64,000 nt of DNA, taken from positions 342,869,402 to 342,933,401 of the forward strand of contig NC_085841.1 of NCBI RefSeq assembly GCF_035594765.1. The letters run 5' to 3'. This DNA comes from Anolis carolinensis. Lineage: Eukaryota. The notes below the pieces were generated by a model. It ran no database searches, had not been told where the DNA came from, and was given only the letters and a program-made list of their open reading frames with translations. The translations under genes were made by a program, and so were the position numbers. Of this stretch, positions 1 to 64,000 are shown piece by piece. Position 1 is the first letter of the stretch. The number at the start of each line of letters is the position of its first letter.

Positions 1-348
1 TGCCACCCACTCTTCTTCATCTATTGGCTTCCAGGCTTGGAACTCCCCAAAACAGCTGTTTCCATTCCATTGAAATATCTTCCCCAAAAATGCCCCTCCC
101 AGCAAATGTCAACTTCAACACCATTGTTACACAACAATCAAAAGAAAAGTAAAAAATATCCAAGTTCTCTTTTGATAACCATCTCAAGGCGTTTCTCTCT
201 CCCTTTCTCCTTCTATCACTCAAGTCACAAGAAAGGTGGCATTGCCCTGGTAATAGTGAGAACACACAACAAACAAAAGGGCTTGCTAATTGATACTTTA
301 TATAATTAATAAATATTGTATGTATAAAAGGGGAGGGGATAAATTAAG

Positions 349-349
349 A

Positions 350-392
<43 letters not shown>

Positions 393-393
393 T
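349..393. repeat. (TAT)n microsatellite
   Basis: about 14 perfect TAT units. Confidence 0.95.
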
Positions 394-584
394 TATTTTT
401 ACCACGCCCCCTCTCTTAGAAGGGGAAGAAAGCATAACCTTAACCCTCACGCACCAAAAAGAGGACAATTTAATCTCTGAAAATCATATTTTTATTGCAG
501 AGTCAACACAGAAATAGACCTACAACACAGGGATTCTACTTTTTTGTCATCTATATATAATTGTAAACAATGTTCTCCAATTTT

Positions 585-680
585 GGGTTTGAGAATTGGA
601 CTACAATACTGAAACTCAGCCATGAAAACAACTAGGTAACCTTGGGCAAGTCACATTATTTCAACCTCACAAGACAATGA
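585..680 (+). mobile_element. Fragment of tRNA/CORE-like SINE (family of 9918-10153)
   Basis: GGACTA...CAGCCATG...GGTAACCTTGGGCAAGTCAC resembles the copies at 9918 and 52091. Confidence 0.5.
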
Positions 681-1561
681 CACCCCCACCCCCCGCTCAA
701 GTAATTGTTCAAGTAATTACCTCATTAACATCTTTCTATTTACTAAGGTGGCTCTCATTTCTGCTTGCTCTTATTTTTGGGTGCCTACAAATAAATTCGA
801 GCCTATAAAGTGAACAACTACACTATGCTGGCTCTCCGCTCCACTGGCTACTAAATTATCAATCAGTACAGTCTACTCAGTTTAGAGAGAGGTACTAACA
901 ATTTGTTGGCAGAAACCTCTAACACCTCATCAAACTACAAACCCTAAGATTCTGTAAAACATTAAAAGTAGAAATAACACAGCTGTGCTGTGTTATTATA
1001 TCTTTTCTCTAGGAATCTTTACATCCTCCAGGGCGACGGTATGGTTGACTCGTTGAGTCAAATTAGATGACCTAAAGATTTCTAGTAATACAATTTTTCA
1101 AGTTTTTGTAGGTCCAGTGTGATTCTGTAGACAACTTCCAGTGGAAATTGATCATAGAATTACACTGGAGGACCTAGTTATTCCTAGGTCCATGGGCCCA
1201 AATGATATACATGTTGTCTCTCTGCCCTCATTCCCATCTGATTGTGCATATCTTTTTGGTGCACTGATGATGTACAAGTGTAATCTGTTTTCTGCTGAGC
1301 TGGAAAGCCCTGGGATCAGATGAGAAAATAAATGGATGCCTGCTGAAAGACTGCCTGAAGTCTCATAAGAGTGTTGAGTAATTTCTGCTTTGCTAAAATC
1401 ATGGGTTCAGCGGGCCTAGAGTGTCTAACTTTCTAAAAAGCCAAATCAGACACAGATTGGTAGAAGGCAAAGTCAGAGGTTTATTCTGAATGACCAGAGA
1501 GGATTTCAGTCAATTTGCACTCATTTAACATGTCAAGGGGAAGAGGACTAGAGGGGATGAA

Positions 1562-1785
1562 GGGTCCATCTACACCGCAAAGTTAATGCAGTTGATATTA
1601 CTTTAACTGCCATGGCTCAATGCTATGGAAATCTGGGAGCTGTAAGTTTGTAAGGCACCAGTATTCTTTGGCAGAGAAAGCTAAAGGCCTTGTAGAAAGA
1701 GAACTACCAGGATTGCACAGCATTGAGCCATGCCGGTTAAACTGGTGTCAAAATGGTGCGTTAATTTTACATTGTAAATGCACCT
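1562..1785. mobile_element. Palindromic MITE, PIF/Harbinger-like
   Basis: Ends GGGTCCATCTACAC / TGTAAATGCACC; internal inverted arms CATGGCTCAATGCT / AGCATTGAGCCATG; related copies at 4204-4371, 14070-14285 and 44525-44595. Confidence 0.7.
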
Positions 1786-2001
1786 TTCCCAGTAAAAGGC
1801 AAACTACTCCTACCTTGCCTACCTATCCTCATTAATAATTTTCATCTTGATAACACTCTGGCATTGCTTAACTACACTTTGTTTGGTTTACATCTGTGAA
1901 ATGTTGGTGGGTATGTAATGCTAGCACTGGCTTTCCATGATTGGCTGATTCACAGATAGCCTTCTTTGCTGAAGGTTAACAGCAAAATAACTATCTGTCC
2001 A

Positions 2002-2136
2002 CAGGCATGGGCAAACTTCGACCCTCCAGGTGCTTTGGACTTCAACTCCCACAATTCCTAACAGCCAGTAAGCTGCCTGATATTTCTGAGAATTGAAGTC
2101 CAAAACACCTGGGAGGCTGAAGTTTGCTCATGCCTT
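2002..2136. mobile_element. hAT-type hairpin MITE
   Basis: TIR CAGGCATGGGCAAACTT / AAGTTTGCTCATGCCT; the whole element is an imperfect palindrome. Confidence 0.85.
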
Positions 2137-2447
2137 GTCCAAGATGTTGGTCTTCCTTCTCACTTTGCAACAAGAAAAACACATCTGTTGGAGTTGCTGT
2201 AGAACACACCAAGATGAGTTGGTGCTAATCTCTGGACTAATTGAAAGGGTGGAGTGAGAAGAATGAAAATGAGGCAGGGAATCCATTTGGGAGGAATGTA
2301 AACTATGCAAATCTTATCCAGTGAATTCTAAAGGTCCTTCTACTTTGAAACTGAGATATGACAACACTGGTATGGCTAATATGGAAGACAGCTGTGACAT
2401 ATATTTACAGCAAACTTTCACTTTTATTATTTTTTTCTAATAAAATA

Positions 2448-2714
2448 CAGGTTTACCTTGTCCAAAATGCTTGGGACCGGAAGTATGTAGGATTTGGGAT
2501 TTTATTTTGAAATACCTGTTTGTGTTCATTTGTGTTTCATATAACTTATACACATCACCTGAAGGTAATTTTATACACAACATGTTAATAATGTCATGCA
2601 TGAAACATTGTTTGTATGCATTGGATCATCAAAAAACAAAGGGGTTACTCAGCCACCCATTTTGAATTTTTGGGTGATTCATATTTTGGAATTTCAGAAT
2701 AAAATGCTCAATTG
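2448..2714 (+). mobile_element. Tigger4/MER46-like non-autonomous Tc1-mariner element
   Basis: TA-CAGGTT...TCCAAAATGCTTGGGACCGGAAGT start and ...TTTGGAATTTCAGAATAAAATGCTCAA end; opposite-orientation relative at 36771-37598. Confidence 0.7.
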
Positions 2715-2730
2715 CTACTGACAATAACTG

Positions 2731-2944
2731 CTTTATCACACTAAGGCTTTAGAGCGAGCAGCCCCACATTTTTGATGTCTTCTGCTACCTGCAGAATTCT
2801 AGGAAATGTAGTTTGGGAAGGCAAAGACCTCTGTAGTTGAGAATTCAAAAGGCCCTACATGAAACTACATTTCCCAGAATTCTACAGGTGGCAGAATATG
2901 CCCAAAATGTGGAGCTACCCACTTTAAAGCCCTATGTGATAAAG
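2731..2944. mobile_element. Long palindromic MITE (about 214 bp hairpin)
   Basis: CTTTATCACA / TGTGATAAAG termini; inner arms AGAATTCTAGGAAATGTAGTTT / AAACTACATTTCCCAGAATTCT. Confidence 0.75.
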
Positions 2945-3460
2945 AAGTAGGTGTATTTTCTGTGTTTGGTGAAGGAGTAGGAAATATATGGTCCTTCAAA
3001 TGGTGGAGGATGGACTATATCTTAAATCAGCCTAGCTGCCTTAGGACCCATCCAGACTGGCCTAAAAACGGGAACCTGTCTCAGTTTTACCGGAGATGAC
3101 CAAATGATGTATCTGGTGCAACCAAATTAATTTGGAATAAAGCAGGGAAACCCTGTTTTGTTCTGAATTAATTAAATACCTAGTAAGATCCAGATCTTAG
3201 ATAAGATGCAAGTCTTACCAGGTGTGGGCCCTGTGTGGATTGGGCTCAGGAGCCGCATCACGTGATTCCCAGGCCCAATCCACACAGCCATCTTGATTTT
3301 TTGGTGCCAGTTTTGCTCCTTTCTGAAAGACCCATAGTCAATGGTGAGGGATAATGGGAGCTACAGGCTAACAACGTCGAGAGAGCCACACTTACTGAAT
3401 CTCTGTTTTAAGATTTACTTGAATCTAATGACCATTTTTTTGGTGTTACTGTCTGGTTTA

Positions 3461-3778
3461 GTGAGCCCTGGTGGCACAGCAGATTAAACCATTTAGCTGC
3501 AGAAGATCGGTGATTCGAATCCGGGGAGCGGGGTGAGCTCCTGCTGTTAGACCCAGCTTCTGCCAACCTAGCAGTTTGAAAACATGCAAATGTGAGTAGA
3601 TCGATAGGTACTGCTCTGGTGGGAAGGTAACGACGCTCCATGCAGTCATGCCAACCACATGACCTTGGAAGGGTCTATGGACAATGCTGGCTGTTTGGCA
3701 TAGAAATGGAGATGAGCATCAACCCCCAGAGTTGGACACAACTAGACTTAATGTCAGAGGAAAACCTTTAACTTTTAC
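3461..3778 (+). mobile_element. Sauria SINE
   Basis: tRNA-like head with B-box-like TTCGAATCC, body CCAACCTAGCAGTTTGAAAACATGCAAATGTGAGTAGATC, ACCTTT tail. Confidence 0.9.
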
Positions 3779-4203
3779 TGTTTCATTATCTGGGCATAGG
3801 ACAAAGGGAGGCCAAGACAGAGAAGGATAATCCATTTTATTGGGGGAGGAGTAAAACTATTCCCCCCCATTTTCCTGGTATACTCCTCACCCATGTCGCC
3901 ATTGTGGAAAAAAATCTTCATTTATAACATGGGAAGCAGGGAGGTGGAATAACCAATGAAAATGGGGAAATGATTTTCCTCCTTCAACACCCTCCCCCCA
4001 CCCCATAAAATTGACTGTCTAGGCCTCCTTTTAGAGTCTGCCCAGATAATGGAACAGTATCTGTTTGGCTAAATCACATTGCCAAAATTAAGATGTGCGT
4101 TAGATTTGTGTAATATGGTAATCTTAGTGCTGAGCCAAAGCAAAAGGGGAAGCTAATTCAGAAACACCTAGAGTTCTTATTTGAGGGATTTTATCTCTAA
4201 TTC

Positions 4204-4371
4204 AATTGCCCTGGGTCAATGCTGTGTGATCCTGGGATTTTTATTTTGGTGTGGCATCAACATACTTTGGCAGAGAAGTCTCAAGACCTTGTAAAATTAC
4301 AGCCTCCAGGATTCCAAAGCATTAAGCCAGGGCAGGGAAAGTGGATTCATTTTACAGCATAGATGCACCCC
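4204..4371. mobile_element. Harbinger-like MITE, partial
   Basis: Similar to 1562-1785; ends TAGATGCACCC. Confidence 0.65.
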
Positions 4372-5491
4372 AAGATTGTCTTTTCTATTGCTGAAAGCTT
4401 TGGTGTTTTTTAAATTAGAAATCATAAGCATGCAGCTACTGTAATGCACATCTTTTTGGGCCAAATTACAAAGAGTGTACTTTTTGCCACTGCACCTACA
4501 TTCACCAGCAAATCCTTTTTTTTCCATTTTTTTTTTTTGGTTTCAGGGTTTTGAAAATTGAAATGTGCAATAGATTTAATGGTGCATTAGACTCGGGTAA
4601 AAATGGGTATGGCATTTAAGAATGAGGTTTTATCACTGTATTCAACATCAAGCTAACTTGAAATTACCTGAAATAATATGTTTTGTCTGATGCCAACTAA
4701 GACTTCAGGGAGACTGTGCTGAAGTCATTGGGTGTGGAAGGCAAGAAGACAATAGTCTAATCAGGATGGTGCTCTTTAACAATAGTTTTGTAAGTCAATC
4801 AGACCTGAATATCAAATCAGTGGTATTATTACCGGTAGTCAGGTTTATGGGAGAAGTGAATGAAAACATTAGCACAAAATAGATTTATACTTTCAGATTG
4901 ACAGGAAAAAAATGATGTCAGGATTGAAATAATATTTGTAAAATGCCACCTCTATGATATATATAATTTAATTTAGCCCCTCTGGGGATTTAAGTTCTAT
5001 AGATGTAAAATGTGTGAAATTAAGTCAAAAGATTCTGTGTAGAAAAAGCAACACATTGACTGACGTTGTAAGTTGTTCTCCTAATTTTTGATATTCATGT
5101 TTATGGATATTAATGACCAAATGTAACCCTGAAATCTTACCTCTTAAGTCAGTGATCCCTAGCTGTAGTTCTTCTGAGGGCGCTTCCAGGCAGTGCCAAA
5201 ATCCGGGTTTAAAATGGGAGGTAAAAAATCTTGGGACCTGACTGCAGGTCCCCACATAGACCTGTTAGTCCTGGGATTAAGTTCCTCACCATCATCACTG
5301 GCTTCCTCTGTATCAGATCAAGATGGAGGGTGAACAGGAAACATCTGGTGAAAGGTTGTTTTTTAAAAAAAAAAAACACTCTGTTATGCGCTGGACCTCA
5401 TATGCACATATGCAAATATCTGAATATACACAAAAGCATATTTGTTATTTCTCTCTTTCCCCAATTCTTAATGCAAGCTCTTTTTAATATT

Positions 5492-5818
5492 AAAGGTAAA
5501 GGTTTTACCCTGACATTAAGTCTAATCGTGTCCGACTCTGGGGGTTGGTGCTCATATCCTTTTCTAAGGTGAAGAGTCGGTGTTATCTGTAGACACTTCC
5601 AAGGTCATATGGCTGGCATGACTGCATGGAGCAGGGTACCTTCCTGCCAGAGCGGTACCTATTGATCTACTCACATTTGCATGTTTTCAAACTGCTAGGT
5701 TAGCAGAAGCTGGGGCTAACAGCAGGAACTCACCCCACTCCCCAGATTCAAACTGCTGACCTTTTGGTCAGCAAATTCAGCAGCTCAGCAGTTTAACCCG
5801 CTGCACTACTGGGGCTCC
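5492..5818 (-). mobile_element. Sauria SINE
   Basis: (AAAGGT)n tail at left, head at right; probable TSD TTTAATATTA on both sides. Confidence 0.92.
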
Positions 5819-6599
5819 TGTTTAATATTATAACCTGTGAAAGAAAGAGTTTCGGAGAGTTCTAATTGCTCTCTGTTTGTGCTTCCTTTAAACCAGTTGT
5901 GTGTCCATTTGACAGACCAGTCAGCTAATCAGAGGACATGAGATGGTGCAATTTCCACAGGGAGGGAAGGAAGGAAATTGTGTGTTTCGAATAACTACAG
6001 GATTATACAGTCATGTGAATATGCGCATTTTCCAGCCAAAATTGGGATATAAGGGGACATTTTTACAATGTGTTTTTCCTCTGTTAATGTAAATTAGCAC
6101 GGATTTAGCACTAGTGTCATTTTAGCCACTCCCCTTTTTAGCCCAGTTAATTTTGCATTTTGGGTGCTGTGTAGAAGGACCCTGAGATGGTGCAAATTGG
6201 GGCACCAGGAGTCGTTCCTCACAAGTAGGTTATTGCATGGGTGATTTAGGATGCTGAAGGCCGGTTTTTCTAAGGTTATCCAGTGTGTGCCGGGGTGATT
6301 GGTATAGTCTACCTGCACAATGCTTTCATGGTGCCTTACTTTCACCTGTATGCTAATACTATAGTTAGATCATATAGGGGCTGTATAGTCATGCACCACT
6401 TTCGGACCTACTAAATATGAATTTAGCTTCATTTTAGTGCCGTCTGCTCTGATTGTGTGCTGCTTTTGCGATCTGTCCTTTCTTTTTAGGCATGTTTTGG
6501 TCTGTGTGACTTACTCATGTCTCTGAGTACTTTGCTCAGTTAGGCCACTTGTTCCTGTGTTGTTCTTTTAGTATTAGCGCCACACTATTATGCAGATCC

Positions 6600-8160
6600 T
6601 AACCCTTATTGTTTGGCAAGTCTTGTCATTCCCTGTAAATATTTTGTTCAATATAGCCTCTGAAAATGGTGTTTCCAAGGGGAAAGGTCCCACTAAGAAG
6701 TCTCCAGCTAGAAGCCACCTCCAGTTCCCCCATAATTTTCTGAGGATGCCAGTGAATTGAATGAAAGAAGTCCCATTATGGCACAAACTGAGGAGCTTGA
6801 GAATTTTCACCTAAGGTCCTGGGAGGATGCATAAGAAGAAAATCATTATAAGATTTGGCATAATTGGCTTTCTGGACTGTTTATTTATTCAGGAGTGAGT
6901 TCAATCCTGGAGAGTGTATTCATTCATCTGAAATATGGATATTATACACCAAGTTTTTTTCTTGGCATGCATGGCTACTATAAGGTAGGGGCTTCAGGAT
7001 GATGGCTGCTATGCACCCCACCTTGAGATGGGATGAGGTACATTCAGAGATGTGGTTATATCTTATCACCTCTACATGTCCAGAGTCTGGAGACTGGTCA
7101 CATTGTGGTCATATAATCCAGAATGGTCAGGTACAGACAGCTTCATGAACAGATGAAGCTGACTAAACTGGATTGGAAGTTGGAGTTGAGAAATGTGACA
7201 TTAAGTCTTCATTTTGCTTTCTTTCTCTTCATCTAGGTGATTTTGAATTGTTAGGCTTTATTTTGAAGGCTTATTACACATGGACCTATAGGATGCTTGA
7301 TGTCATGCTTTTAAAATGTTTAATACTTTTCATGAGTGGGTCCCATTCAAGTTGGAATCAGGGCAGAGAGGTGTGAATAATGGCCTTGATGATTTTTCAT
7401 TTATTGGCCTTGTGTGGTTAGGGCAATGTGCCAATCTGGCAAAGGTGTTTGTTTCATTAATTGAGGAGTTGGGTGTATGCCTGGCACATGAGAAAACAGA
7501 GGCCCTACTACTTGTTTGGCTTTCCTAATATTGAGATCGATACTCTTTCTCAACACTGCAGGTTGCCTGCAGAGAAGCTTGGGAGTTTGTACACTAGGGT
7601 GTCTTCCTTTTTTAACTTAAGGAGGGTGCTCTTAGGTAATTTCAAAGGATAATTGGTCATTTGAACTTTACCTGTTGGGTTACAGCTTCTAGTAGGACTT
7701 TTTATGGCATCCCTGTGATGGTATCTCAGGCATGCATCAATCCCATCATAGAATTTGGTTTACCAGGAAAATTAGGGAGGATTTGCAGGCTTGGCAGGGT
7801 TTCTTGGTTTCTTGAAATAATTTCTTTTTGAAGGAATGACTCCATGATACATTGAAGATCTCCTCAGGTGTGGTAGCATCCAATTTGGAGTTTATATTTG
7901 TGGACACTTGTATGCCAAGGTTTGGTCGGTGAAATGAGAAAATAAAGTTTTTAGGACACCCCCCCCCCCCCCCCGCAGTTGGAATTGTGGTTAAGATTTT
8001 GGCAAATACATAAATTCGCCAACCCTTTTGTCCATTTCTGGTGTGAATAACATGGCAACAATTCAAATTCTCAGTGCTATGTTCTTCAAGTTCCTCAAGG
8101 TTATGCATCTGGTTAGGACATTTGTTTTGCAGTGCTTATAATATTTTGTTTATGGCTCTC
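6600..8160 (+). mobile_element. Decayed DIRS/Ngaro tyrosine-recombinase retrotransposon (gag, RT, RNaseH remnants)
   Basis: Broken-frame motifs: FRMMAAMHPTLRWD (gag-like), KCDIKSSF..LHLGDFELLGF, LDDFSFIG, ELGVCLAHEKTE, IEIDT..CRLPAEKL (RT), FANPFVHFWC and VMHLVRTFVLQCL (RNaseH); boundaries approximate. Confidence 0.78.
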
Positions 8161-8408
8161 CATATGGGTAATATGGACAAAGCTTTACCACCAATAGATG
8201 AATTGCATTGGACAATAAACTCCAAAAGAAGATGCCTGTAGTCCTGTAAGGGATCCTGGGAACTAATGTCCAAAACTTGGCATCTACCTTTACACTGGCT
8301 TTCTATTTTTCCACATGCTTTCTAATCAAGACAAGTCTGAAAATGGGACAGATTTGTTTTTACATGCCTTTCCAACAAAAAGATAAGTATGATATTGGGA
8401 GCATGTTA

Positions 8409-8754
8409 CAGTAGACTCTCAGTTAACCAAAATGCAAGTAACCGGAAATTTCAAGCAATGAGCAAGAATCAAAGAGACAATACTATAAATAAAAATTAAA
8501 ATAAAATCAATTTTAGGGAACATAGCTGTTATTATACTATAGTAAAATTGTATCAGGTTTGTCTATTTGCCTTTATTTGCTTTCAATTATTGTATTTCAA
8601 TACTAATATCAAGTCAATATAGAGTTTATGGTATGGTATAGTATAGGAGTGTAGTACGAGGCCTATTTTTAATAGTAACTCTCAAGCAACTAGAAATCAC
8701 ATTTTTGTGTCAACTACCAATCCCTATGGGGGCCAGTTAACTGAGAGTCTACTG
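8409..8754. mobile_element. Tigger/pogo-type MITE
   Basis: Perfect TIR CAGTAGACTCTCAGTTAAC / GTTAACTGAGAGTCTACTG with TA on both sides. Confidence 0.92.
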
Positions 8755-9610
8755 TATTACTCTGTTTTATTATGATATGTACTTTTATCACACCTCAGTA
8801 ACAAATTTCCCACTTTGTTCAAAGTAATGAATTTCCAATACAACACGAAATGCTTTGCATTTTTACACTGGAAGAAACTCAAATGAATAAAATCTTATGT
8901 ATTTATCTAATTTGGAAACCGACTCTGAGAGGACTTATTTTCTATGCAAATGTCAAAAGTTTGTTTTTAAAAGAAATCCCCATACTTTAGATAATAAAGG
9001 ATAAAACTTTACATAAAATGTCCTTAAACTTATACAGATATGCAATCTTGAGATTAATTTGAATATCAATATCTATGTTGTCAACATCAGACTATTTCTA
9101 AATAGCACATGTCATTCTCTTCAATTTCAGTATTTTACCCAATGTTTGTGACATCCATAGCATAGCACTTTGTGCCACCTGCTGGTTAAGTACTGAGTTT
9201 TCACATTTGGCCAAAACACATTTGCACTGTGAAATGCAACCAGCTTCCAAGAGGAAAGAAAAAATCCAAGATGCAAAACTAGTACAGATTGGGTTTTCTT
9301 TTGAATGATACAGAGTACAGGGATATGGATGGTGCCTTTATTCTTCTGGCTTTATGTGTACAGACATATGTCAGTTAACAAACCTTCTGACAAAGAAGCT
9401 TCCTTTCTGACAAAGCTGTTTAACACCTGCCCAAACTTTCCTTCCCCTTTGTTCTCTGTTTCACTACATGTTTTTTTAGCAGCATGGCATTTGGAGGATA
9501 ATACAGAGGGTTTGAGATACACAGACTTTTGATGCAGGGTTGCAGCAGAACAATGCAATGAACAATGCAATAATTCTTGAAACATGAAAGAATAGGGTCT
9601 TATTCTAGCT

Positions 9611-9745
9611 CAGTGGTTCTCAGCCTGGGATCCCCAGATGTTTTTGGCCTACAACTCCCAGAAATCCCAGCTAGTTTACCAGCTGTTAGGATTTCTGGGA
9701 GTTGAAAGCCAAAAACATCTGGGGACCCCAGGTTGAGAACCACTG
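9611..9745. mobile_element. hAT-type hairpin MITE
   Basis: TIR CAGTGGTTCTCAGCCTGGG / CCCAGGTTGAGAACCACTG; near-perfect palindrome. Confidence 0.9.
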
Positions 9746-9917
9746 TCTAACTGATCCTGCTGTAGATGTCTTATACATGCCTACAGTAAGGTAAGCAGCT
9801 GCCTACAGTATTCCTTACTGAGCATTCATGAACAGCAAAACAGGAAGAAAAGAAGGAAAACAGATTAGCCTGCCTCACCAGCTAACACGAAACAAAAACA
9901 GAACTATATTTGAATCA

Positions 9918-10153
9918 GCATAGTGTTATAATTTGAGGGCCGGACTAGGATTCTGAGAGACCAGCTTTGCACCCCTGCTTAGCCATAGAAACCATGGGTC
10001 ATCTTGAGCAAGTCACTATCTCTCAGCCTCAAAAGAAAGCAATGGCAAACCCCCTCTAAACAAATTTTGCCATTGAAACCCTCTGATAGGTTTTGCTTTA
10101 GGGTTACCAAAAGTGAGAAATGACTTGAAGGTACCTAACGAATGATAACAACA
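9918..10153 (+). mobile_element. tRNA/CORE-like SINE with (CAA)n-type tail
   Basis: Head, GAGCAAGTCACTATCTCTCAGCCTC core, GAAATGACTTGAAGG...ACAACA tail; relatives at 14040-14355, 51185-51371 and 52091-52268. Confidence 0.75.
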
Positions 10154-11164
10154 TGCTTGACCAACAAAATAGAATTCATTAGAAAAGTGGAAGCTTCTAA
10201 AAGACCCCTTAAAAATCACCCCTGGAGACATTTTGAAAGATACTTTCAAGCCTTTTCTTGACTGTTCAAAATTGCCTTTTTTGAGATGTCAGGTTTTCCT
10301 TACCTGACTGTTTTTTTCACATCTGCATTTTGTAATTTTTTAATAAAAAGTTTGCTGAAATATGTTCAACTGCTCTTCTTTTTTTGCTATGTAAGAATGT
10401 ATCCCTCTTTTTTGATGTTCTTTCTGTTAAAGAAATAATGCTCAAGAAAACATGTACTTCATTGCACCAGGTTCACCTGTATATAAGTACAGTAGGAACA
10501 GAAGACAAAGAGGACAGTAAAAACTGTTAATCCTGTATTGGATTTAAGAGGAAGGCAGTTCCAACCCAAAGAACTTCACAGCTGTCTTTCTTACCTCCCT
10601 CTTTCTGCCTTTGAGTTTGTACAATTCAAAACGCTTACGGCAAGGGTGGGTAATGTGAGGCCTTCCTGTTGTAGCTGGAACATAATTTACATCAGCTGTA
10701 GCCAATGGTGATGAAATCTGGCAGATATAGTAACAACATCTGGAGGGGTAGGTTTCCCACACCTTGGGGTGATAAGGAAACCCTAAGGCTCTTTTGGATA
10801 ATATGTATTTAAGCCAAACATCAACATTGTGACATATATACACACACAGGAAACTCACAACAACAACAACAAAGATGGTTTATTTTATACGATAGCTTTC
10901 TGCCATTTATTCTTCTCAGCCTTATTTCCCCAATGTATATTAGCACTTTACATTGAGCATTTCATTTGATCAGCTAATTATTCTTCTTTTAAAGGTCTAC
11001 TGTACCTAAAATGTGTGATTCTCTGAACATAAGCAACATTTTCTTTTGTGGCACAACATATTTATTGGTTTATAGCTGCCCTGAGTCCCTCTCTAAGGAG
11101 ATGAGGTGGGGTACATGTAAAGCTTATTATTATATTATTTGCAGTTCCATGTGGAACAGGTGTT

Positions 11165-11477
11165 TCTTAGGAAGGTTACATGATAGATAATGTTTAAATA
11201 TTTGAAGATATTTTCTGCTTCTCTAGAAACTACAATGTGGGGCAATGGATAAAAACTTCAGAGGGGAAATTCTACTTCGATATTAGGAAGAAATTAGAAA
11301 CTTGGATAATAATTTCCTGATGGTAAGACATTGGAATATATTGCCACGGAGTATGGTGGAATGTCCTCTGAAGACTGGGTGTCTTGTCTATCTTTCGGAA
11401 GTGCTTTGATTGGGTGTTCCTGCATGGTTGGACTGGATGGTCCTTATGGTCTTTTCCAATTCTATGATGCTATGATT
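11165..11477 (+). mobile_element. Old CR1 3' fragment
   Basis: TTAGGAAGAA..TTCCTGATGGTAAGA, GGTTGGACTGGATGG..TTCCAATTCTATGATGCTATGATT tail. Confidence 0.8.
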
Positions 11478-12517
11478 GGATGAGCTCATCATGTGGATCC
11501 ATCCACTCTGAAACAAAATGACAAAAGCTGGTATTCAAGTTAAAGGATGCAAATATTATTTTAGTAATTAATTTATTAGTAATTAATTTAATTTGACATT
11601 AAATAATTAGTAATTATATATAAAAGCTTTCAGATGGCTGAGAGAAATGGAATATAAATTCTGAGTATCAGATCTCCATGATGATAATGATAACAGTGAT
11701 ATTGTAATATTATATAATCTGCAGCATGTGCTTTTATGCACAACTGTATTATGTTGAACTCAAAAAGATATATACTAAAATGGAACGTTAATTTTATTAA
11801 ATAGTGAGATGTAGAAATACTGCCATCGACTGGCACAACTCATTACATACATTATAAGGAAAGAAGAGACTTATAAAAAAGATATTTGATTTTATTTCAA
11901 TTCCTATTTTCCTGTGATGATTGAGGGCTACAATAATTTTCTTTAGGGTAGTATCAGACCACAATTTGAAATTTTCTATGGGCCAGATTATAATACTAGA
12001 AATACTCACCGATGGAATGGTCTCAGCTCATTGATACAATGTGTGGATATTCTGCCCATGTTTTTTGACTTAGGAGGCTAAACAAATGGATTTTGTGAGG
12101 ATCGTTTGGTCAGGCTGGTAGAGAGTAACTGACCTTTATTAAGCCAAGTGAGTTTTATGACTGCATGGAGGGATGAACTTGATTTGCCAAGTCCCATTCC
12201 AACATTTTAATAGTTACACCCCATTGACTTTATTCTATTCTAAAAACATAGAATAGATAATCTTGGGTACCAGCTTGGCCTCCTTTTATGAGACCGTCAG
12301 AGCTCTAAGAACTTCCTGAGAGAAGTTTTCTCTATCCCAGCACCTTCTCAAGATTGATTGGTAGGAACAATGGAGAGGGACTTCTCAGTGGCTTCTCATA
12401 GACCTTGCATCTCCTTACCTAGAGAGGCCATGGTTTGTATGCAAGTTAAAATATATGTAGGCTCCATCAATAACAGTATAGTGTTTAGATGGAGAACAGT
12501 TTCATTCTATTCTGCTT

Positions 12518-12888
12518 CTTCCACCCTTCTCACACCGAAGGGGACTCAGGGCAGATTACAATACACATATACATGGCAAACATTCAATGCCATTATTAGA
12601 TATACAACATATAAACAGACAACAGAAGCAGTTTAACATTTTTCCAGCTTCCGGCTTCATGAAGATATGCTCAGTTCCACTTCATTGTTCATTTGATGGT
12701 AGTACTTCCTTATTCCTAGAATTTTCTACTGAACAGATGCAACTGTTTTCGAGCTGCTTAGGTTGGCAGCGAACTAGGCTATTAACAGTCAGGAGCTCAA
12801 TCCAACCCAGGCTTCGATCCCATGACCTCTCGGTCAGTAGTGATTTATTGCAACTGGCTACTAATCAGCTGCGCCACAGCCCGGCCCC
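12518..12888 (-). mobile_element. L2-tailed tRNA SINE (Anolis SINE2-like)
   Basis: Minus-strand head GGGCCGGGCTGTGGCGCAG; L2-type tail GCCCTGAGTCCCCTTCGGTGTGAGAAGGG; homologous to 37010-37491. Confidence 0.85.
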
Positions 12889-14039
12889 ATTAAATGTTTT
12901 GTTTAGTTTTGTCCTGTACTGTTTTACATATGTACCTTGAATATGAACTGTAAAGGAGCTATCCAAAGCACTGGACTGTTGCCCACATCTACTTTCAGAA
13001 CTTTCGAGAACTCAATTGGAGTTCAGTCTAAAACCTCAGAAAAGACTGACTACCACCATTAACAGGGATGTCCCCAGTCACCACTAGGTGAAGCTGTGAG
13101 AACGTATCTTGTGAGCTCAGGCACAGGACCATATGAGCTGGTGGCAAAACTAAGACTTACAAGCCTGGGATTCCATTTTTAGTTCCTCTAACCATCCACG
13201 CATTCTTGTGTCTCTTTACTAAGCATTCTTCAAATATTACTGTGAAAGATATATTTAAAGTCTTACCGATTGGTGCTTCATAAGCCACATCACTTACTCT
13301 GCTAAAGATGAATTTGGACAGTGCTTGTATGTATGCGGTAAACAAATTATAATATTCTGGGCAAAGTCATCTTCTTACATTTGCTTTTGATGTACCATAT
13401 CCCTCTCTATAAATTGGAGCTAACCGCTTTCATATCTTTGATCTGTACCCACTTTGTAGAATTTTCACCGTCTTTAACACTCTAATTTAGTTCACTGAAA
13501 ATGTCTGTTCTGGGTATTTTTATGTGTTTAAATCTTAGTATTATCAAAATCCTTGTCAAAAACATCACAGTTGTGACCTCCAGGCAGTCTCTGAAGGTAG
13601 CAATTTCAGCAATAACTTTGCTAATTGTATGTTAATGCAGATTTTCAACTTATTTGTTCTCTTACTGTGCCCTCATCACAATTATGGCAGTAAGCATCTC
13701 ATTTTGTAGCCAGCTTGCATTTTTGGCATCTCTAATACTACAAAACCATGTTGGAAATTGAGCGCCTGCATATGTAACTAACAACCTGAATGAGTGGAGA
13801 AGCTAAGGAAATCCAATATTTCTCTCTCTCTCTCTCTCTACCATCGTCTTCTAAGAAAGTTACTTGAAGGTATTATGAGGCTCTGCTTCCTTTTTGCAAT
13901 TTGTCATTTTTGTCATTTGTTGTTGTTCTTACTCATAGAAAGAGAGAACACAGGTCTTTTCCATGATGGCTGTAGGCATGTCCACTCTTTGAAAAGCCAG
14001 CCCTAGAAGGTTTTAGAAAGTAAGTTAAGATTTCTGCCC

Positions 14040-14355
14040 ACATGGTGTAGCAGTTTGGGGGTCAGACTAAAGGCACAACTAAACTGAAAATTAATACAGA
14101 TTGACTAACATAGCTCAATGCGGTGGAATCCTGTATTTCTAGTTTGGTAAGACACCAGCATTCTTTGGCAAAGGAGGCCAAAGAAATGCAAAACTACAGC
14201 TTTCATGATTCCATGGCATTGATCCATGATTCTGCCAGCATGTTAAAGTGGGGTCAAATTACTTAGTTCTAAGTGTAGATAGATACACACTATTGTCAAG
14301 AAAAATCCTTAGGATCACCATAAGTCTGAAATAACATGAAGGCATACAACAACAG
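14040..14355 (+). mobile_element. CORE-like SINE remnant interrupted by a Harbinger-like MITE (about 14070-14285)
   Basis: SINE head CATGGTGTAGCAGTTTG..GACTA and tail CCATAAGTCTGAAATAACATGAAGGCATACAACAAC flank a MITE matching 1562-1785. Confidence 0.6.
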
Positions 14356-15541
14356 CAACTACTACTACTCCTTGCATGAATTTCCACAATTAATTGAAGA
14401 TACATTTCTTTTTAATAATTACCCTCCCTTAGGATATTTACTTTCCTTCATTTGGCAGAAACTCAACACCAACTACTGTTCTGTTATTATATAGACATCC
14501 AATATTTCCTTTAAAAATGACAAAATAACTGATACTGTACTGTTTTCTCTCCTCCCCAACTCCATTGGTAGTAGATGGCATCAATTTCAGTGAAACAGTA
14601 AATCTGCTCTAAATTTTAGTCTGACCCAAAGTGCTGACCCCAGTCCCCATAATAGGCTTAGAATCTTGGATAATATCTTTAAATTTCATACTAAATTCTG
14701 GAATGGATTGGCTATCTTCACTGATGCTGTAGCTATTTAGCAAGAGAGTCTCTCCCCCAACCAGTCTGTAACTTGTGACTCATTTGAGATTTGCCAACTT
14801 CAGATTTTACCACTAAACCAGAAATGCTGGGGCTTTATTTTAGTTTATGGATGCTTCATTTGCCAAAGTGTATATGTGCGTCTGAAGTAGAAAAAATAAA
14901 ACTTCTTTCAGGGGAAAAATTGTTTCTATTTGTCTGTTGGCCCCAACCCACTTTTTGTCATGCTTATGCTTGTTGCAGAATATTAATGCTGTGCCTTAAC
15001 TCAGGACAGATTTCATTTCCATTCTTAAACCACATTGACTTGATGTTTTCAGTTGGTTTGTGTATCCTGACAGTGGCAGCTGGCAAAGCACTTCACTAAC
15101 TGGAACCAACAGCTTCTGTTGTGGGTCAACTGGGGGAAATTACAGAAACCAATGGAACATAGCACTGGAGGCAAGGACCATATTGGCTAGAGTAAGTATT
15201 TGCATTCTCATATACATCATGCAACTATAGATGAGGTTTTAGGTAGGCTGGCTAGCCCTTATCCCTACCATATACCCCCACATATGAAAAGGGTTTGAAG
15301 GCTCCCCTCTTGATGAAAAACTCCTGATATGCAGATGACTCACTGTTTCACAAGGAATTGATTGTCAATACCTTTATAATATTTCTGCAGATTTTGGGAG
15401 CAAACTTTAGACATTTCATTCTTGGGGCAAAGGATGGGATAACTGTCTTCAAAGGGCCACTGGTGGGGTGGTGAATCCATTCCAGGTTTCAACCTGAATA
15501 TTTAAAGAAGCAAGTTTAGGGTCTGAATCCTATCCACAAAA

Positions 15542-15695
15542 TAGTGGTTCCCAAACTTCTTACTGTTCTCAAACTTTGATCCACCAAATATTTTGAACTT
15601 CAGCTCCCAGAATTCCTGGTTGTTAACCAAGCTGGCTAAGGTTTCTTGAAGTTGAAGTCCAAAACACCTGGATGATCATACTTTGGGAACCACAG
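15542..15695. mobile_element. hAT-type hairpin MITE
   Basis: TAGTGGTTCCCAAAC / CTTTGGGAACCACAG termini; body like 2002-2136. Confidence 0.8.
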
Positions 15696-17193
15696 CATTA
15701 GATGTTTCCTTTAACATTCTGGGAATTGATTCACCACCTCACATGGGATCCACCAGTTTCCACTGCCCTCTTCAGCTGAACTAGTAGCTGTAATTGCGGT
15801 GATGGAGCAGCATCTTCCACAGCATCTGAAACAGCTGGCCATTTTAGGGAACTCTAGACTGGTAAAAGAAGCAATCACAACTCTATGTTCAAAAAGAGAA
15901 AAGGGAGAGAGAGAGAAAGGAGAGAGGGGGGGAGGGAGAATCAGGAGTCAGATCTTAAATCTCCTCCCTAGTGTATGCTTCCAGAGGTGGTAAACCATAC
16001 AGAGTTCTTGCAAACTTTGACTGACTTAAATTACTCCATTGACTTAAACCAAAACAGAGGCATGAAACTACCTTGTGCTCTTAATTAGGCATTACCTCTC
16101 AACCTGGCTAACATTGACGATCCTCTGCCAGAAATGCAAAGAAGAACCATTAGGTAAGGAAACATGGTTGATGGGTTTCTAATTAGCCTGGGTAAAAAGT
16201 GGAGTTGTGCAGTGCTGGATGAATTTACACCATGTTCATTTGGATCCAAACAGGCAGATATGTTCTCTGGAGTGTGTTGATTGGCAGCCATCTCAGCTTC
16301 TAACTACAGCCTTTCTACAAAGTTTGCCATGGCTGATTCTACACTGATAAGGCCACATGGTACTCCTGTCTAGACACATTTACGGGAATGAAAAATGCAT
16401 AACTGGAACGTACTGAATCTGTTTTCCTCTCTGCAATTTCTTTTGGCAGCCTCTAGCACCCTGCCCCATGGAGTACACTTCGAAAGCTCCACTGTAGCAC
16501 TTTCCCAACAATAATGATCCACTTGAAATCAGAAACAACCATCTCTTGCCTTTGGCTTCTTGACAAGTGCCAATAGAAAGAAGGTGGCTTTAGTATGCCT
16601 CCAGATCTATGGGAATGAATGACAAACAGGCAGTATTCCAGTTTATAAGACCTTTTGGTCCACAGATTCTCTCCATCCAGATGCTGAAGCCTGACCAGAG
16701 CCCTTCCTCCTCCCATCTACCCCATTGCTTTGAAGTCTACCCCATCAAAGCAAGGCTAGTCTCAAAGATTTCCTGCTCAGGCAAAGGCAAATTGGCACCT
16801 TTTCATTGTCTATATATATATAGAAGTTAATTGGAATGAGTCTAACATTCCTTTGCTATTACTGATGGGACATAAATAACTCTGTATTGGGTGTGGGGGA
16901 GAGGGCAAAACAAATTGTGTGGTATTCACACCAGTGTTCTCTCTCTCAGAGCCCAGGAGGAATAGCTGAGAGGCTACACTGCTCTTCAGAATCTGCTGCC
17001 TGAATCACTTGCCTCATTTAGAATAATGGTAGGTCCAGCCCTGAAGGAAGCAGTATAGGGAGACAGATATATTGACAGCCATTCCCTCAAAAAGCCTTGG
17101 AAGATGTTTCCCAGAATTATCACCTGCCTATACTGTCAACAAAACAAGGCAAATCAGCTCTATTTGAAGCTGCTAATGATGACTTTCTAATGC

Positions 17194-19393
17194 TAAAACT
17201 AAGACAAGTCAAACACGCATTCTGGACTTTAAGAGAGCTGACTTCCAAAAAATGAAGGAATTACTGAGCGGCATTCCATGGATGCCAGTATTAAAAAACA
17301 AGGGAGTCAAAGATGGATGGGAGTTTTTCAAAAGTGAAATACTCAAGGCGCAAATGCAAACAGTGCCAACAAAGAAGAAAAATAACACAAGTGCAAAGAA
17401 GCCAGAATGGATGTCCAAAGAACTTCTAACTGAGCTAAGACTCAAAAGAGACATGCACAAGAAGTGGAAAAGGGGAGAAATCACCAAAGAAGAATTCAAA
17501 CGTATAGCCAACTCCTGTAGGGAAAAGGTTCGCAAGGCTAAAACGCAAAATGAGCTCAGGCTTGCCAGGGACATAAAAAACAACAAAAAAGGCTTTTTTG
17601 CTTACATTGGTAGAAAAAGGAAGAACAAGGAGGTGATAGGGCCACTGCAAGGAGAAGATGGGGTGATGGTGACAAGGGACAGGGAAAAGGCAGAACTACT
17701 TAATGCCTTCTTTGCCTTGGTCTTCTCACAAAAAGAAAGCCATCTTCAACCTCAGCAACCTGGAATGGACGAAGGATTGGGGGAAATCCAACCCCAAATA
17801 GGGAAACAAGTTGTCCAGGAACACCTGGCCTCTCTAAACGAATTCAAGTCCCCAGGGCCAGATCAGCTACATCCAAGAGTATTGAAGGAACTAGCGGAAG
17901 TTATTTCAGAACCACTGGCGATCATCTTCGAGAGTTCTTGGAGAACAGGAGAAGTCCTAGCAGATTGGAGGAGGGCGAATGTGGTCCCTAACTTCAAGAA
18001 GGGAAAAAAAGAACGACCCAAACAATTACCGTCTGGTCAGCCTCACATCGATACCAGGCAAGATTCTGGAAAAGATCATTAAGGAAGTGGTCTGCGAACA
18101 CTTAGAAACAAATGCGGTCATTGCTAATAGTCAACATGGATTTACCAAAAACAAGTCATGCCAGACTAATCTGATCTCTTTTTTCGATAGAGTTACGAGT
18201 TGGGTCGATACAGGGAATGCTGTGGATGTAGCGTACCTGGATTTCAGTAAGCCCTTCGACAAAGTCCCCCACGACCTTCTGGCAAACAAACTAGTAAAAT
18301 GTGGGCTAGACAAAGCTACAGTTAGGTGGATCTGTAATTGGCTAAGCGAACAAACCCAAAGGGTGCTCAGCAATACGTCGTCTTCATCATGGAAAGAAGT
18401 GACAAGTGGAGTGCCGCAGGGCTCCGTCCTGGGCCCGGTTCTGTTCAACATCTTTATTAACGACTTAGACGAAGGGTTAGAAGGCACAATCATCAAGTTT
18501 GCAGACGACACCAAACTGGGAGGGATAGCTAACACTCCAGAAGACAGGAGCAGAATTCAAAATGATCTTAACAGACTAGAGAGATGGGCCGAAACTAACA
18601 AAATGAAGTTCAACAGGGACAAATGCAAGATACTTCACTTCGGCAGAAAAAATGGAATGCAAAGATACAGAATGGGGGACGCCTGGCTTGACAGCAGTGT
18701 GTGCGAAAAAGACCTTGGAGTCCTCGTGGACAACAAGTTAAACATGAGCCAACAATGTGATGCAGCAGCTAAAAAAGCCAATGGGATTCTGGCCTGCATC
18801 AATAGGGGAATAGCGTCTAGATCCAGGGAAGTCATGCTACCCCTCTATTCTGCCTTGGTCAGACCACACCTGGAATACTGTGTCCAATTTTGGGCACCAC
18901 AGATGAAGGGAGATGTTGACAAGCTGGAAGGCGTCCAGAGGAGGGCGACTAAAATGATTAAGGGTCTGGAGAACAAGCCCTATGAGGAGTGGCTTAAAGA
19001 GCTGGGCATGTTTAGCCTGCAGAAGAGAAGGCTGAGAGGAGACATGATAGCCATGTACAAATACATGAAGGGAACTCATAGGGAGGAGGGAGCAAGCTTG
19101 TTTTCTGCTGCCCTGCAGACTAGGACACGGAACAATGGCTTCAAACTACAGGAAAGGAGATTCCACCTGAACATCAGGAAGAACTTCCTCACAGTGAGGG
19201 CTGTTCGACAGTGGAACTCTCTCCCCTGGGCTGTGGTGGAGGCTCCTTCTTTGGAGGCTTTTAAGCAGAGACTGGATGGCCATCTGTCGGGGGTGCTTTG
19301 AATGCGATTTCCTGCTTCTTAGCGGGGGGTTGGACTAGATGGCCCATGAGGTCTCTTCCAACTCTACTATTCTATGATTCTATGATTCTATGA
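17194..19393 (+). mobile_element. CR1 LINE, 5'-truncated, young
   Basis: RT ORF, CR1 3'UTR and (ATTCTATG)n tail at about 19369-19392. Confidence 0.97.
17252..19301 (+). pseudogene. CR1 ORF2 (linker plus reverse transcriptase), one frameshift near the A-run at 18004-18010
   Basis: ORFs 17252-18082 and 17979-19301 join: [49 protein letters not shown]; endonuclease domain missing. Confidence 0.95.
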
Positions 19394-21244
19394 ATATGTG
19401 GGACCCTTAAGTGTCAGATCCCAAAGGCACCATCCCATATGTTTGCTTCTGCTCAACTATTCCCTGATCAACAATGTAGGTGTGAAGCAAAGCAGGGAGA
19501 TTGAGAAAATGAAGGTTTAAATCTCCATTTCCCATTTTCTGTCCCTACTTCTAAACCACTGCTCAACTCAACAGTGCCAAAGGATGGTATGTGGGAAATT
19601 GTGCAAAGAACCCCTATAACTAACCCTCTTTCCAGTTACAAGTATGTACATGTTGTATATGTGTATATATGTGTGTACATGTTTGGTGTCCATCAATGTG
19701 TTCATGTCTTACATTGTATACAATAACCGTTGGTGGAGCCCATGTCATGAAGTAGTGTGAATATGGGATGGGGGCTACCTTGGGTACTAAGCTTTTTGAG
19801 TTTTGAGTTTTGGGATTCAGAACCCTGGATAACTTCCAGAAGTTGTAGTTCAGAAAGTCAAAATACCAAAGGTCTGGAAACATATAACCTCTATTTTTGC
19901 CAACCTCTGGCACAGGAAAGTAAAATGATGACATTTCAAACATCAAATCCAATCCTGTACTTCTAAAGTATTCCTGGGAGTTTTTGGAAGCTTATGAAAT
20001 TTTTCTCAAGAAGATGTTTGGAAAAAGCCACAAACCTCCCTACAAGTTGTCTTGCATGCTAACACATGCAGGATTTTTCAAACTACATTACTTTATAATT
20101 AAATCCACTTCCATTCTTTTCAGATATTCCACAAATAAAGGCCTTTTAAAAAAATCTCAGATCTGTCTGTTAATAAATGTTAGCGTAACAATTTCTGCTA
20201 CTTCCAGTACTTTCTTTTGGCAATCTACACTTGAGGGTTATCAACACTTTCCTGATATTTAGCACAAACTATTTGTGCTGTTGTCACCATCTGCCACATT
20301 AACCTTCCATATGAAAACCACACAGTTTTTTAAAATCTTTTCACAGTTCAGCACTTATTTCACACAAAATTCTCACATATTTGCTTTTCACTGAAAACAC
20401 ATTTGTGTGTGCAAAAAAAGAATTTCCTATGCAGAAAATGCAATTTCTGTGCAAAACAGCCATCCATAATTCCCATAAGAATCCTATCATTTCAGAATTC
20501 TTCAGGGTTTTCATCTGTCCCAACATGGGTTTTTAATTTTAAAAATATTTAAATATTTTTCCATCCTCTGTTTAATATAAATCTCACCATTTTAAATACA
20601 GATGGATTCTTTCCTTGGACAGTTTTTTTTCACTCTGGAGGAAAAGATGGTTGGGAGCATCCCCATATTAATTCCATAGCTGGGGACAATACATTTGGTA
20701 ACATTTAGCTAATAGGTTTATGGTGGAATTTTCACTTGTTCTAAAAAAACATTTTGGCTGGAGGTTCAGGTATTTTCACTGCTACACTTTGCAAAGAAAT
20801 AGTCTGGTGATAAGGATATGTTTATTTAAATTATTTTCATTTAGGAATAAGTAATCAACATATAAAGAGTTATATGCTTTTAGTTGGAGGTTAATTCAAT
20901 ATGTTTAACGTTTTCTTTGTTTGGCATATGCTTTATTACTGTGTGCGGTTTTGTTTAGTTCTGTTTATTTTGTTATAGTTATTTCTTTGAATTTAATAAA
21001 ACATTTTTAAAAGCTGTAGTTTTCAAAGTCTTTCTTGAAAGAAGAAGAAAATTGTGAAAATTGCTCATTACATTTTTTGAGAGAAATTAGTTCTGAATTA
21101 CATCCCTAATATTAAATCATTCAAACATCCTACTCTTTATTGCACCCTGTATACAAAATGAAATGTGGTTCAGAACCATACCTCATGTTTCCCACCATAA
21201 CCCTCATAACAAAATCATTTAAAGGTCTGCTGTTGCAAAAAAAT

Positions 21245-21385
21245 TTCTGAGTCAGGAGTGACTTGAGAAACTGCAAGACACTTCTTGTGTGAGAGAATTA
21301 GCTGTCTGCAAGGATGTTGCTCAGGGGGCACCCAGATGCTTGATGTTTTACCGTCCTGTGGGAGGCTTCTCTCATGTCCCATTGC
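21245..21385 (-). mobile_element. 3' part of a tRNA SINE (family of 49969-50241, possibly Vingi-mobilised)
   Basis: GTCAGGAGTGACTTGAGAAACTGCAAG..GGGAGGCTTCTCTCATGTCCC. Confidence 0.75.
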
Positions 21386-21950
21386 AATGCATGCCTCCTA
21401 CCTTTTTAGATGGAAGGTTCAATAAAATGCCATCGGACCAAAGATTCTGCATCTGTGAATCTGGTGAAGTCAATGATATCTCTCCCTGTTTATTGAGATG
21501 GCCATCGTATAATTCCCCAAGGCACACATTTCTTGTCTACATCCTCTGCTCTTCGGCATTCATATCCTCCTTGAATCAGAATGGTATATATTGCAAAGAG
21601 AAAGCAATATTTTTGTTACTATCGAGATTGCTGATCTTGGCTTGGTTGCTAGAAAGCTGTGAGTTAAGAACTGAAAAAAAATAATGTAAATAGAACATTC
21701 CTTGCCTTTTTAAAGCTTTCTATACTGATGGAAAGGGTCTCTGAATATTAGTATTTCTTAAGCACTAGAAAGAAAAGTCTTGCAAATGTTTAATTTTAGT
21801 TACCTTTAAGAATTTCAGTTTTTTAAGGAATGACTGATGTTTGATAAATGAAAACAACACAGTAAGTTAATTTTGTAGTTTGCTTTTTATGTGTGTTTTT
21901 CTTTTATGTACAAAATTGTGAGGGCCTACAGCTACAAACAATAAAGTTTA
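21386..21950 (+). mobile_element. Non-LTR retrotransposon 3' fragment (RTE-X-like zinc knuckle)
   Basis: DGRFNKMPSDQRFCICESGEVNDISPCLLRWPSYNSPR is a decayed CxC..H...C knuckle; AT-rich 3'UTR ending AATAAA. Confidence 0.6.
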
Positions 21951-22573
21951 CATGACATGACACTGAGGCAACCATCAGAGCAGAAAGTTTGAAAGCCGTT
22001 GATCTGATTTTGTTATAGCTGAGAAATTTTCTTTGTTGGAATGGGAACTCGAAATGGAATAGCATATTTGAATCTGAAAACATTTACTTAGCTATTGAGC
22101 AACTGCGGCTGAATATATATGTAGCTTTTTTCAAATGAATTGGTTTGGCAACATATGGAGCTCTCCCATGCAAAACAAATTTAAAAAGCCAGCGGGATCC
22201 TCCATTCCTTACTCTCTTCATGATGTTTTGCCTAATGTAATGAATATCAGCAATTCTTCTACCTAGCACCTATTATTGCTCAGAGGGAACATTTGTTTCA
22301 TACTCACATCAGAGCGGTCATCAATCTTAATGGCCTAACTGCAGGCAAAATAACATATTCAAAGGATATTTTTCAGAAGGGGGATTTTCTTCAGAACATC
22401 TACAGCATCTGACTTCTATACATCAACTGTTTTGTTTCAAGAGTTGAGAAAAGCTGCTTTTTAGACTACAATTCTCACATTTCCTCAGTATGCATGGTAA
22501 GTTTGGGGAGTTGTAGTACAAAAAAGTAACTTTTCCATGCTGTTTCCTTTTTATTATGATGTGTGACAGATTA

Positions 22574-22653
22574 CAATCAGCTCTCTCTATCCACAGAATC
22601 TGCATCCACAGTTTAAAAATATTCCAAAAATAAAATTCTAAAAAGCAAACTGT

Positions 22654-22700
<47 letters not shown>

Positions 22701-22833
22701 TATATATATGCCATTTCATATAAGGGAGACAATTTTATTACACCGTTATAGATAATGGAACTTAAACATCAATGGATTACAATATCCATGTGGGGTTACG
22801 AATCAAATCCCAGCATATACCAAGGGCACTCTG
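22574..22833. mobile_element. Tigger/MER2-like MITE containing a (TA)n run at about 22656-22709
   Basis: TA-CAATCAGCTCTCTCTATCCACAG...ATACCAAGGGCACTCTG-TA. Confidence 0.65.
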
Positions 22834-23370
22834 TACTAATGAACTGGGGGAGTTCAGCTTACAGATGGAAAGAGTATTCAAAAATAATCAAAAACATATT
22901 TCATGAGTGTCAGGAAATCTTGGTGAGGAGAATTTTGAATTGGCATGAATTTCTGGAGTTCAGGACAAACCGTTTTTCATTGCAAAATAGTTGCATTATC
23001 TTTTTAGGGTGACAAAACTAGTATTTTTGTTTTACTCACATAAAGTTGCAGCTTGGGGGGGAGAGGCAATTGAGCAAGCGAGTTCACCCTCCCAATCGCC
23101 TCTCCCTTTCGGCTACAAAGGCTTGGCGTTTCCAGAAACTATGCAATGTTCAAACATTTCCTTGCAATGGGAAGAAATTTGCTAAAATTACTTGTTGCTT
23201 CCTTTGAAAAGCAAAAATTAAACACTTACATCCTTACTTCAATTAGTTCTGAATATAGTAGTCAAATCTATTGAATGGAAGTGGTGTTGAACATTAGTTG
23301 ATAAGCAGCCATGTCTTTGTGTGTTCCGAGGATCCACAAAAAGAATAATGAGTCATTACAACACTTCACC

Positions 23371-23706
23371 AGGGGCCCCTGGTGGCACAGTGTGTTAAAG
23401 CACTGAGCTGCTGAACTTGCGGACCAAAAGGTGCCAGGTTCGAATCCCGGGAGCAGAATGAGTGCCAGCTGTTAGCCCCAGCTCCTGCCAACCTAGCAGT
23501 TCGAAAAAATGCAAATGTGAGTAGATCAATAGGTACTGCTCTGGCGGGAAGGTAACGGCACTCCATGCAGTCATGCCGGCCACATGACCTTGGAGGTGTC
23601 TACAGACAACGCTGGCTCTTCGGCTTAGAAATGGAGATGAGCACCAACCCCCAGAGTCGGTCACGACTGGACTTATCATCAGGGGAAAACCTTTACCTTT
23701 ACCTTT
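23371..23706 (+). mobile_element. Sauria SINE, full length
   Basis: A/B boxes (GGTGGCACAGTG, GGTTCGAATCCC), (ACCTTT)3 tail, perfect 14-bp TSD TTACAACACTTCAC at 23356-23369 and 23707-23720. Confidence 0.96.
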
Positions 23707-24555
23707 TTACAACACTTCACATGCCACAAGTGAAATTATAGAACTACCTAAGAAACTAAGGAGAGAGAGAAAAGTGATGCAATGTATCCCTTGGGCCATT
23801 CATCAATGACTCATTAGGGGAGTGTCAGATTTAGAACTCCGAAACCTAAGGGTTTTTTCCAAGCTTCTGTTTATCATTATTGTTGTGTGGATTCAACTGC
23901 ACACTTTAAGCGAGTAGCCCGCAGAATGTTGGCATGGATCTTGTTGAGAAGAGGACAAAGTCTGTTGTTTAAAAAGAAAACAAGAAATTGTGTGGACTAA
24001 CAAGCAACAAAAATAAAACATTTTGCAGTACAATTCAAGGCATTTACACAAAAGGAAGTCCAGCTGAGTTCACAGTCATTTCCTCCCAAATAATTATGTA
24101 TAACAGAACAGGGAACCCCATGTTTCAATAGTAATGTATAGCATTCAGCCTGTTTTACTCTGTAAACTCCACCTTCTTTGGAAAAAACTATATCTGACAC
24201 ATTAATGGCTTTATTTCACACCCAATACTAGCATGTGGTCCCCATCACACTGCCCCACGTGATTGTAGTCTTTGACAGATAAAATGTTTTACCTGGCCCA
24301 AAAGCTGTTTACAGTAAAAAAAAAAAAATTCCAGGCAAAGCTAGATATTTGGGAACTTCAGGGAAGCTGCCCTAAAGGACAGAATTTTTCCAAATGGAGT
24401 TTATGAGATTTATAATTTTGTTTCCAAAAAATCCCTTATGTCAAATGGAATGCAGACACACACATATTCCCAGCATGTGCTCTTATACATGTCTACTTAG
24501 AAGTAAGGATAATTAAATCCAATGCAATTTCCTTCCCAGAGGATGTACAGAGGAC

Positions 24556-25115
24556 CAGGCTTGTGCAATTCAGCTGGAGGGCAATCTGTTTTTGGTATTT
24601 GAATTTCTTTGGGTACCAGATCCATTTTCGGGAGCCTCCCAAATTTCAGCTAATTGAAAAATTGATTTTCGGCTAGGTAGCCAAAAGATCTGGGAAGATC
24701 TGGCCGATTGGCAGCAATGGGGAACTACGAGGCTCCCCTTTCCATTCCTGGGACCCTTCCCTTTCTTCCTTTCAAGAGGGCCTGAGTTTGAGGAACAGGG
24801 TTAAGGAAACATTCTTCCATCTCTAGAACCAGGGTGCAACTGAGAGCAATTAAGTCGCTCGCTCCATTAAATAGACATAGCTTGCGTAAGACAACTTGCA
24901 GCGTTCTTCTATTCTGATTGGCCCAACAGGCAGGGCTCACAGGGCCTCTTCGCTCACCACGTGATACTGAATAAGAAAGGAGGAGCTGTGACCGGCTGTC
25001 ACGTGGCCTGTTTCAGCTGGAAAAGCATAATGGCTGAGCCCTTGCCATTACAGCCAGCCAAACAAACTGGATTGGCTGAAGGGAACCGACCAAACCAAAT
25101 TTGTGCACAAGCCTA
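24556..25115. mobile_element. Non-autonomous hAT element (TAGGCTTGTGCA-type TIR)
   Basis: TIR CAGGCTTGTGCA / TGCACAAGCCTA; 8-bp TSD CAGAGGAC / CAGAGGAG. Confidence 0.85.
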
Positions 25116-26917
25116 CAGAGGAGTGTTGTATGACTCAAGCAAGTTTTAACTTGGAATCCAAAACATCCTTTCTCCCTCTCAAACCCATTTTTTTATATAT
25201 TGTGTGAGGTTCTGGACATCTGTCAACCATCTGAATTCCCATGACTGAAATGAAGCCAGCAGACATCTCTAGAAACTTTCCCAAGAATGATATATTAAAG
25301 TTTATAAAACAAAAATCTAAATCAGCCACTTCTGCTGTTAGCATTAATCACATATGTAGAACATTGAAACCTTCCATATCTTGTTGTACTGACTTTATTT
25401 AGAACATTTATACCATGCTCTTCAGCCAAAAAAGCTCCCAGAGAGACATAAAAATAGTTAATTCTTTGCCTCTGCTTTACAATATAAAAAGACAGGAAAC
25501 GCCATTAAAAGGGGATGTCAATGGGTGAAGGGGATTAAATCCAACACATTCTAGTTGTTCTTCCCTCTGTAAGAGACCAGAGCACTGACAGTTGTGATGA
25601 AGGGAGGACCTTTTTTCAACCACTAGAATAGCACTGTGTCTGGCTGCTCTTCTCTCCCTCTGACACTGGAGTAATGGCAATTGTGATGGAGGTAAGGATA
25701 TTCACCAGCTTCTGGACTCAAGGCATGATCATGCTGCATTTGCCTATTGTTTTTGCCCTTCGAGACCAAAGCAATAGCAAACACAGTCAAAACATGTCAT
25801 GAACCCTTTGTTTCGACTATATTTACCCTGGAAGCACTGGAGGATATAGTGAGGCCCACAAACATTTTGGGGAGAACATTTTTAGGAATGTGGGCAAGTG
25901 AAACTATGGATATCGAATTTATGCATGAAGGGATCGTACTGTATTATTACAGACTGTTTAGTTAAGTTTAACCCATATTTTTTAAAAAATAAAAAACTCA
26001 GAAAACCTTCAATTTATTTGAAAATGAAATACAATAAAAAAAGGAGAGGATAGCAGTGGCTGTTATAATAAAGATGCAGCCTGCAGAACATCTACATGCA
26101 ATTCATTCTCATCCAGATGGGAGTTCATTTCCTAATTCACTTTGATTCCATTTCATTTTTTAACAAGGTGATGGAGGGCAGAGGTTAACTAGGAATGCAA
26201 CAGGAAATGGAACAACAAATAAAAGCCCCTAAACAAAAAACAAAATAATAACCCTTCCTTTTTTCTGTAATTTGATCATTTATTGCTTCATTTAGAAAGA
26301 CGAGATGGCAAGCAGGATTTGGTTACATAACCTGTGCCCAGCAAAGGCTTGTTGGATGGGTGCCAAGGACTTCCCTGCTAATACCAATAGGGAGGAGTGG
26401 GTTTTCTAATACAACACCTCCCTTGATCCCCACTCTCAGGCTATAAAATCCTTCTAAGAACAAAACAGATTCTCAAATCCCTTCAGAACATATCCTTACC
26501 TTTAATTCCAACCACAGGGGAAGAGACGAGCTGGGGGAAATCTTGTGGAATTTCTTTGGCTTCTATCTAAGATACCCACTCCAACATTGCAGAGAAGTCA
26601 CTTTTTTATTTATAACTCTTGAAGATTCCCCCAGCCAACACCATAAAAATTCTATGGATTCTGGGAAATAACTTTTCAAGCTCTGTAGATGTACCAGTAA
26701 TCTATCTGCTGCAAGCCCTTCTAACCATTTATGTTGGACTCTAGTTCCCATCATTCTTTAAAAATGTCAGGAGGAACTTCTTTTTCATGTAGTGAGTCAA
26801 TCCACCCCAGCTGAATTTTATCAGTTGGCATAAACAATGAACAAATCCCTTCAAGCATTTTGTACACACCATTAAGCCTCAATAACTGAAATGTATCACA
26901 TGAAAAGTGACCAAATA

Positions 26918-26989
26918 CAGTAGAGTCTCACTTATCCAACATAAACAGGCTGGCAGATAAGCGAGTGTTGGATAAGTGAGACTCTACTG
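26918..26989. mobile_element. 72-bp Tigger-type mini-MITE
   Basis: Perfect 24-bp TIR CAGTAGAGTCTCACTTATCCAACA, 24-bp spacer, TA TSD. Confidence 0.93.
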
Positions 26990-27257
26990 TAGTAGAGTTG
27001 TGTGCGGTATTTGCTTCATCCATTTAATTTGTGTATTCGTTTCGTATCATCTATCCGGATGCATAAAATGAAAGACACCATTTTTGGATGAAACAAACGG
27101 CAAAACAAAAGAGAAAGCTGCACGGACACCATGCTTGCTTTCGTTTTCGGGCTGCGTAACAGTAGTTATTCTGGGACCTTAAGCACGTACTGACAGAAGG
27201 CTGCTTTCCTATTACAGCTGATATGTGCCAAAGGGAGTTAATAATAATATTAATATT

Positions 27258-27520
27258 GACTTCCGGTGCTAGACATGGCGGGTGGCGCATGGAGCTGAGC
27301 TAGCTGCTTCGCTCCGTAGCCTCGTGAGGTAGCCGGGTAGAGCCAGGAGCTCCCCTCTCCCAACGGACTGAGGTTGGAAGAGCAGCTAAGCCCAGGTGAG
27401 CAATCGCGGGTCGGTGTGATCTCCCCCTGCAACGAGGAGAAACCACTGATCCGGGCTCGAAGGGCAAGTGGGCTACAACGAAGGCGAGGTGGGAATTCCC
27501 ACCAATACACCCGATCGATC
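27258..27520 (+). promoter_or_regulatory. L1 internal promoter (CpG-rich; ETS-like ACTTCCGG and YY1-like ACATGGCGG at the 5' end)
   Basis: GACTTCCGGTGCTAGACATGGCGG start, CpG-dense against an AT-rich background. Confidence 0.65.
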
Positions 27521-27961
27521 TGGCATTTTAAAGACTAAGAAGAAGACGGCAGAAGAGTAAGTAATTATTAAGAAAAAATCAAGCACTTTGCGGAGGAGAA
27601 AGGCTCCTGAAAGATCTAAGGATTTAATGGGTTTAAAGAATAGCAAGACCAATGGAAATAGTTAAAAGTTAAAAAAGAAAAAAGAAAAAGGAAAGGACGG
27701 GGAGGAGCCTTGCCGGACCGGAGGCGGAGGAGGCAGAAAGATAAGGCAACACACAAAGAAGGTAAAATTCTAAGAGAAACTCTGCCAGAAGTGGGGAGTA
27801 TTTCCAGAGGGAAAGGAGTAAGAGGCGGACAAGGAAGGGCGGAAGTGACGATTTGAAGCAAGGCAGAAAGGGCAGAAACACCTAATAGAGAGAGAAGGAG
27901 GAGGGGACGCCAGAAGTAGTAAAGAAACAGTGTGAGTGAAGTGGACCAGAGATCTGAGATA

Positions 27962-28112
27962 CAACGAGGAGAAGCAAGGGCGGAAGCAACGCAGAGAAGC
28001 AAGGGTGGAGGCAACGCGGAGAAGCAAGGGTGGAAGCAACGCGGAGAAGCAAGGGCAGAGGCAACGCGGAGAAGCAAGGACGGAGGGAACGCGGAGAAGC
28101 AAGGGCGGAGGC
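27962..28112 (+). repeat. 25-bp tandem repeat (six units) in the L1 5'UTR
   Basis: Unit about CAACGCGGAGAAGCAAGGGCGGAGG. Confidence 0.9.
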
Positions 28113-28530
28113 ATCAAAGAGGAATAAATGAAAGAAGACTAAGTAGGAAAGACAGGGAGGGGGACATAAGGAAATTGGAGCAAAATAAAAGAGAAAAAAA
28201 TTAATTAATTAAAATAAAATTAATTTTAAAAAAGGGGGATAAAGGGGGCAGAAAGACAGTTACAACATACAATAATTAATTAATAAGAGGGATGTGGATT
28301 TAATTAATTATATCAGAGATTCCAAAGCAATTAGCAACTAATCAATTAATTAAAAGACTCAGTATTAAGGGACTCATCTTATGAATGAATTTTGGGGAGA
28401 CTTATCAAATATACCATAAATTAACTGGAAAAAATATTATTGATTTATTCAATCTGAAAAACACTGTGATAAAATAATGATGTGCTGAATTAATAACGTA
28501 GAAAATTAGCTGAGTAAGGTAAGGGGAATA

Positions 28531-29673
28531 ATGGCAACCCCCAAGATGAAACCGGAGAGGAAACAGACTACAATAACCCTAACACAAAGAAGGAACTCTA
28601 TAGCAGGCCCACCAGGCTTCTCAGGAGGGTCAGAGGAGATAAATTTGAGGGATGTTCTTGTAGAAATCCAGAAGCTTTCAAATAAGATAGACAAAATTGA
28701 TTCAAACCAAAAAGATGCCCAAGAACAATTACTATCAATAAGAAAGGATATGAAAGAGGAATTTAGCGCCATCAAAAAAGAGGTGAAGGAGGTGAAAGAG
28801 GAAATCAAAGAGGTGAAAAAGGATTGCTTTAAGTTGGAAACAGAACAAAGGGATATCAAAAAAACAATAGACAAACTAGAGGATTGGAATGCAAATCTAG
28901 ATTTAAAACAAGAACTCCTTGAACAACGAGAGATGGAATATCAATTAAGACTAAGAAATGTTAAAGAAGATCCCAAAGAAAATCTTAGGAAGATAATAGT
29001 AGGATTAACAGCAGAAGTGTTGAAAGTATCGACAGAACAAATGCAACAAGATTTGGACAGGGTATATAGAATTAATACCAATTATGCTAGGAGGAACAAA
29101 ACCCCATGAGATATAATAGCCCACTTTAACAGGAAGTCGGTAAGGGATGAAATTCTATTGAGAAATGGACAGAACCCCCTATACTATAATCAGACGAGAG
29201 TAATAGTGATGAAGGAATTTCCGCAGACCACCTTGAATAAAAGACGAAAATATACCTTTCTGACAGAGGAATTGAAAAAAAGACAAATCAGATTCAGATG
29301 GGAACGGGTTGAGGGCCTCTCGTTACCGTTTCATGAGACAAAATACTGGCTAACATCAGAGGCAAAGGCTAAAGACTTTTATGAAAAGTTGTTAAAAGAG
29401 TCAAAGAAGGAGAAAGATGGTGAAGGATGGAAAGAATTGAAAGGAAGTACGAAACAACAAAGTAAAGAAGGAGGAGTAAGTGAACAAGGGAAACCAGGAA
29501 AGAGACAATGATTGAAATCTCCAGAAGACTACAGTCAGACGACTGAAAAGACGGTAGGAGGGCCTATGATACCAATACAGGGAGAGGACGAAAGGGAAGA
29601 CGAAGTAGAGGAGGAAGAGGAGTTGGAAGAGGAGGAGAAGGAGGAAGAAGAAGTGACCCATGATGGATTATAA
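28531..29673 (+). pseudogene. L1 ORF1 (coiled coil, RRM, CTD, acidic tail) with two in-frame TGA stops
   Basis: Heptad-rich K/E region; QLRLRNVKE and DRVYRI..TP*DIIAHF motifs; TGA at 29107 and 29509; the same frame continues to TAA 29671-29673. Confidence 0.88.
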
Positions 29674-32600
29674 AAATCTACATAAACAATGTAAATGGCT
29701 TGAACTCGCCGAACAAGAGGAGGAAAATTTTTAACCAATTGAAAAAAGAGAAATACAGTGTAATCCTACTGCAGGAAACCCATATAGCTGAAAGACATGC
29801 AGCACACTTACATAATGAAGATTTGGGGAAAGTATTTTACTCATTAGCTCAGGAAAAAAGAGAGGGGTTGCAATCTATGTAAATGAAAGAATAAAAGCAG
29901 AATTGGCCTTTAAAGACAAGGAGGGGAGATTTATTGGCATCTTTATTGAAATGGGAAGCAAGAAAATTTTGGTATGTAACATTTACTCCCCAAACGGATC
30001 AAAGACAGAATTCGGAAGAAGATTAAAACAGGAAATTACAAAATCCGAAGCTGAGGAAATGTTGATAGCAGGAGACTACAATGGGATATTAGACCCAACC
30101 AAGGATAGGAGCAGCAAAGGCAAACACACAAAGGAAATGAGACAAGGGAAGCTTCCCATTTCTATGATGTCATTACAAGATGAATTTAACCTTAAAGACA
30201 TATGGAGGGAAAGACATCCGAATGAAAGGGATTATACTTTTTACTCCGACAGGCACCAGTCATGGACGCGAATAGATATGATTTGGGCATCCAACACCCT
30301 GACGACCATGGCCAATACAGTAAGAATTCTTCCTAGATTAGACTCGGACCATTGCCCGATGGAATTACAATTAAAAGAAACCACTAGAAAGTGGACCTGG
30401 AAGCTCAACAATAATCTATTAAACTCGGAAGAGGACATCCAAATAAATAAAAAAATATTAAAAGAATACTTTGCTAACAATGAGAAACAAGAGATATCAC
30501 AACAAATAATATGGGACGCAAGCAAGGCAGTTATGCGAGGCCATCTGATACAACAAAACGCATGGAGAAATAAGAAGAAAAAGGAAGAGGAAAAGAAAGT
30601 TATAGAAGCAATAGGAAAGGCGGAGAAGGAATTGAAAAAAGCCCCTAGAGACATCAAAATAAAAGAAAAATTAGATTTACTACAAAAACAGAGGATATTC
30701 CTGGAAACTGAAGAGACCTCGAAAAAACTAAAGTTCATAAAACAATATAATTTCGAAAATGCGAATAAGCCAGGGAAATGGCTAGCAAGAAAATTAAGAA
30801 GAAAAAGGCAAAAGTTGCACATAACAAAAATAGTGGAAGAAGGGAAGACTTATGCAAATGACACAGAGATTATAAAGCAATTCAACAAATTTTATAAAAA
30901 ATTGTATTCTAAAGAGGTAATAGATAAGGAGGAAGTTCAAAAATACATCAGCAATCGGAAACTTAAAAAAACAACAGAACAACAGAGAGAATTCTTGAAT
31001 AGGGAAATATCGGAAAAGGAGATCGACCAAGCAATCATGAAATTAGACAATTCCAAAGCTCCGGGGCCAGATGGATACACGGCGGTGTATTACAAAAAGT
31101 TAAAAGAGGAACTGATACCTAACCTTAAAAAAATTATGAATGAAGCTCTAAACAATCAAATAATACCTGAATCCTGGAAGGAAGCCAATATAGTTATGAT
31201 TGCTAAGGAAGACAAAGACCCAAATAACGTAAGAAACTATAGACCAATTTCTCTATTAAATGTTGACTATAAAATATATGCAAATATCTTAGCAGAAAGA
31301 TTGAAAATGTTTTTACAAGAGTGGATTCAAAAAGACCAAACCGGTTTCCTGCCACAGAGAGACATTAAGGACAATTTAAGAACAATACTTGACATAATAG
31401 AATACTATGAATCAAACAATCAGAAAGAATTGGCGCTGATATTTCTGGACGCGGAAAAAGCCTTCGATAACTTGAATTGGGACTGTATTGAAATTTTATT
31501 AAGAGAATTGGATATGGGCTTTTACTTTATCAATGGAATTAAATCAATCTATAAAGAACAAACGGCAAAAATTTCAGTAAATGGGCAGGAAGGAAGCAAA
31601 ATCAAGATTGGCAAAGGTACAAGACAAGGATGCCCTTTATCGCCACTACTCTTCATTATGGTCCTGGAACTCCTGTTAAATTCTATAAGAGAGGATGAAA
31701 ACTTGCAAGGCACAAAGATCAGAAAAGATATATACAAGATAAGGGCATTTGCTGATGATGTGGTATGCATCGTAGAAAATCCAAATTTAAACATCAACGA
31801 TTGGCTGCAAAAAATAGAAACCTATAGTCGAATAGCGGGCTTTAAAATTAACAAAGAAAAAACAAAAATTTTAGTAAAAAATATGTCTAAAACAAAGCAA
31901 CAAAAATTACAGGAAGTATCAGGACTAGAGATCACAAAGAAAATAAAATAGGAATCTACCTCACGGCTAAAAATGCACAACTTTTGAAAAACAATTATGA
32001 AGAGACCTGGAAGAATATACAAAAAGACTTGAAAAAATGGTCTTTCTTAAACTTATCATTGCTAGGAAGAATTGCAACAATTAAAATGAACGTCCTTCCA
32101 AAACTGCTTTATTTATTTAGAACAATCCCAATAATTAGAAATAATAAAATATTTAAAAATTGGAGCACTGAACTATCCAAATTTATTTGGCAGGGGAAAA
32201 AACCAAGGGAAAAAATGCTAAATTTGACGGACGAAAAGAAAAGAGGAGGTCTAGGTCTTCCGGATCTACAACTATACTATGAGGCAAGTGCATTAGGTTG
32301 GGTTAAAGACTGGGCAACTTTAAAAGACAAATCGATGCTAAATTTGGAAGGATTCGATCTGAGAACAGGGTGGCATGCCTACATGTGGTATGATAAGAAG
32401 AAATTGGAAAAAAAATTAGGAAACCATTTTATTAGAGCAGCCCTTATTAAAGTATGGGAATAATACAAACGAAATTTCTACACAAGAACACCAAGATGGA
32501 TATCACCCCTGGAGGCATGCCACAGAAGACAAACTCCAAGAAGGAATTGGCTAACTTATAATGACATAATTAGAAAAAGAGAGGGGAAGTGGACACTTAA

Positions 32601-33411
32601 ATCACAGGAAGAAATGAAGAAAATAGACCAAGAGATTTCGTGGTTCCAATACTTTCAAATAAAGGAGTACTTCAATCAGGATAACAGAATTGGCTTTGAG
32701 GAAAATGAAACAACATGGGATAGAATTATGAAATCGGATAAGAAAATAATATCGAAATTATACAATAAACTTCTGGAATGGTCAACGTTGACGGAAGGAG
32801 TAAAAGACTGTATGAGCATGTGGGCAAAGGATGTAGGCCATACGATAATGTTAGAAGACTGGGAAAAAATGTGGACAATTAAAAATAAATGGACATATGC
32901 ACAGGATTTAAAGGAAAATTGGACCAAGATGATGTACAGGTGGTACATTACACCCCAAAAATTGGCAAAAATGTACCCAAAACTGAGCGACAAATGTTGG
33001 AAATGTGAAGAAAAAACGGGGACATTTATACATATGTGGTGGAACTGCAGAACGGCTAAGAAATATTGGTCAGAGATTCATGAAGAGATACAGAAAATCT
33101 TAAAGGTAAAAATTTGATTGAAGCCAGAATACTATTTGCTGGGAATAATTGATGATAAAATGGTAGAAAACAAAGAGAAACTCTTTCATTTTCTATCAAC
33201 GGCGGCCAGGATTAATTATGCCAAAGTGTGGAGATCAAAGGAGAAACCAACAATAGATCAATGGATTTTGAAGATAATGGACATTATGAATATGGATGTA
33301 CTGACCCAAACATTAAAACACTTCCAAGGAGTGAAATGCAAAAAAATAGACTGGTCACCATTAAAGAAATATATGTTGCAGAGGAAAATGAAAATGATAA
33401 TAACGATCTAG
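29660..33411 (+). pseudogene. L1 ORF2 (APE endonuclease, RT, CCHC) with frameshifts near 29675, 29858 and 31950 and stops at 32461 and 33115
   Basis: NVNG, LQETH, IYSPN, GDYN, RIDMIW, SDH; PGPDG, YRPISLLN, LDAEKAFD, GTRQGCPLSP, FADD; CWKC..HMWWNC. Confidence 0.95.
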
Positions 33412-33706
33412 AAGAGAACGTAAGAATGAAACAAAACAAGGTCTAGATAAGAGTAGGGGAAGCCACAGTGAACATTAAAGATGCGAAAAGAATAGGCCGC
33501 AAAGAAGGAGATTGGAAGTAGACGATACCCCTTCCCTCCCCCCGTTTCCCCGTACCCCACTATCCCTGGAGTTAGACATATAGTATAGAGTAGATAGACC
33601 CACAGAGTAGTCCTATCCTTTCCTACTTTCCTATCCCTACGATTGTTCCCCCACTTTTTAATGTATTACTTTTGGAAAAGAGGTTTCACAATAAAAATCT
33701 ACAGAA

Positions 33707-33707
<1 letters not shown>

Positions 33708-33754
<47 letters not shown>
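33708..33754. repeat. (AAT)n at the L1 3' end
   Basis: about 15 units. Confidence 0.95.
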
Positions 33755-33755
<1 letters not shown>

Positions 33756-34449
33756 TTGATAGCAATAGTTACTCTGGGACCCTAAGCAGGGTCTGACAGA
33801 GGGCTGCTTTCCCATTACAGCTGATGTGTACCAATGGGTTTTAATAATAATATTTATTATTATTATTAATAATATTCATTAAGGCAAGGCAGGCAGAGCA
33901 GATGGGAAGCCTCCAGTTCTTCCCACGGTGGCATTAGGCTCTCAAGAAATCCAGCGGCCCTCATGAAGATGGAGGATGAGGAGCAGGAGGAGGAAGCACT
34001 TCCTCAGAGACATGGCCTATATTTTAGCTGTCATGGCCAACCTGCTGGGAGAAGACGGGATGGAAATGCTTTGAAAGGGGATTTCATTTATAAAAAGAAA
34101 AAAAATTGCTAAAAATCGGGGGAAGACCCGAATGTTTTAAAAGTTGGTGGGCTGAAAGGAGTCAATATGCCTCTGAGTGTGCTGAATTTCACCCATCTGG
34201 CCCTAAAACGGAGCGGGGGGGGGGGGGGGAGCCTCGGAAACCCTACCATTGCTGCCAATGGTCCAAAAATTTTCATTTTGTCATGAGACAAAAATTCTAT
34301 TCGTATAGGCGCCCCGTTTTTGGAAATGGGGACAAATACAAAAATGAGACAAAACAAATGAAACTAAACAAAACGAACAGCGATTCCATACAAATGCACA
34401 CCACTACCAAATAGTGTGCTAGTTGCCTCCCTAAGTTTGGTAACAAGTG

Positions 34450-34742
34450 GCAGACCAAGACCCCAAAATTACTGCCAAAGTTGCCAGCTTTTGTGCAGCA
34501 GCGATAGCTTGTCGGTGCAAGATGTTGCCAATGTTTTAGTAGGTTTTAATATTTACTTCAGCATTTACCTTTGTCATTTTAGCATATAAATGTTTTATAT
34601 CATTTTAACTACCACATTCAATACTGTGTTTTAACCTTATTCTTCACCGTGTTTCTTAATATCTATTGCATATGTTTCTATGCTATTCTGATGCTTGTAC
34701 ATTTTCTCTTGCTGGTCATCAACTGTAATAAATAAATATAAG
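34450..34742 (+). mobile_element. Short 5'-truncated LINE 3' end (RTE-X-like) with a 48-bp flanking duplication
   Basis: ORF tail DPKITAKVASFCAAAIACR, AT-rich UTR ending GCTGGTC..TGTAATAAATAAAT; direct repeats 34402-34449 and 34743-34790. Confidence 0.6.
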
Positions 34743-36770
34743 CACCACCAAATAGTGTGCTAGATGCCTCCCTAAGGTTGGTAAGAAGTGTGTTACTAAG
34801 TTCTGCAGGATTGCAAACAATGTTTCCTCAAAGCACATTACAAGTTTTTCACAACAGTTAGCCATGGGTTGCATATATAGGCTCTCTGGACTTGTATCCA
34901 AAAGACTTCTCGCCATTTGGAATAATTCTCTTGGGAGTGAGATTGAGAATACAATCCTAGAGGGGTGATGTGATTTTTGGCCTGACTCATGGTAGGTACA
35001 AAGAGGCGTCTTTGTTGATTTCAGCTTGCATTCACTCCAGGATCTACACTACCTGCTCTCTAGCCTTTGGCCAGCCTGATTCATTGCTTGTCAGTTTTGT
35101 GTGAACCAAGATGAATTACAAGCTCCACCACACTGTACTGGGCACTTAAGGAGTGATTGTATCAAGGCTCCTTTCCATCCTTCCATTCCATAGTGAAACC
35201 AAGACCTCAATAGAACCTCCAGCACTAGGTAGCAACACACACTAGTTAGTCCTGACTCACTAGTTAAAGACTTTTATAAAGAGTATATTTGGCTCTCCAT
35301 GTTTAATGTCTTGTTGCAGATTTGATTCTTCATGATTTTGATGAATGTAGTGTCTTTAAGAATTTCTAAATCCTATAATGCAATTCTATGGTGAACTTCC
35401 AAAGGAACGTGACCAGTTGCACCAGAGAACCTAGAGATGCCTACAAAGATGTTCTCACAGGTAAAAAAACAAACATTTTAATGCATTGTTTTTCTACTTT
35501 TGTAGGGGTCCCGCACCCCAACTCTGCAAAAATGGAGGGCCTACTGTATTATATGTTTGAAAGTGCAAACACACTTTCCTTGCTGCAAGTCCCATTGAGC
35601 TTAGTACTATTTAGTTAAGTATTATGGATGGTATTAACACAACATTCAGCTGTGTTGTGATATCCATTTCACTGTTTTCAGTGTTATTACCATGGTATGA
35701 ATGAGGAAGAATAAAAATTATGTGTAATCAGACTAACAGAAACCCAATTATTACCAAACACACACACACAAACATATATTTCTTGTTTGTAAGATAAGTG
35801 GCCTATTCATATGACCATCTGAAAAATGCTAGTATATTTGGGGATGAGGAAGTGGGTGGATAATTGGCAAGGAACTTTTTCTGAACCTGTCATTGGGAAT
35901 TGAATGTCCTTTGGCTGTACTGATGGGAGCAAGCGTGTGACGCATGGATGGAAAAAGCTGTCAGTTCATTACCAAAATATATAAGGCCTCACTTTTAATT
36001 ATTCACTTAGTAGCAGATTAGATCGTATTGGCTGCCAACAGGTTCACCTTTACACTCCTTAAGGTCAGCATAAATCAAAAGAAATCAGATGAGCTTGGAC
36101 TGGCCATAGCAACTTCTAACCCTTTCATAAGTAAATCTAGTTACAAAAAAAGAAAAAGGAAAATAGAAAGGGGGAAGCAGGACTCTGCTCCATAAAGAAA
36201 CCATTATTAACTCTAAAGAGCCAAATTTCCTGTTTTTTTAACTGCACAGCCTCAAGTTATATTCCAGGAAAAAGGTCCAATATTGTTTTCTTTTTGAAAT
36301 AAAGAAGAAAATTAGTGTCAGAAACACAAGCTTGCCTTATAGGTTCTCGATATGAATGAAGCCTTCCAGGTTCTGCACTTGAAGTATTAACTTCACTAAA
36401 CAGTACAAAATGGCATTTGTCATGTTGAATTTAGCTACCTCAGTTGGACATAGTTCTGCTGAGCACAGGCATGTATGGCCTTTTTTCACTAGGTATTGTC
36501 CTAATTATGGCAAGGAATGCACATACAAACTATAATATTCATGGCTGGACCAACAAATTAACAAATGGGACATTTGTCCCAGATGTTCATTTTGTAAAAG
36601 CAACAAAGAACTGAACATGGTGAAACCCCAGCTCCTGATAGTTAACAAACAACAGAAACACAGTTTGATAGTCTGGATCACCAATTTGACTATTCCAAAA
36701 AGTTCTGCATCTATTGTGCCTTAGGAGGATATTCCTACATTAATAAATCCTTTTATACACATTGGTATAT

Positions 36771-37598
36771 TGATTGAGCATTCCTAATCTTGAAATTTCA
36801 AAATCCGAAATACTCCAAAATCTGAAAACGTCCATGGGTTGCTAAGATAGTGACATCTTTGCTTTCTGTTAGACCAATGTGCACAAACTTTGTTTTATAT
36901 ACTTCATTATTAAAATACAGTATATAAAATTACCTTCAGTCTCTGTGAACAAGGTGTATATGAAACATAAATGTATTCATGTTTAGATTTGGGTTCCATA
37001 TTAAAAACATTATTTATTTATTTATTTATTTATTTACAGTATTTATATTCCGCCCTTCTCACCCCGAAGGGGACTCAGGGCAGATCACATTATGTACATA
37101 TAGGGCAAACATTCAATGCCCATAAACACATCAAACCGAGACAGAGACAACAGACAGACAGACACAAAGGCAATTTAACCTTCTGGGGGGGATGTTCGAT
37201 TCTGGCCACAGGGGGGAGCAGCTGCTTCATCATCCACTCTGATGGCACTTCCTCATTCCAACGTTGTAAATTAGTTAAATTTGCCTCCCCACTTTTTATA
37301 AGTGGTACCTTATTTCCTACTTGATAGATGCAACTATCTTTCGGGTTGCTAGGTCAGCAACGAGCAGGGCTATTTTTTATTTTTAATTGACGGGTGCTCA
37401 CCCCGCCACGGGCTGGCCTCGAACTCATGACCTTTTGGTCAGAGTGATTTATTGCAGCAGCTGTTTACCAGCCTGCGCCACAGCCCGGCCCCAAGATAAA
37501 ATATCTTGTTACTCACATATATGCAAATACAGATATTCCAAAATCCAATTAAAACACTTCTGGTCCCAATCACTTTAAATAAACGATACTCAATCTGT
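36771..37598 (-). mobile_element. Tigger4/MER46-like MITE interrupted by a SINE
   Basis: TTGAGCATTCCTAATC...AAATCCGAAATACTCCAAAATC start; ACACTTCTGGTCCCAA...GATACTCAATCTG end. Confidence 0.75.
37010..37491 (-). mobile_element. L2-tailed tRNA SINE (Anolis SINE2-like), full length
   Basis: Head GGGCCGGGCTGTGGCGCAGG, B box AGTTCGAGGCC, L2-type stem-loop tail and (TAAA)n. Confidence 0.9.
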
Positions 37599-37682
37599 TT
37601 GCCTTAGATATCACTACTGTTTTCCATATTAGTTTTCACCTCTGAGTTTCATAGCAGTAGCACTTTTAAACTTCACAGAATA

Positions 37683-38106
37683 AGCTGCAGAAAAATCCTG
37701 CTGATCAAAAGGATTTCAGTTCGATCCGGGATCGGGGTGAGCACCGGCCATTAGCCCCAGCTCACTTGCCCATCTAGCAGGTCGAAAGCAGAAATGCGGG
37801 TAGATAAATAGGTACTGCTTTTAGCAAGGAGATAATAAAGGCATCCTTAAGGACATTGATTGGAGGAAAGCTCCTCAACATGGAAGATGGAGTGCCCCCC
37901 CCCCCATGGCCGGAATCAAGCACAGCCTCCAAAATGCCAGAAATAAAATAGGAAAAACTGTCTTTTCCTCTGTTTTTGTCATCTGTCCTTGTTAATTGTA
38001 TAATCATTATTGAATGTTTGCCGTATGTGTGTTCTGTAAGCCACTCTGAGTCCCATTCAGGGTGAGAAGGGCAGGTTATAAATAGTGTAAATAAATCAAT
38101 AAATAA
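37683..38106 (+). mobile_element. SINE with Sauria-like 5' half and L2-type tail
   Basis: GTTCGATCCGGGATCGGGGTGAGC..TTAGCCCCAGCT..CTAGCAG..TAGATAAATAGGTAC, then CTGAGTCCCATTCAGGGTGAGAAGGGC..TAAATAAAT. Confidence 0.8.
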
Positions 38107-39639
38107 TACTTAACATTCCTTCCAAACTGACTCCTGATGCCAAGGATTTTGGATAAGAAATACTCAGCTTGCATATAGGTTCACCAGTGTTAGTTTAAGA
38201 CTAGTTCAACTAGACAGATTACAACCTGTGTTCTAAGAGAATAGAATCAGGATCCCATTCAGAAACTTTTGCTGGCACATAATTGAACCTAATTTCCTCC
38301 CTTCCCCTAAATCTCTGTTTGAGAAGGGCTTATTCCCTGAATAGCTTTTTTAAAAGATATTTTTCGAGACAAGTGTGCAGCAAATGTGGCAACTGACAAC
38401 ACATACCTCCTGGCATAGCTGAATTCCCAAAAGCATATTCTAAACCTCTTCCAGTATCTGCACTAGTCACAGTTACTGTTCAGATCCAAACCACGGCAAT
38501 AGTTGCATTTTTGACAAAATATCAATTTTCCTTGAACAATGAATTATATATAAAAAAACAATATTAAGATGTGTAGGCAACCTTGAAAACTCTTGCGTCA
38601 GTTTTAAAAAAATTGATTATTTTACTGAAGCACACATTTCATGAGCCTCAGCCCACTATATCTGAGTTTCACAAAATAGTAAACTGGTAACACAATATGA
38701 GATTTCTCACTGTCTGCTGTAACAGAATAAACAAAGCTACCACACTGAAATTAATATCAATTTCAAGATACACTATTTCCCCTTCCCATCTTTTTTGCTC
38801 CATGTAAGAACGTTGCTGATCAGAAACAAATTGCTTAAAAATTTACTTATGTATCACTGAGAGTATATCTTGATTGTATATTCCCTGCTCTAACATAGCT
38901 ACCAGCAGCATATTTATTGGCCTCATTGCGCATCTATATGAAAATTTCAGAAACGCTCTTGGGATCTCTGCAAACTTGCATTAGCACCAGAACATAACTG
39001 GGGGCTCTTAAACGCAGGAGTACATGTCAGCTTCCCCTTTCCTTCCTGCTTATTTCAGTGGGTCCTTGGGAAAGAAAGAAGAGAAATCTCTCTTGTTTCA
39101 TAAATACAGAGTTCTGATGGGACCACTTTGCTACAGATGCCTATAAAGGTGGAAAGCAGGACCTTCAACAATTTCAAGACATGCTTTTAGTATTTATATA
39201 GGAAAAGCAAACATTACAGGAGGGATGGGAAACCAATAGTCCCCCGTGATTAAATTCCAGCTGCGATCATACTTCAGCATTGAGCATGATGACTAGGCCT
39301 GATGGGAGATAGAGTCCAACCACATTTGGAGTCCATCCATTCCCCATTGTGATGTTACAAATTCAGCTGTTATATGAAAGATAAAGAACAAAACAAGCAG
39401 TTTTTTATGTGATGCTTCATGTGTTATGAGAAAGACAAGTTAGCAATCCTCTACCATATCTCTATGGAAAGACCCAACAAGAGATGACCCATGAAGCCAA
39501 ATGTAACACATCAGGAAAATGCTATTAATTGCCAATGGTGAACACTTGCTGCTTGCTTTTACTCTCCAAGGCAAGAAGCAAAATCCCATTTGCTAAGTCT
39601 CTTTTGGAAGGATGTGTGCAAATCATAGTATCACAAGGA

Positions 39640-40220
39640 ATATTTGGGATTAGGAAGAACTTCCTGATGATAGGAGCTGTTCAATAGTGGAATATTCTGC
39701 CTCAGAGTGAAATGCCATCTCCTTCTCTGGAGATTTTTAAACAGAGCCTAGATGACCATCTGTCAGGAGTGCTTTGATTGGGTTTTCTGCATGGTAGGGG
39801 ATTGGACTGGGTGGTGTTTGTGTCTACCCTGTTTCCCCGAAAAATAAGACCTAGTAGAAGTTTTGCTGAATTGCTAAATATAAGGCCTCCCCTGAAAGTA
39901 AGACCTAGCAAAGTTTTTATTTGGAAGCATGGCCAGCGCCTGCCAAATAGAACACCAGAGCATGCAGGATCGGTAAATGTACATACCAGTTGTACATGGA
40001 AATAATGGTAGCAACAAGAAATTCTTGATAGGATTCACAGCTTGTCTGGTTTGTGATGACAACTACTGTACAGTATAGAATAAATGTTCATTTTTTTTTG
40101 TTCAACAAATAAGAAAATAAGACATCCCCTGAAAATAAGACCTAGAGCATCTTTGGGAGCAAAAATTAATATAAGACGCTATCTTATTTTCGGGAAAACA
40201 CGGTATGATTCTATGATTCC
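39640..40220 (+). mobile_element. CR1 3' fragment split by a mariner-type MITE
   Basis: TTAGGAAGAACTTCCTGA...GGATTGGACTGG before the MITE; TGATTCTATGATTC tail resumes at 40206. Confidence 0.8.
39827..40203. mobile_element. Tc1/mariner (Tc2-like) MITE
   Basis: TIR CCCTGTTTCCCCGAAAAATAAGA / TCTTATTTTCGGGAAAACACGG, TA TSD, internal AAATAAGAC repeats. Confidence 0.9.
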
Positions 40221-40745
40221 CTCCCATAGGTATCTTTGTGGATCCTCAGAAAATCTACAGAGGTTCTTCTTCAAGTCCTTCTACTGAAGTCAGGTAACTA
40301 TGAAAATTATTGTACCCCTTTATTTAATGCCTGCTGCCTACACTGTTTTTCACCAACAAGTGAAAGCATTTCTTTTCATGAGGTATTTTAAATTTACAGA
40401 TTCTATAGGTGTTTCTATATACTTTGTCTTCTGTGGTACAGTGTTACACTGCACTTTATTCTTTCAGTTTTATATAATCTGCCTAGAAAATACATTATAT
40501 TGGGTGAATTAAAATATAATAAACCAGTAATGCAAGCATGTTCTTTAGGACACCATCAAACAGAAGAATGTCATCTGTCTAAAAACAAATGATAAACATT
40601 ACTCCCTATCTTTGCCTGCTCCTTGCCATTTTCTGTTGTCACTCAGATTGTTTTAAGACCATAATCTGAAAGTACACAATGAAATAATGGCATAGAAGCT
40701 GAGCAGCCGACAGACCAGTCTGTGTTTGTGATGGGGACAACTTTG

Positions 40746-40746
<1 letters not shown>

Positions 40747-40801
<55 letters not shown>

Positions 40802-40805
40802 TAAT
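40747..40805. repeat. (AAT)n, 5' flank of the R4/Dong insertion
   Basis: about 19 units. Confidence 0.93.
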
Positions 40806-41248
40806 GTAAAGAACTGGTGGAATCACAAACCTGCAAAAGTAATGGAAAATGAACACGCAAAGATACTGTGGGACTTCCGAATCCAGACTGACAAAATTCT
40901 GGAACACAACACACCAGACCTCACAGTTGTGGAAAAGAAAAAGGTTTGGATCATTGATGTCGCCATCCCAGGTGACACTCGCATTGACGAAAAACAACAG
41001 GAAAAACTAAGCTGCTATCAGGACTTCAAGACTGAACTTCAAAGACTCTGGCAGAAACCAGTACAGGTGGTCCCGGTGGTGATCGGCACACTGGGTGCCA
41101 TGCCAAAAGATCTCAGCCGGCATTTGGAAACAATAGACATTGACAAAATTATGATCTGCCAACTGCAAAAGGCCACCCTACTGGGATCTGTGCGCATCAT
41201 CTGAAAATACATCACACAGTCCTAAATGCTTGGGAAGTGTTCAACTTG

Positions 41249-42108
41249 TGTGATGTCTCATGGGCCTTGTAGTCCCGTTCCTAGTACTATGGTGGCAGAC
41301 GAAGAGGAAAACATGGGATTTACACCGTTTCAGCCAGAAACGGAGCCCCTGCACCTGCAGGATGTTTGCCCTCAAGAATCCAGCCAAACAAGCCTTGGGC
41401 AGAATTCTCCCCCGTTTTCTCGAAAAGACAATTATAATAGAGATAGAGGGGCGAGGGAGGCTAATCGCCGCTCTCTCAGAATCGCTGCCAGACAATTAGC
41501 TGATTAAGCCTGTTTCCCTTGGGAAATTCTAAGGAGTCATGCATCTGGACACAGTTTGGGTTTCACTTCTTGTTCTCCAGGGAAAGTGTTCCTTGGCGGG
41601 AAAACAAGATCCTATATAGGTGTTTTACCGCAAGGAAATCCTTGCGGAGTCAATTCGTCAGCTTCAGGAGTGAGATCGTGTGTGGACTACGCAACTCCAG
41701 TTCCTTGTTCCAGGACCAAGTTCCAAGCCTGCCTTGTTCCCCGGACCTCGCCACGGACCTTGTTCTTGCTTCTTGCTTCTTGTTGCCTCGTATCAAGTCT
41801 TGTATGCCAAGAATCTAGTTTGTTTTCCAGCCTTGTTGTCAGCTCCATTGGACTAAAGGACCTTGTCATTTCCCCACACTTTGCTTGGCAAAGTGTGTGT
41901 TTCGGTTATTGGATTATAACTTTGGACTCTAATATCTCATATTGGACATTGTTTTCCTGGACTATATTTGACCTTTCCTGAGAGGTCTACTTCTGAACTA
42001 TATTCTTCACTTGTTTTTATTGACTTTATATATTCCTTTAATAAAGATATTAGATAGATTCTGGTCTCTGCGCATGGTTATTGGTGCTCTGCAGCCTGGG
42101 TCCTGACA
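41249..42108 (+). mobile_element. Solo LTR, Ty3/Gypsy-type (Tf1/sushi-like), 860 bp
   Basis: TGT...ACA ends, 5-bp TSD ACTTG (41244-41248 and 42109-42113), TATATA at 41613, AATAAA at 42040; homologous to 62918-63856. Confidence 0.93.
41253..41507 (+). CDS. Putative LTR U3-encoded small protein, 84 aa
   Basis: ATG at LTR base 5; intact; homologous ORFs at 62922 and 62203; many synonymous differences in conserved motifs. Confidence 0.65.
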   Translation: MSHGPCSPVPSTMVADEEENMGFTPFQPETEPLHLQDVCPQESSQTSLGQNSPPFSRKDNYNRDRGAREANRRSLRIAARQLAD

Positions 42109-42178
42109 ACTTGTGATTTTGTGATACGAAATCCAACATATCTATCTTGTTTGCTGTGTCATACAATGTCATTGTGTC

Positions 42179-42221
<43 letters not shown>

Positions 42222-42904
42222 GAAAAACAAAGAGGCAGGCAAAGTTAACAGTGGAATGCCAGTGCAGTTGTTATGTGGGGTAATATTCAGTTTCTCCCCT
42301 TCTGTGATGCTAAAAATTGGAGGACTAAATAGAAAATTGATTGGGGAGGTAGAATGATTATTTGGGGGAGCAATGCACTCATTTTGCACCCCCTTTGTGC
42401 CTACACCCGTGTCACAATCCAACCCCTTCAGCGACCGTAAAAATGCCCTTTGGGTGATAAGAGTGATTATTGCCTCAATAGAAGCAACAGCTTGAGGACA
42501 GTCAGATCTGGTATAACTGAGAAATCATTACTCTGAGTTGTCTGTAAAGAAGTACAATATTCAGAAGGAATATTAAACTGGAGAAAAAATACTGACACTA
42601 GATGGCACCAAAACAGGCATGATGTCCTTTTCAGTGCTCTTGTGGAAGCAGCCAGAAAAACTACAAATAGATTTTAGAAAGAAAATAATGTTCTTGGGTT
42701 TAGCTACTGAAGATTTGAAACAGACTTCAGCATAAATGTGAAAACATTCATTACATACAAAGCCTTTGTTTTTCAAACTTCTGATTCATTTCATGTTTCA
42801 AGAGTGCTGGGAAGTTTATGTTGGAGCCATCCTGCTCCCATTCCCAGCCTCTTGAGACTCTTGGGAAAAGACAACAATGCTTTAGTTTATGTCTGTACAT
42901 GGAA

Positions 42905-43180
42905 CAAAATCATAGGCTTGGAAGGGACCACAAGGGCCATCTAGTCTAACCACCTGCCATGCGGAAATACTCCTGAACGATCCCAATCAAGAGCCCATTG
43001 CTCTCTCAAGCAGCCTATTCCGCTCATGCTGTAAAGTATTTTCTCCCTAATGTTTTGTGGAGTCTCTTTTAATGTAAATTGAATCCATTTGTTCATATGC
43101 TAGTATTTGGACCAGCAGAAAAAAAGTTTTCTGTTTTCGCCGTGACATCCTTTCAAATATTTTAAGACAATTAACATGTA
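42905..43180 (-). mobile_element. Old CR1 3' fragment
   Basis: AATCATAGGCTTGGAAGGGACC..GGCCATCTAGTCTAAC is the reverse of a CR1 3'UTR. Confidence 0.7.
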
Positions 43181-43992
43181 ACCCGTCTATGTTTCCCTTT
43201 TTAAAAAATACACATAAGGAAAGAAAAAAGAAAAATTGTGACTACTACATATTTGTAGCCAAGTCTCACAAACAGTTAATCCTATCTTGTGGACTACAGT
43301 AGTGAAATTTATTCTGCTTCCCATTGTTCTTTAGACCAACAGTTCTTCAACTTTGACTCTTCCTTTGATCTTTAGACCAATGGTTCTTTGAACTTCAACT
43401 CCAAGATCAAACTCTGAGAACCATTATTTTAGATCTACATTTTGGATCTTACACGTTATGGCTACTAGGCTTGATCGATCCACGAAAAATTTGATTCTAA
43501 ACTCGTTTCAAAACTAGAGGGGGGCAGCTTTTCGTTTCTGATGGTATTTCCGAATTTGGCCCCCCAAAAAATTCGAAATTAACGAAAATTCGTTATTTTC
43601 TAAATTAATTCGTTAATGGCGGATGCGCATGCGCAATTCCCAAAAACAGCACAGAGGGAGAGGACTTTACAGGACTCTCCCACCCTCATTTTTTGAGTGA
43701 TCTTCTTCCAACTTGGTACAGTGGTAGAACACATTTAACACTGATAGCTCACCAAAATTTGGAACGTTTCCCTTATCCTCTGATTTTTGGCGAATTTTCA
43801 TAGCTTTTATAATAAACCATTTTTTAATAATTGCAGAAATCTGTTCCTGGTTTGAAAGTCTTATTTCCTGTTAAATTGGGTTGTCTTTACTGTGAAAGTC
43901 ATTGTTCTACTTCAGAAACTTTGTTTTTGTGGCTGAAACTTTGTTAAATTGGTGTGTGTGTGATATATACTGTGTATATAGTCCCTGCATAA

Positions 43993-44023
<31 letters not shown>

Positions 44024-44024
<1 letters not shown>

Positions 44025-44354
44025 GGTAAAGGTAAAGGTATCCCTTGACGTTAAGTTCAGTCATGTCTGACTGTGGGGGTTGGTGCTCATCTCCATTTCT
44101 AAGCCCAAGAGCCAGTGTTGTCCATAGACACCTCCAAGGTCATGTGGCCGGCATGACTACATGGAGTGCCATTACCTTCCCGCCAGAGCGGTACCTATTG
44201 ATCTACTCACATTGGCATGTTTTCAAGCTGCTAGGTTGGCAGAAGCTGGAGCTAACAGCGGGCACTCACTCTGCTCCCGGGATTTGAACCTGGGACCTTT
44301 AGGTCTGCAAGTTCAGCAGCTCAGTGCTTTAACACACTTCGCCATCGGGGCTCA
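44024..44354 (-). mobile_element. Sauria SINE inside the hAT element
   Basis: (AAAGGT)n tail, full body, head. Confidence 0.92.
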
Positions 44355-44459
44355 TGTATATATAATATACATACACATACACACAATGTGGAGAATATGT
44401 GGAAAGGTAGATAGATAAGTTGGGAGCCACAGCGAAGGCACCTTCCTGGGAGCAAGGTC

Positions 44460-44508
<49 letters not shown>

Positions 44509-44664
44509 TCCCTTACAATATCCAAGATGGCTCACTGCTACAGAATCTTGGGAGGTTTAGTTTGATATGGTACCATTATTGGCAGAGAAAGCTAAGCTGT
44601 AGGAGTTGAAATCCAATCATTTATCCTCCCTATAGAATCAATTTTATATGCATTTTTAGCTACA

Positions 44665-44943
44665 GAAAAGCTAAAATCAGGACAGTAAAAGAACAACACC
44701 CAGAAAATGGGAATTCCAGACAGGAAACAATCAGGGCCAGCTAATACCTCCCAACAAAGGATTCCCCCAGGTAGGAAGCAGCCAGGCTTTGAAGCTGCAA
44801 GGCTATTCAATGCTAATCAAGGTGACCAATTGCAACATTCACACTTGCCTCCCACAGACAAGAGTTCTTTCTCCCACCCTGGACCTTCCACAGATATATA
44901 AACCCCACTTGCCTAGCTTCGCACAGACGTCAAAACCTCTGAG
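44665..44943 (+). mobile_element. Penelope-like element 3' fragment
   Basis: GAATTCCAGACAGGAAACAATCAGGGCCAGCTAA...GATATATAAACCCCACTTGCCTAG..AACCTCTGAG, recognised as anole Penelope-type sequence. Confidence 0.65.
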
Positions 44944-46275
44944 TATCAGGCCTGAGCTGAGGCGAGGCGGCGGTGGCCATTTCCCCCCTCCGTCTTCCTC
45001 CTCCTCCTCGGCCTCCTTCCCCCTCGCCCCCTCCCATTGGCTGAGCCCGTGACGCCCCTTTTGCTGAGGGGCAAAAGGAAAGGGCCTGAATGGTGGGAGT
45101 TTGGGTGATTTGCAAAAGCTTTTTTTTCCTAACGAAAAAAATGACGACATAACGAAAAACAGCCTCTCGCGATTCGAAACCGCGATATCCAGACGTGTGG
45201 ACAACCAATGCTTCAAAATTGCTTCAAAACAAACAAAAATAACGAATTAATAACGGTTAACGGGGAAAACGAATTATTTGAGCAAGCCTAATGGCTACCA
45301 TCCAAAGGTGACTGTGTAGCATATAAACTAAAATTTGAACAGGAACCAATTGGGTTTTTTTCGTGTCAGGAGCGACTTGAGAAACTGCAAGTCACTTCTG
45401 GTGTGAGAGAATTGGGTGCAAAGAAATGAATATCTACCTGTACTGAAAGTGACTGGGAATGTGCTCTCAATCTTCATTTACATGAACAACATTGTGAAAT
45501 AGTTAATGCATTCTTGCACTCACTTGACACACACAAAAATCCAAAAAAAAAAAAAATAACAAACAAACCAGAATTCACAAACACTCAATGCAATTTACCT
45601 GTTTAAGCACAATATATCATCCAGCAATTGTTTCTATGATTCTCCTTTAGTTGGGACTAAAGGAGATTCTACCCACTGTAATATTCACACAATAATCAAA
45701 CATATCGTATAATTTCCAATTGACATGACATAATATAAACACTGTGTGTGTACTGAGAAAAAGACATCTGCAAAAATGTGGAAGAATAGTATTCATAATG
45801 AATAAATAATCAATGCTGAGTGGGTCAGGGGAAATCTAAAAGAAAGGGGATGGTGGAATGTAGTCAAGATAATGAAGAATTGCCAGGTTAGATCCATGAT
45901 GTAGATCCTGAAGCTTTAATCCTTAAGAGATCTTTGAACAGGAGAAGGTAGACCTCTGCTAAATGGGGTGGAGATAGCTGTCCTCCTTCACCTGCCGAAC
46001 CCCAGTCTTCAGTCACAGACACCCCCTCCTAACCTAGTGATTGATGACTAATGGAAGAGTATGGATTTGCTCATAGGCCCATCTTTATTATCTGCTCCTC
46101 TGGTGTTTTTTGAGCCTTGAATTTTCAATGTCTTAATTGTTGATTGCTTCAATTGCTTTATATATCAAATTGTTATCTTTGTATTTTAAAGTTTTTTTTA
46201 ATATGTTTCCTTTTTTGTATACCCCTCTAAAGAAATCCCTTGATGTGGTAAGTGATATAGAAATTGATTAATTTA

Positions 46276-46995
46276 AGAATCATAGAATCATAGAGTTGGA
46301 GGAGACCTCGTGGGCCATCCAGTCCAACTCCCTGTCAAGAAACAGGAAAATCGCATTCAAAGCACCCCCGACAGATGGCCATCCAGCCTCTATTTAAATC
46401 CTCCAAAGAAGGAGCCTCTGCCACACTCCGAGGCAGAGAGTTCCACTGCTGAACAGCTCTCACAGTGAGGAAGTCCTAGTCTCCAGGGCAGCAGCTTGCT
46501 GCTTGCTCCTTTCTCCCTATGACTTCCCCTCACATATTTATACATGGCCCTCATCATGTCTTCTCTCAGCCTTCTCTTCTGCAGGTTCTTTAAGCTGCTC
46601 CTCATAGGGCTAGTTCTCCAGACACTTGATCATTTTAGCCACCTTCCTCTAGACACATTTCAGCTTGTCAATTGTGGTGCCTAGAATTGGACACAGTATT
46701 CCAGGTGTGGTCTGACCAAGGCAGAATAGAGGGAGAGTTTGACTTTCCTGGATCTAGACACCATACTCCTATTTATGCAGGCTAAAACCCCATTGACTTT
46801 TCTAGCCGCCACATCACACTGTGGGCTCATGTTTGACTTATTGTCCAGGAGGACTCCAAGATCTTTTTCACACGTACTGCTGTCATTGAGCCAGGCATCC
46901 CCCATTCTGTATCTTAGCATTTCATTGTTTTCTGTCTAACTGGAGTATCTTGCATTTGTCCCTGTTGAACTTCATTTTGTTAGTTTTGGCTCATC
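46276..46995 (-). mobile_element. CR1 3' fragment with internal deletions
   Basis: Reverse (ATTCTATG) tail; [37 protein letters not shown], close to the 17.2-kb copy. Confidence 0.93.
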
Positions 46996-47066
46996 AAAAG
47001 TGGCAGAGGAAGAGGAGGAGCAGGAGAAAGAGAAAGAAGGCAGAGAAGGGGGGGGGAGGAATTAGC

Positions 47067-47624
47067 TGTTGTAAGGGGTGATTTGGGCGTCCCCCAGACA
47101 CTTATACATACCGGGCGGGCCAAGCCGCTTTGAGAACCACTCGGAGTCCAAAGGGTTGAGGACAAAACACCTTTTATTAGGAAGCTTCCGACAGACAAAG
47201 CCACACAGCAGTGTGAAGGTGGCAAAAACTGTCTGCCCCGAGCCCTTCGGCTCAGGGTCTTTTATACACATTTCTAGTTCCCCATTCTGAACTTCTAGTT
47301 CCCCATTCTGAACTGGGCTTTACTGGAAAAACCACAAACACTTCCTGAGTTGTAAACAACTTCGGGATATTGCCCAATCATGAACTGTAGAATATTTCAA
47401 CAGGTGCAGCAAAAAGTACATGTATTGCATACATTGCATAAATTTCTCAGAATCGGCTTAACCACAACTGATTATTGCTAAACATAGAACACATGTCATC
47501 TGTCACAAGACATCAAGTTGCACACTTTGTCTTTACTCTCAAAGGGAGACTGATTTTCTAGTTTCAACCATACAGGCATTCCAAAATGGAGTCACTTTGG
47601 TTCAGTGACCCCTTCACTGTTACA
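47067..47624 (-). mobile_element. Probable ERV-type solo LTR
   Basis: Minus strand TGTAAC..GACTCCATTTTGG start, TATAAAA near 47263, AATAAA near 47175, ends ..TTACAACA; 21-bp tandem duplication 47272-47313; no clear TSD. Confidence 0.6.
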
Positions 47625-47799
47625 AGGATGCCCGGATCCAACTGGCTGGGTTTAATCCAAACTTTAGTGGTTTAAAGTACAATGCATACACTTTAGCAAT
47701 TTGTCTAGTTTATTTAAAGCCACCACTTTAAATAATTTATTTTAGAAAGTAGTCTAAGTATTGGATCCTTCATGGTCCCAAACATAAATATATCATTTT

Positions 47800-47994
47800 G
47801 TTGTTGAAGGCTTTCATGGCCAGAATTGCTGGATTGCTGTGACTTTTTTGGACTGTATGGCCATGTTCCAGTAGCATTCTCTACTAGCGTTTTGCCTGCA
47901 TCTGTGGCAGACCTTTGTAGATGCCCATCACAGATGCAGGTGAAACATCAGGAGAGAACATGGCCATACAGTCCGGAAAACTCACAGCAACCCA
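47800..47994. mobile_element. Penelope-derived inverted-repeat remnant
   Basis: Arms GGATTGCTGTGA..GGACTGTATGGCCATGTTC / GAACATGGCCATACAGTCC..TCACAGCAACCC and CCTGCATCTGTG / CACAGATGCAGG. Confidence 0.75.
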
Positions 47995-49279
47995 AATAAG
48001 TACTTCCTTTTTCCTTATTTGTTTTAAAAAGTATGTGTGTGAAACTAAAGGTAAAATAAGTTTAAAAATGAGAAGATAGAATTCTTGCTAAAATTACCAG
48101 CTTTCAAACAGAGAAAATATTTATTCCAGTTTACATTACATTTACAATAGGCCATCCTTTGCAGACAAATTCCCTACAGAGTTACAGTTCTCATCAACCT
48201 TAGCTATGCTTCCTTAGTTTTTTCAGATCTAACTTTCCATCAACCTCAGATATACTATCCAAAAGGCTGCCAGAGAATTGGAGAAATTCTTTCCATGTTT
48301 ATATGCACTATACTTGCCCATTTGAGCTATATTCTAGCCATTTCCCATCATTACAACGTTTCAGAAAGCCAACCATGCAGCAATCAACAAGTAGATCTTG
48401 TCATCATACATCATCATCATAGATGATCACTCATGGCCGAATATGATTGTCTTCCAATGTGTCATAGCACATTTTGCAAATGGGTGGTGTAATTCTTGTC
48501 CTGACCGTTGCTAGCTAATTTCCTCCCTTATTTCTGGAATATCTGTGTCGGCAAAAAGAGAAGGAGATGTGAAACAGGAGCAAGGAAACTCAATTCTTCT
48601 GAGGAATGCCAAGAAGCCCTTGCAACACATTACTGTTTTCAAGGCATTTTCTCAAAATGGATATCATCTCCCAATTCTCTAAACAAGAACAAATATTGCT
48701 AATGTGATACATGAAATGGAGTCACTCAGCACTCTCTGAGAGCATGAGTTCACACATGCATGAATGTGTTTAATAAGAGTGAAGCTTCACATTACATTAA
48801 TTGCATTGAAGCAATTGGAGTGTACAGGGTTTGAACTTTTTAATAGAAATGTTGGGATCCTTTCCCAACACCACTACCACAGTCTTGACCATATTAAAAA
48901 CTTCCTATAAGCTGCTTTGAGTCTTGTGTATAAGCAAGTACTTGTTTACTAGCAACTGTACTCACTATTTAAGAATGCACAATTACATGTGTAAGAGTTT
49001 CACTCATTTATGCAACTCTGCATGGAATATGAGCATTGCTCCATGGCCAAAAATGTTCCATTGCATATGTATAAATCACAAACAGGATGCCAATTAACAT
49101 TGTGTTAGAAGTGATGCATATGAAATTACAGTTGGCCGTCCAGATTTGCAGGTTTGACTTTTGTGATGTGATTGAAACATTTTGTCGAGCAATTTCTTGT
49201 TCCTCGGGTGTGATTCTATGTGGTATCGCGGAAGTTGACTATAGAATTGCAGTACAGGACATTGAATGCTGAGGGATTA

Positions 49280-49552
49280 TTTTTTCATGTCAGAAGCGAC
49301 TTGAGAAACTCGAGGAACCTCCGATGGTGCAGTGAGTTAAACCCTTGTACCAGCAGGACTGATGACCTGAAGGTTGCCAGTTCGAATCCAACATGGGGAC
49401 AGTGTGGTTGAGAGCCCTCTGTCAGCTCCAGCTCCATGCGGGGACATGAGAGAAGGCTCCCACAAGGAGGGTAAAAACATCAAAAAAAATCTGGGGTCCC
49501 CTGGGCAACATCCTTGCAGATGGCCAACTCTCTCACACCAGAAACAACTTGC
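49280..49552 (-). mobile_element. tRNA SINE with internal inversion
   Basis: 3' tail on the minus strand at 49280-49310, remainder inverted at 49311-49552; TSD AATGCTGAGG(G/A)AT(T/G)A. Confidence 0.85.
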
Positions 49553-49968
49553 AATGCTGAGGAATGACTACATGTCTTTTGTGTCTGGATCTTTCATAGC
49601 TCATTTAGGAATACAGTGCACCTCATGACGCTACACTGATCAGATAATTAATGAACATGGGTACAAAGGAGAAGTAGTCCTGTGGTATCTTAACAGAGGA
49701 TAAAATAATGCAGATATGGAAAATGTTTAATTATAACATTTGGCTGAGGTTACTGCCTAGAAGGACAGGGATAGAGAACAGTTGCTGAATCACAATTGTC
49801 ATCACATCATGCTATTGGCCATGCTGGCTGGGACAGATGGGAGCTGGAACGAAATAACAATTGAAGGACTAGAGATTTCCCATTAATCATATTGGCTGGA
49901 ATACTATTGGTTATAATTGAGACATGTAGGTCTAAATTCTGTTGTTAGTCCTAGCTGGAATAGATCCA

Positions 49969-50241
49969 TTTTTTATCGTGTCAGAAGTGACTTGAGAACA
50001 TACTACAAGTTGCTTCTGGTATGAGAGAATTGGCCATCTACAGAGACGTTGCCCAGGGGATGCCCAGATGTGTTTCCATCCTGTTGGGAGGCTTCTCTCA
50101 TGCCCCTGCAAGCTACAGCTGATAGGCGGGAGCTCACTCCGTCTCACGGATTTGAACCGGCAACCTTCAGGTCAGCAACCCAGCCTTTAGGTCAGCAGTC
50201 CAGCTGGCACAAGGGTTTAACCCATTGCGCCACTGCAGCTC
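49969..50241 (-). mobile_element. tRNA SINE, full length (possibly Vingi-mobilised)
   Basis: Minus head GAGCTGCAGTGGCGCAATGGGTTAAACCC, B box GGTTCAAATCC, tail TTCTGACACGATAAAAAA; TSD AATAGATC(C/T)A. Confidence 0.85.
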
Positions 50242-51184
50242 AATAGATCTATTGAGTCAGTTAAACAGTAAATCAACTCACAGGTAAACCTCACTGATTC
50301 AATGGTTCCAGTCAGAACAATAGTATTCCCAACAATAGGATTTAGTCTATTGTGCATCTGTTTGGGAGAGATGCAAGCTCTTTTATCATTTCTAACTTTC
50401 CAAATTAACTACATTTTTAGTATGGATAAACTAACATCCTTCTTTGTTTATAAGATTCGGAAGAACCTAAAGAAGTTATTATTGAACTACCAGAATCCCC
50501 CAGCATCTAGGGATTAGAGTCGCAATCAAAAAGTAACTTTTCTAAACTCTGATCATCATATTATGATGGCATTGGTAGATTGTACATTCTGCCATCACAC
50601 CTCTTTCTCTCTACTGTTTTGAGAACAGATTGTTGGAAGATAGATTGAAAAAGAATTTGGCTTTTTTAAAAGTTGGCTTGTCAAAAGCTCTGGTGTCCAT
50701 TACTTTGGATTTTCAGCTTTGTGTCTTTAATGTGGCTCTTATTTGATTTATTCTGACTACAGTTACATCTGTTTAGCATTTGGCGCATGAAATATTAGGA
50801 AACATGCATTTGAAAAGGAAAAATTGAGTGAATTATTGGACTGAGGAAAGGGGAAAAGAGATAACCCAGAAGATATAAAAACAACTCTTTTCAAATTGCC
50901 TCTAATGTCCTTGTGGGTCCAGACAATTCTTGCTTCAGGAGGTTTTTAATGCAAATCTCAATATGGTCACATTCTCATACATGTTACAATTATCTCTCCA
51001 CCACTTCCTGTTCCAGACTCACTGATCAGCCGCTGATATATTTGGTGTTACAAAAGCTACACAGTGGTTTCAGCTTCATGCATGAGGACAGTAATTTTAT
51101 CATATATCTTACATATAACTATTTTTCTGTGTTGATGTGATACCAGCATGGCAAAAAGTACGTACCTCATTGCATACTATGACA

Positions 51185-51371
51185 TTGTTATTGTTATTGT
51201 ATGCCTTCAAGTCATTTCTGACTCATGGAGACCCCATAGTCAACCTTTATGGGGTTTTCTTGTCAATATTTGTTCACTGAAGGGTTGTTGTTGCTTTCCT
51301 TTGAGGCTGAGAGGGAGGGCGACTTTCCTAATGGGTTTCCATGGCTGAGCTGAGATTTCAGTCCTGGTCTC
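51185..51371 (-). mobile_element. CORE-like SINE (family of 9918-10153)
   Basis: TTGTATGCCTTCAAGTCATTTCTGACT...GGGTTTCCATGGCTGAG..CCTGGTCTC. Confidence 0.75.
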
Positions 51372-51415
51372 ATATGTCATATGTCAAAAAAGGAGACAAT
51401 CGTATTGGTTGAATG

Positions 51416-63858: not shown

Positions 63859-63868
63859 TTGACTCCGC
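63859..63868 (+). promoter_or_regulatory. Self-priming primer-binding site TTGACTCCGC
   Basis: 2 nt after the LTR end; exact reverse complement of GCGGAGTCAA at 63334-63343. Confidence 0.75.
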
Positions 63869-63898
63869 CACCCTAAGCACCAATTAACCTAGGCCAGA

Positions 63899-64000
63899 AT
63901 GTCTACCGGAACCGTGCCGGGTGGCCAGCCACTTAGCTACACCATCGACAAGGACGAAGTGGACCGCATCCGTGATAAGCTCAATGCGCAGGAGGGAGAA
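63899..64000 (+). CDS. Probable gag N-terminus (partial): MSTGTVPGGQPLSYTIDKDEVDRIRDKLNAQEGE
   Basis: First ATG after the LTR and PBS, open to the window end; assigned by position only. Confidence 0.6.
   Translation, partial: MSTGTVPGGQPLSYTIDKDEVDRIRDKLNAQEGE

Follow-up and report, generated by a model that had tools for sequence, protein, structure and literature searches.

Long terminal repeats (LTRs) of Gypsy-type elements in Anolis carolinensis carry a small open frame in U3, which raises the question of what protein, if any, it encodes. The window analysed here, 64,000 nucleotides of contig NC_085841.1, holds three such LTRs (Table 1). The original prediction offered two readings of the frame: an accessory microprotein, or the C-terminal end of a longer ORF that extends into the 3' LTR. 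Its description of the frames holds. Both complete copies have an ATG at LTR base 5 and stay open, for 84 residues at 41253-41507 and 91 residues at 62922-63197, and the length difference is an in-frame 21-nt duplication, which proved imperfect. The codons for RRSLRIAA differ between them at six of eight positions and those for SPPFSR at three of six, all silently. The third copy (62199) retains DEDMGF and SPPFDRR; an inverted solo LTR interrupts it at 62422. Past the window, beyond the nested insertion, its frame resumes and ends in LEKANLRRSARLAARETSD and a stop. Because the stop precedes the TATA box (41611-41619) and the self-primer (41644), the frame lies wholly in U3; its position 5' of the TATA box was thus described correctly.

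Table 1. Features of the U3-frame LTRs in the window (positions in the window)
Position	Strand	Feature	Remark
41249..42108	+	Solo LTR, family A (TGTGATG...TGACA)	5-bp target duplication ACTTG
41253..41507	+	Orphan U3 copy of the Pol/integrase C-terminal 84 codons, in solo LTR	
41406..41423	+	SPPFSR conserved block, start of the tail's basic end	
41466..41489	+	RRSLRIAA, HMGN-like motif, predicted arginine anchor	Motif as defined in the text seen of PMC12487698, PMC13347269
41611..41619	+	TATA-like box, 3' of stop codon	
41644..41653	+	Self-primer GCGGAGTCAA, putative 5' end of element RNA	Complementary to PBS
62199..62422	+	Family B LTR, 5' part; tail frame from 62203	Broken by nested insertion
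62423..62917	-	R-U5 part of inverted family A-like solo LTR in the B LTR	Itself split at TATA box
62918..63856	+	5' LTR of full-length family C element	Element continues past window as L034
62922..63197	+	U3 copy of Pol C-terminal 91 codons	
63156..63179	+	RRSLRIAA motif	Codons unlike those of family A
63859..63868	+	Primer-binding site (PBS) TTGACTCCGC	Complement of LTR self-primer at 63334
63899..64000	+	gag start	

The LTRs sit among other repeats. From 62199 to the window's end and on through L034 6466-6903, related elements lie inside one another: a family B LTR holds the inverted A-like solo LTR (target duplication CTTGG), whose TATA box holds the full family C element (target duplication TATAT). 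A-, B- and C-type insertions into one another recur at L047, L068, L074, L125, L153, L168 and L169. Nesting was seen in 8 of 105 upstream flanks after removal of three missed 3' LTRs, a count biased by the choice of loci; these insertions may reflect heterochromatin targeting. Another repeat (40800-42150) holds the solo LTR at 41249 in its 3' end; a second, inverted copy of that repeat lies near 57496-57593. This repeat has no Pfam match, and we take it to resemble the endonuclease region of a non-LTR retrotransposon. Two non-LTR retrotransposons with reverse transcriptase domains, presumably CR1-like and L1-like, lie at 17252-19301 and 28531-33411. Elsewhere in the genome, G000:C3:149048855-149081370 is a tandem array of seven family A pol ends at about 5.3 kb spacing.

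Full-length copies in the same genome identify the frame. In these it is the end of a pol ORF of about 1,250 residues that encodes protease, reverse transcriptase (RT), RNase H, integrase and chromodomain, reads through the chromodomain and the polypurine tract (PPT), and then runs 250-290 nt into the 3' LTR, giving a tail of 84-96 residues. A genome search with the 84-residue product found 3' LTR copies with open frames of 1,179-1,367 codons, of which more than 1,100 precede the LTR. One copy (L031) has a 1,244-residue ORF with Pfam domains in the order protease, RT, RNase H, integrase, SH3 and chromodomain, followed by the tail; its polypurine tract encodes GLEEGDS, and the LTR-encoded "ORF" is entered at residue 1161. 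The window's own family C element, whose two LTRs differ by 1 mismatch in 940 nt, has a 1122-residue ORF running into its 3' LTR, with one stop in the protease region of pol, and the 91-codon frame at 62922-63197 recurs there as an identical copy fused to pol. In families C and D, with about 21,000 candidates each, the 150 best include recurrent frames of 1,256 and 1,261 codons.

Families A, C and D supplied 47 unique LTRs preceded by a PPT; in 45 of these the frame continues that of the chromodomain, and two fail the test used. Family B consists almost entirely of solo LTRs, and its 150 best matches include no intact internal region. A corrected 3' LTR pattern for this family gave four matches, one of them a true 3' LTR, and a pattern covering subfamily B3 alone gave none. 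The sole family B 3' LTR found is also in frame with its chromodomain. We conclude, with a probability of about 0.95, that a self-priming Gypsy retrotransposon with a chromodomain encodes the C-terminal tail of its Pol/integrase in the U3 frame. Of the two readings offered, the longer ORF entering the 3' LTR therefore stands and is pol/integrase, as the suggested look upstream of the LTR revealed; the accessory microprotein falls with the continuity of the frame, which also rules out an independent U3 gene. The copies in 5' and solo LTRs, which lie 5' of the promoter, would be by-products of LTR duplication at reverse transcription.

Two UniRef entries from Anolis carolinensis (A0A803SRK7 and A0A803T7I9, "Gypsy retrotransposon integrase-like protein 1") span the whole tail, which is therefore already in automatic annotation, unremarked. 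In four other automatic Anolis gene models (P0124, P0125, P0129 and P0187), tail or pol is fused to exons of the host or of other repeats; these are likely annotation artefacts, possibly exonisation. Contigs from 4 of the 24 listed runs, which we guessed to be RNA, contained two joints into the LTR start, in one run only and with ends other than GT-AG. We read both as nested insertions, uninformative on splicing.

Domain order, the self-priming PBS and homologue lists, rather than a tree, point to a Tf1/sushi-type chromovirus. The chromodomain (PF00385, E 2e-09) spans residues 1085-1133, with F, W and F at the cage positions as read by eye. The PBS at 63859 is the exact 10-nt complement of the sequence at 63334, about 30 nt 3' of the TATA box, which matches self-priming as defined in the part seen of bioRxiv 2022.12.06.519325, where the PBS is complementary to the RNA 5' end. 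Like Tf1/sushi chromoviruses (Metaviridae, Ty3/Gypsy), the element has a Gag-pol with protease, RT, RNase H, integrase and chromodomain, self-priming, TG..CA termini and a 5-bp target duplication. Most homologues examined end soon past the chromodomain, whereas this Pol adds 84-96 U3-encoded residues and an HMGN-like motif.

Coding overlap with U3 has precedents. Retroviruses encode U3 accessory proteins, nef and MMTV sag, which are separate proteins with their own mRNAs. The analogy originally drawn to them does not carry over, as the Anolis frame overlaps U3 likewise but is fused to Pol, with no separating stop upstream. Another likeness is to plant chromoviruses of CRM group A and some Reina elements, in which the Pol ORF enters the 3' LTR and, in CRM, an LTR-encoded CR motif is the proposed chromatin-targeting domain (PMC3605345 and PMC3059260, text seen in part). 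In CRM the CR motif replaces the chromodomain, whereas the Anolis element has a chromodomain before the polypurine tract and an unrelated motif in U3. With its chromodomain and self-priming PBS, it is not a member of CRM group A, which has the CR motif in place of the chromodomain and is primed by tRNA-Met.

The codon-level selection signature that had been noticed is real, and it marks an HMGN-like motif that had gone unnamed. Purifying selection on the tail is shown by two approaches. Lineages were compared pairwise with natural copies by the Nei-Gojobori method, and all seven pairs gave tail dN/dS of 0.11-0.53: 0.35 (A-C), 0.53 (A-D), 0.36 (C-D), 0.29, 0.27, 0.20 and 0.11. The pol domains gave 0-0.20, bar one near-identical protease pair at 0.57, and the two pairs whose members differ by an Ala/Leu switch within family A gave 0.38 and 0.62 for the motif window. 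For variation within families, 232 tail matches in the fetched loci were reduced to 189 unique ones and, once PPT-preceded LTRs were removed, to 150 copies, among which at least three 3' LTRs escaped removal. Variants found in at least three copies were counted as shared. In the tail frame, shared variants had pN/pS of 0.24 in family A (53 copies) and 0.34 in family B (74 copies), and private variants had 0.44 and 0.73 (Fisher p 0.11 and 0.0007 against shared). Shared variants gave 0.92-1.91 in the other two forward frames and 0.54 and 0.43 in the reverse frame with common third positions, as expected of a shadow; the downstream non-coding LTR gave 0.64-0.88.

The signal is thus frame-specific, beyond chance. 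The within-family pN/pS values are biased low because most copies were retrieved by tail similarity, which works against stops, indels and amino-acid changes; the same bias affects the contrast in shared indels (0-1 in the tail vs 20-30 downstream). Codon switches between lineages are unexplained by this retrieval. Several family B subfamilies show selection on the tail despite the predominance of solo LTRs. Two elements of families C and D (L142 and L157) have chromodomain and linker proteins that are 100% identical and U3 tails that are 53% identical, with higher dS; this contrast suggests an exchange of LTR and tail between families by recombination.

The tail has two parts. Its first 51-63 residues contain 0-1 K/R, 8-11 D/E and 25-29% P+S, and a basic stretch of 33 residues (7-9 K/R) ends it. 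It has two conserved blocks, SPPF/SPVF..R and a terminal octapeptide, which occurs in natural copies as RRSARIAA, RRSLRIAA and RRSARLAA with varied codons. The octapeptide is the most conserved block: across six lineage representatives, 6 of its 8 columns are invariant vs 11 of 76 elsewhere (Fisher p 0.0007, post hoc). A full-length frame was present in 137 of the 150 copies, and the other 13 were dropped. The three arginines are kept in 129, 133 and 133 of these tails and the serine in 136, with five Arg codons in use that cover both Arg boxes and with both Ser codon boxes; lysine at any of the three Arg positions is rare (3 among 137). Leucine at position 4 is present in families A and C, with differing codons. 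A shuffled tail yields RRSxR[LI] by chance in 1-4 of 10,000 cases. An in-frame ATG at LTR base 5 is found in all four families; its presence in 150 of 150 copies is partly a product of the LTR-start filter and was set aside as evidence.

The octapeptide resembles the nucleosome-binding core of HMGN proteins. That core is RRSARLSA in vertebrate HMGN, RRSSRLTS in Dsup and RRSARIAT in yeast Dot5 (available text of PMC12487698, PMC12480509 and PMC13347269), and Dot5 is identical to the tail form RRSARIAA at seven of eight positions. According to the parts seen of PMC12487698, RRSAR of HMGN2 and RRSSR of Dsup occupy the acidic patch of H2A-H2B in cryo-EM, anchored by their last arginine, and phosphorylation of the serine would be expected to prevent this binding; nucleosome binding by Dot5 depends on its three arginines and is lost when they are mutated (PMC13347269, likewise in part). 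The tail motif has the three arginines and serine of the R-R-S-x-R core and shares with HMGN, Dsup and Dot5 the sequence R-R-S-x-R-hydrophobic in a charged, low-complexity context. It differs in lying on a retrotransposon integrase, in having leucine at position 4 in the window's copies, and in that its binding is only predicted; HMGN also has serine at position 7, where the Anolis tails have alanine. The tails do not belong to the family of HMGN proteins, as the likeness to HMG14_17 stops at the octapeptide. Capture of the motif from host HMGN DNA found no support in the one host HMGN exon found, whose codons are different.

None of six tails matched any Pfam family at E 10, HMG14_17 included, and PDB sequences and the ESM Atlas gave no match. 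Profile searches returned five proteins (the three looked up are from Anolis and two are repetitive partial matches) and seven proteins (all Anolis). RRSxR occurs within 200 residues past the chromodomain in 5 of 102 chromodomain-bearing homologues, and the motif is therefore no general chromovirus feature. Gypsy proteins of Podarcis muralis have a chromodomain, a longer acidic spacer (0 K/R, 18 D/E) and an RRSARLKA end, and their similarity to the Anolis tail is confined to the terminal motif (hhalign probability 6.6%). From the GRGDGV-M junction we infer that the Podarcis tail, too, would lie within the LTR.

We slightly favour the view that the terminal RRSxR motif is an HMGN-type arginine anchor that tethers integrase to the H2A-H2B acidic patch of the nucleosome. 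Protease processing would leave the tail attached to integrase, with its acidic Pro/Ser-rich part as a flexible spacer. The chromodomain, a methyl-lysine reader, could then bind methylated histone tails while RRSxR binds the acidic patch, and the two would hold the integration complex on chromatin as a two-point tether with its points about 100 residues apart. This tether is proposed from the nucleosome binding of the HMGN2, Dsup and Dot5 motifs and from the arginine anchor of foamy virus Gag. Loss of that Gag anchor redistributes integration sites, and foamy Gag CBS, MLV p12, LANA and IE1 likewise use short arginine anchors to keep a mobile genome or an integration complex on nucleosomes, but these lie on Gag or DNA-virus proteins and, as far as the text seen of PMC9040877 describes them, none is of the RRSxR type. 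A complex predicted for the last 35 residues of the tail with H2A and H2B of this genome scored 0.02, in a run without controls, and was given no weight in either direction.

The conserved end could be attributed to other functions. Instead of anchoring to the acidic patch, the basic end might act as a nuclear localization signal (NLS), bind DNA or RNA, or be a switch under kinase control; this is a rather unlikely alternative that keeps some weight. SP and RRxS/RRSxR resemble kinase sites, and a basic motif could also serve as an NLS or nucleic-acid patch. The charge of the last 33 residues would suit this, and NLS-like basic segments are noted for plant chromovirus integrases in the part seen of PMC3605345. 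A generic basic patch, however, needs neither the invariant serine, nor the hydrophobic I/L, nor the two alanines, and would not account for the rarity of lysine for arginine or for the RRSARL spelling that recurs in the otherwise unlike Podarcis tail.

It is very improbable that the tail is mostly tolerated read-through, conserved through constraint on LTR DNA and an open frame to the stop. Its dN/dS is several-fold above that of the pol domains, tails are 52-63% identical between families whose pol is 92-100% identical, and many homologues stop shortly past the chromodomain; yet in the motif silent sites are near saturation while residues are fixed. Constraint on LTR DNA is largely refuted for the two motif blocks, because it would preserve codons, not residues. 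Scarcely more probable is that the tail frame is additionally made alone as a microprotein from the LTR ATG, through subgenomic or read-through RNA and from solo LTRs too. That ATG is shared by four families, candidate LTR copies number in the thousands, and some automatic gene models join the tail to host exons (P0124, P0125, P0187), but the frame lies 5' of the promoter and the private variants of family B, almost all in solo LTRs, are near neutral. The LTR-start ATG also fits the published Sushi integrase-recognition end, TGTYANR (Table 3 of PMC3601003, seen in part), and a translational role for it is therefore unnecessary.

Elements of this type are known, as is pol-in-LTR in plants; the HMGN-like motif on an integrase is the apparently new part. 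The literature searched, which was short on subscription journals, yielded no report of such a motif in any retrotransposon or of pol-in-LTR for lizard elements, and the LTR overlap may already be noted in Repbase-type descriptions. For annotation, selected open frames in these solo LTRs are to be treated as Pol tails, not genes. HMGN-like motifs outside HMGN have known tests in Dsup and Dot5 alone (PMC12487698, PMC13347269 and PMC12480509), and further proteins with such motifs have been proposed to exist (PMC12487698; all as far as the text seen goes). Few studies address how chromoviruses of vertebrates select their target chromatin and stay on it. With the anchor predicted here, the U3 motif has a counterpart in the targeting motif that plant CRM elements encode in their LTRs, and a selected motif on the integrase of a very active retrotransposon is a short peptide, directly testable. 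At about even odds, lizard chromoviruses would have a two-reader integrase that joins a chromodomain to an LTR-encoded HMGN-type anchor. This motif, a first for retrotransposons, would have been retained or evolved anew in Anolis and Podarcis elements, and the fast-evolving U3 would act as a swappable targeting tail.
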